A stretch of DNA of 64,000 nt from a virus (lineage: Duplodnaviria > Heunggongvirae > Uroviricota > Caudoviricetes), in the IMG/VR virus record IMGVR_UViG_3300036885_000228, positions 30,368-94,367 of that record. One strand, 5' to 3'. The notes beneath the pieces are model-generated. The model saw only the letters and a program-made list of their open reading frames with translations, did no database searches and was not told where the DNA came from. This document shows, piece by piece, positions 1 through 64,000 of this stretch. Position numbers and translations under genes: made by a program. Position 1 is the stretch's first letter. Every line of letters begins with the position of its first letter.

Positions 1-1
1 A

Positions 2-3000
2 AATGATGGTTATATTCCACCGCCAAATGATGCATCTATTACTAATGATGCTGATATTAAATCTTTAAATTCAGAAAAAACCTTTACTGAAGATGGTAAT
101 ATTGTAGAACTCGTTGGTGATAAACCATTTTCTAATGATGGATTAGTTCTTCCTGCTAATAGTTCAAGTATAACAATTACTGAAGGAATTCAATATACGA
201 TATATCAGAGACATACTGGTAATGTTAGAGATATTACAATTGCTGGAACTTATACTGGCTCACCAACCACTATTGAAGCTAGAGTTTTAAAAGATGATTT
301 AAGTTCAGTTATAGTCGATTGGACTACAATAGTTGCATCACCAACTGGTGGTGTATATTCTGGTGTTTTAACAGCAGTTCCTCAAGGTGGATGGTATAGA
401 ACTCAAGTTCGTTTTTCAAATGATGTATCAAAGATGTCCATCACTCTTAATATTTGGGGAATTGGTGCTATTATTGGTATTACTGGTCAGTCCAATGCTC
501 AAGTTTTGGGCAATGACATAAACGGTGTACAAACCCAAAACTTAACAAGAAAATATACAAACAGAAATTATCCGTCTCCTGGTTATTATGATAATACTGC
601 TACGGGAACAGTAGCACTTGCTAATCAGTTGATGGATTCGTTGAACATTCCAGTTTTGATACTTTCACAAGGAATAAATAGTACTCCTATTACAGATTGG
701 AATTCTGCTGGAGGGTATGCATATTCACAATTTAAAACTGCAGTTACTACTGTTGGTGGTGAACTTGAAGCAATTTGTTATCTACAAGGAGAATATGAAG
801 CAGACCCTGCTCATCCAATGGATACTGCTACATACACTACTAATCTTAATACTTTAATCTCTTTATTTAGAAGTGATATTACGTGGGCAAGAAGTGATAA
901 GCCTATTGTTATTACTCAGTTAGACAGACATGATATTGGAACTGATTCAAATTGGGAAGCAATCAAAACGGCACAGAAAAACATAGTTAATGAAGGAAAT
1001 TATATTTATGGATTTATGTGCGGTGATGTTGAGGTCGTTGATGGAATTCATTATCAATGGGCAACTTGGCCAATTGGTGCGGCTAGAGTTGGTGAAAGAC
1101 TGGGTTTAGCTTTATTGTATCATTTTGGTTTAGTAGGTTATTATAAAGGACCGACAATTTTACATTATAGTCAGCATTCATCGACTGAGATTGATATTGT
1201 AATACAGAATAATGGTGGAACAGATTTTGTTCCAATTTCTGGAATTACAGGATTTGAGGTATTTGATAATAGTAGCCCAAAAACAATTTCTTCTACTGTT
1301 AGAATAAATTCAACCACTATTAGATTGACTGTTAGTAGTCCAATAGTAAATATTACAAATGTCAGGTATATGTATGGCACATATCCACCTGACCAATTAT
1401 ATTGGTTGACTGGTCCAGTTAGAGATAATACTTCTCATAATTTACCGTTACAAGATACGAGTAATATTTTAGGTTATATAGAAGAAACTTTTACAAATGA
1501 TGGAATATTAAAGACTTTAGATAATTCAAAAACGTTTACTGAAGATGCAATAATTAGAGATGTTTCTGGTGATAAAAGTATAACTGAAGATGCTATTGTA
1601 CAGTCTTTGAATAATGAGATTTTCACCACTGACGCAATGGTTACAGTTAACACTTTAGTTATTGATGTTTTAGCAGTTGGTGGTGGAGCTGGTGGTGGTG
1701 GTGGTACTAGCGGAAATGGAGGTTCTGGTGGTGGAGGAGCTGGAGGATATCAATATATTACTGGTCATAATGTTTCTGTAGGTAGTTATGCGGTAACTGT
1801 TGGTAATGGTGGAACTGGAGGAAATCCTTATTCTTCTGGAGATTCTGGTGGAGATTCAGTTTTTGACACAATCACTGCTAATGGTGGTGGTTCTGGTGGT
1901 AATGCTAATGGTGGAGGTACTGGAGGTAATGGAGGCTGTGGTGGTGGTGGTGGTGCATATTGTGCAGGAGGAACAGGTTCTCAAGGAGGTAATGGTGGTA
2001 GTAGTTCTTTGCCTCCTCTTGGAGGTGGAGGTGGTGGAGGTGCTAACGGAAATGGTAGTAATAATAGAGGAGCTGGAGGAGATGGATTGGCTAATTCGAT
2101 ATCAGGTGTATCAGTGACTTATGCTGGTGGTGGTGGAGGAGGTTATGGAATTGGAGCTGGAGGAACTGGTCTTGGTGGGGCTGGTGGAGGTGGCAATGGT
2201 GGAGCTGACCAGCAAAATGGAAGTAATGGAACTGACGGACTTGGAGGTGGAGGTGGTGGAGGTGCTCATAGTAGTCCAGGTTCGACTAGTGGTGGAAATG
2301 GTGGTTCGGGTGTCGTCATAATTAGATATTTGACTTCTGATTTTGGGGTTTGTACTGGAGGAATTAAAACAGTAGATGGAAGTTATACTGTTCATACTTT
2401 TACAAGTAATGGAACGATGATTTTTACTGCACCTCCATTAGTTTCTTTTACAAATGATGGTATATTAAAAGAAATTTATGATAAAGATTTTACTACTGAT
2501 GGTTATGTAAAATTTGTTATAGATAAGACCTTCACTGTAGATGCAGTAGTAAAAAGTTTAAATGACAATACTTTTACTAATGATGGAGTATTAAAAAGTT
2601 TGAATAATACTCATAGTTTTTTTGAAGATGGAATATTAAAAATATTAAATATAGACAAAACATTTACTGAAGATGGAGTATTACAAGTTTTTGATAATGA
2701 TATAAATTTTACTGTAGACGGTTTGGTTTATTTCTTTAATTATCATTTTTTAGGTCAAGATGGAATTATTTTTTCTGAAGTAGATAAAATGTTCACTGAA
2801 GATGGATATGTTGTAATACGAGTGACTCACGAAGAAACTTTTACAAATGATGGAATTGTCAAAATTAAAAATAATGATTTAAGTCTTACTGAGGATGCTG
2901 AAATTAAAGAAATAAATGAGTTATCTTTTTCAGAGGATGGTGATATTAAAAGTTTTGATATAAATAAAACATTTACCAATGATGGAATTAGTAAAGTTTT

Positions 3001-3979
3001 AAATAATACTAAAGACTTTACTGAAGATGGAATTTTAAAAGTAAAAGACAATGAAATTATTTTCACTGAGGATGCTTCGGTTAAATCATTTAATAATGTT
3101 TCTTTTACTAATGATGCAGATGTTGAAGCACATACTGATAAAATTTTTACAACTGATGGAATTGTATTGAAAAATACAATTGAGTTTACTAATGATGCGA
3201 TTATTATTTCTCAAGGAACAAGTGTCATTTTTAATGGTTTAAATATCAATGGAGTTACGTATATTACTGAAAATACATCACATGATAGTGATCCAGTCAG
3301 AGTTTTAGCTTCTTATAAGATTGCTAGAAGAGATGGAGAAAAGCTAGTCAGTGCTTATTGGGGTAAAAAAGAAATAACAATTAATGGATATATTCAAGAT
3401 GATAATCAGCAAGAGTTTGAATTAGATGTTGATATTTTTAAAAAGATTACTTCACAAAAATCTGGTAGTCTTGAGATTATGTACAATAATCAGTTTAGAA
3501 GATACATTGCTACAGTTGAAGAACTTAAAATTAGTCGTGATTCATATAACATTGATTGGTCACCCTTTAGTATTAAATTTTTAGTTCCAGATGGAAAAGG
3601 ATATGATACTAGCTCTACTATTGAGACGTATTCAGTCGTGATAACTTCTGGAAGTGTCTTTGCTGGAACATTTTACAATGATGGAACAGCAGATGCATTT
3701 CCAACTATCAGAATTCAAATAAATAGTCTTTCTTCAGTTAATTCATTTTATTTGTCTGATGGAATACGAATATTAACTATAACAAATACATTTCATAATG
3801 GAGATATTATTACAATTGATTTCCTGAATTTTATAATCAAATTGAATATTGCTCAGATTAATTCTTCTGGAGCTTTCCCATTATTTCCAGTCGGTGGAAC
3901 AAATTTTAGATTATACACAGATGGCACTAGTTCTGCTAATTTAACAGTTTCGTTTATTTACGATAAAGCCTACTTATAA
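2..3979 (+). CDS. Fibre-like structural protein, 5' partial, with SGNH/sialate-O-acetylesterase-like motif, 16-aa FTEDG repeat arrays and a poly-Gly tract
   Basis: The frame of ORF 434..3979 stays open back to nt 2, and the upstream peptide (..KTFTEDGNIVELVGDKPFSNDG..) continues the same repeat, so the gene starts left of the window. A GQSN motif (IGITGQSNAQ, ~nt 480-530) is typical of SGNH/SASA esterases. FTEDG/FTNDG 16-aa repeats at 1480-1640 and 2440-3200. GGxGG low-complexity tract at 1680-2340. Confidence 0.75.
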   Translation, partial: NDGYIPPPNDASITNDADIKSLNSEKTFTEDGNIVELVGDKPFSNDGLVLPANSSSITITEGIQYTIYQRHTGNVRDITIAGTYTGSPTTIEARVLKDDLSSVIVDWTTIVASPTGGVYSGVLTAVPQGGWYRTQVRFSNDVSKMSITLNIWGIGAIIGITGQSNAQVLGNDINGVQTQNLTRKYTNRNYPSPGYYDNTATGTVALANQLMDSLNIPVLILSQGINSTPITDWNSAGGYAYSQFKTAVTTVGGELEAICYLQGEYEADPAHPMDTATYTTNLNTLISLFRSDITWARSDKPIVITQLDRHDIGTDSNWEAIKTAQKNIVNEGNYIYGFMCGDVEVVDGIHYQWATWPIGAARVGERLGLALLYHFGLVGYYKGPTILHYSQHSSTEIDIVIQNNGGTDFVPISGITGFEVFDNSSPKTISSTVRINSTTIRLTVSSPIVNITNVRYMYGTYPPDQLYWLTGPVRDNTSHNLPLQDTSNILGYIEETFTNDGILKTLDNSKTFTEDAIIRDVSGDKSITEDAIVQSLNNEIFTTDAMVTVNTLVIDVLAVGGGAGGGGGTSGNGGSGGGGAGGYQYITGHNVSVGSYAVTVGNGGTGGNPYSSGDSGGDSVFDTITANGGGSGGNANGGGTGGNGGCGGGGGAYCAGGTGSQGGNGGSSSLPPLGGGGGGGANGNGSNNRGAGGDGLANSISGVSVTYAGGGGGGYGIGAGGTGLGGAGGGGNGGADQQNGSNGTDGLGGGGGGGAHSSPGSTSGGNGGSGVVIIRYLTSDFGVCTGGIKTVDGSYTVHTFTSNGTMIFTAPPLVSFTNDGILKEIYDKDFTTDGYVKFVIDKTFTVDAVVKSLNDNTFTNDGVLKSLNNTHSFFEDGILKILNIDKTFTEDGVLQVFDNDINFTVDGLVYFFNYHFLGQDGIIFSEVDKMFTEDGYVVIRVTHEETFTNDGIVKIKNNDLSLTEDAEIKEINELSFSEDGDIKSFDINKTFTNDGISKVLNNTKDFTEDGILKVKDNEIIFTEDASVKSFNNVSFTNDADVEAHTDKIFTTDGIVLKNTIEFTNDAIIISQGTSVIFNGLNINGVTYITENTSHDSDPVRVLASYKIARRDGEKLVSAYWGKKEITINGYIQDDNQQEFELDVDIFKKITSQKSGSLEIMYNNQFRRYIATVEELKISRDSYNIDWSPFSIKFLVPDGKGYDTSSTIETYSVVITSGSVFAGTFYNDGTADAFPTIRIQINSLSSVNSFYLSDGIRILTITNTFHNGDIITIDFLNFIIKLNIAQINSSGAFPLFPVGGTNFRLYTDGTSSANLTVSFIYDKAYL

Positions 3980-3982
3980 AAT

Positions 3983-5608
3983 ATGTTAATAGCTTTTGAT
4001 GCATATACTGCTGGTGGTGATAATGGCGGTTCAAGTAATAGTTTGACTTACTCCCATACTTGTACAGGAAGTAATGGAATACTTTTTGTGGGTGTTCGTG
4101 GTGATGTGTTAAATGATTACGTTACTAGTGCGACTTATAATGGTGTAGCAATGAGTCTTGCTGGAAAACAGATATGTAATGGTGATAGATATGTATATTT
4201 GTTTTATTTGAAAGGTCCAGCAACTGGAACTCATAATGTTGTTGTAACTGCTAGTCAAACAATTTTAATTTCAGCAGATTCTACATCGTATACTGGTGCA
4301 TCACAAGGTGTGGGGTTAGATGCAACATCAGTCCAACAAGATGGAGGTTCTTCACCGTCTAATTTTTCAATAACAACTGTAGCTGATAATTGTTGGGTTA
4401 TTGAATGTATGCATTCTCAGTCAAATGTAACAGCTGGAGTGGGAACGACATTAAGGTCTGATGGAACAATACAACGTCCTCATCTGTGTGATACGAATGG
4501 ACCAAAAACACCAGCTGGTTCTGTTACATTGTCTTTGAATATTACTCCAGATTATAAAAATACAACAGCAATTTTAGCTTCATTTGAACCCTTTGGAATG
4601 GTTACTGAAGATGAAACATTTACAGAAGATGCTAGTATTTTACAGATTACGAATAAGACAATTGATAATGATGGAAATATTAAGATTTTAAATTCTGATA
4701 ATATTTTTACTGAAGATTGTCTTGTTCTTAATACACTTAATCGACTTTTTACTGAAGAAGGAATAGTACAAAATACGAGTAATACTGGTTTAACTGAAGA
4801 TGGTCTTACTCGTGATACATTTGGTAAGATTTTTTCTGACGATGGTATAGTCCGTGATACATTTATAGAAAGTATTATTGAAGATGGAATTATACATGTT
4901 ACTTTCACTAAGGATATTACTGAAAATGGTTTAATTAGAGATACTTTCAATAAAACTTTTTCTGACGATAGTATAATCCGTGATACATTTGATGTAAATA
5001 TTACTAATAATGGAATTGTTAAATATTCTAATAATAGAACATTTACTAGTGATGCAATAATAGTTAAAGCTAACCAAATTTTAAATTTTACTAATAATGG
5101 AAATGTTCTTATTGCTAATATTGATAAGAATTTTACTGACGATGCGATTATTCATAATGCTTATACGTTTAAATCATTGTCTAATGATGGATATGTTTCA
5201 GTCGTATCTCCAGGAATTTCTGGGCCGATGTGGGCTTTATTTACTCATAAATGCAATGTGAAAAGAAGAGCAACATATCCAATAAAAGATGCATTAAATG
5301 CTCCGAGTTATGGTACAGTCAATACGTGGATGAATGTATATGTAAATTTACCTTGTCGATTAGAAATAAGTAGTTCAGACATTCAATTCAAACCTACTGG
5401 TGAAAGAGTTGCACCAACAAATATTCTTTATGTTGATGTCTCGACACCTCTTAAAATTGAAGATCGAGTTTTTATGGTTTTTGATTCAAAAAATGATGTT
5501 GCTGGACTTGGATATCAACAAGAATTTATAGTTCAAGGTACTGTGCCAGCTTTGACGATGTTAGGACAGACTGGACATCATTCAGAATATATTTTAGTAA
5601 TGCCATGA
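3983..5608 (+). CDS. Fibre-like protein 2 (FTEDG 16-aa repeat array, 4600-5200)
   Basis: 541-aa ORF starting 4 nt after the previous stop. Central block of ..TFTEDG/FSDDG.. repeats related to those in 2..3979 and 12849..16598. Confidence 0.7.
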   Translation: MLIAFDAYTAGGDNGGSSNSLTYSHTCTGSNGILFVGVRGDVLNDYVTSATYNGVAMSLAGKQICNGDRYVYLFYLKGPATGTHNVVVTASQTILISADSTSYTGASQGVGLDATSVQQDGGSSPSNFSITTVADNCWVIECMHSQSNVTAGVGTTLRSDGTIQRPHLCDTNGPKTPAGSVTLSLNITPDYKNTTAILASFEPFGMVTEDETFTEDASILQITNKTIDNDGNIKILNSDNIFTEDCLVLNTLNRLFTEEGIVQNTSNTGLTEDGLTRDTFGKIFSDDGIVRDTFIESIIEDGIIHVTFTKDITENGLIRDTFNKTFSDDSIIRDTFDVNITNNGIVKYSNNRTFTSDAIIVKANQILNFTNNGNVLIANIDKNFTDDAIIHNAYTFKSLSNDGYVSVVSPGISGPMWALFTHKCNVKRRATYPIKDALNAPSYGTVNTWMNVYVNLPCRLEISSSDIQFKPTGERVAPTNILYVDVSTPLKIEDRVFMVFDSKNDVAGLGYQQEFIVQGTVPALTMLGQTGHHSEYILVMP

Positions 5609-5611
5609 TAT

Positions 5612-6013
5612 ATGCAGATAGGAATAAATTTTACTGGATTAACCCAATTTCAGAATAAAATTAAAACAAGACCACAATTTGCAGAAAGTGCTGCACTATT
5701 AGCAATGAAAGCTGTTATTAAGAAAATTGAGACAGATATCAAAAAAGATATAAATATACGAGGAACAATTCCAAGTTTGCCAGGAGAACCACCACATAAA
5801 GTTACTGGAAATTTATATAGTAATGTTTATAGTCGAGCAGAAAAGACTGGAAATATGACAATTACAGGAATTATAGGAGACACTGCTGAATATGCTGCAT
5901 ATCTTGAATATGGGACTTCACGAATGGCTCCTCGCCCATATTTTAGAATAAATATTGATAGAAATACTCAAATGTTTGAAAATCTAATGAAAGGGATATT
6001 AGGTAAAATATAA
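5612..6013 (+). CDS. HK97 gp10-family head-tail joining/tail component
   Basis: 133 aa. C-terminal ..TGNLYSNVY.. and AEYAAYLEYGTSRMAPRPYF match the HK97 gp10 family signature (GxLRxS ... YAxxVEfGT). Confidence 0.65.
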   Translation: MQIGINFTGLTQFQNKIKTRPQFAESAALLAMKAVIKKIETDIKKDINIRGTIPSLPGEPPHKVTGNLYSNVYSRAEKTGNMTITGIIGDTAEYAAYLEYGTSRMAPRPYFRINIDRNTQMFENLMKGILGKI

Positions 6014-6019
6014 TCTTAT

Positions 6020-6415
6020 ATGCTTGCAGTCTACGAAAATGTAATTAATACAATCAAAAATGATTCAATAATACAATCATTTGTTAGTGATAGAGTTTAT
6101 CCAGAAGGAGTTGACATTAATCCAGAAGTTTTACCGATGGTGACTGTTCATCATATCAGTGAGATAGTTCATACAGTCCCAAGAAATGACCGAATGATAC
6201 AAATGCAAGTTAGTATTTGGTCAAAACTAAGTGAATTGGAAGTTGAGCAAATTGCTGAGAGAGTTGAAGACTTGTTAAATTTTCAGACATTTGATACCGG
6301 TTATGGTTCGGCAATACAAAGATGGCAAAGAATGGATACTGGTGCAGATTTGTTTGAATCAGATAGAAGAATTTGGCACAAAGCTTTAACATTTAGAATT
6401 TGGGCAAGACCCTAA
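6020..6415 (+). CDS. Hypothetical neck/tail completion protein
   Basis: 131-aa ORF packed between the gp10-like and putative major tail genes. No recognisable motif. Confidence 0.45.
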   Translation: MLAVYENVINTIKNDSIIQSFVSDRVYPEGVDINPEVLPMVTVHHISEIVHTVPRNDRMIQMQVSIWSKLSELEVEQIAERVEDLLNFQTFDTGYGSAIQRWQRMDTGADLFESDRRIWHKALTFRIWARP

Positions 6416-6538
6416 ATTATTTATTTTTCAAATATGAGAGTATCGACTCATAAATGAAAATTAATATAGGATGAAAATCCATTGCAGTAAAAAAGGTCGA
6501 ACTGCAAAAATTAATTAACAAAGATAGTACAAAACATT

Positions 6539-7015
6539 ATGCCGTTAATTCCAGGTGGTGCTCCATTAGCTACAAGAGTAACATTTAATTCAGGCTATGT
6601 AGATTTTGGCAGTAACCGAATAGTTCAACTTGATAATGTAAAGATTGAAACTACAGTTACTGATGCTCAATTAAGACAGTTAAATTCAATAAAAATGGCT
6701 GCTCTTAAAAGAAAATCTTTAACTATTAAGATGACTGGTAAAGTAAAATCGTTTAACAGAGAAATGTTTGAGACCTATTTTGGTGCAAGTTCTACCGATG
6801 GAAGTGGAACTTTGATATCATTTTTCGATGGTCAGCAAACTACTTTGAATCCGAATTTTACGTCTTATGTTGATGATGACAATGCTAAACCTTTTCAATG
6901 TCAATTGATTAATGCTGTAATTTTATCAATGCCTGTAACAGCAAGTATTGAAAATTACGGAGAAGTTGACTTTGATATGGTTGCTACCGACATCAAGATT
7001 TACGATGTAGAATAA
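6539..7015 (+). CDS. Putative major tail (tube) protein
   Basis: 158 aa. Lies immediately upstream of the chaperone/frameshift/tape-measure trio, as in siphovirus tail modules. Assigned by position only. Confidence 0.4.
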   Translation: MPLIPGGAPLATRVTFNSGYVDFGSNRIVQLDNVKIETTVTDAQLRQLNSIKMAALKRKSLTIKMTGKVKSFNREMFETYFGASSTDGSGTLISFFDGQQTTLNPNFTSYVDDDNAKPFQCQLINAVILSMPVTASIENYGEVDFDMVATDIKIYDVE

Positions 7016-7060
7016 TTAATTAATGTCTCAACGGAAGAACCGTGAGATAAAATTAAAAGT

Positions 7061-7393
7061 ATGTTACAAGAAATAATAAACACTCCATTTGAAATACAAT
7101 TGGGTGAAAACAAAGTAAAAGTCAAAAGAGCATCACTTAAAGATTTTGCGATGCTTCAAGAGTATTCAAGAGTCGCAAAAGACGATCCAGATGTGATTAT
7201 CAAACAAATGGCTTATGCAATTCGTCTTTGCATTTTGAAAGCAATTGATAATGAAGAAGATAAATCAAAAATTACAGATGATTATGTAATGGAGTTGATT
7301 CCATTGTCAGAGGTTAGAAATTCTCAAAATATTCTAACTCAATTAGGTTTTATGTTGCCCACGGAGACGAAGATCGGAGAAGTAAAGAAGTAG
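7061..7393 (+). CDS. Tail assembly chaperone (G-like)
   Basis: 110-aa ORF directly upstream of the tape measure. Its -1 frame stays open across its stop codon (see 7318..7587). Confidence 0.6.
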   Translation: MLQEIINTPFEIQLGENKVKVKRASLKDFAMLQEYSRVAKDDPDVIIKQMAYAIRLCILKAIDNEEDKSKITDDYVMELIPLSEVRNSQNILTQLGFMLPTETKIGEVKK

Positions 7394-7587
7394 AGGATAG
7401 TGCTTCGTGGGAAGAAATTTTTGCATTTTTTATCGAAAAGACTGGTTGGACTATTGATGATATTTCAGATTTGACATTTGAGCAATTAAAAGTGTATCTA
7501 GACATTTGGACAAGGACGAAAAAAGAGAAAGCATCGTCGAAAAGTGAAATTGAAATGTTTAAACAACAGATGAAAAGAATAAAATAA
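7318..7587 (+). CDS. -1 frame extension (T part) of the tail assembly chaperone; putative programmed frameshift product GT
   Basis: The frame -1 relative to 7061..7393 is open from 7318 to TAA 7585-7587. It has no ATG and encodes EDSASWEEIFAFFIEKTGWTIDDISDLTFEQLKVYLDIWTRTKKEKASSKSEIEMFKQQMKRIK. It ends 1 nt before the tape measure ATG (7589). Confidence 0.55.
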   Translation, partial: KFSKYSNSIRFYVAHGDEDRRSKEVEDSASWEEIFAFFIEKTGWTIDDISDLTFEQLKVYLDIWTRTKKEKASSKSEIEMFKQQMKRIK

Positions 7588-7588
7588 T

Positions 7589-9862
7589 ATGGCTGAAGTT
7601 AATAATATAGAAGCAAAATTTACTGCTGACATTAGTGATATCAAAGGGAAATTAGACATTCTAAATGGCTCACTTTTGAAGACTCAAACATCAGTTGGGA
7701 CTGTTGCTAAGGGAGTAGCTTTAGGAACTGCAGCGTGGTCACTGTTTAAGCAGGGAGTTGGTGAAACTACAGAGTTTCTCAAATCTTGTATTTCGGAATT
7801 TGAAAAAGATGAAGAAGTCAATGCTAAATTTTATGAAGCTGTTTCACATACTAAAGAAGGAATGGAGTCGTGGTCAAAAGTATTAAATACTTCAGTAAAT
7901 AATGCATTAAAGAATACTACTTTCTCGATGGAAGAGGTTACGACTGCATTGACAGGCATGGCTCATTATGGTATCGATAGTTCAAAGGCTGCCAAAATGT
8001 TAGCTGTCGCTGAAGATGCTTCTGCTGGTTCTGGAATGAGTCTGTCAACTATAATGACATCACTTCAAAGAGCTTCACAGGGAATGGTTGGTAAGGGTTT
8101 AGTACCATTAGGTGTGAATCTTGCTGAGGTCAAAAAATCATCTGACAAATTAGGTGATACGATGAAACAGTTAAGTGATAGATTTGGGGGTGATGCTGCT
8201 ATACAAGCACAGACATTAGCTGGTCAAATAAAAAGATTAAACAACAATATAGATGAAGCAAAATCAAGTATTGCTGCTCAATTTGTACCAGCATTGAATG
8301 CAATATTAGGTAAGATATTAGGTCTTAATGATGCATTAGGAGATAATAGTGATGCAATGGTGAAAGTTCAGGCTGCTACATATCGAGTTGTTGAAGCATT
8401 GAAAATGTTTTATGATTCTTTGAAATTTACTTTTGAACTTATTCAAGAAGGTCTTGTATTATTGATTGATGGGGTTGCAGAACTTCCTGCAATGTTTGTT
8501 GCCGCGGTTGTAGATTGTATAAAAAATTTGAGTAAGATTGGTGAAGCATTTAAAACACTAGGAACTAATATAATTGGTGAAATGAAGTCATGGATACCAG
8601 GTTCTAAAAAAGCAGTTTGGGACCCAATGCCACAGATTGCATTTACTGCAACTGCTGCAACAAAAAAAGTTTTTGACGATATGACCACTCATTTTACACA
8701 AAATCTAGGAAAAACCGCTAGTGATATAAAAAATGATTTCATGGGAATGACAACTGGGGCTGGATTTGCATTTAAAACAATCGGTGAAAATGCAAAAGCT
8801 GGTAGTGATGTTGCTGGTGATGTTGTTGATACTTTAACTAACAAATTAAAAAGTGCTAAAGATGCGGTAACTTCTTTTGCTTCTGGAATTGATGATGCGA
8901 TGTCAAAACATGCTGATGCAATGTCTAAAATTCAAGATGATATTGCAACAACTACTTCTGACTATCAAAAAAGTCAAGTTGATGCTGCTAGTAGTGAAAA
9001 AGATAGCATTGCAGCAATAATTAAAACTCATCAAGATAAAGCAAAAACATTGAAAGAACAATTAAGACAAGAAACTGAATTAGGTCAAGAACAAGACGAA
9101 GGAAAAATTGCTCAGACTAAGTCAGAATTACAAACTGAATTAGATTTTTTAAATAAACACTCATCCGATGTTGCTTCTGTTCAAGACGTTTTAAATGCAG
9201 ATGAAATTGATAAAGAAAAGAATAAGTATGCTAAACAACGAACTGATGCTGAAGATGCTTACAATAAGAAATTAACAGACTTAAAAAGTCAATTGGAGAA
9301 AGAAAATCAAGCATACGATGACAGTTTAGCAAAACAAGCAATTGATTTCAAGGGAAATTGGGATGAAATTTTAACATACATTAAAAGTAATGCAACTCCA
9401 GCAATTGTTGCTGCATTTCAAGTAATGGCTGACCAGGCAAATATTGCATTAGCAAAAATAGGATTGCCAGCTTTAAATTTATCTTCTGCTACTTCTTCTA
9501 CTTCTACACCAGGAAAGACATTTTATCGTGTTGGAAAAGATATTTTTAATGCAGATACTGGAGTAAGGATTGGTGCAACTGACTGGGCTAATAATTGGAG
9601 TGGTCAAGCTACAGAAGTCCCTGGTAAAAATCAATATGCTATGGGAGGAATAATTGGAGAAACAGGTCTTCAATTATTACACGCTGGTGAAATGGTTGTT
9701 CCTAGAAGTCAAGTTAGTGGTATTTCGAGTGCATCAAATATTAATGTAAATTTTTATGGTGGTATGACTTTAACTAAAGAAGCAGATGAAGATCGATTAG
9801 TTTCAAAAATAAGAACTACGTTATTACACGATTTCGAAATGGCGCAACGTGGCCTTTACTAG
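7589..9862 (+). CDS. Tail tape measure protein
   Basis: 757 aa, Ala/Lys/Gln-rich and largely helical-looking. Sits directly after the G/GT chaperone pair. Confidence 0.7.
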   Translation: MAEVNNIEAKFTADISDIKGKLDILNGSLLKTQTSVGTVAKGVALGTAAWSLFKQGVGETTEFLKSCISEFEKDEEVNAKFYEAVSHTKEGMESWSKVLNTSVNNALKNTTFSMEEVTTALTGMAHYGIDSSKAAKMLAVAEDASAGSGMSLSTIMTSLQRASQGMVGKGLVPLGVNLAEVKKSSDKLGDTMKQLSDRFGGDAAIQAQTLAGQIKRLNNNIDEAKSSIAAQFVPALNAILGKILGLNDALGDNSDAMVKVQAATYRVVEALKMFYDSLKFTFELIQEGLVLLIDGVAELPAMFVAAVVDCIKNLSKIGEAFKTLGTNIIGEMKSWIPGSKKAVWDPMPQIAFTATAATKKVFDDMTTHFTQNLGKTASDIKNDFMGMTTGAGFAFKTIGENAKAGSDVAGDVVDTLTNKLKSAKDAVTSFASGIDDAMSKHADAMSKIQDDIATTTSDYQKSQVDAASSEKDSIAAIIKTHQDKAKTLKEQLRQETELGQEQDEGKIAQTKSELQTELDFLNKHSSDVASVQDVLNADEIDKEKNKYAKQRTDAEDAYNKKLTDLKSQLEKENQAYDDSLAKQAIDFKGNWDEILTYIKSNATPAIVAAFQVMADQANIALAKIGLPALNLSSATSSTSTPGKTFYRVGKDIFNADTGVRIGATDWANNWSGQATEVPGKNQYAMGGIIGETGLQLLHAGEMVVPRSQVSGISSASNINVNFYGGMTLTKEADEDRLVSKIRTTLLHDFEMAQRGLY

Positions 9863-10040
9863 AAGTTTGTATTGAAAGACATATATTCTATCATATTAAT
9901 CATAAAGATTCATCTGACATCATTCAGATGACATCATTTATATACAGAATTGGGCTATTGTCCATTGCTTGTAGTCGAGAAGCATAAACTAATTAATGTC
10001 AATCATTTAAATCAAAATACATAATGATTTAAGTACAAAG

Positions 10041-10544
10041 ATGAGTGCTACAGTAAGCGTCAAACAAGTTGTTGGAGGTGGAGCTGGAACAGCTACCACT
10101 ATCACAAACTTGAGACACAATACCGATGACACAATCAATCCAGGAACAACCAATCCTTTGGTTAAACCGGCTGCAGGAACGAATTATGGTTATTGGAAGA
10201 CAGTCTATCTGAATGCAGATACTGCTCCTTCTAATGTGATCAATAATGTACGTTTCTTCTCTGATGGAACCGTTGGTTGGACTGGCGTAACTCTTTATTC
10301 GGGTACAACCACTGCTTATACTCAAGCAACTGGAACTGCTGGAACTACTGGTGATGTTTCTAGTGTTGCTACAACCAACATTGAAACTTATACTTCGGGT
10401 TCTCCGTTGTCAGTTAGTGGTTCGATTACCGCTGCGACTGGTGTTATTTCAGCGAATGTTATTTTGCAAGCGAGAGTTTCTACTTCCGCAGTTGCAGGAA
10501 CATTGGCTCAGGAAACGACTACTTTCAGATATGACGAAACTTAG
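10041..10544 (+). CDS. Thr/Gly/Ser-rich putative structural protein
   Basis: 167-aa ORF after a 180-bp spacer that contains TGACATC direct repeats. Composition (TTAYTQATGTAGTTG..) suggests a structural or fibre-like protein. Confidence 0.45.
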   Translation: MSATVSVKQVVGGGAGTATTITNLRHNTDDTINPGTTNPLVKPAAGTNYGYWKTVYLNADTAPSNVINNVRFFSDGTVGWTGVTLYSGTTTAYTQATGTAGTTGDVSSVATTNIETYTSGSPLSVSGSITAATGVISANVILQARVSTSAVAGTLAQETTTFRYDET

Positions 10545-10620
10545 AGAGTAGATAATTATTTAGGGTTGTTTAATACAATAAACTCTCTTACTAATTATTA
10601 ATTAAATTAAATTCAAAAAT

Positions 10621-10989
10621 ATGAACGAGTATAATTGGGTGGTTTATTATGCTGATGGTAGTAAACTAACTGAAAAAAAAGAAGATGGGACATTAAGAAG
10701 TACACAAGATATTGATAGGTCTAAACTTAAAATCTTTCAGCTTTTTGATGGAGAGGTATTAAAATATTCTTTATTTTTGAAAGAAGGACAAAGATTTATT
10801 TTTAGAAGAAGAAAGACTATTAATTGTGCAAGCCAAGTATTAGATATTGTGTATTTGATTGGTTATCAATTTAATGACACAACAGGAAAGAATTATAAAG
10901 TCTTAAATTATGTCCATATAGATGGACTAATAGAAATGGATGATGACCGTAGTGATTTAGTTTTATTACAAGAAGAAGAAATTAAATAA
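10621..10989 (+). CDS. Hypothetical protein
   Basis: 122-aa ORF with no recognisable motif. Confidence 0.4.
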   Translation: MNEYNWVVYYADGSKLTEKKEDGTLRSTQDIDRSKLKIFQLFDGEVLKYSLFLKEGQRFIFRRRKTINCASQVLDIVYLIGYQFNDTTGKNYKVLNYVHIDGLIEMDDDRSDLVLLQEEEIK

Positions 10990-11004
10990 TTAATAAACAA
11001 ATTT

Positions 11005-12825
11005 ATGCGTGGTGGTAAGCTTAAAATTTTGTGGAGTTCTGTTTCACCTCAAGTTGAAACGGGATATGGAAGAGTTTCAAAAGAAATAGTTACAAGATTA
11101 AAAAAAGCAGGATTCGATATTATATATCACGGATATCAGCATCAGTTCAACCAGGATTGGGATGGTATCCAGATTTTAAAAACAGGAGAAAAAGAGCAAT
11201 TTGGTGAAGATGTTCTTACAAAATATTTTAATAAATATGAAAGAGATGTGGTAATTACTCTTTTCGACTTGTGGAAATTAAATTTTATGCCTAAGTTAGG
11301 TATTCGATGGATTCCATATTTTCCAATTGATGCAGCACCACTGACTGAACCTTTAATTGAACCTGCTAAATCTGCGTATAAGAGAATTTGTTTTAGTGAT
11401 TTTGCAAAAGAATTACTTGATAATGCAGGTATAGAAAATTCAATGATACCTCACGGTATTGATACAAAAGTCTTTAAGCCTCTGACTAATCGAGACGAAT
11501 TAAGAAAGAATTCAGGAATTGATAAAGATGATTTTATCATAGGTACAGTTGGAATGAATATTTTCGACAGAAAAGACTTTCCAAGAATGATTCGGATATT
11601 TAGTGAATTTGTTCATAAGAATAAATTAGAAAATGCTTATCTATATTTACATACTAATCCAGACATTGAACCGCCATTTGGTTTTAATATCAAAGTTTTA
11701 GCAAAACAATATAGAGTTGAGAAATTTGTAAGATGTTTTCAAAAGAATCCATTTGTTGAACCTTTACAGAATACAGGTTTAGCAAAAATGTATAACACCT
11801 TTGATGTGACAATGATAACGAGTCGTGCAGAAGGTTGTTGTTTACCAGTTTTAGAATCTCAAGCCTGTGGAGTTCCTTGCATTGTTTCTGATTATTCGGC
11901 AACTCCAGAATGGGTTAGAGGTCATGGTTGGACAGTTAAAGCGGATGACTATATTCACGCTTTAACAACTACAATGATGAACCATTGGCATTTGATGGAT
12001 ATTAATGAAGGAGTTAAAGCATTAGAAGATGCATATTTTAATAGAGGAAAAATCAAAAAATATGGAAAAATTGCAAGAGAAGAAATGCTAAAATATGATT
12101 GGGATAAGATTGTTGAAGAGAAATGGGTACCATATTTGAATGCTTTAGAAAAAGAAATATATTCTGAAACAAGAAAAATTAAAGTCAATGGTAAAGAAAT
12201 GATTGTCAGAAATGATACCATTGATGAACTTGTAGTGAATTCAGTAATAGGTCAAGGTGAGTATCGAAAAATGATTGAACTGACTAAAAAAGATAGATGG
12301 TTAGACATTGGTGGACATATTGGTTCATTTACGGTCGATATATCAAATGAAGTTGAAAATGTTTATATTTTTGAACCTGTTAAAGATAATTGGAAATTAT
12401 TGTTAAAAAACACAGAAAGTTTTACTAATGTAGGGACATATAATTACGCAATAATTGGTACTGATGATAAGACCAGAAAACTGAATCTTTTTTTACAAGG
12501 TGAACAAAATACTGGAGGGCATTCCTTAATTGGTGAAGGAGACGGAGAAGAAATCAAATGCAAAAATATAAATAATGTACTTGATGAATTCGGAATCAAT
12601 AAAATTAAATTAGATTGTGAAGGTAGTGAATATGAGATATTGAAAGCAATCACAGAGGATAATTTAAAGAAGATGAAAGAGATTATTCTTGAATACCATT
12701 TTAATCTTTTGGGTTTATCAAAATTTGAAGAACTGGTTAAATATCTTGAACCGAATTTTAAAGTTAATATTTCTAGATATATTGACATTGCTGGACAAAC
12801 TATTATTCATTGTAAAAGATTATAA
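11005..12825 (+). CDS. Glycosyltransferase (GT1/GT4-like) fused to an FkbM-family methyltransferase domain
   Basis: The N-terminal ~370 aa have the GT-B C-terminal signature (..ESQACGVPCIVSDYSATPEWV.., EX7E-like). The C-terminal ~200 aa match FkbM methyltransferases (..WLDIGGHIGSFTVD.., ..KIKLDCEGSEYEILKAI..). Confidence 0.7.
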   Translation: MRGGKLKILWSSVSPQVETGYGRVSKEIVTRLKKAGFDIIYHGYQHQFNQDWDGIQILKTGEKEQFGEDVLTKYFNKYERDVVITLFDLWKLNFMPKLGIRWIPYFPIDAAPLTEPLIEPAKSAYKRICFSDFAKELLDNAGIENSMIPHGIDTKVFKPLTNRDELRKNSGIDKDDFIIGTVGMNIFDRKDFPRMIRIFSEFVHKNKLENAYLYLHTNPDIEPPFGFNIKVLAKQYRVEKFVRCFQKNPFVEPLQNTGLAKMYNTFDVTMITSRAEGCCLPVLESQACGVPCIVSDYSATPEWVRGHGWTVKADDYIHALTTTMMNHWHLMDINEGVKALEDAYFNRGKIKKYGKIAREEMLKYDWDKIVEEKWVPYLNALEKEIYSETRKIKVNGKEMIVRNDTIDELVVNSVIGQGEYRKMIELTKKDRWLDIGGHIGSFTVDISNEVENVYIFEPVKDNWKLLLKNTESFTNVGTYNYAIIGTDDKTRKLNLFLQGEQNTGGHSLIGEGDGEEIKCKNINNVLDEFGINKIKLDCEGSEYEILKAITEDNLKKMKEIILEYHFNLLGLSKFEELVKYLEPNFKVNISRYIDIAGQTIIHCKRL

Positions 12826-12848
12826 GTTTGACATAACTTCAGAACACG

Positions 12849-15800
12849 ATGATATATGATGCTCTAATACAATATGATGCGTCAAATACCACTTATGATG
12901 GTAAGACGTTAAATATAGATAAAACTTTTACTAATGATGGGATTGTCAAAGTTTTAAATAATGACAAAGCATTTATTGAAGATGCTATTGTTAAAGTTTT
13001 AGACAACTCAAAAACTTTTACTACTGATGCAATTGTTAAGGTACTAAATAGTGTTCAGACTTTTACAAATGATGGAGTACTTAAGACATTAAATATTGAT
13101 AAAACTTTCACGGAAGATGGAGTTATTAAAGTTTTCAATAATGATAAAGACTTTATTAATGATGGGGTTGTTAAAATACTAGACAATGAGTCAACTTTTA
13201 CAGAAGATGGACTTGTCCGTGAAACGTTTGACGGAATATTCACAAATGATGGAATAGTTCGAGATACATTCATACAAATATTTACTGAAGATGGAATCAT
13301 TGAAGTTTTTAATACTGATAAAAATTTCACTAATGATGGAGTCATTAAAGTTCTCGATAATCTCACTATTTTTACAGAAGATGGTTTAATCCGTGAAACT
13401 TTCGTTAAAACATTCACGAATGATGCTATTGTCAAAATTTTAAATATAGTCAAGACATTCACTAATAATGGATATGTTCAAGAAATTGGTGATTCAGCAA
13501 TTGATACTGATGGGTTAATTCGAGAAACTTTTGATATAACAATTGATGAAGACGGCTTAGTCAGAGAAACTCTTGATAAGAATTTCATTGAAGATGGTTT
13601 AGTTCGTGATACTCTTATTGAAACTTTCATTGAAGATGGTCTTATTCGTGATACGTTCATTACAACTTTTACTCAAGACTGTCTTGTTCGTGATACTTTT
13701 GAATTAGATTTAACGGAAGATGGTGTAATCAAAACTCTTGATAATAATAGTAGTTTTACAAATGGAGGTCTCATTCAAGATACTTTTGATAATTTTTTTA
13801 CGGACGATGGTTTAGTTAGTGGACTTATTGAGTTTACAATTGATGGTATTATATTTGGTACTCTCGATTTAGATTTCACTAATGATGGTAGAGTTAAAGA
13901 AATTCAATCTCAAATTTTTGGTAATGATGGAATTGTTAAGACTTTTGATAATAATTCAGACTTTACTGAAGACGGAGTAGTTAAAGTTTTTGACAATAAT
14001 TTAACCTTTACAGAAAATGCATTACTTAAAATTGTAAATATTGATGAAACTTTTACTACTGATGCAATTGTTAAAGCTACTTCAACTATCAACTTTTTCA
14101 ATAATGGAATTGTTTTTGATGCAAATGTAATTACTGGATCTTTTCATAATAAAAGTTTTTATTATAAAATTTTAAAATCGAATGGTACATATATTACGAC
14201 CTGGTCGTCTGAAGTAGTTAATGATCCAACTTTTAAGTCTGTCATCAATGGGGGTTTGTCAGAATTAATAATTAAACTTGCTAGAGAATTCAATTCAATT
14301 GATGAAGATGATTCAAATCGAGATATAAATTTTAGAAATGAAATTCAATTATGGATTCAAGATCTTGAAGAACCAAATGGTCTATTAATTTATGATGGAT
14401 TTATTTCGGATTATAGTCCATACCTTGATGGAAATGATGAATATATTAATGTAACATGCCTTGGTTATGTTGACGATTTAAGTTCATCTGAGTTAATTGA
14501 TTCAAATCATAATACTGCTATCACGTATCCATCATCACTTCATCCACAGACTGATCCAGGGGATATCATTAAAAATATTCTAATTCTAAGTGCTGGTAAA
14601 ATTACTGGAACTTCAACAGTTTTTAATACTGGAACATCTGTCAATTATACATTTAATAATTCGACAGTAAAAGACGCAATTGATAAAGCAAAAGATATGT
14701 CTTTAGCTGATTGGTATTGGTTTGTCGGTGTTGACAATAAATTGCATTTTCAGGAATCTAATGTTACAGTTGATCATACTTTATTTATTGAACGAGACAT
14801 TTTGAAGATTGACACATATAAGACTATTCGTGATTTAAAGAATGAAGTTCGGTTCATCGGTGGATATACGAATCCACTTGATCCTACTGATACGACTCAA
14901 TTATACAAGGTTTATCAAGATTCTGCATCAATAGCATTGTATGGAAAAAGAAGTCATACAATTGTCGACACAAAAGTCATAGTTGAAACAACTGCTAATG
15001 CTCAAGCAAATAAATTTTTAGAAGAACATAAAGACCCATTTGTTCGTTCAACTATTGAAGTTATTGATAGTAATGGAGACCAGACAAGGGGTTATGATAT
15101 TGAAAGTTTAAAGCCAGGAGATACAGTTCAAATCATTGATCCAAGAATGCCATCAGATTCACAAGTTTATTCTTTTTCTCAGCCTTTTATAATTCAAACA
15201 GTAACTTATGAATTTGATAAAGCTACTATTGAGCTTTCGGTAAGACCGCCCTGGATTGCTCTTGCACTTCAGAGACAAATTAATGCTTTATCACAGGATC
15301 AGAATTCAAATATCCCAACTCATCCGATTGGAACTGGTGTTGATGATCTTTCGACTATTGTTAATACTCAGGTTTATGGTGCTGATAATCAGCCAGGACA
15401 ATTAGTTGTTCTCAATGGAAAGTTAACAGTTACAGATTCTGGAGGAACTACAACAATTTCTGGTGGAAAAGTTACAACTTCTGGAGTCGACTTCGTAGTT
15501 GTTGGTTCAAATAATATTGTCGCAACTATAAATGCTTCAATAGAAGGTATAACAATTGCAGCTAATAAAATAACAATTAGTGGTTCGACTACTTTTACAT
15601 CTGGATATGACCCGTCAACAAAAGTCGCAGCTCTTGCTGGAACGTATTCTAGTGCGACGATAGGTCCTAAAGTTCAGATATTTCCAGATGCAAATACTGG
15701 TATTGTAATAAATAATGGGACAAATGATGTATTTGTTTCAAAAGTTGGAGGAGTAGATGTTGGTGATGTGATTATTGGAAATTATTCTACTGGTCAGGGA

Positions 15801-16598
15801 ATAAAATATGATAGTTCTGCTAATACTACAACTTTTCAAGGTGCGATTGCTGCTGCAACAGTTTCTAGTGGTTCAATAGTTATTGATACAAATGGAAATA
15901 TCAGAAGTGGTCAAACTGCTTATAATACAGGAACAGGTTTTTGGTTTGGTAGTGTCAGTAGCATCCCAAAGTTTTCAATTGGAAATTCTGCTGGAAATCG
16001 AATTACTTGGGATGGTTCAACTCTTAATGTTGTTGGTTATATTGCAACAAATGGTGCTTTAGTTGATGTTCAAAACAATGCATCTGATTTATCGACTATT
16101 AGGCCAGGTCTTGGAAATATTACTTCTGGAACATTTAAAGTTAGTACAAGTATTGCAATTCAAAAAAGTACTTCTGTAGCTGTTGGGTATATTGGACAAG
16201 ACCCAGGAGCTACTGGAATTTGGGGGTTTATTGCTGAAAGAGGATATGGTTTAATGTGCAGATATTCTGGAAATAATTACTTTCGTATTTTTGTAGATTC
16301 GGGAGGTAGCAATGATGCAATTATTGATTTGCCAAGTCCGAATATGTTAAAGATTCAGGATAATGATGGTAGTGCTATTGCTAGATTTTATGGAAGTAAT
16401 GCTGGATTTACGAATCAAGGAGGATTAGACATGATAGGTTCTCTCCGTTTATTTACTACAAATACTCCACCGACTGGAGCTTCAAATGGCATATTGTTTT
16501 ATCATACTACATGGAATGAAGTTTGGGCTTATCTAAATGGTGCTTGGCATGCTTTTGCAGATAAAGATTGGGTTACTGCTAATTTTGTTCATAAATAA
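12849..16598 (+). CDS. Giant fibre/host-specificity protein (N-terminal FTEDG repeat array, C-terminal beta-rich domain)
   Basis: 1249 aa. About 25 tandem 16-aa repeats (12900-14100). Downstream are Gly/Thr/Ser-rich beta-strand-like segments (..TVTDSGGTTTISGGKVTTSGVDFVVVGS..). Confidence 0.7.
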   Translation: MIYDALIQYDASNTTYDGKTLNIDKTFTNDGIVKVLNNDKAFIEDAIVKVLDNSKTFTTDAIVKVLNSVQTFTNDGVLKTLNIDKTFTEDGVIKVFNNDKDFINDGVVKILDNESTFTEDGLVRETFDGIFTNDGIVRDTFIQIFTEDGIIEVFNTDKNFTNDGVIKVLDNLTIFTEDGLIRETFVKTFTNDAIVKILNIVKTFTNNGYVQEIGDSAIDTDGLIRETFDITIDEDGLVRETLDKNFIEDGLVRDTLIETFIEDGLIRDTFITTFTQDCLVRDTFELDLTEDGVIKTLDNNSSFTNGGLIQDTFDNFFTDDGLVSGLIEFTIDGIIFGTLDLDFTNDGRVKEIQSQIFGNDGIVKTFDNNSDFTEDGVVKVFDNNLTFTENALLKIVNIDETFTTDAIVKATSTINFFNNGIVFDANVITGSFHNKSFYYKILKSNGTYITTWSSEVVNDPTFKSVINGGLSELIIKLAREFNSIDEDDSNRDINFRNEIQLWIQDLEEPNGLLIYDGFISDYSPYLDGNDEYINVTCLGYVDDLSSSELIDSNHNTAITYPSSLHPQTDPGDIIKNILILSAGKITGTSTVFNTGTSVNYTFNNSTVKDAIDKAKDMSLADWYWFVGVDNKLHFQESNVTVDHTLFIERDILKIDTYKTIRDLKNEVRFIGGYTNPLDPTDTTQLYKVYQDSASIALYGKRSHTIVDTKVIVETTANAQANKFLEEHKDPFVRSTIEVIDSNGDQTRGYDIESLKPGDTVQIIDPRMPSDSQVYSFSQPFIIQTVTYEFDKATIELSVRPPWIALALQRQINALSQDQNSNIPTHPIGTGVDDLSTIVNTQVYGADNQPGQLVVLNGKLTVTDSGGTTTISGGKVTTSGVDFVVVGSNNIVATINASIEGITIAANKITISGSTTFTSGYDPSTKVAALAGTYSSATIGPKVQIFPDANTGIVINNGTNDVFVSKVGGVDVGDVIIGNYSTGQGIKYDSSANTTTFQGAIAAATVSSGSIVIDTNGNIRSGQTAYNTGTGFWFGSVSSIPKFSIGNSAGNRITWDGSTLNVVGYIATNGALVDVQNNASDLSTIRPGLGNITSGTFKVSTSIAIQKSTSVAVGYIGQDPGATGIWGFIAERGYGLMCRYSGNNYFRIFVDSGGSNDAIIDLPSPNMLKIQDNDGSAIARFYGSNAGFTNQGGLDMIGSLRLFTTNTPPTGASNGILFYHTTWNEVWAYLNGAWHAFADKDWVTANFVHK

Positions 16599-16647
16599 AA
16601 TCAAAATATTAAAGGTCGAATTTATAAAATAGTTAATAATCAAATTT

Positions 16648-16824
16648 ATGGAAATTGAGAAAAAAATAGTTGAAGTAGAGGAAAAGTTAAAAAAAGACAT
16701 TGAATTGTATCAACAATTTCAAAAACAGATGCAAGAACTTGGAAATGAAATTCTTGCAGAGCAGGGTGCTGTTAAGGCATTGAAAGAAGTAGTTGAGTCT
16801 GGTAAAAATAAACTTGCAAATTAA
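16648..16824 (+). CDS. Small coiled-coil protein (58 aa, below ORF-track cutoff)
   Basis: ATG 16648 to TAA 16822-16824: MEIEKKIVEVEEKLKKDIELYQQFQKQMQELGNEILAEQGAVKALKEVVESGKNKLAN. Confidence 0.3.
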   Translation: MEIEKKIVEVEEKLKKDIELYQQFQKQMQELGNEILAEQGAVKALKEVVESGKNKLAN

Positions 16825-16896
16825 TTCAAATAGCCTCATCCTTCTGGTAAGTATTAGCAATATTGAACCACCGCATGTTGCTAATCACTTATCAGA

Positions 16897-17838
16897 GTGA
16901 TGGGGCTATTCAAAAGTATGATAAAGACTTCTTATACAAAAAACTGGTTACCCTACAAATCGGCACTAAAATTACAATTTATCAATGCAGGATTGACAAA
17001 AGCATTTGATACAAATTTTTGCATTACTTTTTCTACTCTTTTTAGTATTGAAAATTTGATGAATTATAAAATTGCAAAAGGATTGTATTCTGTAGATGAT
17101 GTCAAATGGCTTAATGACAATGGGTACATGAAAAATGGATTAGTTGATTTTTCTCCAAGATTTACTGGAACTCTTGGCAATACTACAATTTATGGAAATA
17201 CTCAGTGGAACATCAGCAATTCAATTTATGCTTATGGTTTGATTCCAGAAAAAATGCATCCTAACATAGCAGATAATTGGGGTGAGTATTCTGACCATAT
17301 GTTAATAACTCAAGAAATGAAAGATTTAGGGCAAGAATTTTTGAAAAGATTTCAAATTGATATTGAACCTGCTACTGATCTTTCCAATTTAATTTATTCT
17401 CCACTCCAATGTATTGTAAAATTTGCAGATGGTGATGGAATACTCTCACCAAGTGGAAAGACAAATCATGGTGTTGAGATTATAGATGATGGAGACAGTT
17501 TAACTTATTGTGAAATTAAAGATTCATACTGGCAGGAAATTAAGAAATATGACCGAAGTAAAGTGTTCTATTTGCAAAATATTTTTATTAATTCAAAACA
17601 TACAACTATGGACACTCAAAATTTCATAGCAACTCATGAAAAGAAGATCATTTTTGAAGGTACTCCTGGTTCAAAGGGTAGATTTGGAATTATAATCAAT
17701 GGTCAAAATAGAGAAATAACTTCTGACAGAGCAGCTCAAGCATGTTTGTATGCCTTTGTAAATGCCAGGACTCTACCATTTGGTATAACAATCCAGACTG
17801 ATTTATTTGACTCAATTCCAAAGGGTAAAAACTTTTAG
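16897..17838 (+). CDS. Papain-like (C1-like) cysteine peptidase
   Basis: 313 aa. ..DTNFCITFSTLFSIEN.. resembles the papain CGSCWAFS nucleophile region. A later ..TNHGVEIIDDGD.. and ..KDSYWQE.. resemble the His and Asn/Trp segments. Confidence 0.5.
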   Translation: MMGLFKSMIKTSYTKNWLPYKSALKLQFINAGLTKAFDTNFCITFSTLFSIENLMNYKIAKGLYSVDDVKWLNDNGYMKNGLVDFSPRFTGTLGNTTIYGNTQWNISNSIYAYGLIPEKMHPNIADNWGEYSDHMLITQEMKDLGQEFLKRFQIDIEPATDLSNLIYSPLQCIVKFADGDGILSPSGKTNHGVEIIDDGDSLTYCEIKDSYWQEIKKYDRSKVFYLQNIFINSKHTTMDTQNFIATHEKKIIFEGTPGSKGRFGIIINGQNREITSDRAAQACLYAFVNARTLPFGITIQTDLFDSIPKGKNF

Positions 17839-17870
17839 TGAGATATTCATTATTATACAGGTTCTAAAAT

Positions 17871-17898
17871 CCCACCTAAAAATAGGTGGTTTTTTTTG
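17871..17898 (+). terminator. Rho-independent terminator closing the late/structural operon
   Basis: cccacct-aaaaat-aggtggt hairpin followed by an 8-T run. Confidence 0.8.
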
Positions 17899-18053
17899 TG
17901 TAGTTTACAAACTTTAATAAATATGTTATAATCAATTTATGGTTAAAAGATGTTAACTTGTTCAGTATCTTGAATTTTTTATTTATAAATGTTTATAAAA
18001 ATTCATTGTTAATAACTTCTAGATTAACCTAATATTAAACAAAATATCACCTA

Positions 18054-18082
18054 TTTACAAACCTTTACAAATGGTATATAAT
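18054..18082 (+). promoter_or_regulatory. Sigma70-like promoter TTTACA-N17-TATAAT inside 130-bp conserved element, copy A
   Basis: TTTACA 18054-18059, 17-nt spacer, TATAAT 18077-18082. Element A spans about 17949-18083. Confidence 0.6.
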
Positions 18083-18210
18083 GATTATAGGTGGTTGGAA
18101 AGAGGATAGTTCATTACAATTGAATAAACTTACAAACTTAAAAAAAATAACGATTCTTTCAATAGCAGAAAATTAAATTTTCTTCCTCTGAAAGAACAAC
18201 TCTAAAAAAT

Positions 18211-18417
18211 ATGAAACTTTATACTTTTACAGACAAAAATGGAGAAATCATTACACAAGTAAGAGCTAATAATCATGATGAAGCATTAAAAACTTTATCA
18301 ACAACTAAAAAAGTAAATTTCATGACTGATTTTTACTCTGAAAATCTTTGTCCGATTTGTGAAGGAATTGAAGATACAGATGGAAGATGTGGATGTACAA
18401 ATAAGGACTCAAATTAA
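18211..18417 (+). CDS. Small early protein (Cys-rich C-terminus)
   Basis: 68-aa ORF. CPICEG..CGC motif. Confidence 0.4.
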   Translation: MKLYTFTDKNGEIITQVRANNHDEALKTLSTTKKVNFMTDFYSENLCPICEGIEDTDGRCGCTNKDSN

Positions 18418-18483
18418 AACTTTTATAATCATAAATTTCTCTGGTTAACTGGAAACAACTTAACCAGAAGTGAACAGATAAAT

Positions 18484-18888
18484 ATGTACAAAGAACTCAA
18501 AGCAATGTACAATGAAGAATTCAAGAAAGTTTTAGCAAAATATAAATCACAGGGAGAAGGAGTAGTTGATATCGCAGTAGGAAGTGGAGGAGTAGATAAG
18601 GTCTTCCATGAAAAAGAATTTTTCTGGTGCGGATTCAATACTTTCGTCATTGATAGAGATCCAAAAAACAAACCATTAATCAAACAACTTGAAGATGATG
18701 GAGCCACAGTTGAAAGATTTCATAATTGGTTTGGTTATAAAGGAAAATGGACTGGATATGAAGTAAGACTCTCAAACAATAATGATGGAAATGGATATTA
18801 TACAATTGAAGAAGAAGCACTTGGAAATATCTCAAAACATCTTAATTCTCTTGGCTATTCAACTCAAGTTTATAGCCGATTGGACTAA
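18484..18888 (+). CDS. Hypothetical early protein
   Basis: 134-aa ORF. Confidence 0.4.
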   Translation: MYKELKAMYNEEFKKVLAKYKSQGEGVVDIAVGSGGVDKVFHEKEFFWCGFNTFVIDRDPKNKPLIKQLEDDGATVERFHNWFGYKGKWTGYEVRLSNNNDGNGYYTIEEEALGNISKHLNSLGYSTQVYSRLD

Positions 18889-18916
18889 GTATTATAAATT
18901 AAATTAAAATAATTAT

Positions 18917-19135
18917 ATGACAAAAGAATATCATTTTAAGTCAACAAGAGGAAATGATCAAGAATATCTTATACGGAGAGCAATTGAAAATCAAAAGCAT
19001 TTCGTAATTGAAGTCTACAATGGAGGAAAATCGTTTCCAGCAATTATCAGTGGACGTTACTCGTCTCTTAAAAAAGCAAAAGATGCAATGGGGTTACATA
19101 ATACAAATGGAATAATCCCTTGGGGAAACATCTAA
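18917..19135 (+). CDS. Hypothetical early protein
   Basis: 72-aa ORF. Confidence 0.35.
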   Translation: MTKEYHFKSTRGNDQEYLIRRAIENQKHFVIEVYNGGKSFPAIISGRYSSLKKAKDAMGLHNTNGIIPWGNI

Positions 19136-19171
19136 GAATAATCTAATTAAAATAACGTAATCAAAAATTGT

Positions 19172-19486
19172 ATGAAAATGTATAATGCAACAGGAATTGT
19201 TTGGGGCAAATATTGGGGAGGTGGAGAAGGTGGATATGCCGCAACCAAAATTTACGGTGAAACTTCTAAAGAAAAGCTTTTAGCAAAAGCAAATCAAATG
19301 TTAAAAGATGGTTCTTTAGACTCTGGAATGGGATATGAAGAATTGATTGGTGCAAAGTTAGAGATTGAAGAAGTTGACCAAAGGACGTTTGATAAGAAAT
19401 TATTTACTCATAGAGAATTTGAGACCGAATATATCGGTAAACTTTCTAATGAGACAATTGATTTCTTAGAAACGATAGATTTATAA
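19172..19486 (+). CDS. Hypothetical early protein
   Basis: 104-aa ORF. Confidence 0.4.
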   Translation: MKMYNATGIVWGKYWGGGEGGYAATKIYGETSKEKLLAKANQMLKDGSLDSGMGYEELIGAKLEIEEVDQRTFDKKLFTHREFETEYIGKLSNETIDFLETIDL

Positions 19487-19592
19487 TTCAAAATAATAAC
19501 GGTTTGCCAGTGGCGGAGGATGACAAGCAGGTGGACGAGGTTATTCGTTATTTCCTTGTTCATCTCCTCCGCTGGTAGACTACAAAAATGTA

Positions 19593-19723
19593 TGACAATC
19601 AAAAAAGCAGAATTTATGGCCTATGAAGATGTAAGATTAAGTGGAGTCACAAACATGTTTGCAGTTACGACAGTTTGTGCTTTAACAGGATTATCAAAAG
19701 AAAAAGTTCTTGAGATAATGTAA
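19593..19723 (+). CDS. Small putative HTH DNA-binding protein (alternative start 19520 lies inside a GC-rich hairpin)
   Basis: MTIKKAEFMAYEDVRLSGVTNMFAVTTVCALTGLSKEKVLEIM. The C-terminal half looks like a helix-turn-helix. Confidence 0.35.
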
Positions 19724-19763
19724 CGGTATTCAGAATTAGAAACTAATTTTATCAAAAACTAAT

Positions 19764-19979
19764 ATGAAAAGTAAAAATGACATAAATCGAATGATTGAAA
19801 AAATCACGAAAGATAATCAACATGTATTGGATTGTGGTCCAGCGACAGTAGACATTAATGCTCCAAGAGCATTGATGCAATTAGCAACAACGGTGGCACT
19901 TGATAATTTATATTGGGTGTTAGGAAAAATAAAAAGACCAAGGTTCAGATGCGATGATAATAGTAAAATAAATTGTTAA
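19764..19979 (+). CDS. Hypothetical early protein
   Basis: 71-aa ORF. Confidence 0.35.
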   Translation: MKSKNDINRMIEKITKDNQHVLDCGPATVDINAPRALMQLATTVALDNLYWVLGKIKRPRFRCDDNSKINC

Positions 19980-19990
19980 ACTAAATTAAT

Positions 19991-20215
19991 ATGACTATAT
20001 ACGATAAAATTAGAGAGATTTCAGGAATGTCTATTTCTGGAATTGACGAAGATCAAAATATTGAATGGATTGGGACTGATGTTCAAATGAAGAAAGCCGA
20101 AGACATAATAGAAAAATATGATAATGGAGATTTAGATAGTGATGAAATTGAAGAAATTTGGGAAGCATTAGGAGAAGATTTACCTGAAGATAAAATAAAC
20201 TTACCAAATAACTAA
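19991..20215 (+). CDS. Hypothetical acidic early protein
   Basis: 74-aa ORF with a D/E-rich C-terminus. Confidence 0.35.
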   Translation: MTIYDKIREISGMSISGIDEDQNIEWIGTDVQMKKAEDIIEKYDNGDLDSDEIEEIWEALGEDLPEDKINLPNN

Positions 20216-20216
20216 T

Positions 20217-20486
20217 ATGAAACGTTTAGAGATAAGCCAAAAGGCTAGAACTGAAATAAAAGAAAAGTATTCTGAAGTATTAAAGTCAGATGATAAAGAA
20301 GTTTGGAAATCTGCAATTATGAAAATCAAAATTGAACTTGCAGAAATTGATGAAAAGAAAAAGACTCTTGCAATTGAAGATACAAAAATACTTTCTAGTT
20401 TTAGAAGGGGATATATACTTAATAAAGTATTATATATCATACTTGATAAATTTGGAAAAAAATTCATCAAGCCAAAATATTTATGA
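20217..20486 (+). CDS. Hypothetical early protein
   Basis: 89-aa ORF. Its start overlaps the previous stop (TAATATGA). Confidence 0.35.
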   Translation: MKRLEISQKARTEIKEKYSEVLKSDDKEVWKSAIMKIKIELAEIDEKKKTLAIEDTKILSSFRRGYILNKVLYIILDKFGKKFIKPKYL

Positions 20487-20668
20487 AACCAGATTGCTAC
20501 AATTGTAAATTTAGACGAGATATTCCAGGTGATGCACATTCTTGTTGTTCTAATTCAAAAGCAAAGGTCAAAGGTGATAGTTATGGAAAGGGTCAAGGTT
20601 GGTTTTTGTGGCCTTTTAATTTTGATCCTACCTGGCTTGAAAGTTGTAATGGTTTTGAAAAGAAATAA
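20483..20668 (+). CDS. Small Cys-rich protein
   Basis: 61 aa. CYNCKF..HSCC. Confidence 0.35.
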   Translation: MKPDCYNCKFRRDIPGDAHSCCSNSKAKVKGDSYGKGQGWFLWPFNFDPTWLESCNGFEKK

Positions 20669-20686
20669 TTAAGTAATTATATTTGT

Positions 20687-21061
20687 ATGAATATTGTACA
20701 TGTTGAAGAAGTTCTAACTGAACAAGAATTACTTTCATTAGATTCAAAATGCTTAAAAGACAGTGAAGTCATTTGTCTGAATTGTGGTAATAAAGCTGAC
20801 AAAATTCAAGATGATGCTAAAATGAATAAATGGAAATGTAGTTTTTGTGGATCTGGTGGATTGATGAAACATTATCGTTCTGAATTCAAAGAGCAAGTCG
20901 ACAAAGGTAAACTATCATTACGAGTAGGTTCAATCATCCAGAACAATCTGGGAGGTTTAGGGATTATCGACATGATCGTTGGTGAGATGATATATTTTCA
21001 TAATGGTGGTGCATCAGGAATGCATTCAATGTATTTAATTCGTAATGTAATAAAATTTTAA
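20687..21061 (+). CDS. Zinc-ribbon protein
   Basis: 124 aa. CLNCGN..x17..CSFCGSGG. Confidence 0.4.
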   Translation: MNIVHVEEVLTEQELLSLDSKCLKDSEVICLNCGNKADKIQDDAKMNKWKCSFCGSGGLMKHYRSEFKEQVDKGKLSLRVGSIIQNNLGGLGIIDMIVGEMIYFHNGGASGMHSMYLIRNVIKF

Positions 21062-21065
21062 ATTT

Positions 21066-21260
21066 ATGAATTATCAATTACTTTGGTTTGTACCTGCTTT
21101 ACTTATTTATCTTTTTATTTGGTATAAAGTTATTGAATCAGCAATTAAAGATTCTGATACTGATGCACTTAATAGTTGGATATTTCTGAACATTGTAATA
21201 GTGTCAACAACTTGTACACTTATTGGTATATTGAGTATATTCAAAATAATAAAATTTTAA
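21066..21260 (+). CDS. Small membrane protein
   Basis: 64 aa with two hydrophobic helices. Confidence 0.35.
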   Translation: MNYQLLWFVPALLIYLFIWYKVIESAIKDSDTDALNSWIFLNIVIVSTTCTLIGILSIFKIIKF

Positions 21261-21264
21261 AAAT

Positions 21265-21501
21265 ATGCCAAGCAATTATAAAACATCAAAACTAAATCGA
21301 AGAAAGATATATGATTATATTGAAATTCTTCTTAATCGAAAATTAATTGAAACAGAAATTATAACATTATCAAAACTAATCAGAGAAACAATTACGGTTC
21401 AAAGTTTAAATTTATTACATGAGAATAGACTAATAATTAAAAAAGTAACACGCCTTAAAAAATACGTTTATCAACATCTAAAAGGATGGAAAACTAAATA
21501 A
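21265..21501 (+). CDS. Hypothetical basic protein
   Basis: 78-aa ORF. Confidence 0.35.
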   Translation: MPSNYKTSKLNRRKIYDYIEILLNRKLIETEIITLSKLIRETITVQSLNLLHENRLIIKKVTRLKKYVYQHLKGWKTK

Positions 21502-21502
21502 T

Positions 21503-22801
21503 ATGATATCAATTTCAAAAGATGCTAATAAAAATTATCTTGCAAAAATTGTAAGATTAGAAGGACTCAAAAAACATTCAAATGCTGACAAACTTCAAAC
21601 TGTCATTATTGATTTTCAGACAGTTATTACTGACATGAATGCAAAAGATGGAGATCTTTATGTGTTTTTTCCTCTTGAATGTCAGATTAACTTTGAATTT
21701 CTTGCACAAAATAATTCTTTTCGAGATAAAGAATTAAACAAAGATAAAACTCAATCTGGATTCTTTGAGAAGAATTGTCGAGTACGTGCAATGAAACTCA
21801 GAGGTGAAAGATCAATGGGCTATATAGTACCTATATCTGTAGTAGAAAAATTTACTAGAGATCATCTGAGTGACAGGGTTGGTAAAGAATTTGATACAAT
21901 TAATGACATTTTGTTGTTAAAGAAGTATGTTACGGTAGTTTCTCAGTCACAGCAAAGATTTCAAGGTAAGAAACCTCGAATTTCTAGACTTGTAGAAAAC
22001 CAATATCGGTTGCATATTGAAACAGAAAATCTTAAAAAGAATGCTTTTATGATTAAACCACAAGATGAGATAATGTTGAGTTACAAACTTCATGGGACCT
22101 CATTCATTGTCGGTCATGTGTTAGGTAAGAAAAAATTAAATATAATCGAGAAGACATTCAAAATATTAGGCATCAAAATTCTTGATACTGAATATGACTA
22201 TTTTTATGGAAGTAGAAAAGTTGTAAAGAATGAATTCGAGACTAAATTCAAAAATGATTTCTATGATGGAGACCTTTGGTTAGATATCAAAGACGAACTT
22301 AAAGACAAAATACCAAAGGGTTATACCGTCTATGGTGAATGTGTTGGATATACTAAAGGAGGCAAATATATTCAAACTCAATATGATTACGGGTGTGCAA
22401 TGGGACAAAAGAAATGTTATGTTTATAGAATTACTCATACGAATATAGATGGATATGTTGTAGATTTGTCAACTAATCAAATACGTGAATTCTGCATAAA
22501 GTATGGATTGAATTATATTCATGTATTTTTTCAAGGTCAAGCAGGAGAATTATATCCCGAACTCAATCCTGAGGAGTATTGGCATGAAGAGTTCATAAAA
22601 AATCTCGAAAGAGATTATACCGACAAAGATTGTTTCATGTGTAAAAATAAAGTTGCTGAAGAAGGAATTGTTCTACGAAAAGAAGGATTATTCTCTTTTG
22701 AAGCATATAAACTTAAATCGTTTCGTTTTTATGAATGGGAAACTTCTCAATTAGACAAAGAAGTTACTCGTCTTGAAGACGTGACTGGTTTTGACAATTA
22801 G
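21503..22801 (+). CDS. RNA ligase (Rnl2-like KxHG nucleotidyltransferase) with N-terminal tRNA-binding OB domain (Myf/CsaA/EMAP-like)
   Basis: N-terminus ..KKHSNADKLQTVIIDF..NAKDGDLYVFFPLEC..KLRGERSMGYIV matches the tRNA_bind signature (HPxADKL...GD.V..A..G...K.RG..S.GML). Motif I SYKLHGTSF resembles the T4 Rnl2 EKIHGTNF. Later ..YGECVGY.. and ..EEGIVLRKEG.. resemble motifs IV and V. Confidence 0.6.
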   Translation: MISISKDANKNYLAKIVRLEGLKKHSNADKLQTVIIDFQTVITDMNAKDGDLYVFFPLECQINFEFLAQNNSFRDKELNKDKTQSGFFEKNCRVRAMKLRGERSMGYIVPISVVEKFTRDHLSDRVGKEFDTINDILLLKKYVTVVSQSQQRFQGKKPRISRLVENQYRLHIETENLKKNAFMIKPQDEIMLSYKLHGTSFIVGHVLGKKKLNIIEKTFKILGIKILDTEYDYFYGSRKVVKNEFETKFKNDFYDGDLWLDIKDELKDKIPKGYTVYGECVGYTKGGKYIQTQYDYGCAMGQKKCYVYRITHTNIDGYVVDLSTNQIREFCIKYGLNYIHVFFQGQAGELYPELNPEEYWHEEFIKNLERDYTDKDCFMCKNKVAEEGIVLRKEGLFSFEAYKLKSFRFYEWETSQLDKEVTRLEDVTGFDN

Positions 22802-23132
22802 TATGAAATTTACAGTATCAAAGGATCCAGTTGAATTATTAAGAAGATGTGGATATGTACAATATGGTCAAAATACTTATTCATATCAGAAGAAAATAAA
22901 GTTTGGTCAATTTCATGCAGTGATAGAATATAATGCAAGAATTATTCATTTGCATATTGATAAAGAAAATGATAGAGGAACATTTGACCATCATGATACA
23001 ATTCAAAATAATTTAGAAGTAGTCAATGAATCAATAAAGATAAAGAATCAACAGAGAACAGAAAAAGAAATTAGATATGAAGATAAATATAATCTTTCTG
23101 CTTGGAAACGAGCATGGAAACAATCAAAATGA
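22791..23132 (+). CDS. Hypothetical protein
   Basis: 113-aa ORF. Confidence 0.35.
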   Translation: MTISMKFTVSKDPVELLRRCGYVQYGQNTYSYQKKIKFGQFHAVIEYNARIIHLHIDKENDRGTFDHHDTIQNNLEVVNESIKIKNQQRTEKEIRYEDKYNLSAWKRAWKQSK

Positions 23133-23383
23133 AAGGATATTGGATGACACAAAATGGAGATGAAATAAAATATAAACAATTAAAAGATAGTCATCTTTTA
23201 AATATTTTAAAATGGATTAACAGAAGAGCAGATGAAGGAATGATAATTGAATATGGAGGAGGAGGAATTGACATTGAAGATTTATGGTATGATAGTGAAG
23301 AAATAAAAGGACAAAAAGTTTTAGAGTATTATGATTACGAGGATTTATTAAAAGAAGCTAAAAAAAGATTATTAATACACTAA
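23102..23383 (+). CDS. Hypothetical protein
   Basis: 93-aa ORF. Confidence 0.35.
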   Translation: METSMETIKMKGYWMTQNGDEIKYKQLKDSHLLNILKWINRRADEGMIIEYGGGGIDIEDLWYDSEEIKGQKVLEYYDYEDLLKEAKKRLLIH

Positions 23384-23384
23384 T

Positions 23385-23870
23385 ATGAAATATTTTTTTA
23401 CAAGTGATGAACATTTTGGACATATGAGGATAATTGAATATTGTAATCGTCCATTTAAAGATGTGAAAGAGATGGATGATGAGATAATCAAAAGATTTAA
23501 TTCTGTAGTTTCTCAAGAAGACATAACTTATCATCTTGGAGATTTTACTTTTAGAAAGAAAAATGAAGCAGAAAATTATATCAGACGAATGCATGGCCAA
23601 CATATTTTTATAAAGGGGTCTCACGATTATTGGGCAGAAAAAGACAATTTACCATATATAATTGAAACTAAAATTGATGATGTACAATTAGTATTATGTC
23701 ATTATCCACTTAAGTCGTGGCCTGCATCATTTCATGGGAGTGTAAACATATTTGGTCATGAACATGGTGTATTAACGAATTTAGAACCTAGACAACTTGA
23801 TGTTGGAGTTGATACTAATAATTTCTATCCTTATTCACTAGAAGACGTAATCAAAAAATTAAAATTATGA
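23385..23870 (+). CDS. Calcineurin-like metallophosphoesterase
   Basis: Motifs FTSDEHFGH, HLGDF, GSHDYW and FGHEHG. Confidence 0.7.
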   Translation: MKYFFTSDEHFGHMRIIEYCNRPFKDVKEMDDEIIKRFNSVVSQEDITYHLGDFTFRKKNEAENYIRRMHGQHIFIKGSHDYWAEKDNLPYIIETKIDDVQLVLCHYPLKSWPASFHGSVNIFGHEHGVLTNLEPRQLDVGVDTNNFYPYSLEDVIKKLKL

Positions 23871-24187
23871 AAATAGCATTCGATGTTGATGACACGATTT
23901 GGAAAATTGATGTAAAACATAAAAGACAAGTTCCTGATTATGACTTGATACAAGTTCTTAGATGGTTTTCAAATAATGGTGACGAAGTATTTGTCTGGTC
24001 TGCCGGGGGTCTTGATTATGCTCAGATGATTGTTGACAAACTAGGTTTGACTGATTCAGTTAAAGTTATACCAAAGGGAAAATTTGGAGATAAACAATTA
24101 GACATTGATTTGACTTTTGATGATGATGAATTTGAACAAATTGGGAAAGTGAATGTAATTGTAAAACGACCTAAATATAATGAGTAA
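23867..24187 (+). CDS. Small HAD-superfamily phosphatase-like protein
   Basis: AFDVDDTIW (DxDxT motif I), then ..VWSAGG.. and ..KGKFGDK..DIDLTFDDD. Confidence 0.5.
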   Translation: MKIAFDVDDTIWKIDVKHKRQVPDYDLIQVLRWFSNNGDEVFVWSAGGLDYAQMIVDKLGLTDSVKVIPKGKFGDKQLDIDLTFDDDEFEQIGKVNVIVKRPKYNE

Positions 24188-24194
24188 TGTTATG

Positions 24195-24350
24195 ATAAAA
24201 AATCAAATATGCAATAGAATTGGTTGTAATAAAGAAATTGAAGGAGAAGGAATCATAACTTCAGTCGGTATTTTTTGTTCTGAAGAATGTAGAAAAGAAA
24301 TAGAGAAAAAGCTAATTAAATTATTTATAGATTTTCCAATTAATTTATGA
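24195..24350 (+). CDS. Small zinc-ribbon protein (51 aa, below cutoff)
   Basis: MIKNQICNRIGCNKEIEGEGIITSVGIFCSEECRKEIEKKLIKLFIDFPINL. Its stop overlaps the Pnk start (ATGA). Confidence 0.35.
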   Translation: MKNQICNRIGCNKEIEGEGIITSVGIFCSEECRKEIEKKLIKLFIDFPINL

Positions 24351-25213
24351 AACAGAAAATAATAATGACAAAAGGATTAATTGCATCAGGAAAAACGACT
24401 TGGGCAAAAGAGCAAGTAAAGAAAAGTAATGGAAAAATTAAAAGAATAAATAAGGATGATTTAAGACAGATGTTGCATAATTCTGAATATCCTATTTGGA
24501 AAGAAGACAAAGATAGATTTATCTTAGATGCTAGAGATGCATTAATCAAACAGTCAATACTTTCAGGATTTTCTATTATCGTCGATGATACAAATTTCAA
24601 TCCATTTCATGAAAAACGATTAAAAGTACTTGCTATAGAACTTAATGCCGATTTCGAGATCAATGATAGTTTTTTGAATGTACCATTGAGTGTATGTATT
24701 GAACGAGATTTTAAAAGAGAAAAACCTGTAGGAAATAAAGTCATTTCTGAAATGTATAACAAATATGTCAAAGGTCGAGAATATATTCAAAAAGATGAAT
24801 CATTACCTAAAGCAATAATTTGTGACATTGATGGAACACTAGCACTTTCAACTGGAAGAAATATTTTTGACTGGTCAAAAGTACACACAGATGAAGTGAA
24901 TCACATGGTTGCTAGAGTAATTAATCTATTCAAAAAAGAAGGATATAAAATTCTTATCACTACTGGAAGAGATGGTGAATGTGAAGAACAAACTAAAAAA
25001 TGGTTGAAAGATAATCTAATTGATTTTGATGAATATTATACTCGTCCTGCTGGAAATAATGAAAAAGATTGCATAATCAAAGAGAGAATTTATCGTCAAG
25101 AAATTTTACTAAAGTACAATGTGATATTGTGTCTTGATGACAGGAACCAGGTAGTTGAGACTTGGCGTAAATTAGGTTTAGAATGCTGGCAGGTTCAGGA
25201 CGGGTCATTTTAA
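24347..25213 (+). CDS. pseT: Polynucleotide 5'-kinase/3'-phosphatase (T4 Pnk-like)
   Basis: P-loop GLIASGKTTWA. HAD motif ICDIDGTLA. The C-terminus ..LCLDDRNQVVETWRKLGLECWQVQDGSF closely parallels the T4 Pnk C-terminus ..[25 protein letters not shown]. Confidence 0.85.
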   Translation: MKQKIIMTKGLIASGKTTWAKEQVKKSNGKIKRINKDDLRQMLHNSEYPIWKEDKDRFILDARDALIKQSILSGFSIIVDDTNFNPFHEKRLKVLAIELNADFEINDSFLNVPLSVCIERDFKREKPVGNKVISEMYNKYVKGREYIQKDESLPKAIICDIDGTLALSTGRNIFDWSKVHTDEVNHMVARVINLFKKEGYKILITTGRDGECEEQTKKWLKDNLIDFDEYYTRPAGNNEKDCIIKERIYRQEILLKYNVILCLDDRNQVVETWRKLGLECWQVQDGSF

Positions 25214-25495
25214 TTTGTAAATGTTAGAAAGAATGACATCTGGATGACATCTAGAAAGGAAAACTAGACAAAATATAGGAATATATGACTGACATATAGA
25301 CCAATATCTGACATCAATCTGATGACAACAGAATAATACTGAATCTTAACTTATAGAATATATGATACTAGAATCCGTTAAACTAGAAAGTTATTAACTT
25401 TTCATGAACACTTGAATTTTTTTTATTTATAAATGTTTGTAAGATTCACTGTTAATAACTTCTAGACTTGTTTAATATTAAACAAAAATTCACCT

Positions 25496-25524
25496 ATTTA
25501 CAAACACTTATAAATTTGTTATAA
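25496..25524 (+). promoter_or_regulatory. Promoter TTTACA-N17-TATAAT inside conserved element copy B
   Basis: TTTACA 25496-25501, TATAAT 25519-25524. Element B spans about 25387-25527. It points into an ORF-free region. Confidence 0.6.
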
Positions 25525-25530
25525 TGAATC

Positions 25531-26360
25531 TATACAGTTAAATAAGTTCATTGATACTTTCTACTGGTCAAACCTTTCTAGGGTGATTGGTAAAAGTTTT
25601 GAAAATACAGAGAGTACAACATAGAGATAGAAACCATTTTTCGGCTTAGTCCGAAAACCAGTCTCATAGTTGTACTTTCCACTCTTTTCAGAACATTACA
25701 ATATTAGTCTATTAATTGTCATTCTTAATTGCTGGAGATTATGTCAAAAGCTCCCTGGTAAGTCCTGCAGGACTGAACGGGCAAGGGTATGACATCATGC
25801 ATATCATTTAAGAATGTCAACTAGTAGATTAAGTACTTTTCAAATGTGGGATTTTGAGGCGTTGTTGATAGGTTGCTTATGCGTAAAAGACTGTTAAGTT
25901 CAAACTCAAACTTATCAGTTGCCTATCTGTAAAAAGGAGAAAGTAAGAATAGGGGATACCTTATTTTTATATAGCTCCACCGCAAAAGGATTTAGCGACA
26001 AAGAGTTTGAGTCGCCAGTAGGGGCACCCGAGAAAATCTCTCAAACCCTCACATTTGCAAGGTACAGGTAAGTTCTTTAATGGAAGAAAAAATACAGTGA
26101 AACCCAACTCAAGATGAGCGGTTCTCGCTAATCAAAGTTGCAACTAAGATTAGTAAACTGTACATAAAAAATCTAACTCCCCGTCAAAGGAGAGAGATGA
26201 TACACCTTCCTGAAATGCCTTTAAAATAATCCTGCTTTTTTTAGCAATAGGTTTGGCTGTCAATTGGGACCTATCATCTATGTGGAACGTTAAGGCGGTC
26301 GGCATGGTTTTGAAAAATTAAATCAACGACTTAGCTGTTCTATTCTTCCATTAAAGAATT
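25531..26360 (+). ncRNA. Candidate large structured noncoding RNA (unclassified)
   Basis: ~0.85 kb with no ORF of 60 aa or more on either strand, in a genome that is otherwise about 95% coding. Visibly GC-richer than its flanks. Many local hairpins (e.g. gtcctgcaggac, agcgacaaagagtttgagtcgc, tgacat..atgtca, gtttgc/gcaaac-like). A strong promoter lies immediately upstream. Confidence 0.4.
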
Positions 26361-26382
26361 TATCAAAATCAAAACAAAAATT

Positions 26383-26868
26383 ATGAAAAAGAGTATTACA
26401 ATTGAACTTATCATTTTAGGAGTTCTATTATTTCCAGTTTTTACATCATTTGCTGATGAGTCAGACAATTATTACAGAGCACATTTACCAATGAATCGAA
26501 GTATTCTCCCAAGATCACATGACAAACCTTATCGTATTAGTGATAAGAAATTAGTTACTGAATTTCCAGCAATAATTACAGCATACAATCTTGGAGACGT
26601 AAATCAAAATGATAGTACTCCTTGCACCGGTGCTTTTAATGAAGATCTCTGTAATTCAATAAATAATGGAGAACTCTTGGTTGCTAATAATTATTATTTA
26701 CCAGGTACATTAGTCTGTATTGACAAAGTTGGCTGCGGACGTATTGCAGATCGAATGAATTCACGTTATGACAAAGATCATTTTGATATTGCAATGTCAA
26801 AAGATGATTATCTAAAAGCTATCAAATTTGGTGCACCGAAATTAATTGTTAGAATTTATAAAAAATAA
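26383..26868 (+). CDS. Secreted 3D-domain protein (MltA/YuiC-like)
   Basis: N-terminal signal peptide. C-terminus ..YYLPGTLVCIDKVGCGRIADRMNSRYDKDHFDIAMSKDDYLKAIKFG fits the conserved-Asp 3D domain pattern. Confidence 0.55.
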   Translation: MKKSITIELIILGVLLFPVFTSFADESDNYYRAHLPMNRSILPRSHDKPYRISDKKLVTEFPAIITAYNLGDVNQNDSTPCTGAFNEDLCNSINNGELLVANNYYLPGTLVCIDKVGCGRIADRMNSRYDKDHFDIAMSKDDYLKAIKFGAPKLIVRIYKK

Positions 26869-27166
26869 TACGTCAAAACTATATTATACTCCTCCTGATT
26901 CTAAATTGTTTGATGAATTAAAGTCAAAAGCAATGGAGTTATGGAAAATTGTAGATACAGATAATGACAAATATGGTTATGCAACTGAAAAAATTAGTCA
27001 GATAAAAGACCTTCAGAATGTTGGAGATAATTTTATGTATATTGTAGCAATGTTCGATTCTGGGAATCAAAGATTGTTAGCAGGTTTAATTGATGATGAA
27101 ACAAAATTATCAGTCAGAAAAAGAATGATTGATGGAGGAATGCTAGAAGAATTAATTTACTTTTAA
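26846..27166 (+). CDS. Hypothetical protein
   Basis: 106-aa ORF. Confidence 0.35.
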   Translation: MLEFIKNNTSKLYYTPPDSKLFDELKSKAMELWKIVDTDNDKYGYATEKISQIKDLQNVGDNFMYIVAMFDSGNQRLLAGLIDDETKLSVRKRMIDGGMLEELIYF

Positions 27167-27170
27167 TTAT

Positions 27171-27359
27171 ATGTCAATAGTTCAAATTGTAATGATATCT
27201 CTCATTGTAAGTTGTATGATTTTTGTGTCATACGACTTAGGTTGTTTATGGGGTTTAAAACGAGAAAAAAAAGTAATCGAAATACTGGGAGAAACAATTA
27301 ATGAATGGAAAAAAAGTACTGACTATTTTATTAAAGTCATTAATGATTTAACAAAATAA
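27171..27359 (+). CDS. Small single-TM membrane protein
   Basis: 62 aa with an N-terminal hydrophobic helix. Confidence 0.35.
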   Translation: MSIVQIVMISLIVSCMIFVSYDLGCLWGLKREKKVIEILGETINEWKKSTDYFIKVINDLTK

Positions 27360-27363
27360 TTTT

Positions 27364-27543
27364 ATGTCACAACCAATTAAAGATTTATCAAAAGAAGAAT
27401 TAGCAACATTATTTGAGATGTTAGATTATTTATGTTCAAAGATTGATTTTAGTAAAACTTTTTTAGATAATACTGCAATTATATCAATGAATGTATTATT
27501 TCGAGAACTTAGAAAGGATGAACGTAAATTCAACATTGAATAA
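27364..27543 (+). CDS. Small protein (59 aa, below cutoff)
   Basis: ATG 27364 to TAA 27541-27543. Confidence 0.25.
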   Translation: MSQPIKDLSKEELATLFEMLDYLCSKIDFSKTFLDNTAIISMNVLFRELRKDERKFNIE

Positions 27544-27712
27544 TATGGATATTTTTAGAACAAGAATTCTTTGATAAATTAGCAGGAAAATTAGAAGAAC
27601 TATTCCCAAAACATCAATGTAAAGAGAGAAGTCAAGCTTTAGTTTTGAATGCATTTGCTAATTTATTTTTTAGAGAATTAATCAAAAAATAAATGACAAA
27701 AAGTTATAGGTA

Positions 27713-27741
27713 TTTACAAATATTTATAAATATGTTATAAT
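27713..27741 (+). promoter_or_regulatory. Promoter TTTACA-N17-TATAAT
   Basis: TTTACA 27713-27718, TATAAT 27736-27741. Upstream of the ParB-like gene. Confidence 0.55.
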
Positions 27742-27804
27742 GTAAATATAATTAAATAATTGATTGCATTTGATGATTAAATCAAACAATCAAAACTAAA
27801 AACT

Positions 27805-28689
27805 ATGTGTGCAAAACTCGTGTATGAAAACAGTATCAAGATTGTACCATTGGAAAAACTTTTTCCAGACCCAAAACAACCAAGAAAAGAGTTCTTTGAG
27901 AAAGAAATGAAGAAATTACAAATGTCAATCAAAGACAGAGGAATCATGACTCCAATAGTTGTGGAGAAAATGAAAGATGGAAAGTATCTAATTGTCGATG
28001 GTGAAAGACGTTATCGGAGTGCTAAATTTCTTGGAATGAAAGAAGTTCCAATAAATATTATCACTGAGGACTTGGATGATGTAGACAGAAACATTGTCAG
28101 ATTTCAATTGCAGGAAACACATTCGCAATGGACTGTAATGGAAAAAGCTCAAGCAATTCTATTGCTTAAACAAGCATTAGATTTAACTACAAAAGATTTA
28201 GCAAAAGCTATTGGTATTCCAGAAGCAACTGTTTCACAGTATTTAATGCTTTTAGATTTTTCACCAAGAGTTAAAAGTATTCTCATTGAAATGAATATGA
28301 GAATGTCGTATATTCTTGCTTTATCTTCAATGCATAAAGTTTTTCCGGTTGAAATTTCAAAGAAATATCCAGATTACGTTGAATTAGCAATTGACAAGTT
28401 CAAAAATGGTTATATCAAAACTTACAAAGACTACATTGATATCCGTCGGTTGATTTTAGCAGGTGAATATAAATACGTCGAAAAATGGTTAACTAATAAG
28501 ACGTATACTTCTGATCAGGCAATGAATGATTCGACTTTCAATTTAAGTGTAAGAGTTGAGAAAGCAATACATAAAGCAAAAGGTGTAATTCGTGAACTTT
28601 CTGTTATTCATAAGAATAAATTGAAAATTTCTGAATTTGACATTTTAGTTTTGACGAAATTAAGAGACGAAATAAACCAACTAATTTAG
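27805..28689 (+). CDS. ParB/Sulfiredoxin-domain protein (ParB-like nuclease/partition)
   Basis: ..MTPIVVEKMKDGKYLIVDGERRYRSAKFLG.. carries the classic ParB N-terminal GERR motif. Confidence 0.7.
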   Translation: MCAKLVYENSIKIVPLEKLFPDPKQPRKEFFEKEMKKLQMSIKDRGIMTPIVVEKMKDGKYLIVDGERRYRSAKFLGMKEVPINIITEDLDDVDRNIVRFQLQETHSQWTVMEKAQAILLLKQALDLTTKDLAKAIGIPEATVSQYLMLLDFSPRVKSILIEMNMRMSYILALSSMHKVFPVEISKKYPDYVELAIDKFKNGYIKTYKDYIDIRRLILAGEYKYVEKWLTNKTYTSDQAMNDSTFNLSVRVEKAIHKAKGVIRELSVIHKNKLKISEFDILVLTKLRDEINQLI

Positions 28690-28699
28690 GAGGTGACGA

Positions 28700-28963
28700 A
28701 TGGAGTTCAATTTCCCAAGGATCAAAGATTTGCAATCGTCAAAAGTGCAAATCAGTAAGATTGTTGATGAATTGAATGAATTACGGGTCGAACTTGACAA
28801 AAGAGATATTGACAAGTCGACAATTGAATTAATCGATGTATTACATGCCACTGAATCATTAGTTCGAATTTTTATGGAACAATTCAGTATACCATTGTCT
28901 CAAATCGATTTATTCATTCAACGTGTGAAAAGTAAAAATCAAAATAGGGGGTATTACTCTTGA
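28700..28963 (+). CDS. Hypothetical protein
   Basis: 87-aa ORF with an RBS-like GGAGGTG upstream. Confidence 0.4.
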   Translation: MEFNFPRIKDLQSSKVQISKIVDELNELRVELDKRDIDKSTIELIDVLHATESLVRIFMEQFSIPLSQIDLFIQRVKSKNQNRGYYS

Positions 28964-29112
28964 TACCCCTTTTCAATTTATGAGTAACATTATTGAAGAT
29001 TCATTATCACATATTCAAAAATGTAAAGAAGACAGTAATTGTTCGTCATGTGGACAAAAAGTGACGTATGATAGTTTTAAAGATAATTTGTCAAGAAAAG
29101 AATACACATTGA

Positions 29113-29784
29113 GTGGACTGTGTCAGCAGTGCATGGATTCGATATTTGATTAATATGATATTCAAAGATAAAGAAAAATGGAGAAAGAATCTTAGTATAT
29201 CATTGAAAGGCAAACCGAATAAAATGAAAGGTAAGAAATTGAATTTGTCTGATGATCAAAGAAAAAATAGAAGTGAAAAAGCTAAAATTTCAGCAAGTCT
29301 TCCTAAAAATAGAAAAATTTTTCTAGAATCAATACAAAAAGTATTATTAGATCCAATCCGTCGAGAAAATAGAAAGAAAAAAATTCAACAAACAATTAAA
29401 CGAAAATTAGAAGATGGGACATGGTACATTTGGAAAACTAGAAACATTCGAAGTTTTCCAGAATTATTTGTTGAAAAATTTCTATCTAAACATAATATCA
29501 AATTTGAATCAGAAAAATATATTTCAAGAAAAGAATTAGGAATAGATAAAAAACAAGGTGGATATTTTCTTGACTTTTATTTACCTGACAATATGATTGA
29601 TTTAGAAATAGATGGAAGCCAACATGAACAACCTGAAAGAAAATTAAGTGATACTAAAAGAGATAAATTATTAACAAATGCAGGATTTAAAGTCGTAAGA
29701 ATTAAATGGACGACAATCAAAAATGATACTGGTTCAAAATACATCTTTGATCAATTAAATTCTGTAATAAAATGTCAAAAATAA
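29113..29784 (+). CDS. Homing-endonuclease-like protein (NUMOD3-like repeats plus DUF559/Vsr-like PD-(D/E)xK domain)
   Basis: N-terminal repeats (..SISLKGKPNKMKGKKL.., ..SEKAKISASL..). The C-terminus ..YFLDFYLPDNMIDLEIDGSQHEQPERKLSDTKRDKLLTNAGFKVVRIKW matches the DUF559 endonuclease pattern. Confidence 0.5.
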   Translation: MDCVSSAWIRYLINMIFKDKEKWRKNLSISLKGKPNKMKGKKLNLSDDQRKNRSEKAKISASLPKNRKIFLESIQKVLLDPIRRENRKKKIQQTIKRKLEDGTWYIWKTRNIRSFPELFVEKFLSKHNIKFESEKYISRKELGIDKKQGGYFLDFYLPDNMIDLEIDGSQHEQPERKLSDTKRDKLLTNAGFKVVRIKWTTIKNDTGSKYIFDQLNSVIKCQK

Positions 29785-29811
29785 GATTCTATTTTTGACT
29801 AATGTATAATT

Positions 29812-30180
29812 ATGGAAAATCAAAAATTAGTAAAAGTCGAACTAACTTACGTTGGTCGACAAAACAAAATTAGCAAGAAAACTGGAAAACCATACATTTC
29901 ATTAGGTATTAAGACAAAAGAATATGGTGAAGAATGGATTAATGGATTTGGTGGGAAAGAAAATCAATATTGGGCACAAGGTGATATTGTCGATATTGAA
30001 ATTTATGAAGATGAGTGGAATGGTAAAAAGACTCTGAAATTTAATACTCCAAAGGTTGATCCAAATATTGAAATTTCAGCAATTAAGACTAGACTTGATA
30101 ATGTTGAATCGAGATTAACGAGAATTGAAAAGGGGACTGCTATGCCGGAAAACTTCCCCTTTAATCCTCAAGCTAAATAG
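29812..30180 (+). CDS. DUF3127-like OB-fold protein
   Basis: ..KISKKTGKPYISLGIKTKEYGEEWINGFGGKENQYWAQGDIVDIEIYEDEWNGKKTLKF.. resembles DUF3127 proteins, which are common in Bacteroidetes and their phages. Confidence 0.45.
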   Translation: MENQKLVKVELTYVGRQNKISKKTGKPYISLGIKTKEYGEEWINGFGGKENQYWAQGDIVDIEIYEDEWNGKKTLKFNTPKVDPNIEISAIKTRLDNVESRLTRIEKGTAMPENFPFNPQAK

Positions 30181-30181
30181 T

Positions 30182-30418
30182 ATGAATGAGAAAATGTACA
30201 CGATGTACGAACTTTTTAAATCTGGAAAGATTTATTGGATTAAATCTTTTCCGACTTTACGTAAGTGGATTTTACGAGATATGTCATCTCAGAATTTGTT
30301 AGGCACGAAAGTCATTTCTGCAAATGCAGGAAAAACAGGTATTAGATACTTCATACCCGAAGACAATATTGTCAAATTCGTAAATGCATTTAATGATAAA
30401 AGTTTGTATGCAAAATAA
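30182..30418 (+). CDS. Hypothetical protein (start trimmed to first ATG after the upstream stop)
   Basis: The ORF-track start 30125 overlaps the previous gene. ATG 30182 gives a 78-aa product. Confidence 0.35.
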   Translation: MNEKMYTMYELFKSGKIYWIKSFPTLRKWILRDMSSQNLLGTKVISANAGKTGIRYFIPEDNIVKFVNAFNDKSLYAK

Positions 30419-30947
30419 TCTTCAAACTGACTCGATGGAATCAACATTTCAAAAATATGAAATTGAATTTTTTGAAAGTCAAGTTTCATCGACTCAATTA
30501 GAATTAATCAAAAAGATTGATGAATTAGTCAATCTTAATGACTTGAATGGGTTGTCTATTGATGACTTAATTGATTTACGTTGGAGACTTTCAAGATACT
30601 CAGAATCTTTGGGAGAGTGTATTAGTTATCATGAATCAAGATCAGATTTTGCTTATATCTGGAGAAAATTTCAAATTGCTTCAGATTGGATTCCAACGAA
30701 GAAAGAATTGAATTCAACTCTTGAAAAATCAAAAACGACTAATAGTGAAATTGATTCAGTCCTCACAACTAAATATATCGGTGAACAATTCTATTCGATG
30801 TTTCACCGAAGACGTGCTGATTTTCTAATGATTAAGATGGAAGCATTGACACGTCATATTCGTACAATTGACCATAGATTGTATGAACTTCAAAGACAAT
30901 TTCGGTTACCTCAAACTGATTCAATGAATGTTGACATGAACAAGTAA
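30408..30947 (+). CDS. Hypothetical protein
   Basis: ORF 30384..30947. ATG 30408 (MQNNLQ..) overlaps the upstream stop by ATG/TAA coupling. Confidence 0.4.
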   Translation: MQNNLQTDSMESTFQKYEIEFFESQVSSTQLELIKKIDELVNLNDLNGLSIDDLIDLRWRLSRYSESLGECISYHESRSDFAYIWRKFQIASDWIPTKKELNSTLEKSKTTNSEIDSVLTTKYIGEQFYSMFHRRRADFLMIKMEALTRHIRTIDHRLYELQRQFRLPQTDSMNVDMNK

Positions 30948-30978
30948 AGTTATTAACTTTTCATGAACAGTTTATCAG

Positions 30979-31007
30979 TTTACATCAATTCAAAAGTTTG
31001 TTATAAT
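30979..31007 (+). promoter_or_regulatory. Promoter TTTACA-N17-TATAAT
   Basis: TTTACA 30979-30984, TATAAT 31002-31007. Preceded by the GTTATTAACTTTTCATGAAC box. Confidence 0.55.
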
Positions 31008-31323
31008 GAATTTATGGTAAATTAATTTTGACAAATAAATATTCTAGAGAGGTCTCAGAAGTGATGAAATCGGTTGAATTATAGAATATATGTCTTTTAC
31101 TTGTACTATTCAACAGGGTCATTCTGAGGTCATCAGTATAATTATACTTTAATACCAATGAAATGAATATGCTCAAAATCACAAACATTATCGAAAACAC
31201 CATTCGTCTTGGAAGGGAGAAGGTTAAATCTTTCGTGTCTGTTTGTGGACATTGAGCCTCTTCTAAGACGAGTGGTTTTTTTGATTTTAAGAAAGTATTG
31301 AAGAATGTATTATTAATGTAAGA

Positions 31324-32298
31324 ATGTTGTATTTTTATTCAAAAGTAAACATTAATAATATGCGATGCAAAATTAAGATGCAATTCGATCCAGAAATTGC
31401 AAAAGATATTGGAGTAGAAGAAGCAATAATGTATTCAAATGTTGAATTCTGGTGTGAACATAATAAAGCAAACAATACAAATTTTTATGATGGACGTTAT
31501 TGGATGTATAACACAATTGATGCTTTTGTTCAATTATTTCCATTTTGGACAGTAAAACAAATTCGACGTATTTTAAATAACTTAGAGAATAAGAAGTACA
31601 TCAAAACTGGTAATTACAACACTGTGAAATTTGATCAAACGATCTGGTATTCAATTGATATCCCTGATTTGTCAGTTCCGACAAATGCAACTGCCCAAAT
31701 CGGTACGCTGCAACTGCCCAAATGGGCAAATGGAACTGCCCAAATGGACAATGCTATACCAGATAATAAACCATATGTTAATCTTATGATTGGCGAAGAC
31801 AAGCTTCACCGTATAGATTTAAAATTAGAAAGTACCAAAATTGACAAGAAAACTAAACCTAATGGTAGTAAATCTGACAAAAACAAGATTCTTGGAACTC
31901 AGGCAGATGAAGTTCTAACATACTTTTTTGATGAATATTTGCAAATTTTCAAAATTAAACCAACAATTACCAACTTTGGTAGATTTAATAAAGCAACTCA
32001 AAAATACCTCAAACTTTATAATCTAGAGAAAATGAAAGAATTTGTGGATGCATATTTCAGTTTAACTGAGAAATATTACAAAGACAATGGTTATTCGGTT
32101 AATATTTTTTTAACAGATAACGTGATTACTCGACTGAATTCTAATTATTCAAAAAAATTGACATCAGAAGAAGAAAATCGACTAATGCAGATTGATAATG
32201 ATCGACAATTTAGACGGTATATTCGAACTAATCCAACTAGTGAGACAGCAAGGAGATATTTAGAAGAACATAATGGTTTATTACCAAATATTGATTAA
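31324..32298 (+). CDS. Putative replication initiation / replisome organiser protein
   Basis: 324-aa ORF directly upstream of the primase-helicase. Its direct repeats GCAACTGCCCAAATCGG / ACTGCCCAAATGG at 31690-31745 lie inside the gene and are iteron-like. Confidence 0.4.
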   Translation: MLYFYSKVNINNMRCKIKMQFDPEIAKDIGVEEAIMYSNVEFWCEHNKANNTNFYDGRYWMYNTIDAFVQLFPFWTVKQIRRILNNLENKKYIKTGNYNTVKFDQTIWYSIDIPDLSVPTNATAQIGTLQLPKWANGTAQMDNAIPDNKPYVNLMIGEDKLHRIDLKLESTKIDKKTKPNGSKSDKNKILGTQADEVLTYFFDEYLQIFKIKPTITNFGRFNKATQKYLKLYNLEKMKEFVDAYFSLTEKYYKDNGYSVNIFLTDNVITRLNSNYSKKLTSEEENRLMQIDNDRQFRRYIRTNPTSETARRYLEEHNGLLPNID

Positions 32299-33894
32299 AT
32301 GCAAGACTATCAAAATTCTCCAATTTATACAACAGCAAAGACATATTTAGAAAAAAAGATGTCAATAATTCCAGTGGGTAAAGACAAAAGGCCACTGGTT
32401 GCTTGGGCCGAATATCAGAACCGAATAGCAACAATACAGGAACTCGACAAATGGTTTACTGATTTTGAATATATCAATATTGCTATTGTGACTGGAAAAA
32501 TTTCAGGATACACAGTAGTAGATGTTGAAAATGGTGGGAAATATGACGATTTACCTCCGACCTTGACATCAAAAACTGGAGGTGGAGGAGTTCATCTGTT
32601 TTACAAATATTGCGAAGGAATCAAAAATCTGGTAAGAGTTAGAGAGTTTATGGATATCCGAAATGATGGAGGTTATGTAATTGTCCCGCCAAGTACGACT
32701 GACAAAGGTACATATGAGTGGAAATCATTTATATCAATTGCAGATTTTCCAAAAGACAAGTTTGAGATTAAAGAAAAATCAAAACCATTTGTCAGGACTC
32801 AAGATTTGCCAGAATATCTAGGTTCTTCAGAAGGAGGACGAAATGATTCAATTACGAAATATGCAGGTTCATTATTGCCACTAATACACCCTCTTGACTG
32901 GGAGAATCTTGCTTGGCCAATGTTGAAATCAGCAAATCAAAAGAATAAGCCACCATTACTGGAAGGGGAATTACGGACAATCTTTCTAAGTATTTCAACT
33001 AGAGAGAAACTCAATCCAAGTTTTAGGAAACAATTAGATGTACACCCAATTGTAGAAATTCCAACGACTGATGATGAAATTATGTTAATGTCAGAAGTTG
33101 CTGCAAGACAAGTTGTTAGAGAACTAGAAACATTCCCAACAGGATTTGAAGCATTTGATAAAAATATGTTAGGAGGATTTAAAGAAGGAGATTTGGTCGT
33201 AATTACTGCACCAACGGGTCATGGTAAAACTACATTCGCTCAATCATTAACTTGTAATATTGCAAAAACAAATGTACCAGTTTTGTTTTTCTCATTTGAA
33301 GTTATGATTGGAAATATTTGGAAGAGATTTGAAGAGATGGGAATGAGTAAGAAGTCAGTAGTTTATTCACCATTGAAAATTAGCAACGGAACAATTGAAT
33401 GGATTGAAAAAAGAATTTTAGAAGGAATCAAAAAATACAATGTTAGAATGGTAGTGATCGATCATTTAGGATTCTTATTACCAAAAAAACAAGGATATGA
33501 CAATCAAATGAGTTCAAATTATTCTGCATTCTTAGGTGGGATTTGTAGAGACTTAAAAACTTTAGCAATCAAAAACAATTTAGTTATTTTGCTTTTAGCT
33601 CACGTAAAGAAGACAGACAAACCAACTATTAATGATATTAGAGATTCTTCTGGAATTGCGCAGGAATCTGATTATGTTTTTATTCTTGAAAGACAATTAA
33701 TGACTCAGAAAAAAGGAGGAGATATGATTGACATGCAATATTCAGATGATACAGTAATTACATTAGCAAAAAATAGATTGACTGGAATTACACCTAAAAT
33801 CAAATGTCATATTGTACAAGCAAAATTTGTAGAATTATATTCGACAAGTGCAATGGCTGAAACAAGAGCAAATAAAGATGGGAAATTATTATGA
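32299..33894 (+). CDS. Primase-helicase (bifunctional Prim-Pol N-terminal domain plus DnaB/RecA-like P-loop helicase)
   Basis: The N-terminus ..SIIPVGKDKRPLVAWAEYQNRIATIQELDKW..IAIVTG.. fits the Prim-Pol family. Walker A VITAPTGHGKTTFA. ..VVIDHLGFL.. and ..LLAHVKK.. are helicase motifs. Confidence 0.75.
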   Translation: MQDYQNSPIYTTAKTYLEKKMSIIPVGKDKRPLVAWAEYQNRIATIQELDKWFTDFEYINIAIVTGKISGYTVVDVENGGKYDDLPPTLTSKTGGGGVHLFYKYCEGIKNLVRVREFMDIRNDGGYVIVPPSTTDKGTYEWKSFISIADFPKDKFEIKEKSKPFVRTQDLPEYLGSSEGGRNDSITKYAGSLLPLIHPLDWENLAWPMLKSANQKNKPPLLEGELRTIFLSISTREKLNPSFRKQLDVHPIVEIPTTDDEIMLMSEVAARQVVRELETFPTGFEAFDKNMLGGFKEGDLVVITAPTGHGKTTFAQSLTCNIAKTNVPVLFFSFEVMIGNIWKRFEEMGMSKKSVVYSPLKISNGTIEWIEKRILEGIKKYNVRMVVIDHLGFLLPKKQGYDNQMSSNYSAFLGGICRDLKTLAIKNNLVILLLAHVKKTDKPTINDIRDSSGIAQESDYVFILERQLMTQKKGGDMIDMQYSDDTVITLAKNRLTGITPKIKCHIVQAKFVELYSTSAMAETRANKDGKLL

Positions 33895-33927
33895 GAAGTT
33901 GTTAACTTTTCATTAACAAGTAGATAG

Positions 33928-33956
33928 TTTACAAATGTTGACAAATATGATAAGAT
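33928..33956 (+). promoter_or_regulatory. Promoter TTTACA-N17-TAAGAT
   Basis: TTTACA 33928-33933. The -10 is the TAAGAT variant at 33951-33956. Preceded by the GTTGTTAACTTTTCATTAACAAG box. Confidence 0.45.
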
Positions 33957-33994
33957 GATATTATCAAATAATTAATTAACATAACGACAAAAAA

Positions 33995-34237
33995 ATGTTT
34001 GAAGTACTCAAAAATCTTGTCGCCAATCTTGACGAGATTGACACATCAAAGTACAAAGACGTGGTTGTTGCAAGAAAATCATTGCAAGCAATCAAAATTG
34101 AAGCTCAAAAGGTAAGGAAAGAAATTGCTGAAGCAGGAAAGGAAGCAAGAAAAACAGCAAAAGCAGAAAAAGTGGCAAAAAAGAAAGTGAAGAAAGAAGT
34201 AGTAAAGGAAGAACCGACTCTTGGGGATGTAGAATAA
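33995..34237 (+). CDS. Lys-rich small protein
   Basis: 80 aa with KEIAEAGKEARKTAKAEKVAKKKVKKEVVKEE. Confidence 0.4.
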   Translation: MFEVLKNLVANLDEIDTSKYKDVVVARKSLQAIKIEAQKVRKEIAEAGKEARKTAKAEKVAKKKVKKEVVKEEPTLGDVE

Positions 34238-34355
34238 AGAGATATTTGGCAAGGTTTTTTTCTTGCCATTTTCTCTACCTGGGTGATGTACAGACTTGAT
34301 GTCCCTTTTAAGTCTTTGGCCACATCATCTAGGTTGAGAAGATTATCAAATTAAT

Positions 34356-35273
34356 TTGAAATATATGGATTTAAAAATTCAGGTTCGAAATTATTTGTTG
34401 AAAGAAAGAGAAGCAAGATCGAAAAAGAAAGATGCATTTTGGCCATCTGAAACTGAAGGAAATATTTTTGACATCTATCATGGATTCAAAGGTACTCTAC
34501 CAACTAACCCAATGACTGTTGAAACTCAGTTTGCATTAGGAATGAGAAAGAAACTTGAAGAAGCGGTTGTTGAAATTTTTGGAAAGATGAACATTTTAGT
34601 CTCTCCAGCATCTTATACAAATAGAGAAGGTGTATTGATTGAGAAACCGGATCAACATAGAGTTGAGATAACGAGAATGGGAATCAAGATCAACGGTTAT
34701 ATGGATGCAATAGTTCGAGATGATGGAAAGGAAGTACCAGTAGAGATTAAGACGAGTTACGGTTCATATTCAAAAAATGATTTACTTGCAGGACATCCAA
34801 AGGTTGCATATCTAAAACAACTTGCAATTTATATGGATTCATTGGGAGTCAATCTTGGATATTTATTTGTCGTAAATTTTGAAAGGGACTTGATTATCGA
34901 TGACGTTTATCAATTTCCATTAGTTAAAATAGGTGACATTTTCAAATGTGGTGATATTGAATTCAATTTAGAGAAAGATGTCTATGCTAGATGGAAGATG
35001 ATTTGGGACACATACATTGTTCCAGATATTGAACCAGTTTCTGAATACAGGTATAAATATGATGTCAAAACAATTGACTGGAAAAGATTACCAGCTTCAA
35101 GAATTGCTAATGCAAGAAACAACAAAGCAGTAATTGGTGATTGGCAAATTTTATATTCATCATATAAAGACCTTTTAATTCAAAAAGAAGGAACTGAACC
35201 TGGATATGACGAAAATGAATTGGAATACATTAAAAAATGTACAAGTGGATACACTACTTGGAACCGAAAGTAA
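34356..35273 (+). CDS. PD-(D/E)xK exonuclease (YqaJ/lambda-Exo-like)
   Basis: ..GYMDAIVRDDGKEVPVEIKTSYG.. matches the D..D..E-x-K catalytic pattern of YqaJ-type viral recombination exonucleases. Confidence 0.55.
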   Translation: MKYMDLKIQVRNYLLKEREARSKKKDAFWPSETEGNIFDIYHGFKGTLPTNPMTVETQFALGMRKKLEEAVVEIFGKMNILVSPASYTNREGVLIEKPDQHRVEITRMGIKINGYMDAIVRDDGKEVPVEIKTSYGSYSKNDLLAGHPKVAYLKQLAIYMDSLGVNLGYLFVVNFERDLIIDDVYQFPLVKIGDIFKCGDIEFNLEKDVYARWKMIWDTYIVPDIEPVSEYRYKYDVKTIDWKRLPASRIANARNNKAVIGDWQILYSSYKDLLIQKEGTEPGYDENELEYIKKCTSGYTTWNRK

Positions 35274-35274
35274 T

Positions 35275-36177
35275 ATGCATAAAACAATTCACCCAATGCT
35301 TGCAGGAAGTTTACCTCCAGAAAAATTGAAGGAATTATGGAATAATCCGGATTGGATTTGTGAAGAAAAGATTGATGGGAGTCGATACGTATTACAATAT
35401 GATAGTCATGGAATTCCCTTATTGACAAGTAGAAAAAGATCAGTTAAGACAAATGAGATGGTTGATAAGACTCAGAATTTGATGGGTTATGTATGTGAGA
35501 AAAATCTAAAATTCAAAAACACAATTATTGATGGAGAAATACAAGGAGGTAATTCATTCGGTGATACAGTATCTCTAATGGGTTCGACTCCGGAGAGAGC
35601 TCAGCAAATGCTTAAAGATGGATTTAAAGTCAAATATATTGTATACGACATTTTAGAATACCAAGGAACTGATTTACGTAATCGACCATTTAATATTAGA
35701 CGATTAAAGCTTCAAAATTTTCTATTGAATTATCATAATCCGTACATTGAATTGATTCGAGTATTACCAAATGAACCGTCTAGTTTTGATCAGATTGTTA
35801 GTGAGGGTGGAGAAGGTGTTATACTAAAACATAAAATGAGTCAATATCAAGAAGACAAACGTGGAAAGGACTGGATAAAAGTAAAGAAGACCGATACGTT
35901 CGATGGTATAATCATTGGGATGACAGAAGGAACCGGTAAATATAAAAAATCAATGGGTGCATTACGAATAGGTCAATATGTCGGAGATGAAATTGTAGAA
36001 GTTGCAACTATTTCTGGAATGACAGATGACCAAAGAGATTATTTTAGTCAGAATATTCAAAAGTTGAATGGTCAAGTAATTGAATTTGAAGCACAGGAAA
36101 AAACAAAGAAGAGATATCGACATCCAAGATTTGTAAGACTTAGAAATGATAAATCACCAACAGAATGTAAATTTTAA
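35275..36177 (+). CDS. ATP-dependent DNA ligase
   Basis: Motif I CEEKIDGSRY (KxDGxR). The ORF-track start 35206 overlaps the upstream gene, so ATG 35275 (MHKTIHPMLAG..) is more likely. Confidence 0.8.
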   Translation: MHKTIHPMLAGSLPPEKLKELWNNPDWICEEKIDGSRYVLQYDSHGIPLLTSRKRSVKTNEMVDKTQNLMGYVCEKNLKFKNTIIDGEIQGGNSFGDTVSLMGSTPERAQQMLKDGFKVKYIVYDILEYQGTDLRNRPFNIRRLKLQNFLLNYHNPYIELIRVLPNEPSSFDQIVSEGGEGVILKHKMSQYQEDKRGKDWIKVKKTDTFDGIIIGMTEGTGKYKKSMGALRIGQYVGDEIVEVATISGMTDDQRDYFSQNIQKLNGQVIEFEAQEKTKKRYRHPRFVRLRNDKSPTECKF

Positions 36178-36325
36178 TATTGCAATATGAAAGCACCACA
36201 ATTTAAAATTGAAACATGGAAAGATTGGATTATACTATCAATTGAACTTTTTATTTGTATTATGATTGGTAATTTGATTGGTAATTTTTTATTCGTACTA
36301 ATAAAATCCTTTTAAAAATTGAATT

Positions 36326-37408
36326 ATGAAAATTGCACTCTTGCATCTATATTCAAATGTTCCTACAGGTGGAGAATATACTTATGCAATACATCTACAG
36401 TCAGGATTAAAGAAACTTGGACATGAATGTGATATTGTTGTGGAATCTAAGTCAGGGAGAACTTGTAAGAATCAAAAAGATAAGGGATTTCGAGTAGTAA
36501 AAAAAGACATGATGAAATCTGAATTAGAGAACTATGATTATGTGATTGTAATTTCAGGATATCTGAATGGTGGAGATTATAGCGTATTAGAATCGAACAA
36601 GTTTAAGATTGCATATATTGAACACAATTATAATCGATCATATAAAAGATATTTATATAATGATTTAATCAAAATTAGACCAGATGTCAAGATTTTTAGT
36701 GCAGGAAAACCAAGTGTTCGAATATACAAAACTTTTACAGACATTCCAGTTCATTTTGTACGTTTACCATTTGATATTGATTTGATGAAACTTAAGATTC
36801 AAAAGAAAGAGATTACTGCATTGAAGGCAGTTTTTCCTCACCGTATGAGTAGTGTTAAAAAGCCAGAATTCACATATAGATTTTTTGATAGTATTGGAGA
36901 CATTATTGAATGGTCATTAGATTTTTACGGTTCATACACTGAAAGTATAATTTTGTGGAGTATGTCAGATATGGTAGTTGATAATTTTTTCGATAAGACT
37001 TTCACTAAAGCAAATGTAGCCCCTTATATTTTTAAAAATAAAAATATTCGAATTTTACCGGCATACAATCCTCAGAGTGATTTGCCTGAAGTCTATTCAA
37101 ATTATAATCTCACTGTTCATTCGACTAAATGTCGTAATGATGGTGCAAGAATGGAATATGTATTGCTTGAATCAATATATTACGATACACCAATTATGTC
37201 AATGAAGAAGAATTGGGTAGACAATGTCCCGTATGATGATAGAGATGAATTATGGGTTGAGAATGAAGCGTATATTGATATGACAATAGAAAACATTCAA
37301 AAGTTTGCAAATGATATGAAGTTTAGAGAAGAAGTATTGGATAGACAGAAACAGATACTTAAATTATATGATGCAACAGAAATTGCTAGAAAATTCATTG
37401 AACTTTAA
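36326..37408 (+). CDS. Glycosyltransferase-like protein (GT-B/GT4-like N-terminus)
   Basis: MKIALLHLYSNVPTGGEYTYAIHLQSGLKKLGHECDIVV resembles GT4 N-terminal domains. Confidence 0.45.
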   Translation: MKIALLHLYSNVPTGGEYTYAIHLQSGLKKLGHECDIVVESKSGRTCKNQKDKGFRVVKKDMMKSELENYDYVIVISGYLNGGDYSVLESNKFKIAYIEHNYNRSYKRYLYNDLIKIRPDVKIFSAGKPSVRIYKTFTDIPVHFVRLPFDIDLMKLKIQKKEITALKAVFPHRMSSVKKPEFTYRFFDSIGDIIEWSLDFYGSYTESIILWSMSDMVVDNFFDKTFTKANVAPYIFKNKNIRILPAYNPQSDLPEVYSNYNLTVHSTKCRNDGARMEYVLLESIYYDTPIMSMKKNWVDNVPYDDRDELWVENEAYIDMTIENIQKFANDMKFREEVLDRQKQILKLYDATEIARKFIEL

Positions 37409-37859
37409 AGTTGAGCAATTCAAAAAGTTAAGGAAAGAAATGATTAGAAAAGGATGGTATGATAGTCCACCTTCTGGAAATTTGTTAGCTAAATACATGA
37501 TTATTGGAATTCGACCAGGGAGGACGATGAAAAAAGTAACAAAATCAAATACTGTTCTTGAACCGATTTTAGATAAATACATACCTGGGGATTATTATTT
37601 CACAAACATTGTCAAATATCCACATTCAGATAACAATCTACCAGATGTTAATGATATACTATTATCAATGGATCTTTTGATCTCTGAAATCAGATTAGTC
37701 AATCCGAAAGCCATCATTTCATTAGGCAATTGGGTATATCAGACACTTAAAGACAATGGTATTGATTCAGTAAAGATTTTCCACCCAAGTTATGTCTCAA
37801 GGACTAATAACCTTTTAAACTATGAGCAACAAATCAAGACGTCAATTTTTAAAACATGA
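37368..37859 (+). CDS. Uracil-DNA-glycosylase-superfamily (family-4-like) protein
   Basis: ..MIIGIRPG.. (GEAPG-like), ..FTNIVKY.., ..ISLGNWVYQTL.. and the C-terminal HPSYVSR (HPSPLN-like). Confidence 0.5.
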   Translation: MMQQKLLENSLNFKVEQFKKLRKEMIRKGWYDSPPSGNLLAKYMIIGIRPGRTMKKVTKSNTVLEPILDKYIPGDYYFTNIVKYPHSDNNLPDVNDILLSMDLLISEIRLVNPKAIISLGNWVYQTLKDNGIDSVKIFHPSYVSRTNNLLNYEQQIKTSIFKT

Positions 37860-38211
37860 AATAAGATATTATGATATTGTCGAATTATTTGATAGACAGA
37901 AGGAATTTCAGAGACTTGTCAAATCTGGAATTAAGTCAGGATTAACTAATTCTAAACGAAATTTATTGTATCGTGAAAATTGCCTTTTTACAATTGAAGA
38001 AATCATTGAGGGTTTACGATTTATCAATCATAAACCTTGGAAAAAAACTTCAGAAAAGGATGACATCAATAAATTGAAAGATGAATTGGTTGACGAATTT
38101 AGATTTTTCATCAACCGTTGCATATTGGTTGGTATGGATGAGAAGGAATTATTTTCTCGTTTGGGTAAATCATTTAACAAGACAAGTAAACGATTAAAAA
38201 ATAATTATTAG
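37822..38211 (+). CDS. Hypothetical basic protein
   Basis: 129-aa ORF. Confidence 0.35.
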   Translation: MSNKSRRQFLKHEIRYYDIVELFDRQKEFQRLVKSGIKSGLTNSKRNLLYRENCLFTIEEIIEGLRFINHKPWKKTSEKDDINKLKDELVDEFRFFINRCILVGMDEKELFSRLGKSFNKTSKRLKNNY

Positions 38212-38217
38212 TATATG

Positions 38218-38376
38218 AAAGATAAGAAACATTTAGCTAGAACATTGATGTCTAAAGAAGAGATAAGAAAACATGTTTCACCATTTTTATCAAAAAATTG
38301 GACATTGCGAGTTGAATCAATTCAGAAGAGAATACAGGATCATATTGACAAAATCAAAAAATCAAGACTAGAAAAA
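38218..38376 (+). CDS. Small protein (53 aa, below cutoff)
   Basis: ATG 38218 (MKDKKHLARTLMSKEEIRKH...). Confidence 0.25.
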
Positions 38377-38449
38377 TAAGAAAATTAAAATTATAACTCT
38401 TAATAGGTCGAAAGAGTTTTTACATAATTAAAAACGTAATAATCAAATT

Positions 38450-38818
38450 ATGAAAGACATTTTACAGAAAGTAGCATCTCTCTGCAAAGATAATGAGAGA
38501 ACACTTTTAGAGAAGTACGATTTAATTGACAAGGATTCTCCAAGAGGAAAAGATTGTAATGGATTATTCATGGAGAAGACGACTTGTGAAGGAGATAAGT
38601 TGTTGGCTTTGCTATTATGGAATGAAAAGAGACCAGAAATTATTGAAATGTTGAAGAAGATGTCAGCCAAAGATGCATCTAAAGCTAGAAAGAGAATCAA
38701 GGAAGCATTCCTTGACAATCTTAAAGTAAAAGATGACGAGGAAATTCTTGGAATGGATGACGAATTGAAAGCAGAACAAGAACTTACATCAGAGGGAGAA
38801 GTCAAAGATGAGGAGTAA
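38450..38818 (+). CDS. Acidic protein (possible DNA-mimic-like; speculative)
   Basis: 122 aa with a strongly acidic C-terminal third (..DDEEILGMDDELKAEQELTSEGEVKDEE). Confidence 0.4.
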   Translation: MKDILQKVASLCKDNERTLLEKYDLIDKDSPRGKDCNGLFMEKTTCEGDKLLALLLWNEKRPEIIEMLKKMSAKDASKARKRIKEAFLDNLKVKDDEEILGMDDELKAEQELTSEGEVKDEE

Positions 38819-38836
38819 TAACTAAACAATATATTT

Positions 38837-39133
38837 ATGACATTATTTAAGAAAGGTTCCTCATCTGAAGAAGACAAACCATCTGAGTCAGAAGAGGAGA
38901 TTAAGAAAATCAAAATCAGTATAGGTCGGTTGGGAGTTGGAGTGGATGTAAAATATGTCAATCCTGATTCAACAATCAAAAAGATATTAGATGATAATGG
39001 TTACGAATTAGGAAAGAACGAAAAAGTTCATCTGAATGGTACAAAGTTGACTGATGATGAAGTAAAGAAGACTATACCAACAAAGAATTCAGTTATTGCA
39101 ATAGTAGGAGCAAAAGAAGGTGGTATTAAATAA
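38837..39133 (+). CDS. Ubiquitin-like beta-grasp protein (ThiS/MoaD-like) with GG followed by a 2-residue C-terminal extension
   Basis: ..KVHLNGTKLTDDEVKKTIPTKNSVIAIVGAKEGG-IK* fits the ThiS/MoaD pattern (..vNG..v......l.dgD.v.i.p.vsGG) with two extra residues after GG. Confidence 0.55.
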   Translation: MTLFKKGSSSEEDKPSESEEEIKKIKISIGRLGVGVDVKYVNPDSTIKKILDDNGYELGKNEKVHLNGTKLTDDEVKKTIPTKNSVIAIVGAKEGGIK

Positions 39134-39154
39134 TACTTCAAGGGAAATCAAAAG

Positions 39155-40876
39155 TTGATTTTCCTGAAAGTGATATTTAATTTTATGGTCACAACTGGAG
39201 ACACCTCAATATTTCGTCGATCTACAACTTTAGATGGTTGGACGACTGCAATGACTACATCCGGTTCAGTTACGAGTGATCAATATTCACTATATACTAG
39301 TTATGCAGTTGCTCAAGGAGTTTTTTCTAATACAATATTAGACCCGGTAAGTACAGAATCATCAAAACGAGAACATAAAGTCAATGTATTAAAGCAAAAG
39401 ATGATTGACTTTTATTCAAATCAATTTGTAAATATAGGATTTGATGACATTAAACCTGACATGATAGCAATGAAGAAATGGTTTTTGTTATACGTCTCAA
39501 ATAAAAAATTAGATAAAAAGAGGGAAGTGAAATTATATCAGACAATATTAAAGTCATTTGATTCAGAATATCGGAAGTATAAAAAAGCAAAGAATAGAAA
39601 AGTTAAAGCAGTTTGTAGAGATGAGATATTGAAACTTTTCGATTTTACAACTAGACTACCAAGTGGAATATTTATTAAAGAAGTAAAGAAAAGAGTTGTA
39701 GAGATAAAAAAGAAAATCAAAATACTTGAAACCGAGATTAGTTGCAATACAAATTTTTATGAAACGATTCTTTCATTGACCGGAAACCGACTAATTGAAT
39801 CATTCGGTCATGCAAAGAATGATGAGTTTGGGTTTTATTTTATTACTAAACCACTTGAATTAGTATATACCAATACGAAATTCGTAGAATCGAATGGTAA
39901 GTTAGGTCGATTTTTAATCCGTCTATCCTGCTATGGTGGTCGACATGATATTAAAATTATAAATTTGACACGAAAGCATATTACGGGAGGACATGAACAT
40001 TTTTGCATAATCGAGAATGTATGTTGGGGAGAGAATGGAGAGTATATTAGTAAAATTTTAGATTCGGGTAATTTGAATACTTTAATTATTTCAATTATTT
40101 CATTTTTAGAAACTCCAGCATATAAAAGCCCATACATGAACCCAATTGAAAGGTGGTTTAATGAAGCATCTACAATTCACTATACAAAATTATCTGACAT
40201 AATCAAAATAAATAGAATAGTCAAAAAAGATATAATTACATTTTACAATGGGGGTGAAAGACCGACAAGTACAAATTCGGGGCAATGTGTCGAAATGATT
40301 CAAGGGGCAAGAGATCTCATTGGGTCAACAATAACATCAGAAGGGCGAGTTTATCGAGAAATTTTCTATGAACAATATCGAGTAGTATTACGAGAAGGTC
40401 CGGAAATGTTTAACCACGCATTACAATCAATTTTTTCAAATATCATAAATATTGAGGCACCTCGTAGATTTTCAAGATTAAGAGAATTTGCAACCCCCGA
40501 TTCAGAACATTTACGAGTTGTTGATTATTTTATTTCAGTAATTGAGTCAATTGTTAGACAAATTTCAAATTTTTATCCAGATACTGATTATACATTTGTC
40601 TTTTCTGAGATACATCATTCATTTAGTGATTGGGCTTCCCGCGGATATCAATATATTACATTTGGGAATCTCGACCAAATAGGATTGACAACTGATGCAT
40701 ATGTAATTATATCGATGATACCGAGAGATGAATTCATTTCAATGTTTGGACACCAACTTGGACGATTAGGTCGTCAATTTATAAATCGACAACAGATGAA
40801 TACATCACCAGCAACTTTTCATCCAATGTATGACCAACAATTGCATGGAAGATTAAGAGGTGTCACAACAAATTAG
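39155..40876 (+). CDS. Large protein of unknown function between the Ubl and JAB genes (candidate E2-like/target/effector)
   Basis: 573-aa ORF with no recognised motif. A conserved-looking Cys/His segment ..HITGGHEHFCIIENVCWGENG... Its stop overlaps the JAB gene start. Confidence 0.45.
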   Translation: MIFLKVIFNFMVTTGDTSIFRRSTTLDGWTTAMTTSGSVTSDQYSLYTSYAVAQGVFSNTILDPVSTESSKREHKVNVLKQKMIDFYSNQFVNIGFDDIKPDMIAMKKWFLLYVSNKKLDKKREVKLYQTILKSFDSEYRKYKKAKNRKVKAVCRDEILKLFDFTTRLPSGIFIKEVKKRVVEIKKKIKILETEISCNTNFYETILSLTGNRLIESFGHAKNDEFGFYFITKPLELVYTNTKFVESNGKLGRFLIRLSCYGGRHDIKIINLTRKHITGGHEHFCIIENVCWGENGEYISKILDSGNLNTLIISIISFLETPAYKSPYMNPIERWFNEASTIHYTKLSDIIKINRIVKKDIITFYNGGERPTSTNSGQCVEMIQGARDLIGSTITSEGRVYREIFYEQYRVVLREGPEMFNHALQSIFSNIINIEAPRRFSRLREFATPDSEHLRVVDYFISVIESIVRQISNFYPDTDYTFVFSEIHHSFSDWASRGYQYITFGNLDQIGLTTDAYVIISMIPRDEFISMFGHQLGRLGRQFINRQQMNTSPATFHPMYDQQLHGRLRGVTTN

Positions 40877-41639
40877 TATGAATGAAATTCAACCAATTTT
40901 ATTTTTTGAACCGAAGACATTTCAAAAACTGTGGAATTATACGATATTCTGTGATACTGAAATTTCTGGAATGGGATTAGTACGAGAACTTTCACCGAAT
41001 ATTTTTTTATGTTATGATATTAAAATATATCAACAAACATGTTCACCAGTAATGACAAAGATCGAAAGTGAAGAACTAGCAAAATGTTATACACAATTAG
41101 TAAGAAGAGGAAAGGGACAAGAAAAGGACATGAACCTTTGGTGGCATTCACATAACACGATGGGAGTATTTTGGTCACCACGAGACAGAAGTGAAATTAG
41201 TGAATGGTCAAATTCAGGATATGGTATTTCATTAGTAGTAAATAAAAGAATGGAATATTTATGTCGAGTTGATATTTTTAAACCTTTACAAATAATAATT
41301 CCAGATATTAAAATTGAACAGAAGACAATAGAAGAATATGATGAAATATTAGCAGAAAAATGTAAGAAAGAAGTTAAAAATAAAGTAAATTATTTATGGA
41401 AATCAAAGATCAAGACAGATACCTTAGACAAAGTGATGTATTTACCCCACCAGATAGTAAATCAACGCAAATTTCCATTGTTGGATGTGGGGGAATTGGA
41501 AGTTGGACTGGATACGTTTTATCAAAACTTGGGATTGCCAATATCACCTTATTCGACTTTGACATTGTTGAATCAAAAAATCTCGCCTCCCAATTTTTCG
41601 ATACAACCGATATCGGGAAAAACAAAGCCATTGCCTTAG
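40860..41639 (+). CDS. JAB/MPN (JAMM) metallopeptidase
   Basis: ..CDTEISGMGLV.. (upstream Glu), then WWHSHNTMGVFWSPRD, which is an exact H-x-H-x7-S-x2-D JAMM motif. The 3' 244 nt overlap the E1 gene in another frame. Confidence 0.7.
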   Translation: MSQQISMNEIQPILFFEPKTFQKLWNYTIFCDTEISGMGLVRELSPNIFLCYDIKIYQQTCSPVMTKIESEELAKCYTQLVRRGKGQEKDMNLWWHSHNTMGVFWSPRDRSEISEWSNSGYGISLVVNKRMEYLCRVDIFKPLQIIIPDIKIEQKTIEEYDEILAEKCKKEVKNKVNYLWKSKIKTDTLDKVMYLPHQIVNQRKFPLLDVGELEVGLDTFYQNLGLPISPYSTLTLLNQKISPPNFSIQPISGKTKPLP

Positions 41640-42055
41640 GTAAGAAATTAAGAAAGAATGGGACATTTGTAGTTTCAGTTGCTGCAGAATATGACATGAC
41701 TGGAAATGAAGACATTTTAATTGTTGCAGTTGACAGTATAAAAATAAGAAAGAACATAGCAAAGAAGTTAATCAAAAATGATCATTGGCCAAAGTACATC
41801 ATTGATGGTAGAATGGGATTGGAACAAATGGAAATATATACATATAGATCCCCAATGACCTGGTTGAATGATTTACCAGATGAAAATAATGTAGACCATG
41901 AACCTTGTACTGCTAAAGCAATTGCATATAATACATCAGTAATTGGTGGATTGATATCTAGCATCATTAAAAAGATAATAAAAGGTGAGAAATTTCCACA
42001 GAGTATCATATTTGATTTGATTACATATACAGCAATTATTCAGTCTGAATCTTAA
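41396..42055 (+). CDS. E1-like activating enzyme (ThiF/MoeB/HesA family)
   Basis: N-terminal RYLRQ. ..ISIVGCGGIGSWTGYVLSKLGIANITLFDFDIVESKNLASQFF.. fits the Rossmann GxGxxG plus D.D.V..SNL.RQ-like motif. Confidence 0.7.
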   Translation: MEIKDQDRYLRQSDVFTPPDSKSTQISIVGCGGIGSWTGYVLSKLGIANITLFDFDIVESKNLASQFFDTTDIGKNKAIALGKKLRKNGTFVVSVAAEYDMTGNEDILIVAVDSIKIRKNIAKKLIKNDHWPKYIIDGRMGLEQMEIYTYRSPMTWLNDLPDENNVDHEPCTAKAIAYNTSVIGGLISSIIKKIIKGEKFPQSIIFDLITYTAIIQSES

Positions 42056-42128
42056 TATTTATAAATGTTTGTAAAATTGAAGATTTCATTTAGTTGAATT
42101 TGTTTAATATTAGATAAGAACTGGCCTA

Positions 42129-42157
42129 TTTACAAACCTTTACAAATGTGTTATAAT
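42129..42157 (+). promoter_or_regulatory. Promoter TTTACA-N17-TATAAT inside conserved element copy C
   Basis: TTTACA 42129-42134, TATAAT 42152-42157. Element C spans about 42055-42168. Confidence 0.6.
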
Positions 42158-42203
42158 GATTATAGGTAGTTCATTGACAACTGAATAGAGCTTATAAAAA
42201 TGT

Positions 42204-42917
42204 ATGGTCATTAAAAATTCTACACCTTGGTCAACTTCAGACATAAAAGCGGTTTTCCGCAGATGTGTCAAAGAAGTTGAGAAGGTAAGGCGGCCAAAAC
42301 TTCCATTTCATAGGAAGAACAAACATTTCAAACTTGACATTCTAAATGGAACTCATTGGAGTGGTCGAGCAACGGTAAATGGCTATTGGATAATGGCAAG
42401 AATTCCACGAGAATGGAGTATTAAACGAGAGATGCCATCTAAACCAAATGAGATTGATTTAGAAAATAAATACAATGTCTATTGGGTAGATGGAAAGAAC
42501 TCTTCGTCAGCAATGAGAATACCATTTGGTCAGGAGGAAGATATCAAAAATTATCCAAGTTATTGGCCAATTGTTGGAAATGAGAATGAAATTTCTTATG
42601 ATAACAAAGTGCAATTTGCAAGAATTCTCATTCATGAATATTTTCATTCAATTGGGTATGGTTATGAAGATATCGATCATCATAATTATGCGCATGACTT
42701 TACTAATAAATGGAATGTTGATTGGATAAAAGAATATCCAATACGAATCAAAGAAAAACAAAAAGGAAAGACCACTGATGAAAAATTTCAGTTAAAGTAT
42801 GATCGTGCAGTTGTTAATTTTAGGAGATCTGAAACTCGTCTAAAACGAGCAAAGACTATTTTTAACAAATGGCAACGAAAGGTCTCATATTACGAGACAA
42901 AAGTAGGTAAGAAATAA
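42204..42917 (+). CDS. Putative zinc metallopeptidase (HExxH)
   Basis: ..ARILIHEYFHSIGYGYEDIDHH.. has an HEYFH motif with downstream His residues. Confidence 0.45.
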   Translation: MVIKNSTPWSTSDIKAVFRRCVKEVEKVRRPKLPFHRKNKHFKLDILNGTHWSGRATVNGYWIMARIPREWSIKREMPSKPNEIDLENKYNVYWVDGKNSSSAMRIPFGQEEDIKNYPSYWPIVGNENEISYDNKVQFARILIHEYFHSIGYGYEDIDHHNYAHDFTNKWNVDWIKEYPIRIKEKQKGKTTDEKFQLKYDRAVVNFRRSETRLKRAKTIFNKWQRKVSYYETKVGKK

Positions 42918-42977
42918 TTTAATTATTGCTCTATTCAGTTATAAGTGAATTACTTATAATTAATTAATGAAAAATGT

Positions 42978-43625
42978 ATGAAACAAAGTATTAAACGAGA
43001 ATTAATTGCAATAGTAATTGCGATTATAGTTGCTACTATTCTTAGTGGGATTGGATATATAGCAATAAAATTGAGTCTGAACCATTGGGCAGAAAATCAA
43101 AAGTCAGTTGTGAATTATGTCAATGGATTTACTCATATTTATAAAGGTCAAACGTTAAGTCCTGAAAATTATCCTAATGCAATTATTAAACTTTCCCGTA
43201 GAGCATCTTATCTTCACGAAAGTGAATATCTTTCACTTCCTGCTGCAGTAGCAATTGAAACAATGATTAAAGATGCAGAGCAAGATGGAATGTGTTTAGT
43301 TGTAATGTCAGGATATAGAAGTGCTAAAAGTCAAGAAAAATTATATGAAGAAACTGGTGATAAATCAAAAGTAGCTTTACCAGGTCAAAGTGAACATCAA
43401 ACCGGACTTGCAGTTGACTTTGGTGGATGTCCTATGAAGAATGGAGTTCGAAATGATTCAGTTGAAAGACATGAACTTGTAAATGATTTTAGTACTTTAC
43501 CTGAATATAAATGGTTGCAAGACAATGCATCAAAATATGGATTTGAGCAAAGTTTTACTGCTAGTAATACTGCAGAAACCGGTTATGCAAATGAACCTTG
43601 GCATTTTAAATTAATTCTACATTAA
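42978..43625 (+). CDS. Peptidase M15 (VanY/L-Ala-D-Glu peptidase-like) cell-wall hydrolase with N-terminal transmembrane anchor; candidate endolysin
   Basis: N-terminal TM helix (LIAIVIAIIVATILSGIGYIAI). ..VMSGYRS...Q.. then GQSEHQTGLAVDF and EPWHF match M15 motifs (SxHxxGxAxD, EWWH). Confidence 0.65.
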   Translation: MKQSIKRELIAIVIAIIVATILSGIGYIAIKLSLNHWAENQKSVVNYVNGFTHIYKGQTLSPENYPNAIIKLSRRASYLHESEYLSLPAAVAIETMIKDAEQDGMCLVVMSGYRSAKSQEKLYEETGDKSKVALPGQSEHQTGLAVDFGGCPMKNGVRNDSVERHELVNDFSTLPEYKWLQDNASKYGFEQSFTASNTAETGYANEPWHFKLILH

Positions 43626-43626
43626 T

Positions 43627-43854
43627 ATGCACAAATTATTCAGATTGATTGATGCGATGATAAATCCTTATAGTAAGAATAAGCATCTTTTAATTACTAA
43701 AATTTACGAAATGACAGAAAACGAACGAATTTACTTAAGAACATTTCCACATAATTGTCCAGTCAATGAAAAAACTGCAGATGGATTATACGTCGGAAGA
43801 TGTTTGTTTCATTTAAAAGATGGAATTTGTTCACGTCATGGAATATTAAAATAA
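43627..43854 (+). CDS. Hypothetical Cys-containing protein
   Basis: 75-aa ORF. Confidence 0.35.
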   Translation: MHKLFRLIDAMINPYSKNKHLLITKIYEMTENERIYLRTFPHNCPVNEKTADGLYVGRCLFHLKDGICSRHGILK

Positions 43855-43871
43855 ATAATTTGAGAATAGAT

Positions 43872-43973
43872 ATGAAATTCAATAAAGAAGCTACAGATAA
43901 TCAAATACTTTTTGCAATATTATTTGGGTTATTTTGTGTTGCTGTAGTTATTATTGCAATATTAATTAATTAA
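43872..43973 (+). CDS. Small TM peptide (33 aa), holin/antiholin-like candidate
   Basis: MKFNKEATDNQILFAILFGLFCVAVVIIAILIN. Lies between the lysin and the SPFH gene. Confidence 0.25.
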   Translation: MKFNKEATDNQILFAILFGLFCVAVVIIAILIN

Positions 43974-43986
43974 CATAACAAAACTT

Positions 43987-44784
43987 ATGGAGACAAAAAG
44001 TTTAGTTAAGTTGATTATTGGTGGAATTATCGGCATTTTTCTACTGGTAGTCATCTTTAGTTCGTTTGCTATTGTCAATGCTGGCGAAAGAGGTGTCGTC
44101 TTGAATTGGGGAGCAGTTTCTCAAGATGTAAGAGGTGAGGGATTACATTGGTTGATTCCCTTCAAACAGTCGATGAAGATAGTCGATGTCAAGAACATTA
44201 AGATTGAAACGAAGACTCAATCATATTCAAAAGACATTCAGACAGTGGATGTTTCTTTGGCTTTAAATTATAATGTTAAGCCAGATTTAGCAGCAAAGAT
44301 ATATCAAGAAGTTGGTACGACTTATCAATCAACGATTATCGATCCTGCAATTCAAGAAAGTGTTAAAGCTGCAGTTGCATTATTTACTGCTCAGGAACTG
44401 ATTGAACAAAGACCAAAGGTTAAAGATGCGATTACTCTAGAATTGACTAATCGGTTGAGCAATTATTTTGTTGTTAGCCAGTTCTCAATCACTGATTTCT
44501 CATTTTCTAATGAGTATGAAAAAGCAGTAGAAGCTAAACAGGTTGCTCAACAGAAAGCATTGGAACAAGAAAATATTACAAAGCAAGTAGAAGAACAGAA
44601 AAAGCAGACTATTCTTGCAGCTCAAGCTCAAGCAGAAGCAATTAAAATTCAAGCAGAAGCTATCACTCAGCAAGGTGGTGCAGATTATGTCAAATTACAG
44701 GCAATTAATAAGTGGAATGGAATCTTACCGACACAATTCGTTCCTGGAAGTGCTATTCCTTTTCTGGATTTGACTACAAAATAA
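43987..44784 (+). CDS. SPFH/Band-7 (prohibitin/HflC-like) membrane protein
   Basis: N-terminal TM helix, then ..AIVNAGERGVVLNWGAVSQDVRGEGLHWLIPF.. and a C-terminal coiled coil. Typical of the SPFH domain. Confidence 0.65.
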   Translation: METKSLVKLIIGGIIGIFLLVVIFSSFAIVNAGERGVVLNWGAVSQDVRGEGLHWLIPFKQSMKIVDVKNIKIETKTQSYSKDIQTVDVSLALNYNVKPDLAAKIYQEVGTTYQSTIIDPAIQESVKAAVALFTAQELIEQRPKVKDAITLELTNRLSNYFVVSQFSITDFSFSNEYEKAVEAKQVAQQKALEQENITKQVEEQKKQTILAAQAQAEAIKIQAEAITQQGGADYVKLQAINKWNGILPTQFVPGSAIPFLDLTTK

Positions 44785-44839
44785 TTTGAGATTTTACTGG
44801 CAAGTTCTATGACTTGCCTAATAAGCTCTTAAAGACATT

Positions 44840-45364
44840 ATGAATGACGAAATAAAAGAGATTCTCAAATTTAGCAATTGGATTGAGCGTGAATATTCAA
44901 AAGAAGCATTAGAAGATGCTTTACGTGCTTGGAAATATGCTAAAGCAAACATTGACAACATTAGTCTTGATTACATTTTGAAGATACATTATCTATTGAT
45001 GAGACGTATTCGACCAGATATTGCTGGAAAAATACGACACTGTGATGTATGGATCGGTGGACATCCAAAAATATTTGTCTCTGAATATTTGATCAAGACA
45101 GATTTGATGATAAGAGTATGTTATGAGATGTTAGCAAAAGGATGTACAACAATTGAACAGAAAGAAGAAAAAACTAAAGAGATACATAAAGATTTTGAGT
45201 CAGTTCACCCATTCGAAGATGGCAATGGTAGAGTTGGAAGAATACTTTACCAAATCCACCGAATTAAACTTGGACTCAAACCAAAAATGATTACAGGTCC
45301 TGCACAAGGAAAAGAAATGACAAAGGACCAACTTGAATATTACAAATGGTTTTCTAATTTTTGA
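44840..45364 (+). CDS. Fic/Doc-family protein
   Basis: HPFEDGNGRVGRIL matches the canonical Fic motif HPFx(D/E)GNGR. Confidence 0.75.
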   Translation: MNDEIKEILKFSNWIEREYSKEALEDALRAWKYAKANIDNISLDYILKIHYLLMRRIRPDIAGKIRHCDVWIGGHPKIFVSEYLIKTDLMIRVCYEMLAKGCTTIEQKEEKTKEIHKDFESVHPFEDGNGRVGRILYQIHRIKLGLKPKMITGPAQGKEMTKDQLEYYKWFSNF

Positions 45365-45411
45365 TGTTATATTTAAATGAAGTTGTTAACTTTTCATTAA
45401 CATTTTTATAG

Positions 45412-45440
45412 TTTACAATAGTATTCAAATTTGATATAAT
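45412..45440 (+). promoter_or_regulatory. Promoter TTTACA-N17-TATAAT
   Basis: TTTACA 45412-45417, TATAAT 45435-45440. Preceded by the GTTGTTAACTTTTCATTAACA box. Confidence 0.55.
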
Positions 45441-45447
45441 AAATTAT

Positions 45448-45954
45448 ATGATAATATTCATTGAAGGCCCAGACGGGTCAGGAAAAACCGAATTAGTCAA
45501 CCGACTAAATCGAGGAGGATATGGACCAATTGTTCGACTACCTAAATCTCAGGAATTTTTCAAAAAAGGAAATATTGAAGAAGCTTCTTGGATTTTCAAT
45601 AACACAATCGGTCAACTAATTAGTAAATGTAATTTTATTGTTGATAGAGGTTATTTTTCTAGTTTAGTTTATTCAAAAATCTATAAACGAAAGACTGATT
45701 TATCTTATATTTGGGATATACATAAGAAATTAAAACCAATTATTATTTTTTTAGATGCTAAAGATTCAATTTTATTTGAACGCCGGCCAATTGATGCAGT
45801 AATAAAATCGAAGGAACGATTGAGAGTCAGTAATGAATATCGGAAAATGTATAATAAATTGAAAGCTAAAAAATTCAATTGTATTTATCGGATTGATACA
45901 TCAAAGTTGTCACCTCTTGAAGTTTATCAAAAAGCAACTAAATTTATTTGGTAA
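45448..45954 (+). CDS. dNMP/thymidylate-kinase-like P-loop kinase
   Basis: MIIFIEGPDGSGKTELVNRL is the TMK-type P-loop. Confidence 0.6.
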   Translation: MIIFIEGPDGSGKTELVNRLNRGGYGPIVRLPKSQEFFKKGNIEEASWIFNNTIGQLISKCNFIVDRGYFSSLVYSKIYKRKTDLSYIWDIHKKLKPIIIFLDAKDSILFERRPIDAVIKSKERLRVSNEYRKMYNKLKAKKFNCIYRIDTSKLSPLEVYQKATKFIW

Positions 45955-45958
45955 AATT

Positions 45959-46858
45959 ATGTCAAAATTCGTGATCGGTGGTGGTATTTCTGGCCTTATC
46001 TTTTCATATTATAATCCCAATTTTACAATTGTCTCTCCTGACATTGGAGGTCAATTGTCAAATGGTGTTTATAATATGACATGGATGCATCGGACACCTG
46101 AAACAGAAGGATTAGTAAAAGATTTAGGATTTGATTATGAGGTACACAAGACTCAAATAGGTTATTATTCAAATGGAGAAGTCTTTGACATATGTTCTCC
46201 CGAAATGAATTCGAGAATAATCAAAAGGAAAATGTCAGTATGGAATGATCTCGATAATAGATTTCAGATTTCAGATATGACATTGTCAGTTCCAGAAAAT
46301 TTTATTGATACAATTAAAATTGATTTTTCAAAAGTTATTGATGCAATGAAAAACAAAGTAAAGTATATTGAAGATAAGATTATGTCAATTTATCCTGATA
46401 AGATTAGAGGTCAGAATAATGATTACAATTACGATGAATTAATTTCGACTATCCCAGCAAATTTGTTCTGGTTGATATTTGATGGTATAACTATTAAACC
46501 ACTACTTAATTCTATCCCAGTGACATTCGTAGTGACAAAAAATCCTCCAGTCTGGTATAATAGTCGGTTCGAGATGATTTATATTTCAGATTTACAATTT
46601 TATACAAGAGTCTCAAAACGTGACAATGATTTCGTTTATGAATTCACTGGAGTGATGCCGAAAGAGGTATTTGAGAAATTATATCCTGATAGTAAGATTG
46701 ACAAATATTTCATTAACAGAACTGGAAGAATTATCACTTCTGAAAATAAACCACCTCAGGATAATATTCATTTTCTTGGGAGATTTGCCCAATGGTCGCA
46801 CCCGTCAAAAATACAAGATGTAATACGTTTTTCAAAAGATTATAAACTTAATAAATGA
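45959..46858 (+). CDS. UDP-galactopyranose-mutase-like FAD-dependent enzyme
   Basis: MSKFVIGGGISGL (GxGxxG). ..IGGQLSN..YNMTWMHRT.. and the C-terminal ..NIHFLGRFAQWSHPSKIQDVI.. parallel the Glf patterns (..IGGN.., ..NI.F.GR..Y.Y.DMD..I..). The ORF-track start 45893 overlaps the previous gene. Confidence 0.5.
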   Translation: MSKFVIGGGISGLIFSYYNPNFTIVSPDIGGQLSNGVYNMTWMHRTPETEGLVKDLGFDYEVHKTQIGYYSNGEVFDICSPEMNSRIIKRKMSVWNDLDNRFQISDMTLSVPENFIDTIKIDFSKVIDAMKNKVKYIEDKIMSIYPDKIRGQNNDYNYDELISTIPANLFWLIFDGITIKPLLNSIPVTFVVTKNPPVWYNSRFEMIYISDLQFYTRVSKRDNDFVYEFTGVMPKEVFEKLYPDSKIDKYFINRTGRIITSENKPPQDNIHFLGRFAQWSHPSKIQDVIRFSKDYKLNK

Positions 46859-46862
46859 TACT

Positions 46863-47816
46863 ATGTTACTTATTACTGGAGCATCGGGAATGATAGGCAC
46901 TTCATTTTGTGAAAAGTTATTAGAGTTAGGAATTGATTTCATAGGATTAGATAAGGTTCATAATCAATGGAATTCTGATGTAGATTCAAAAACTGCAATT
47001 ATTGATCTACTAAATGACTATCAAGTCAAATATTTTGTTGAAGGATTGAAAACTCAAAAGATTGATTTGATTGTACATTTGGCAGCAAATGCAAGAGTAA
47101 TTCCAGTAGTTCGGGATACTGCATTAGGGGTTCATAATTGCATGATGACAAATCAGGTTTATTGGATTGCTAGAGAATTGGGAATCAGAAGAATCTTTTT
47201 TGCATCTTCAAGAGAAGTATATGGTAATGAATTATTATCGACAAAAGGAGATTTACGTGAAAGTTTTGCTAAACATACTGATTGTTCAAATCAGTATGCT
47301 GCAAGTAAGATTTACGGAGAAGCATTAGCAAATGCATATCATACAACAGATGGAATTGATTCAATTATAGGAAGATTTTCGAATGTCTATGGACAATATG
47401 ATATGTCAGATAGATTTGTACCATTGATGATTAAAAGGTTATTGAAAAATGAAGATATTACAATCTATGGTGGGAAAGAAAAGTCTATGGACTTCACGTA
47501 TATTTCCGACACTGTCAATGGTATGATTATTCTATGTAAAGACTTTGACAAATTCAAAATGCAAGAAAAGGAAACTGGAATCTATAATATTTCATCTGGA
47601 AAAACATCAAGTTTATTTTCTGCAGCAGAATACTTAAAGAAAGAATTAAGGAGTAAATCAAAAATCATATTAGCAGAAAACCGAAAAGGAGAACCTATGT
47701 TCTATTGTGCAAATATTACAAAATCAAAATCAATAGGATATGAACCTAAGATTGAATTACGAGAAGGATTGACTAAATCATTAATTTACTATAGAAAACA
47801 ATATGCCTCACAATGA
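46863..47816 (+). CDS. NAD-dependent epimerase/dehydratase (SDR family)
   Basis: LLITGASGMIGTSFCEKLLELG Rossmann motif. YAASK (YxxxK). Confidence 0.7.
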   Translation: MLLITGASGMIGTSFCEKLLELGIDFIGLDKVHNQWNSDVDSKTAIIDLLNDYQVKYFVEGLKTQKIDLIVHLAANARVIPVVRDTALGVHNCMMTNQVYWIARELGIRRIFFASSREVYGNELLSTKGDLRESFAKHTDCSNQYAASKIYGEALANAYHTTDGIDSIIGRFSNVYGQYDMSDRFVPLMIKRLLKNEDITIYGGKEKSMDFTYISDTVNGMIILCKDFDKFKMQEKETGIYNISSGKTSSLFSAAEYLKKELRSKSKIILAENRKGEPMFYCANITKSKSIGYEPKIELREGLTKSLIYYRKQYASQ

Positions 47817-48849
47817 TTCACTCTCACCAAAAACTCACCCATATCGGATGCTATTTGGTCAAATACCTTTGACTAAATTTCATGATTACCGAAGAGCAAT
47901 TAACGTCGAAATGTTATATGCTCCTGATCGAGAGAAGATTATGCCAGCAGTTTATGATTTTTGTAAAGCCACGTGGAGTGAAGATGGAGAAGAATCTAGA
48001 CGAGCAACTCAAGAGGAAATGTCAGAAACATTTTCGACAATGTTATCAGGTAAGGCAATGAGTTTAGGTATTGAGACAATTGATTTTATTTTTAGAATTG
48101 AAGGAATTACTAGAATTGACACTCATCAAATTGTCAGAAATAGAGTTGGTGTGACTTACAGTCAACAATGTACAGGTGATAGATTTTTGACTCACGGGAA
48201 TGTATTGATTGAGGAATGTATTGCTAAGAATAAGGATGTATTAGATTCAGTCATCAATGCTACATTGGAAACTAAATTGGCTTATGCAAGAATGATTGAT
48301 AGTTTAGACGTATCAATTCAAACTGCAAGAGAAATTACACCACATAATTTTGAGACTTTTATTTTTATGAAGATAAATCTCATGACATTGATTCAATTTT
48401 ATTCAAAACGAATTGATGATGGGAGTCAAACTTGGCCAATAAATATTATTGCTCAACAAATGGCAGATAGAGTTTGTTCAGTTTATCCAGAATTACAAAA
48501 AGTTTTTGATAAAAGTAAAACCTCTTTCAAATTTCAAACTGAAGCATCTAAAGATAGAACAAATACATATTCAACAAGTCTTTACATTCCAAAGAATGGT
48601 GATGAATTTGACTATCATGATAGAGATTTCCTTTATCAAAAGACAAAAGTTGATATGAATTTTACAAATACACCAATTGATGATTTGTATTATTGGGGTT
48701 CAACTCTTATCTCAAAAGAAAAATATGACACAATTACGAAATTGTATCATGAACTTGACATTTTGGTGGATAAGGAACATTACTCAAATGAGAAAATTTT
48801 AGAATTAGCAAAAGAATTAAATAGTCGAATTATAACTGAAATTATATAA
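47803..48849 (+). CDS. Divergent ThyX-like (flavin-dependent thymidylate synthase family) protein
   Basis: ..ITRIDTHQIVRNRVGVTYSQQCTGDRF.. parallels the ThyX signature ..tRqlvRHRxxSxsqxSxRY, with His replaced by Asn and Ser by Cys. A downstream ..QTAREITPHNFETFIFMKINLMTLIQFYSKR.. parallels the ThyX ..ArE.AR..LP..........N.R.L.hF..LR. Confidence 0.55.
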   Translation: MPHNDSLSPKTHPYRMLFGQIPLTKFHDYRRAINVEMLYAPDREKIMPAVYDFCKATWSEDGEESRRATQEEMSETFSTMLSGKAMSLGIETIDFIFRIEGITRIDTHQIVRNRVGVTYSQQCTGDRFLTHGNVLIEECIAKNKDVLDSVINATLETKLAYARMIDSLDVSIQTAREITPHNFETFIFMKINLMTLIQFYSKRIDDGSQTWPINIIAQQMADRVCSVYPELQKVFDKSKTSFKFQTEASKDRTNTYSTSLYIPKNGDEFDYHDRDFLYQKTKVDMNFTNTPIDDLYYWGSTLISKEKYDTITKLYHELDILVDKEHYSNEKILELAKELNSRIITEII

Positions 48850-48851
48850 TT

Positions 48852-49364
48852 ATGACAAAAATTAGACAAAAAATAAAAGATCTTGTACAACAGATTTATG
48901 TCTATGGAACTCCTCGATACATCAAACGTTTGACTCAAGGGACTAAAGAATTGACGAATACAACTCTTGAATTTGAGTCAATTGATATTCTTAACTTGAA
49001 ACTGACAGAGAATGAAAAAGAAGTTCTAGATGATGAAAACCAAATAGTATTACCATTGATACAATCTCAGTTAGATGCAGTTGTCACTCTGTTGATTTCA
49101 GATAAACTTTCACGTAGAGGATTAGTGTATAATCATATTGATGATTTGGCCTCTCCAGTATATCCCTGTTTGTCAGTTTTTCATTTTCTTTGTGATAAAA
49201 CTAGATTGAATTTGACAGTTTTCATTCGGTCTAGCAATGTTGAGAAAATGTTAGCAATTGATTTGGTTTTTTTAAATGACATCTTAATTTCAATTTCAAA
49301 AAAATTAGAATTGGAAGCAGGAAAGGTGTCAATATTTATTTCGTCGGCACATATAATATGTTAG
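48852..49364 (+). CDS. Truncated ThyA-fold protein (thymidylate synthase / dNMP hydroxymethylase-like core)
   Basis: ..VYPCLSVFHFLCDKTRLNLTVFIRSSNV..LEAGKVSIFISSAHII aligns with ThyA ..[43 protein letters not shown]. It is only 170 aa and lacks the ThyA N- and C-terminal segments. Confidence 0.45.
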   Translation: MTKIRQKIKDLVQQIYVYGTPRYIKRLTQGTKELTNTTLEFESIDILNLKLTENEKEVLDDENQIVLPLIQSQLDAVVTLLISDKLSRRGLVYNHIDDLASPVYPCLSVFHFLCDKTRLNLTVFIRSSNVEKMLAIDLVFLNDILISISKKLELEAGKVSIFISSAHIIC

Positions 49365-51589
49365 AAGAAATTAAATCAAAACGCAAGTTTTTTAACTCAT
49401 ATTCCTTTAAAGACACAGTTGTACTTGAATATCAGGAAAATGGGATTAAAATGAAGGAAGTTCACAATAACTTCGATTGGTATTTGGTTGTCACATTGAT
49501 TGATTTTCAAAGAATTGAAAAAGTTATTGAGGATTTAAAATCATCTAGATTATTGAATAGGTATGAGGTCATTGGTGATTACGTAAAATTATTTACTGAA
49601 AATAAAAATACAAAATACGAGATAGATGGAAAGCAATCACTAATTAAATGGTTAAAAGATAATGACATTAAACCATTGGAGTCAGATTTATCTTCAGATA
49701 AGAGATATTGTGTTGATAGAGACATTGAAATTGAAGACCATTATTCAATTTTATATTTTGACATTGAAACAGATGACTCAAAACCAACAATTCAAGTTGG
49801 TTCAGAAAGAATTTTATCATTAGCAGCAATTGATAGAGAAGGTACTACATATTATCTTACAAATCCTCGTAGCGAAAAGAAATTATTAGAAGACATCTTT
49901 GAGTTATTTCAAAAGTATGATATTATTACTGGTTGGAATAGTGGACCATTTGATTTGACGTACATTAAGGAACGGATGAAATTTTGGAAAATTCAAAAGT
50001 TTTGGAAAGGAATTACACATATTGACATGTTAGATAGATTTCGACATATTTTTAGATTTGATAATCATATTGAAAAATTTTCACTTGAATATATTTCACA
50101 GCATTTTTTAGGTCATGGAAAAGTTAAGCATGATGGAATTAAAATAATTGAGCTTTATCGTAAGTATCCAGATAAACTAAAGGAGTATAATATTCAAGAT
50201 GTAGTATTATTAAAAGAATTAGATGCAAAGATTGGATGTTTAGATATGATGATTTTACAATGCCAATGGTGTAAAACTTTTCCAAGTCAATTTTATATTT
50301 CAGAATTATTAGATAATTATATTCTTAGAGTTGCTCATGCAAATGGAGTTTATTGCCCAACTAGAGATTATGATACCGAAGATATTCATTATCAAGGAGC
50401 ATTTGTATTTGAACCAAATCGTGGAGTACATAGAAATGTACATATATTCGATTTCAAAAGTCTATACCCGACATTAATTATGTCGTCGAATATTGGATTT
50501 GATACATTAGATGAAGATGGAAAAATATTAAACCCAGGAACTGGAAAACATTTTCGTGATGATAAAAGTTCAATAATCAAATTGACAATAGAAGGATTAA
50601 TTGGTAAACGAAAAGAATATAAAAAGAAAAAGATTCAAATGATACATGATAAAACGAATTCTGGACCAGAATGGGAAAGAGTTGTTAGTGATGAGATTGT
50701 AGTTAAAGAATTATCAAATTCAGTATATGGGATAATGGGGAAAAGAGATGGACGATGGTATTCGTATGATGTAGCAACATCAATTACGATGTTTGGTCAA
50801 TGGGTGTTAAAATTTGCAAAACAATTTTTTGAAGAGGAAGGATTTAGTGTAATTTATGGTGATACAGATTCGACATTTGTTAAAGATGATGACAAAGAAA
50901 CATTGAAGTTGGAAATGAAAAAAACACTCGATAAATTTCATAAGAAATTACAAACAGTATTGAAAGAACAATACAATATGTCAGATTGCCGAATTGAACT
51001 TGAATATGAGAAAACTTATGGCATGTTATTAATGGTCGACAAAAAAACATATACAGGACGATTATCAATGTTAGAAGGAAAAGAAACAAATGAAATGTAT
51101 ACAAGAGGGATGGATTATATTAAGAAGAACAATATTAGTATTGCTTGTGATAAGCAATTGGAATTAATCAAAAGGGTTCTATATTCTGACAAGTTTACAG
51201 TTGATGAAGCAGAAGATTTTATTCAGGAATTACTTGACTTTACTAGAACTGGACAAATCAAAATGGATGACTTAATAATTCAGGTCAAATTGAGTAGACC
51301 GATTGAGACGTACAAGACTAATTTACCACATGTAAATATTGCAAAGCAAATTATTGCTAAAGAGGGTGTTTTACAGTCAAATGAGATAGAGTATATTGTA
51401 GTAGATTCAAAAACTAAGAAAAATATAATTCCTGAAGAGTATCAAGGTGAATACGATAAACTCTACTATTGGAACAATAAAATTTATCCGATGCTTCAGA
51501 GAGTTCTAGAAGTTGTATTTCCTAATAATAACTGGCAGAAATATCATTTTAAGAAGTTTGTCAGTGAACGACAAATGACATTACTTTAA
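49358..51589 (+). CDS. Family B DNA polymerase
   Basis: Exo I ..LYFDIETDD... Pol motif ..VIYGDTDSTFV.. (YGDTDS). Confidence 0.85.
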   Translation: MLEEIKSKRKFFNSYSFKDTVVLEYQENGIKMKEVHNNFDWYLVVTLIDFQRIEKVIEDLKSSRLLNRYEVIGDYVKLFTENKNTKYEIDGKQSLIKWLKDNDIKPLESDLSSDKRYCVDRDIEIEDHYSILYFDIETDDSKPTIQVGSERILSLAAIDREGTTYYLTNPRSEKKLLEDIFELFQKYDIITGWNSGPFDLTYIKERMKFWKIQKFWKGITHIDMLDRFRHIFRFDNHIEKFSLEYISQHFLGHGKVKHDGIKIIELYRKYPDKLKEYNIQDVVLLKELDAKIGCLDMMILQCQWCKTFPSQFYISELLDNYILRVAHANGVYCPTRDYDTEDIHYQGAFVFEPNRGVHRNVHIFDFKSLYPTLIMSSNIGFDTLDEDGKILNPGTGKHFRDDKSSIIKLTIEGLIGKRKEYKKKKIQMIHDKTNSGPEWERVVSDEIVVKELSNSVYGIMGKRDGRWYSYDVATSITMFGQWVLKFAKQFFEEEGFSVIYGDTDSTFVKDDDKETLKLEMKKTLDKFHKKLQTVLKEQYNMSDCRIELEYEKTYGMLLMVDKKTYTGRLSMLEGKETNEMYTRGMDYIKKNNISIACDKQLELIKRVLYSDKFTVDEAEDFIQELLDFTRTGQIKMDDLIIQVKLSRPIETYKTNLPHVNIAKQIIAKEGVLQSNEIEYIVVDSKTKKNIIPEEYQGEYDKLYYWNNKIYPMLQRVLEVVFPNNNWQKYHFKKFVSERQMTLL

Positions 51590-51591
51590 AT

Positions 51592-51930
51592 ATGCGTGAA
51601 ATAAAATTCAGAGCTTGGAATAAAAAAGAAAAAATAATGGATTATGACCAAGAATTTATTTTTGATTATCTTAAACCATCAAATTTTTTCTTTAAAGAAA
51701 ATTACGAAAGATTTGGCGATGTAATGCAATTTACTGGTCTTAAAGACAAGAACAGAAAAGAAATCTATGAAGGAGATATTATTATGAAGTCTTTAAAAGA
51801 CAATGGAAGAAAGGATGAAAAGATTATTGTCAAATGGGATGAACAAACAGTCGGATTTAATATTTCTGGTAAAAAAGGACACATGTATGAGATTATTGGA
51901 GATATTTATCAAAATCCAGAATTAAACTAA
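51592..51930 (+). CDS. YopX-like protein
   Basis: MREIKFRAWNKKEKIM... and the C-terminal ..IGDIYQNPELN match YopX-family proteins. Confidence 0.55.
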   Translation: MREIKFRAWNKKEKIMDYDQEFIFDYLKPSNFFFKENYERFGDVMQFTGLKDKNRKEIYEGDIIMKSLKDNGRKDEKIIVKWDEQTVGFNISGKKGHMYEIIGDIYQNPELN

Positions 51931-51940
51931 TTTAATAAAT

Positions 51941-52153
51941 ATGAAAATTGATAAGAATGAGTATTATAGTATTTCAAAAATAGTAGAATTAAATTTTCTA
52001 CCAGTTTTTGGAAGAAATAGACAAACAGTTTTAAAGCGACTTTTAGAAGACAAAACTTTTAATGTGATAATCTTCAAAGGAAAGACAAAGAATGGTTGCC
52101 GTTACAAGATAAAAGGTGAGGATATTGTCAAATATTTAACCAAAATCAAATAG
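51941..52153 (+). CDS. Hypothetical protein
   Basis: 70-aa ORF. Confidence 0.35.
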   Translation: MKIDKNEYYSISKIVELNFLPVFGRNRQTVLKRLLEDKTFNVIIFKGKTKNGCRYKIKGEDIVKYLTKIK

Positions 52154-52190
52154 TTGAAAGTTGTTAACAAGTTATGAACAGTTTGACCTA

Positions 52191-52219
52191 TTTACAAATA
52201 TTTATAAATATGATATAAT
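52191..52219 (+). promoter_or_regulatory. Promoter TTTACA-N17-TATAAT
   Basis: TTTACA 52191-52196, TATAAT 52214-52219. Preceded by the GTTGTTAACAAGTTATGAAC box. Confidence 0.55.
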
Positions 52220-52289
52220 AGTTTTAGGCAATTGAACATTGACAATTTGAGATATTAAAATCTGGACTGGTAGCTTTAAAACAATCAGC

Positions 52290-52625
52290 ATGGTGAACAA
52301 GCTAAAAAACTTTTTTGTCAGAACGGCAAAAGTTCAAAGTAAAAGAGAAGAAAAACCCATAGACATATATTACAACAGCTTAGAGGAAGCTTATGGAAAT
52401 CTTCCAGTACCAGCAGATGATTGGGCAGGAGTTGAAGAATTACTCAATGAGTTTTTCAATCAGATAACTCCTGATCAAAAAGAAAAAGTAAAAGAAGAAT
52501 TCGATGATATGCAAACGTGGGATATTACTGAACATCTTCAAGATTTAGAAAGTGCAATTGAATTCATTAGAAAGCATTATTTTCTTATGTCAATTGTACT
52601 TAATAAATCTCAACGTTGGGGTTAA
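52290..52625 (+). CDS. Hypothetical protein
   Basis: 111-aa ORF. Confidence 0.4.
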   Translation: MVNKLKNFFVRTAKVQSKREEKPIDIYYNSLEEAYGNLPVPADDWAGVEELLNEFFNQITPDQKEKVKEEFDDMQTWDITEHLQDLESAIEFIRKHYFLMSIVLNKSQRWG

Positions 52626-52815
52626 TCATAATTCAAAGAAAGCAATTAATTAAATAATTAGCTTTCCAGTTCAGATTTTAGTATTTCAAATTATTATTTT
52701 TGATAGGTTATACGACATAGTATGACCGAAGAGTAAAAAATTTAGACGTTTTATTCGGGAAAACTTAGGTTGTGAATTAACTTTCACAATCTATCAAAGA
52801 CAATAAATCTTTTTT

Positions 52816-53313
52816 ATGATAAGAGGTACTCATCATTCTAAAGTATCGAAATTAAAAATTAGTGTTTATCGTACAGGGAAAAAACATTCAACAGAAACGC
52901 GATTAAAGATATCGGCAAACCATAAAGGAATGTTAGGGAAAACATTTAGTGAAGAATCAAGAAAAAAAATTGGATTAGGAAATAGTGTCTATATAGGAGA
53001 AAAAAATTCAAGATGGATAAAAGACAGAAGTTTTCTAATTTATCCTGATGAATGGAAAGAAGAGTTAAAAGATTCAATTCGGAAGAGAGATAATTACACT
53101 TGTAAAATGCCTGGATGTGTCATTCATCAAAATGAACTTAAAGGAAGATTCAAGAAACTCGATGTTCACCATATTGACTATAATAAGAAAAACCTTAATC
53201 CAAATAATCTTGTTACTCTTTGCAGAAAGCATCACATTAAAACAAATTCAAATAGAAAATATTGGAAAGAATTTTTTTATAAAATAATTAAAAATATAAT
53301 AATCTGGAAGTGA
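52816..53313 (+). CDS. HNH homing-endonuclease-like protein with NUMOD-like repeats
   Basis: ..ETRLKISANHKG.. and ..EESRKKIGLGNS.. repeats. C-terminal ..LDVHHIDYNKKNLNPNNLVTLCRKHH (HNH). Confidence 0.6.
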   Translation: MIRGTHHSKVSKLKISVYRTGKKHSTETRLKISANHKGMLGKTFSEESRKKIGLGNSVYIGEKNSRWIKDRSFLIYPDEWKEELKDSIRKRDNYTCKMPGCVIHQNELKGRFKKLDVHHIDYNKKNLNPNNLVTLCRKHHIKTNSNRKYWKEFFYKIIKNIIIWK

Positions 53314-53392
53314 TAAAAAAGTTACTTCATAAATTCTCGTCAAAAGAATTAAATCAAAATGACTTTTTTAGACTTTCTCCAGATATATTTTT

Positions 53393-54856
53393 ATGAGCAA
53401 GTTTAACAAAAAAAAGTTAGGAACAAAGACAATCAATAAAGCAGGAGGTCAAGCATTTAAGGAGACTACTGAGTTAGAACTCGTTTCTCTTTTACTTACT
53501 TCTTTCTTAAAGGACAAATTTTACGAAAAAGAAGAAGAGCAATTAGAAAGATTGCAGAATTTAGTCGGTGGGTTAAAAGACAAAAAATTTGCTGCTAAAG
53601 CTGCAATTTATGCTCGTACAGTTTTTGGAATGAGATCAATTACTCATGCATTGATTGGAGAAATTTGTAAGATGGTCAAAGGTGAACAATGGGTTAAGAA
53701 TGCAGTAGAAAAAGCAGTTTATCGTCCTGATGACATGCTTGAAATTCTTGCTTATGTTAGAGACGATAAAACTACACCAATTCCAAATTCATTGAAAAAG
53801 GGATTAAGATTAGCAATCAATAAGTTTGACAAGTATTCTTTAGCTAAGTATAAAGGAGGAGGACACGAATTCAAAATGGTCGATTTAATTAATTTAGTAC
53901 ATCCAAAAGGTTCTGGTAAATTGGCTGAAATTTTTAAAGAATTAGTTGAAGGGAAATTGAAGACTGAAAATACTTGGGAAAGAAATTTATCAGATGCTGG
54001 ACAAAAAGTTAAAGATATTGAAGACGAAAATGAGAAAGAGGAAGCATTGAAAGAAGCAAAGGATAATGTCTGGAAAGACATGATTAAGGAAAAGAAAATT
54101 GGAACATTTGCTTTATTGAGAAATCTTCGTAACATTGTTCAGCAATCTCCAGATTCAATTGACGATGCTTGTGAATTACTTGTTGATGAAAAGAAAATTA
54201 AAAATTCATTGATTCTGCCTTTTAGATTCAAAACTGCAATGGACGAATTAGGTAAGGTAGATGGTAGTAGGAAAATTTTAACTGCAATTAGTAAAGCATT
54301 GGATATTTCAGTTTCAAATGTGCCAAAATTTGATGGGAAGACTCTTGTAGTAATTGATAAATCTGGTTCGATGAATGGGAAACCAATAGAAATTGCTTCT
54401 ATCTTTGGTGCAATATTATACAAATCAAATGATGCAGATTTAATGTATTTTTCTGAAGGTACAAAGAATGTCAATCTTAATACCGAGGATAGTACAATGA
54501 CAATTGCTAATGAGATTGAACACGATGGTTGGGGTGGAGGAACTGATTTTACTGTAATTTTTCCAGCACTTACAAAAAAGTATGATAGGATTATAATCTT
54601 AAGTGATATGCAAGGTTGGGTTAATGATTGGAGAGGAGAATCAACACCAATAAGAGGATTTAGAGATTATAAAATAAGACTTGGTATCAATCCGAAGATT
54701 TATTCATTCGATCTAAACGGGTATGGGACACTTGAGTTCCCCGAGAATGATGTATTCTGCATTGCAGGATGGAGTGATAAAATTTTTGATGTAATGAAGA
54801 TTATGGAACAAGATAGAAATGCATTAATTAAAAAGATAAACGAAATTGAACTTTAA
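53393..54856 (+). CDS. rsr: Ro60 orthologue (TROVE domain plus vWA domain)
   Basis: N-terminus MSKFNKKKLGTKTINKAGGQAFKETTELELVSLLLTSFLKDKFYE...AAIYARTVFGMRSITHAL is TROVE-like. C-terminus ..LVVIDKSGSMNG.. is the vWA MIDAS DxSxS motif. Total 487 aa, as expected for Ro60. Confidence 0.75.
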   Translation: MSKFNKKKLGTKTINKAGGQAFKETTELELVSLLLTSFLKDKFYEKEEEQLERLQNLVGGLKDKKFAAKAAIYARTVFGMRSITHALIGEICKMVKGEQWVKNAVEKAVYRPDDMLEILAYVRDDKTTPIPNSLKKGLRLAINKFDKYSLAKYKGGGHEFKMVDLINLVHPKGSGKLAEIFKELVEGKLKTENTWERNLSDAGQKVKDIEDENEKEEALKEAKDNVWKDMIKEKKIGTFALLRNLRNIVQQSPDSIDDACELLVDEKKIKNSLILPFRFKTAMDELGKVDGSRKILTAISKALDISVSNVPKFDGKTLVVIDKSGSMNGKPIEIASIFGAILYKSNDADLMYFSEGTKNVNLNTEDSTMTIANEIEHDGWGGGTDFTVIFPALTKKYDRIIILSDMQGWVNDWRGESTPIRGFRDYKIRLGINPKIYSFDLNGYGTLEFPENDVFCIAGWSDKIFDVMKIMEQDRNALIKKINEIEL

Positions 54857-54869
54857 AAATATATTTGAG

Positions 54870-55200
54870 AAGTGAGAAAACGGGTTCATCTATTGAATTA
54901 ACATTCAATGTATTCTGGTTTGCGTAAGCAAACTCTGAAATTACTGAATAATTGCCAGCGGCAATTGTTTTAACATCACGACATGTAATGGGACGCAACA
55001 TGGTCAGTAAACTACTGATTCAAAGTTTTTAGAGTTATTTTTACTAATTCTAATTCAAAACTTAGTCTAGTAAGGAGACTTAATCCCACCGTTTTCAGTT
55101 TTCTCTCAAATATTATCTGGATTAGAATTTACATAGTTCCGAAAGTGAGAATAAAGTTACTTCTCCTTATGAAAATACTTTATTCACTTTTTCTTCGGGA
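54870..55200 (+). ncRNA. Structured noncoding region downstream of rsr (candidate second Y-RNA-like/ncRNA)
   Basis: No ORF. Several clean hairpins: attgaat-taac-attcaat, gtttgc-gtaa-gcaaac (GNRA loop), aattgcc-agc-ggcaatt, agtct-agtaagg-agact. Confidence 0.3.
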
Positions 55201-55204
55201 CAAT

Positions 55205-55275
55205 GCGACTGTAAGATAATGGCAATCTGACAGTTTTCCAAACTGTAAACGTGGGTCCGATTCCCACTAGTCGCA
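55205..55275 (+). tRNA. tRNA-Gly(UCC)
   Basis: Acceptor gcgactg/tagtcgc. D arm agat-aatggca-atct. Anticodon arm acagt-tttccaa-actgt (anticodon tcc). T arm gtggg-tccgatt-cccac with an unusual C at position 55. Discriminator a. No encoded CCA. Confidence 0.7.
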
Positions 55276-55294
55276 CAAAATTGTTTATTTGTAC

Positions 55295-55431
55295 GTGAAT
55301 AGAAGTGACATCAGAGTTACTTCTCATTGTAAGAGAGTGGTCATTGGTTCGAGTCCAATTTTTAGTCGAAAGGCTAAAATAGCTCAGTTGGTAGAGCACT
55401 TAAATTTCTCTGATAAATTTTCTCTATTCAC
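55295..55431 (+). ncRNA. Y-RNA-like RNA with tRNA-like module (T arm plus GAAA-capped acceptor-like stem plus D arm), closed by long terminal helices
   Basis: T arm attgg-ttcgagt-ccaat (55343-55359). Stem ttttagtc / GAAA loop / ggctaaaa (55360-55379). D arm gctc-agttggta-gagc (55382-55397). No anticodon arm follows. Terminal helix gtgaataga(55295-55303)/tctattcac(55423-55431) and inner helix atcagag(55310-55316)/ctctgat(55408-55414). Lies 440 nt downstream of the Ro60 gene. Confidence 0.55.
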
Positions 55432-55449
55432 TTATAAGTAAATAATCAA

Positions 55450-56280
55450 ATGAAGTATAATCGAGACAAGACATTGAAAACAACAAAATTAGATAATGAT
55501 GCATATTTTACACCTATTGAAATATCAAAAAGATTAATAGATAAGACATTTGAAATTATAGGTATTGATAATATTACAGAGAGTATAGACCCAAGTGCCG
55601 GAAATGGAAGTTTTAGTAAACAAATTAGGAATTGTACTGCTTATGACATTGAGTCTAATGATGAGACAATTATTAAACAGGATTTTTTACAATTACAATT
55701 AGATTATAAAAAGGGAAGATTATTCATTACGAATCCACCATTTGGTCCACAAAATTTTTTATCGGTTAAATTTTATTCAAAATGTTGTGATGAAGGTGAT
55801 TATATTGCATTTATTCAACCAATAAGTCAATATAAAAATTCTTTTCAGTTGTATAAATTTGATTTAATTTATAGTGAAGATTTAGGAATTCAAAACTATT
55901 CAGGAAGAAATATTCATTGTTGTTTTAATATTTATCGTCGCCCATTGTTTGGGATATTAAATAAACAAAAAAGATGGAAATTTGATGATTTTAAGATTTT
56001 TGAAAGACGTAATGTTAAGGGGAATATTATACAATTTAAAAGTGATTACGATTTTAGAATATGTGGTTGGGGTGCTAAATGTGGAAAGATATTAGATGAT
56101 ACTGAACTTTATGCTAAAGAATACGCAGTTACAATATATAATCAAGACGTTAAAGATAAGATATTTAATGCAATAAAAACTATTGACTTAAAGAAAGATT
56201 TCAATATTGTTAGTACTCCAAATCTTTCAATGCAAATGCTATATAGATATTTACAAAATAAGATTCCAGAATTAAAATGA
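55450..56280 (+). CDS. N6-adenine DNA methyltransferase
   Basis: Motif I ..IDPSAGNGSFSK... Motif IV ..LFITNPPFGP.. ((D/N)PP(F/Y)). Confidence 0.7.
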   Translation: MKYNRDKTLKTTKLDNDAYFTPIEISKRLIDKTFEIIGIDNITESIDPSAGNGSFSKQIRNCTAYDIESNDETIIKQDFLQLQLDYKKGRLFITNPPFGPQNFLSVKFYSKCCDEGDYIAFIQPISQYKNSFQLYKFDLIYSEDLGIQNYSGRNIHCCFNIYRRPLFGILNKQKRWKFDDFKIFERRNVKGNIIQFKSDYDFRICGWGAKCGKILDDTELYAKEYAVTIYNQDVKDKIFNAIKTIDLKKDFNIVSTPNLSMQMLYRYLQNKIPELK

Positions 56281-56657
56281 ATCCAATTCCAGGAAAATTG
56301 AAGCAAAAGATGAATGAAGATGAATATTACAAAGTTTGTTGTTTATCAGGAAGGAAAAATTGTGTAATAAATTGGCACCACACATACACATATTCAGGAA
56401 AACAAATTAATGAAGAATGGTGCATAATGCCAATATGGGAAGAATTACATAATTGGGCATTTAGTAAATTAGCAGTTCATAATAATAAAGAGACAATGGA
56501 ATTCGTAAAGTATCTTTCATTATTAAGAGCAAATATTTCTGACTTAATCAAAAGGATGCCGAAAAAAAACTGGATGCAAGAGTTTAAAGTATTAGAGAAA
56601 CGATTTAAAGACAAAAAGGAGGATATGTTAAAAATTTATCAAAATCAAAATGTCTGA
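56277..56657 (+). CDS. Hypothetical Cys/His-rich protein
   Basis: 126 aa with ..YKVCCLSGRKNCVINWHHTY... Start overlaps the upstream stop (ATGA). Confidence 0.4.
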   Translation: MNPIPGKLKQKMNEDEYYKVCCLSGRKNCVINWHHTYTYSGKQINEEWCIMPIWEELHNWAFSKLAVHNNKETMEFVKYLSLLRANISDLIKRMPKKNWMQEFKVLEKRFKDKKEDMLKIYQNQNV

Positions 56658-56982
56658 AACACCAATTGTGTCTAGCATAAAAAAGTATCTAGATATTTTA
56701 GAAAAACAAGGAAAACTTGTCTATCAACGAAACAATTCGGGAGCAATGCCAATACAATCAAAAGGAGGAACGAGATTTATTCGATTCGGGAAGACAGGAA
56801 GCCCTGATTTCTACGTGTTTGTAAAACACGGTATGGTATTATCGGTTGAAGTTAAAGATTCAAAAGGCAAGCAAAGTGAAGGACAGATAGAATTTCAGAA
56901 AAAGTTAGAGGCACTTGATCATAGCTATTTTGTAGTTCGTTCGTTGGACGATATAGTCAAAATTTTAAAGAAATTTATATGA
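56650..56982 (+). CDS. VRR-NUC domain nuclease (PD-(D/E)xK)
   Basis: ..GSPDFYVFVKHGMVLSVEVKDSKGKQSEGQIEFQ.. has the D...E-V-K catalytic arrangement typical of VRR-NUC. Confidence 0.55.
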   Translation: MSETPIVSSIKKYLDILEKQGKLVYQRNNSGAMPIQSKGGTRFIRFGKTGSPDFYVFVKHGMVLSVEVKDSKGKQSEGQIEFQKKLEALDHSYFVVRSLDDIVKILKKFI

Positions 56983-57045
56983 GACCAATTAAAAATTATT
57001 ATTACTGGTGTAATTATTTTAACTGCTTTTTTAGCAGGATTTTTT

Positions 57046-57130
57046 GCATTAGTAGACGACTATGGAAGTCGGCTTGATTGTAGATCAAGCATCCGTAAGG
57101 GTCATAAGAGTTCGATTCTCTTCTAATGCA
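57046..57130 (+). tRNA. tRNA-Tyr(GUA), type II
   Basis: Acceptor gcattag/ctaatgc. Anticodon arm cttga-ttgtaga-tcaag (anticodon gta). Long variable arm atcc-gtaa-gggt. T arm aagag-ttcgatt-ctctt. Confidence 0.75.
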
Positions 57131-57135
57131 CAATT

Positions 57136-57207
57136 GGAAGAGTAGCATAACGGTCAATGCAATGGTTTGAAGCACCATAGAAGAAAGTTCAATTCTTTCC
57201 TCTTCCA
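57136..57207 (+). tRNA. tRNA-Phe(GAA)
   Basis: Acceptor ggaagag/ctcttcc. D arm gcat-aacggtca-atgc. Anticodon arm atggt-ttgaagc-accat. T arm gaaag-ttcaatt-ctttc. Confidence 0.8.
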
Positions 57208-57215
57208 CTATAAAT

Positions 57216-57286
57216 GCTATAGTAGGCAAGAGGCTAGCCACGAGATTGCAAATCTTGAAACATGGGTTCGACTCCCATCTATAGCT
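57216..57286 (+). tRNA. tRNA-Cys(GCA)
   Basis: Acceptor gctatag/ctatagc. Anticodon arm cgaga-ttgcaaa-tcttg (one G-U pair). T arm atggg-ttcgact-cccat. The D stem is only 3 bp. Confidence 0.65.
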
Positions 57287-57291
57287 CAAAT

Positions 57292-57364
57292 GCAGGGGCA
57301 TGTTCCAAGGCTGGCGGTTGCGACTCCAAATCGTGACGGAAGAGTTCGATTCTCTTACCCTGTG
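57292..57364 (+). tRNA. tRNA-like gene with CCA (Trp) anticodon loop; imperfect cloverleaf
   Basis: T arm aagag-ttcgatt-ctctt. Anticodon-like arm tgcga-ctccaaa-tcgtg. Acceptor gcagggg/accctgt has one mismatch. No convincing D stem, so it may be degenerate. Confidence 0.35.
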
Positions 57365-57373
57365 CTATTAGGT

Positions 57374-57446
57374 TGGCAGGTATCATAACTGGTAATGATT
57401 TCGACTGTTAATCGAAAATATACTGGTTCGAATCCAGTCTTGCCAG
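57374..57446 (+). tRNA. tRNA-Asn(GUU)
   Basis: Acceptor tggcagg/cttgcca (U1-A72, as in many bacterial tRNA-Asn). D arm tcat-aactggta-atga. Anticodon arm ttcga-ctgttaa-tcgaa. T arm actgg-ttcgaat-ccagt. Confidence 0.8.
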
Positions 57447-57476
57447 CAAATATTACACTGAGAATTTAACATTATT

Positions 57477-57547
57477 GCCGGTGTAATTCAAAGGTTAGAA
57501 TGGCAGTTCTGTAAACTGCTCATAGGGTTCGAATCCTCTCACCGGCT
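57477..57547 (+). tRNA. tRNA-like gene with UGU (Thr) anticodon; atypical
   Basis: Perfect acceptor gccggtg/caccggc. D arm attc-aaaggtta-gaat. Anticodon arm gcagt-tctgtaa-actgc with C at position 33. The T stem is weak (taggg/cctct). Confidence 0.45.
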
Positions 57548-57554
57548 CACATTA

Positions 57555-57725
57555 TGCAAAATTATCTTAAAAGAGAAATATTTTTAACTCGATTTACTAA
57601 AGATACAACAATCAAATGTCCGAGTTGTCAAAGAGTTCTTGATTATCCAGATTTTGTTTGCGAATCGTGCAAGACGCAAATCGTAATCAAATTCAAACCA
57701 GAAGACAAATTGTGGGAAAGATAAG
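57555..57725 (+). CDS. Small zinc-ribbon protein (57 aa, below cutoff)
   Basis: MQNYLKREIFLTRFTKDTTIKCPSCQRVLDYPDFVCESCKTQIVIKFKPEDKLWER. Confidence 0.3.
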
Positions 57726-57925
57726 ATGTTTCAGATGATCGATTGTATTGGGCATATAAGAATATATGTACATTGACAATTTTATTCACTGAGGTCATTC
57801 TGGTGACAACAGCAAATAAGCAAGATGAGGTGGTATGGGCCTGGGGTCTGGAGTCGGATTAGTAAGACATCGCATTTGCATTGCGAAAATAACGGGTGCA
57901 ATTCCCGTCAGATCCACATCTCATT

Positions 57926-58522
57926 ATGCATTATATAATCTATAAAACTACAAATCTTGTCAATGGAAACTTTTATATTGGATATCATTCAACGAATAAT
58001 TTAGATGATAAGTATTTAGGTTCTGGTAAATTGTTAAGATTAGCAATTAATAAATACAATATTGATAAATTTAAAAAAGAAATATTGTTTATATTTGATA
58101 CAAAAGAAGAAGCATTATTGAAAGAAAGAGAAGTTGTCAATCCTGATTTTATTAAACGTAATGATGTATATAATGTCAAGTACGGTGGAGAGGGTGGTTG
58201 GGAGCATACATGGTATGATAAAAGACGATATGATGCATGGAGAAAAGTAAATAAAGGATGGTCTATGACATTTGAAAAAAGAAGTAAGTTATTTTTAGGA
58301 AAGAATAATGGAATGTATGGAAAAAAACAAAGTTCAGCAATGAAAGAACGGATGAAGTTAAATCAAATACTTGATAAAGGAATTTTAGCACAAAGATTAA
58401 ATGATTATAATACTATCGAAAAGAAATATGGATGGAAAACGAAATTGGCAAGAAAATGGAATATTTCGCATACTCAAGTTTGTCGATTTATTAAGAAATA
58501 TGTCAAGTACGAAAAAACGTAG
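57926..58522 (+). CDS. GIY-YIG homing endonuclease
   Basis: MHYIIYKTTNLVNGNFYIGYHSTNN...YLGSG is a GIY...YIG module. The ORF-track start 57896 adds 10 aa of GC-rich leader. Confidence 0.75.
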   Translation: MHYIIYKTTNLVNGNFYIGYHSTNNLDDKYLGSGKLLRLAINKYNIDKFKKEILFIFDTKEEALLKEREVVNPDFIKRNDVYNVKYGGEGGWEHTWYDKRRYDAWRKVNKGWSMTFEKRSKLFLGKNNGMYGKKQSSAMKERMKLNQILDKGILAQRLNDYNTIEKKYGWKTKLARKWNISHTQVCRFIKKYVKYEKT

Positions 58523-58575
58523 AATTAGAAAGCACACTGAGGAGATAATGCGTTCGAGTCCCATCGAGTCTACAG

Positions 58576-58598
58576 AATAGATTATCAATCTATTTTTT
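58576..58598 (+). terminator. Weak AT-rich hairpin plus T-run
   Basis: aatagat-tatca-atctatt followed by tttt. Confidence 0.3.
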
Positions 58599-58671
58599 AT
58601 TTGTAAATGTTTATAAAAATTCACTGTTAACAACTTCTAGATTTACCTAATATTAAATAAAATATTACCTA

Positions 58672-58700
58672 TTTACAAACATTAACAAATGTGTTATAAT
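58672..58700 (+). promoter_or_regulatory. Promoter TTTACA-N17-TATAAT inside conserved element copy D
   Basis: TTTACA 58672-58677, TATAAT 58695-58700. Element D spans about 58595-58703. Confidence 0.6.
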
Positions 58701-58738
58701 GAATATAATTAAACATATAATTTAATAATCAAGAATGT

Positions 58739-59014
58739 ATGACAAAAAGTAAACAACGTATACATTATGCTACAGGAGGATTCATTCCAGGTGAAGCATT
58801 GCAAAAGAAAGGACAAAACCCAGAATTTCATACCCTATGTGGTAGAACATATGACCACGGTGGAAGTGATTTAATGCAAAGTGGTTATCTTGGTGCACAA
58901 CATGTAACCTGTAAACAATGTAGACAGAAATTAGATATACAGGAAAGAAAAAGAATGCAAAGAGAACAAATAGAAAGAGATGCACAAAAGAAAATAGCAA
59001 ATCTTTATAAATAA
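58739..59014 (+). CDS. Cys-containing small protein (zinc-finger-like)
   Basis: 91 aa with ..HTLCGRTYDHGG...HVTCKQCRQKLD. Confidence 0.4.
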   Translation: MTKSKQRIHYATGGFIPGEALQKKGQNPEFHTLCGRTYDHGGSDLMQSGYLGAQHVTCKQCRQKLDIQERKRMQREQIERDAQKKIANLYK

Positions 59015-59016
59015 TT

Positions 59017-59601
59017 ATGATACAAACAAAAGAACAATTACAACCATTTTCTAAAGGAATACGTTGCATTTTATTACTTCAAAGAAAAAAGGAAGGGGGC
59101 TCGACTAACGAAAATAATCGATGTTGGAGACGGATAATGACTAGAAATAGTGAAGAGTTTTTTGAAGCAATTGATAAATTAGAAATTGAAAAGCAAAGAG
59201 TATTTGATAAGGATGGTAAGCAATTACGAATTTATTCATCTGTCAATGCTAGAAATATTGATAAGTCAATACGACAATTCAAAAAAGACCAAATCGACAA
59301 TGATTATAATCTAGATGAGTTACGTCAGAGTTTTTATTTGGATATCAAAAATAGATTTATTCATTGTTTGATGCAACATACTTGTAAAGCAGAAAGCAAT
59401 TTCATGTTTGATTTAGATGAATGTTGTGAAAGAAGTCTTGCATCTATAGAGAAGGAATTAATCAAACATACTGAAATACTTTTACGATATCCAACTAAGA
59501 GTGGATTTCATATCGTGACTAAACCATTTAATTATACGAAATTAGAAAATGATGGAAGGTTCGAAATCAAAACTGATGGATTGTTATTAATTTCTTTTTA
59601 G
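59017..59601 (+). CDS. Hypothetical protein
   Basis: 194-aa ORF. Confidence 0.4.
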   Translation: MIQTKEQLQPFSKGIRCILLLQRKKEGGSTNENNRCWRRIMTRNSEEFFEAIDKLEIEKQRVFDKDGKQLRIYSSVNARNIDKSIRQFKKDQIDNDYNLDELRQSFYLDIKNRFIHCLMQHTCKAESNFMFDLDECCERSLASIEKELIKHTEILLRYPTKSGFHIVTKPFNYTKLENDGRFEIKTDGLLLISF

Positions 59602-59602
59602 T

Positions 59603-59851
59603 ATGTCAAAAGTCGGTGATTCAATAACATTCAAGAAATTAAAATGGGAGATAGTTAAGATTAAAATTTCAATTGCAGGTATAAAATTTTTCAGATATAG
59701 AGTCTATAGAAAATATTTTGGATTGTGGTTGAATAATACTGATTCATCTTATTTAATTTTTGAAGATCAATGGAAGTTTTATCCAGTTTCTCTTATAGAA
59801 AAAATGAAGAAAAAATTTATTGAAATCACAAGTCTAAAGAGCAACAATTAA
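59603..59851 (+). CDS. Hypothetical protein
   Basis: 82-aa ORF followed by a GC-rich hairpin. Confidence 0.35.
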   Translation: MSKVGDSITFKKLKWEIVKIKISIAGIKFFRYRVYRKYFGLWLNNTDSSYLIFEDQWKFYPVSLIEKMKKKFIEITSLKSNN

Positions 59852-59927
59852 AAAGAAAAAATAATCCCCTTCCTCCGCCCCTAAGTGGGGGTGGCGATAA
59901 GATGATTAATTAAATAACATATAATTT

Positions 59928-60173
59928 ATGACTTGTGGAGGCCCTTGGGAAGAATTTAAACCAGTTAAAAAAAGAACATATAAGTTTTACGGCCACGAAG
60001 ACTTCTGGTGTTTTATAGGATTTCATAAATGGAAGACTAAAAAGGATAGAGTGTATAAGTCAGGGAATGTGGAAACGAATAATTATGTTGAATATTGTAA
60101 GAAGTGCGGAAAGATAAAAGACGAATGGGGTTCAACAAATTTTTCAATGAAATTTATTATTAAGTCTAACTAG
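59928..60173 (+). CDS. Hypothetical Cys-containing protein
   Basis: 81-aa ORF. Confidence 0.35.
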   Translation: MTCGGPWEEFKPVKKRTYKFYGHEDFWCFIGFHKWKTKKDRVYKSGNVETNNYVEYCKKCGKIKDEWGSTNFSMKFIIKSN

Positions 60174-60671
60174 GGCTTAATCCCTTAGTCAGGGAAGGCA
60201 GGACGTTACATTTTGCAGGGTAATTTAACAATCTTAGTTAAATTCAAACTACTGTAAAATAGTAATATAATTATAACTGCCTCCCCTGATTAGATGATTA
60301 ACTAACTTCGCAGCTCACTACTGCGATATAAATAAAACAATATGCTTAAAAAAATAAAGGGTTGTATGACTTTTAGGGATGGCAAGCCGTTGGAATGTTC
60401 AACAGTTTCTTTGTGTAAATATGAAGTTTATGCAGACAAAGCAAAAACTTGGCAGGATGGAGATAAGAGCGTTCCAGTTGTAATTACTTATCATTGTAAA
60501 AAATAACTATGCCAAACCTAACTAAAAAAGAACTTAGAAAAGCCGCCATTGAAGCCGCTATCGCCATTGTTGATAATGAATTTATCCCTATGTGTAAGCA
60601 AGGAAGTCCAGCGCACTATATCAACGAAACGTTATTGAAGATAGTTAAAAATCTTAACTTATTAAAATAAT

Positions 60672-61037
60672 ATGGACTTAAAAAACTATAAAGGACAAAT
60701 ACTCACTACCGATGAATACGCCGAAGGAAAAAATCAGATTATAAAGGATATTCACGATTTAGAGAGTATTGCTTTAAAAACAGGTAAAGATTATTTACTT
60801 TTAAAGTGGGGAACTATTAAAAGTTTTGGATTAAAAAGCGACAACGGAAAGAAACTTTTAGAAAGATATAACAAGATTGGTTCTTGTATTAGTGTTATGC
60901 TCCAAAAAGATACCGATGAGCAGAAGAAAATTCTTTGTGAAATGATAGATGAATGTAATGGATGTATTCAAGAAGATTGGGGAGGAAAATATTTAACCAA
61001 AAAAGGTGCTAAAAAATACGTCTTAGATTATAAATAA
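60672..61037 (+). CDS. Hypothetical protein, paralogue of 61672..61956
   Basis: ..LKWGTIKSFGL..YNKIGSCISVMLQKDTDEQKKILCEMIDE..KYLTKKGAKKYVLDY closely parallels the second copy. Confidence 0.45.
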   Translation: MDLKNYKGQILTTDEYAEGKNQIIKDIHDLESIALKTGKDYLLLKWGTIKSFGLKSDNGKKLLERYNKIGSCISVMLQKDTDEQKKILCEMIDECNGCIQEDWGGKYLTKKGAKKYVLDYK

Positions 61038-61058
61038 ATCTTAATATATGTTAAAAAT

Positions 61059-61259
61059 ATGAAAGTAAAAATCATTTATACCGAAAACAGTCCTTATAAT
61101 TTAAAGGAAGAAAATATTGAATGCACCGAAGTTCATTATTGTTTTGAAAGCGTGATGATTGAAGAAATCGGACAACAGACAGCCTTTGAAAACTTCCGAG
61201 CGGGAACAGGCTTTACAATTCCTAATAAATATATAAAAGAATTTGAAATAAAAGATTAA
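61059..61259 (+). CDS. Hypothetical protein
   Basis: 66-aa ORF. Confidence 0.3.
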   Translation: MKVKIIYTENSPYNLKEENIECTEVHYCFESVMIEEIGQQTAFENFRAGTGFTIPNKYIKEFEIKD

Positions 61260-61671
61260 TATATGCTAAAAATACTTGAAAGAAATTCTTACTAATGCCG
61301 AGAAAGACGGCGTAACGCTAATTAAGTAAAATATAAAATTTATGGACGAAGAAGAAGTTAAATTAGTCCAAAGAAAATTCCTTATTGAAATACTTAGTGA
61401 TTTTAATCGTAGTCAGCTTGAAGGAAAAGGATTTGATTTTTACTTTGTGCTTAGGAATAAATTAGACAAACTTAATAAAGAAAAAATATGATAACAATTA
61501 ACTATGGTAAGGTAATTTGCACAAGAGAAAATCCAATGGTTCTTCTTAACGATATTAAAAAGATGTTAAAAGAAGAAAAAATGACTTGGATAAAAGATAG
61601 TATTGGCTGGAAATCGGTTGAAAGTATAGAAAAAAACCTACCTAATTTAACCCCCTAACTCCCAGACCTTA

Positions 61672-61956
61672 GTGTCTGGTGAAAATAATATGGAAGAAAA
61701 AATTAAAAAAGAGCATTTAACACTGAAATGGGGAACATTAAAAGATTGGGATTTCGGAGATTGGGCAAAACCTTTGTTTGAAGAATATAATCAGATTGGA
61801 AATTCAATGTCAGCAATAATGCAAAAAGATACAGAAAAGCAAAAACAAATTATTTGTGAATTAATTGATAAAGGAAACTTTAAAAAAGTTTATTTAAATT
61901 GGGACGGTAAATATATATCAAAAAAAGCGGCAAAGAAGTATGTTTTAGAAAATTAA
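61672..61956 (+). CDS. Hypothetical protein, paralogue of 60672..61037
   Basis: ..LKWGTLKDWDF..YNQIGNSMSAIMQKDTEKQKQIICELIDK..KYISKKAAKKYVLEN. Confidence 0.45.
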   Translation: MSGENNMEEKIKKEHLTLKWGTLKDWDFGDWAKPLFEEYNQIGNSMSAIMQKDTEKQKQIICELIDKGNFKKVYLNWDGKYISKKAAKKYVLEN

Positions 61957-62307
61957 CAAATAACTTATATGATAAACATTTTACCAGACCTTAAAATCTG
62001 CCAAGAGGCGCAGGGAATTGTGAAAGAGAGTAAGTTTTGGTGGAGAGAAGATGAGTTAAAAAAAAATACCGATTGTTATTGTTAGTAACTGTCAAAAAGA
62101 AGAAGCGGAAAAATATGAATTTAGATTTAAGTATTATCCTGCCCCTATCGCCGAAGAGCTGTTGGAGATATTGCCAAACGAAATCTGTGTTGATAACATT
62201 TATTATCCATTAGTAATAGGAAAGTGTGGAGTTGGATATGGAAACGAATATGAAAGTATTTATTATTGTAATAATAAAAATCTCTCCGATGCTCTTGCCG
62301 AAATGGT

Positions 62308-62547
62308 TTGCAAGCTAAGGGAAGAGGGGATAATATGAAAATCAAGCACCCCTACACGGGCAAGACAATTAAGACTGACGGAGTTTATCCGATTTACGAT
62401 CCTTATTACTCAATCACAATCTGCCCTCAATGCGGGAATGTTTTAAACAAGAGTGAAGATAAAAAAGATAAAGACTGCCACGGACACCCAATTTACAAAG
62501 GCGAGGATTGCGATAAATGCCTTTGGAGAAATACAATAGAAGAATAA
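62308..62547 (+). CDS. Small Cys-rich protein
   Basis: 79 aa with ..ICPQCGN...CHGHPIYKGEDCDKC. Confidence 0.4.
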   Translation: MQAKGRGDNMKIKHPYTGKTIKTDGVYPIYDPYYSITICPQCGNVLNKSEDKKDKDCHGHPIYKGEDCDKCLWRNTIEE

Positions 62548-62647
62548 AATAGAGGAATTAAAAGTTGTTAACATCTCGTTAACACTTTATTTGTATACAA
62601 AGTCAGGAGAATATGATATAATATTAATAAGATAATATGAAAAACGT

Positions 62648-63013
62648 ATGACTCGTCCAGAATTTTCAAATGCTAGAGATTTAACATTTTCGCATTGGAT
62701 AAGAGAGAAATTACCTGATAGTTTTACAGGATTTCTAGTATCTGATTTAGATTTCATTATTGAGAATTACAAGACTAAGAAGATAATGCTAATAGAGACG
62801 AAGACCAATAATGGAGAATTGAGAGAATGGCAAAAAAGGTTATTCAAAAACATAGATAAATGGTTAAAACGTGGAACTGAAGAAGAGGATTGGGAATATC
62901 TAGGTTTTCATGTTATTCAATTTGAGAAAACTGGATTTCATGATGGTAAATGTTATTTTGACAATGTAGAAATACTAGAAACTGAATTAATCAAAAAATT
63001 GAGTATAGTATAA
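62648..63013 (+). CDS. Hypothetical protein
   Basis: 121-aa ORF. Confidence 0.4.
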   Translation: MTRPEFSNARDLTFSHWIREKLPDSFTGFLVSDLDFIIENYKTKKIMLIETKTNNGELREWQKRLFKNIDKWLKRGTEEEDWEYLGFHVIQFEKTGFHDGKCYFDNVEILETELIKKLSIV

Positions 63014-63020
63014 CGGAATT

Positions 63021-63206
63021 ATGAATGATAAAGAAATTTTAGAATATTGCAAAAAATTTAGACGTGATTTAATTCTAAGTGATTTAGAGGGATGTAATAT
63101 TTGTGGTAAACCACTGAAGAAAATTGATACATATACATATAGATGGGATTGTGAATGCGTAAAGAAATATCCAGAATTGAAAGATCTACGTATAAGTTGT
63201 GGATAA
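63021..63206 (+). CDS. Small Cys-rich protein
   Basis: 61 aa with CNICGK...CEC. Confidence 0.35.
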   Translation: MNDKEILEYCKKFRRDLILSDLEGCNICGKPLKKIDTYTYRWDCECVKKYPELKDLRISCG

Positions 63207-63398
63207 TATGTTTAATGAAGTCCAAATGAATAAACCTTATATTGTTCAACCTACACCAGGAGTACAACTTAGTCAATGTTCTAATTGTGGGAAATTTCAG
63301 CTCACATATTTGACAAAGCTTGGAGAAAAGTATGTTGAATTGTGCAAACAATGTAAACAAGTTAAAGAACTTTAAAATAATTTGTAATTTCAAAATAT

Positions 63399-63704
63399 AT
63401 GAGTAATCCTTTAGAAGAATTTTATAATGATGTAGTTTCTGAAGTACATGTAAAGATTATCAGAGAACGAAATGGTTTAGTTGCAATTGCTAGTGCAGTA
63501 ATTAAAACTGCAAAAGGTAATTTTTTTATCAATTCAATAGGTTTATATACAAAAAGAACTGGTGGGTATCGTCTTACATATCCAACAAAGAAGTCAGGAA
63601 ATTCCGAATTACAACTTTTTAATCCTTTGCACGTCGATTTACACAAAGAACTTGAAGATAAAATCATAAAAGAATACGAGGATTTACTTGTAAGCGAAAT
63701 ATGA
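63399..63704 (+). CDS. Hypothetical protein
   Basis: 101-aa ORF. Confidence 0.4.
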   Translation: MSNPLEEFYNDVVSEVHVKIIRERNGLVAIASAVIKTAKGNFFINSIGLYTKRTGGYRLTYPTKKSGNSELQLFNPLHVDLHKELEDKIIKEYEDLLVSEI

Positions 63705-64000
63705 CATTTGACGAAATAAAATTTGAGATTATTTTATGTCTCAAACAATATAACAAATCAAAATCAGTAAAAGAACGACGAGTAATTCGTGAAAAGATCA
63801 ACAATTTATATACTCAACGAGAAGATTTACTTAGCAAACAATATGTCAATTCAACTCCAAAACATTAATAGACAAATTGTATTAGCATATAAAGAATACG
63901 ATGAGAAGGTAGACAAATCAAAGAGAGAACCAATTCGTGAAAGAATCGGTCATTTATTTGAAGACAAAAGAGCTGAACTATGTTTGATTGAACTTGAAAA

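What the first reader, a model, noticed from the sequence alone, without database searches (positions are those of the whole stretch)
53393..55431. Ro60 (Rsr) orthologue followed by tRNA-Gly and a Y-RNA-like element whose core is a tRNA-like module
The 487-aa protein has an N-terminal TROVE-like region and a C-terminal vWA MIDAS motif (DKSGSMNG). That is the Ro60 domain organisation. By established knowledge, bacterial and phage rsr genes are accompanied by Y RNAs that mimic tRNA. At 55295-55431 the sequence reads T arm (attgg-ttcgagt-ccaat), then an 8-bp acceptor-like stem closed by a GAAA tetraloop (ttttagtc-gaaa-ggctaaaa), then a D arm (gctc-agttggta-gagc). This is a tRNA-like module with no anticodon arm. 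It is enclosed by two long helices (gtgaataga/tctattcac with a bulge, and atcagag/ctctgat) that could form the Ro60-binding stem. This architecture is what I would expect for a YrlA-type Y RNA. The intervening tRNA-Gly has C instead of U at T-loop position 55 and contains GGUCCGA...ACUAGUC, which is reminiscent of metazoan Y RNA Ro-binding strands. That may be coincidence.
Basis: partly seen in the sequence, partly recalled or inferred. Interest (0 to 1): 0.7.

Follow-up and report, generated by a model that had tools for sequence, protein, structure and literature searches.

The report
Phage Ro60 gene with Y RNAs
A tailed phage carries a Ro60 (Rsr) gene flanked by four small structured RNAs that share one docking helix; one of them is a tRNA-shaped Y RNA of the known YrlA type, so this is a divergent example of a known system, not a new one.

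Summary
ORF 53393-54856 is a Ro60/Rsr homologue. tRNA-Gly(UCC) lies at 55205-55276. Region 55295-55431 folds as two enclosing helices around a T arm, a GAAA-capped acceptor-like stem and a D arm.

Rfam's YrlA model aligns to this region end to end (41.8 bits, E 8e-8), but below its curated threshold of 69 bits. Relatives next to Rsr genes in metagenomic, viral and bacterial contigs show compensatory changes in all five helices, and the tRNA 15:48 pair switches between G:C and A:U. A pseudogene reading is therefore very unlikely.

The locus holds more than was reported. Three further modules (53302-53384, 54861-55113, 55137-55200) share the same signature: stem, AGUGA, stem, UUACUUC, then UUUUCU and the closing stem. 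This signature replaces the canonical GNCGAAN0-1G motif and recurs in arrays of one to five beside rsr in many contigs.

The GGUCCGA/ACUAGUC resemblance in tRNA-Gly is not conserved in orthologues and is probably coincidence.

Phage Ro60 with Y RNAs is already known. I rate this a divergent variant of moderate interest. Expression and Rsr binding are untested.

The parts
53302..53384 (+). Module A. A short Y-like hairpin: AUCUGGA-AGUGA-UAAAAAAGU-UACUUCA ... ACUUUUUUA-GACUUUC-UCCAGAU. It ends 8 nt before the rsr ATG. It is either a YrlB-like Y RNA or an Rsr operator in the rsr leader.
   Evidence: Model R1, which was built without this sequence, scores it 45.4 bits with E 7e-7 on the 64-kb window. 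Its fold has z -3.3. A short module sits 4-9 nt upstream of the rsr start in relatives L008, L009 and L011.
53393..54856 (+). rsr: a Ro60/Rsr homologue of 487 aa, with a TROVE (HEAT-repeat ring) region and a vWA domain carrying the MIDAS motif DKSGS.
   Evidence: There are 4260 homologues at E<=1e-30, and the nearest non-identical one is 64% identical.
54861..55113 (+). Module B. A multi-hairpin RNA of about 250 nt closed by a Y-like stem: AUAUUUGAGA-AGUGA-GAAAACGG-GUUCAUCU ... CCGUUUUC-AGUUUUC-UCUCAAAUAU. It starts 5 nt after the rsr stop codon. It is a candidate large Y RNA whose distal part has unknown function.
   Evidence: The fold has z -5.8, and none of 200 shuffles folded as well. R1 scores it 23.4 bits, E 0.013. 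L008 has a counterpart at the same position, with the shared 3' motif GAGACYUAAUCC and z -4.9. No Rfam family matches it. This is the weakest of the four modules.
55137..55200 (+). Module C. A short Y-like hairpin: UUCCGAA-AGUGA-GAAUAAAGU-UACUUCUC ... ACUUUAUUC-ACUUUUUC-UUCGGGA. It ends 4 nt before tRNA-Gly.
   Evidence: R1 scores it 36.8 bits, E 3e-5. Its fold has z -3.2. The same 4-nt spacing between a module and tRNA-Gly occurs in L008, L009 and L277.
55205..55276 (+). tRNA-Gly(UCC). A normal cloverleaf except for C at position 55. No CCA is encoded. It is probably a processing punctuation mark within the Y RNA cluster.
   Evidence: ARAGORN. Rfam tRNA at 62.4 bits. Fold z -3.7. Orthologues in L008 and L009 occupy the same position.
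55295..55431 (+). Module D. A YrlA-type Y RNA. Its parts are: outer stem 55295-55303/55423-55431; AGUGA 55304-55308; inner stem 55310-55316/55408-55414; UUACUUC 55317-55323; a variable hairpin; T arm 55343-55359; GAAA-capped acceptor-like stem 55360-55379; UA linker; D arm 55382-55397; UUUUCU 55418-55423.
   Evidence: Rfam YrlA at 41.8 bits, E 8e-8, model positions 1-114. Minimum-free-energy fold. Covariation in relatives. The tertiary signature is kept: U8, A14 and the covarying 15:48 pair.

Best explanation
The locus is a phage Ro60/Rsr ribonucleoprotein cassette. It has one protein gene (rsr) and four non-coding RNA modules on the same strand, with a tRNA-Gly embedded among them.

All four modules share a constant closing element. 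It consists of an outer stem, 5'-AGUGA, an inner stem, then (G)UUACUUC on the 5' side, and UUUUCU before the outer stem on the 3' side. I infer that this constant element is the Rsr docking site. It would be the counterpart of the GNCGAAN0-1G / GGUCCGA helix of known Y RNAs.

The distal parts differ. A and C are simple hairpins, like YrlB or Yrn2. B is a multi-helix RNA of about 250 nt. D is a circularly permuted tRNA mimic (T arm, closed acceptor-like stem, D arm, no anticodon loop), that is, a YrlA-type Y RNA.

By analogy with Deinococcus, Salmonella and Thermus phage phiLo, each RNA would tether the Rsr ring to a partner. Candidates are host PNPase, or a tRNA-elbow-binding protein in the case of D. 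Each RNA would also gate the ring's central cavity, redirecting RNA decay or repair during infection.

The cluster is probably transcribed together with rsr and cut out by tRNA-processing enzymes. RNase P cleavage at tRNA-Gly would leave module C with a 4-nt tail.

What is shown: the sequence and structure features, their covariation, and their association with rsr. What is inferred: Rsr binding, the partners, the processing and the biological role.
For: Protein identity as Rsr.

Module D:
- Full-length YrlA alignment, E 8e-8.
- RNAalifold on 19 relatives recovers five helices, 21 of 25 pairs with compensatory changes.
- On 122 distinct sequences, 94.3% of cells pair against 40-52% in slid controls. 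The covariation score is 0.598 against at most 0.095, and 0 of 500 shuffles reach it.
- Among 68 elements, the Levitt 15:48 pair is G:C in 27 and A:U in 24. U8 is kept in 66 of 68 and A14 in 67 of 68.

Modules A, B and C: in the whole 64-kb window they are the only other hits of model R1 apart from tandem-tRNA artefacts, and all lie within 2.1 kb of rsr.

Association with rsr:
- Relatives found through the protein alone (L008-L013, Rsr 56-64% identical) all carry 1-5 such modules with entirely different stem sequences.
- Of about 120 viral stretches found through the RNA motif alone, 52 encode an Rsr homologue within the fetched DNA.
- In 41 loci every module is on the rsr strand.

The window is a tailed phage that also encodes an RNA ligase and seven tRNAs.

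Literature:
- Y RNAs lie within a few kb of rsr on the same strand, in at least two kinds per species, one a tRNA mimic and one a long hairpin, and are processed from one precursor (PMC4201824).
- Phage Ro60 binds two phage Y-like RNAs and host PNPase (PMC12135203).
Against: - There is no expression or binding data. The host is unknown and the phage is uncultured.
- D scores below Rfam's gathering threshold (41.8 against 69 bits) and was not reported in the gathering-mode scan.
- The canonical GNCGAAN0-1G motif is absent from all 122 related sequences. The assignment of AGUGA/UUUUCU as the Rsr site is therefore positional inference.
- No promoter or terminator signal stands out.
- B has only weak model support, and its interior could not be tested for covariation.
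- The viral and genome loci were ascertained with a pattern that contains AGUGA, GUUACUUC and GGUUC. Invariance of these three in the matched copy is partly by construction. The protein-ascertained loci and the extra modules in each array are free of this bias.
Confidence: 0.82

Rival explanations
1. Region 55295-55431 is a decayed tandem-tRNA junction or a permuted tRNA pseudogene. On this reading the T arm comes from one tRNA and the D arm from the next, and the region has no function of its own.
For: Tandem tRNAs do imitate the T-then-D order. Model R1 gives spurious hits of 13-25 bits in the window's tRNA cluster at 57106-57547. A real tRNA-Gly lies 19 nt upstream. The literature suggests YrlA originally evolved from dimeric tRNA transcripts (bioRxiv 10.1101/312249).
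Against: - There is no anticodon arm on either side, and ARAGORN calls no tRNA here.
- The T and D arms are joined by a closed 8-bp GAAA hairpin.
- Both enclosing helices and the capped stem covary in relatives whose Rsr proteins are only 25-64% identical.
- The tertiary 15:48 pair covaries.
- The sequence is identical in four of the five contigs recovered for this protein from separate samples.
Confidence: 0.03
2. The shared AGUGA / UUACUUC / UUUUCU stem is not an Rsr site. It would instead be a generic phage RNA signal, such as a processing or stability hairpin, or a site for another protein, that merely tends to lie near tRNA and rsr genes.
For: - The motif differs from the published Rsr motif GNCGAAN0-1G.
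- The modules often sit beside tRNA arrays.
- About half of the motif-ascertained viral stretches show no Rsr gene in the DNA fetched.
- AGUGA can also pair with UUACU, so an alternative fold is possible.
Against: - Every protein-ascertained rsr locus examined has the modules directly adjacent to rsr and on the same strand.
- In the window the motif occurs only in the rsr locus.
- The motif occupies exactly the position of the Rsr-binding stem in the Rfam YrlA alignment.
- Loci without an Rsr hit are mostly short stretches or are expected chance matches of the 18-base pattern.
Confidence: 0.08
3. Module A is not a free Y RNA. It would be a cis-acting Y-RNA mimic in the rsr 5' leader, through which Rsr represses its own translation. 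Module C might similarly act only as a structured 5' leader for tRNA-Gly processing.
For: A ends 8 nt before the ATG. Short modules end 9, 7 and 4 nt before the rsr start in L008, L009 and L011. A 60-kDa ring bound there would overlap the ribosome-binding region. This last point is inference.
Against: In more distant loci the nearest module lies 13-600 nt upstream or is downstream of rsr. In M. smegmatis, Y RNAs encoded upstream of rsr are simply processed from the common precursor (PMC4201824). The two roles are not mutually exclusive.
Confidence: 0.3

Closest known systems
YrlA (Rfam RF02553; S. Typhimurium YrlA, PDB 6CU1; Chen et al. 2014, PMC4201824)
   Same: - It lies next to rsr on the same strand.
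- A long stem formed by the 5' and 3' ends has an internal loop.
- A YUAY element (here UUAC) follows the inner stem.
- The order is T arm, closed acceptor-like stem, UA linker, D arm, with no anticodon loop.
- U8, A14, G18G19, the UUCRANU T loop and the 15:48 pair are kept.
- The alignment to the family model is full length.
   Different: - The score is 41.8 bits against a gathering threshold of 69.
- The proposed Rsr motif GNCGAAN0-1G is replaced by (A/U/C)AGUGA on the 5' strand and UUUUCU on the 3' strand.
- The conserved junction is longer (GUUACUUC).
- The acceptor-like stem has 8 bp with a GAAA cap, against 6 bp in Salmonella.
Thermus phage phiLo Ro60 with Yrl1/Yrl2 (PMC12135203; PDB 9KOP, 9L5Y)
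   Same: It is a phage-encoded Ro60 (E 1e-28 to the window protein over its full length) with more than one Y-like RNA encoded beside the gene. That phage protein binds the RNAs and forms a complex with host PNPase.
   Different: phiLo has two RNAs upstream of the gene, identified through a CGAA motif, and no tRNA-like core is reported for them. The window has four modules on both sides of rsr, a different motif, one tRNA mimic and an embedded tRNA.
YrlB / Yrn2-type hairpin Y RNAs (S. Typhimurium, M. smegmatis, D. radiodurans; PMC4201824)
   Same: Modules A and C are long hairpins with a small loop. They share the putative Rsr site with the tRNA-like Y RNA of the same locus and are probably co-transcribed with it.
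   Different: There is no sequence similarity. Binding is untested. A lies in the immediate rsr leader.
Mycobacteriophage, CcrColossus and phage G YrlA RNAs (Chen et al. 2014)
   Same: These are phage genomes with an rsr gene and an adjacent YrlA.
   Different: They were found with the canonical model. The window's element belongs to a subgroup that Rfam's model does not reach at its curated threshold in any of 15 loci tested.
Metazoan Y RNAs
   Same: The terminal stem carries a conserved Ro60 site and the distal module is variable. Several paralogues exist per genome.
   Different: There is no sequence homology, and metazoan Y RNAs have no tRNA-like core. The GGUCCGA/ACUAGUC strings in the window's tRNA-Gly do not pair with each other in the cloverleaf and are not conserved.

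Membership tests
Ro60/Rsr protein | TROVE (HEAT-repeat ring) domain | tested here: met
   Pfam PF05731 at 2.9e-17, 63 bits against a cutoff of 23. PHROG 850 at 3e-42. PDB 9KOP at 1e-28 over residues 8-474.
Ro60/Rsr protein | C-terminal vWA domain with MIDAS motif DxSxS | tested here: met
   DKSGS is present in the translation and aligns with DVSGS of phiLo Ro60. Pfam VWA_CoxE reaches only 0.0011, which is below its cutoff. Close homologues carry PF25045 vWA_Ro60.
Ro60/Rsr protein | Closed ring fold that binds Y RNA | not tested
   No structure prediction or binding assay was run. The fold is inferred from the full-length alignment to solved Ro60 structures.
YrlA (RF02553 / Chen 2014) | Reaches the Rfam gathering score of 69 bits | tested here: not met
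   It scores 41.8 bits with E 8e-8, aligned over model positions 1-114. It is absent from the gathering-mode scan. Fifteen related loci also give no hit at the gathering threshold.
YrlA (RF02553 / Chen 2014) | Encoded within 4 kb of rsr on the same strand | tested here: met
   It starts 439 nt downstream of the rsr stop codon, on the + strand.
YrlA (RF02553 / Chen 2014) | Conserved T and D stem-loops separated by an acceptor-like stem-loop and a UA linker | tested here: met
   Read directly from the sequence. Folds. Covariation. U8, A14 and the 15:48 pair.
YrlA (RF02553 / Chen 2014) | GNCGAAN0-1G motif near the 5' end | tested here: not met
   D reads AUAGAAGUG, which keeps only the GAA-G part. 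None of 122 related sequences has the full motif, while 98 have AGUGA. Module C reads UCCGAAAG, a near match.
YrlA (RF02553 / Chen 2014) | YUAY at the start of the variable region | tested here: met
   UUAC lies at 55317-55320 and aligns to the CUAc of the model. It is invariant in relatives.
YrlA (RF02553 / Chen 2014) | Bound by Rsr and modified by TruB and Dus in vivo | not testable with these tools
   This requires biochemistry.
Hairpin Y RNA (YrlB/Yrn2-like), modules A and C | Long hairpin sharing the Rsr-site motif with the YrlA of the same locus, and encoded beside rsr | tested here: met
   R1 hits at E 7e-7 and 3e-5. Folds. Module A ends 8 nt upstream of the rsr ATG and module C starts 280 nt downstream of the rsr stop codon.
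Functional tRNA (tRNA-Gly 55205-55276) | Cloverleaf with canonical T loop T54-Psi55-C56 | tested here: inconclusive
   The cloverleaf is good and scores 62.4 bits. However, position 55 is C, whereas orthologues in L008 and L009 have U.
Tandem or permuted tRNA pseudogene (for D) | Residual anticodon arms and absence of selective constraint | tested here: not met
   There is no anticodon arm, and compensatory changes occur in all helices.

The most novel reading that the evidence does not exclude
The window may exemplify a distinct and widespread 'AGUGA-type' Y RNA class that current models miss. In this class one constant Rsr-docking helix (AGUGA / UUACUUC / UUUUCU) is fused to interchangeable distal modules:
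- a plain hairpin;
- a permuted tRNA mimic;
- in relatives, a non-permuted tRNA-like core with D, anticodon and T arms but no acceptor stem;
- multi-helix RNAs of 180-290 nt.

The modules are arrayed one to five per rsr gene, interleaved with real tRNAs, and released by tRNA-processing enzymes. The copy in the rsr leader (module A) would double as an autoregulatory operator.
Probability: 0.35. Interest if true: 0.65.

Novelty: new variant of a known kind. Interest (0 to 1): 0.5.

Why it matters
The role of the tRNA-like domain of bacterial Y RNAs, and the reason phages carry Ro60, are both still unknown. This locus and its relatives offer a compact natural series. One Ro60 protein comes with several RNAs that keep the same docking helix but present different distal modules, alongside phage tRNAs and an RNA ligase.

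That arrangement makes partner-swapping experiments and comparative analysis straightforward. It also suggests that existing covariance models under-detect Y RNAs in phages and in several bacterial phyla. The basic biology, a phage Rsr with Y RNAs including a tRNA mimic, is nevertheless already established.

Tried and rejected
- Megablast of the locus against GenBank phages gave no match. A protein-pattern scan of IMG/VR gave no confirmed relative. Relatives were obtained through tblastn and the protein database instead.
- The closest GenBank phage Rsr (LR745206, 52.6% identical) has no YrlA hit. It has only a long non-coding stretch upstream with a variant UAGCGA module.
- Four of the five contigs recovered for this protein are identical to the window across the region; the fifth, L003, could not be compared because an upstream indel threw off the fixed-offset comparison. 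There is therefore no short-range variation to exploit.
- The promoter and terminator scan gave 24 promoter-like sites against 22.9 expected, and no terminator in the locus.
- A two-sequence alignment of module B with its L008 counterpart was misaligned by MAFFT and is uninformative.
- Scans for the B-specific 3' motif returned only near-identical L008-like contigs plus chance hits in coding DNA. B's interior therefore remains untested.
- The raw 18-base pattern scans are expected to yield roughly 100 chance hits in IMG/VR and more in the genome collection. I filtered them with a strict stem finder, with model R1 and by presence of Rsr, and did not take the raw counts at face value.
- I considered the idea that tRNA-Gly mimics a metazoan Ro-binding helix and consider it unlikely.
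- The Annual Review on bacterial Ro60 (PMC10870794) was not available.
Full report
1. WHAT IS THERE

The window is AT-rich (about 30% GC) and all its large ORFs are on the + strand. It encodes tail proteins, a tape-measure-like protein, a primase-helicase, a family B DNA polymerase, an RNA ligase (21503-22801, phrog_968, 1e-61) and seven tRNAs. It is therefore a tailed phage.

ORF 53393-54856 (487 aa) is a Ro60/Rsr homologue:
- Pfam TROVE at 2.9e-17.
- PHROG 850 at 3e-42.
- Thermus phage phiLo Ro60 structures 9KOP/9L5Y at 1e-28 across residues 8-474, with the MIDAS motif DKSGS aligned to DVSGS.
- Xenopus Ro60 (1YVP) at 2e-5.

tRNA-Gly(UCC) lies at 55205-55276.

2. IS THE Y-RNA-LIKE ELEMENT REAL?

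In gathering mode Rfam reports only the seven tRNAs. In E-value mode the YrlA model RF02553 aligns to 55297-55432 over all 114 model positions. The score is 41.8 bits and E is 8e-8 for the 701-nt search, against a gathering score of 69. The alignment places the inner and outer stems, the UUAC (the family's YUAY), the T arm, the acceptor-like hairpin and the D arm where the family has them.

Comparative data had to come from distant relatives, because four of the five contigs recovered for this protein are identical to the window across the locus and the fifth could not be compared at a fixed offset. Contigs encoding Rsr proteins 56-64% identical (L008-L013) carry related elements. So do many IMG/VR contigs retrieved with an RNA pattern.

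An alignment of 19 such elements gives an RNAalifold consensus of five helices: outer stem, inner stem, T arm, acceptor-like stem and D arm. Of 25 pairs, 21 show compensatory double changes.

A covariance model built from that alignment (R1) found 139 matches in 96 sources. On the 122 distinct sequences:
- 94.3% of cells pair, against 40-52% when partners are slid by 1-3 columns.
- The covariation score is 0.598 against at most 0.095.
- 0 of 500 shuffles reach the observed values, and every helix has double changes.

That alignment is fitted to the model, so the numbers lean towards the structure. The independent MAFFT/RNAalifold result points the same way.

The tRNA tertiary signature is kept. 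Among 68 distinct elements with both arms, U8 is present in 66, A14 in 67, and the T loop reads UUCRANU. The Levitt 15:48 pair is G:C in 27 and A:U in 24. In D it is G15:C48.

They make a tRNA pseudogene or a tandem-tRNA artefact very unlikely.

The 348-nt gap between rsr and tRNA-Gly is highly structured (z -5.65). Reading it alongside L008 revealed a shared closing element in several RNAs. It runs: outer stem, then (A/U/C)AGUGA, then inner stem, then (G)UUACUUC, then a variable interior, then the inner stem's 3' strand, then 1-4 nt, then UUUUCU, then the outer stem's 3' strand.

The window has four copies:
- A, 53302-53384
- B, 54861-55113 (with GUUCAUCU in place of UUACUUC)
- C, 55137-55200
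- D

R1 contains none of A, B or C, yet it scores them at 45.4 bits (E 7e-7), 23.4 bits (E 0.013) and 36.8 bits (E 3e-5). Nothing else in the 64 kb scores except tandem-tRNA artefacts in the tRNA cluster.

The stems of A, C and D share no sequence. The outer stems are AUCUGGA, UUCCGAA and GAAUAGA. The inner stems are UAAAAAAGU, GAAUAAAGU and AUCAGAG. The motif itself is constant. That pattern fits a protein-recognised helix flanked by structure-only stems.

A and C fold as simple hairpins (z -3.3 and -3.2). B folds as a multi-hairpin RNA of about 250 nt (z -5.8). L008 has a counterpart of about 290 nt at the same position (z -4.9) with a shared GAGACYUAAUCC near the 3' end. I found no further diverse homologues of B. 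Its interior is therefore unverified, and B is the weakest call.

4. ASSOCIATION WITH rsr

Every protein-ascertained relative has one to five modules directly beside rsr.

In the other direction, of about 120 IMG/VR stretches found with the RNA pattern alone, 52 encode an Rsr homologue (25-52% identical) within the fetched DNA. The pattern has 18 specified bases and is expected to give roughly 100 chance hits. In the GTDB genome collection, 31 of 120 pattern-hit stretches have Rsr, mostly Verrucomicrobiota, Myxococcota and Bacteroidota bins, often beside large tRNA arrays.

In the 41 loci with both features, every module is on the rsr strand. None of 15 loci tested reaches Rfam's YrlA gathering threshold. 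None of 122 sequences has the published GNCGAAN0-1G motif, while 98 have AGUGA.

One caveat applies. The pattern used for ascertainment contains AGUGA, GUUACUUC and GGUUC. Their invariance in the matched copy is therefore partly circular. The protein-ascertained loci and the additional modules in each array do not share this bias.

5. MECHANISM

Shown:
- an intact Rsr gene;
- four adjacent same-strand structured RNAs with a common conserved helix;
- one RNA with a tRNA-like core under structural selection;
- a real tRNA in their midst.

Inferred from established knowledge (PMC4201824; bioRxiv 10.1101/312249; PMC12135203):
- Rsr binds the conserved terminal helix.
- The distal module recruits a partner. 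PNPase is the partner in Deinococcus, Salmonella and phage phiLo. For the YrlA elbow the partner is an unidentified tRNA-binding factor.
- The bound RNA also gates the Ro60 cavity.

AGUGA can pair with UUUUCU (A-U, G-C, U.U, G.U, A-U), which would make a continuous helix with a mismatch. It can alternatively pair with UUACU. All three elements are invariant, so covariation cannot decide between the two pairings.

The 4-nt spacing between a module's 3' end and the tRNA-Gly 5' end recurs in the window, L008, L009 and L277. This suggests that RNase P cleavage defines that module's 3' end. Co-transcription with rsr is plausible, but no promoter or terminator signal supports or contradicts it.

Module A ends 8 nt before the rsr ATG. 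Short modules end 4-9 nt before the start in L008, L009 and L011. A may therefore also serve as an autoregulatory operator. This is speculation.

For the phage, two roles have been proposed in the literature: hijacking host PNPase (PMC12135203), or RNA repair together with RNA ligases and tRNA-like partners (PMC7824862). The window's RNA ligase and tRNA set fit the second proposal but do not prove it.

6. THE tRNA-Gly SIDE NOTE

The tRNA is a good cloverleaf with C55. The strings GGUCCGA and ACUAGUC lie in the T arm and in the 3' strands of the T and acceptor stems. They do not pair with each other. The orthologous tRNA-Gly genes in L008 and L009 read GGUUCGA...ACAAGCC and GGUUCAA...AUCAGAU. 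The resemblance to metazoan Y RNAs is therefore one substitution away from a standard T arm plus an ordinary covarying acceptor stem, and is probably coincidence.

7. COMPARISON AND NOVELTY

Already known:
- phage-encoded Ro60 with adjacent Y RNAs (mycobacteriophages, CcrColossus, phage G, phiLo);
- the permuted-tRNA architecture of YrlA;
- the presence of two or more Y RNAs per locus, including a plain hairpin type.

What differs here:
- the conserved docking signature;
- failure to reach the curated family threshold;
- four modules per gene on both sides of rsr, including a 250-nt one;
- an embedded tRNA with fixed spacing.

I therefore rate it a new variant of a known kind, of moderate interest. 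It works like a YrlA/YrlB system. Strict membership of RF02553 as curated is not met on two tested criteria: the gathering score and the GNCGAAN0-1G motif.

8. VERDICT

- Confidence that D is a functional YrlA-type RNA partnered with the adjacent Rsr is about 0.8-0.9.
- Confidence that A and C are Rsr ligands is about 0.7.
- Confidence that B is one is about 0.5.

Noticed in passing
L009 4245-4375; L011 4528-4654; L012 4242-4369; also L029 2188-2320, L033 4904-5026, L044 724-856: Relatives carry a third module type. The same AGUGA/UUACUUCG/UUUUCU stem encloses a non-permuted tRNA-like core (D arm, anticodon arm, T arm; Rfam tRNA 45-50 bits) with no acceptor stem, followed by a small capped hairpin. 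ARAGORN calls one of them 'tRNA-Ile(aat)'. I did not find this arrangement in the YrlA papers read here. None is present in the window.
   Followed up: partly
window 55200-55205; L008 4768-4773; L009 4375-4380; L277 about 390: tRNA-Gly(UCC) begins exactly 4 nt after the 3' end of a Y-like module in four related contigs. The preceding module is of a different type in each: a short hairpin, a large RNA and a tRNA-like module.
   Followed up: partly
window 55205-55276 and 57844-57916: Two of the seven phage tRNAs have a non-U base at T-loop position 55. tRNA-Gly has C55 (loop UCCGAUU) and tRNA-Ala has G55 (loop UGCAAUU). The sequence is identical in the four contigs from different samples that could be compared with the window, so this is not a sequencing error.
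   Followed up: partly
window 21503-22801: A 432-aa RNA ligase (phrog_968, 1e-61) lies in the same phage. A related contig (L011) has an RNA ligase and an RNase T-like gene immediately upstream of rsr. Both fit an RNA-repair context.
   Followed up: no
window 55304-55323 (and the same elements in A and C): The invariant AGUGA can pair either with the 3' UUUUCU or with the adjacent UUACU (for example GAAGUGAC with GUUACUUC in D, 8 bp). This may be an alternative conformation or a tertiary contact. It cannot be resolved because all partners are invariant.
   Followed up: no
window 52816-53313; L003 2538-2921: The HNH/NUMOD3 homing-endonuclease-like ORF just upstream of module A is shorter (127 aa instead of 165 aa) in one otherwise near-identical contig (L003). 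This suggests a mobile insertion next to the rsr cassette.
   Followed up: no
window 55450-56280: The ORF that starts 19 nt after module D has an NPPF motif and weak methyltransferase similarity (phrog_5172 at 7e-26; phrog_799 'DNA methyltransferase' at 3e-9). Whether it acts on DNA or RNA is unknown.
   Followed up: no
L001 3430-3990 (LR745206.1, a 634-kb uncultured phage): The closest GenBank phage Rsr (52.6% identical) has no YrlA-type hit. It has about 560 nt of non-coding DNA upstream of rsr, including a 281-nt element closed by a variant module: UAGCGA ... AUACUUCG ... AAUUUUCU.
   Followed up: partly
L188, L194, L197, L198, L165 (Opitutaceae, Lacunisphaera and Verrucomicrobia genome bins): AGUGA-type modules and Rsr genes sit beside arrays of 10-20 tRNA genes in contigs binned as bacterial. 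These may be prophages or misbinned large phages.
   Followed up: no
L002 2497-2628 (crAss-like phage csAssE-Sib, OR575929): An unannotated YrlA-type element lies upstream of two tRNAs and the annotated 'Ro sixty-related protein'. Model R1 scores it 65.8 bits, while Rfam YrlA gives only 28.5 bits.
   Followed up: partly
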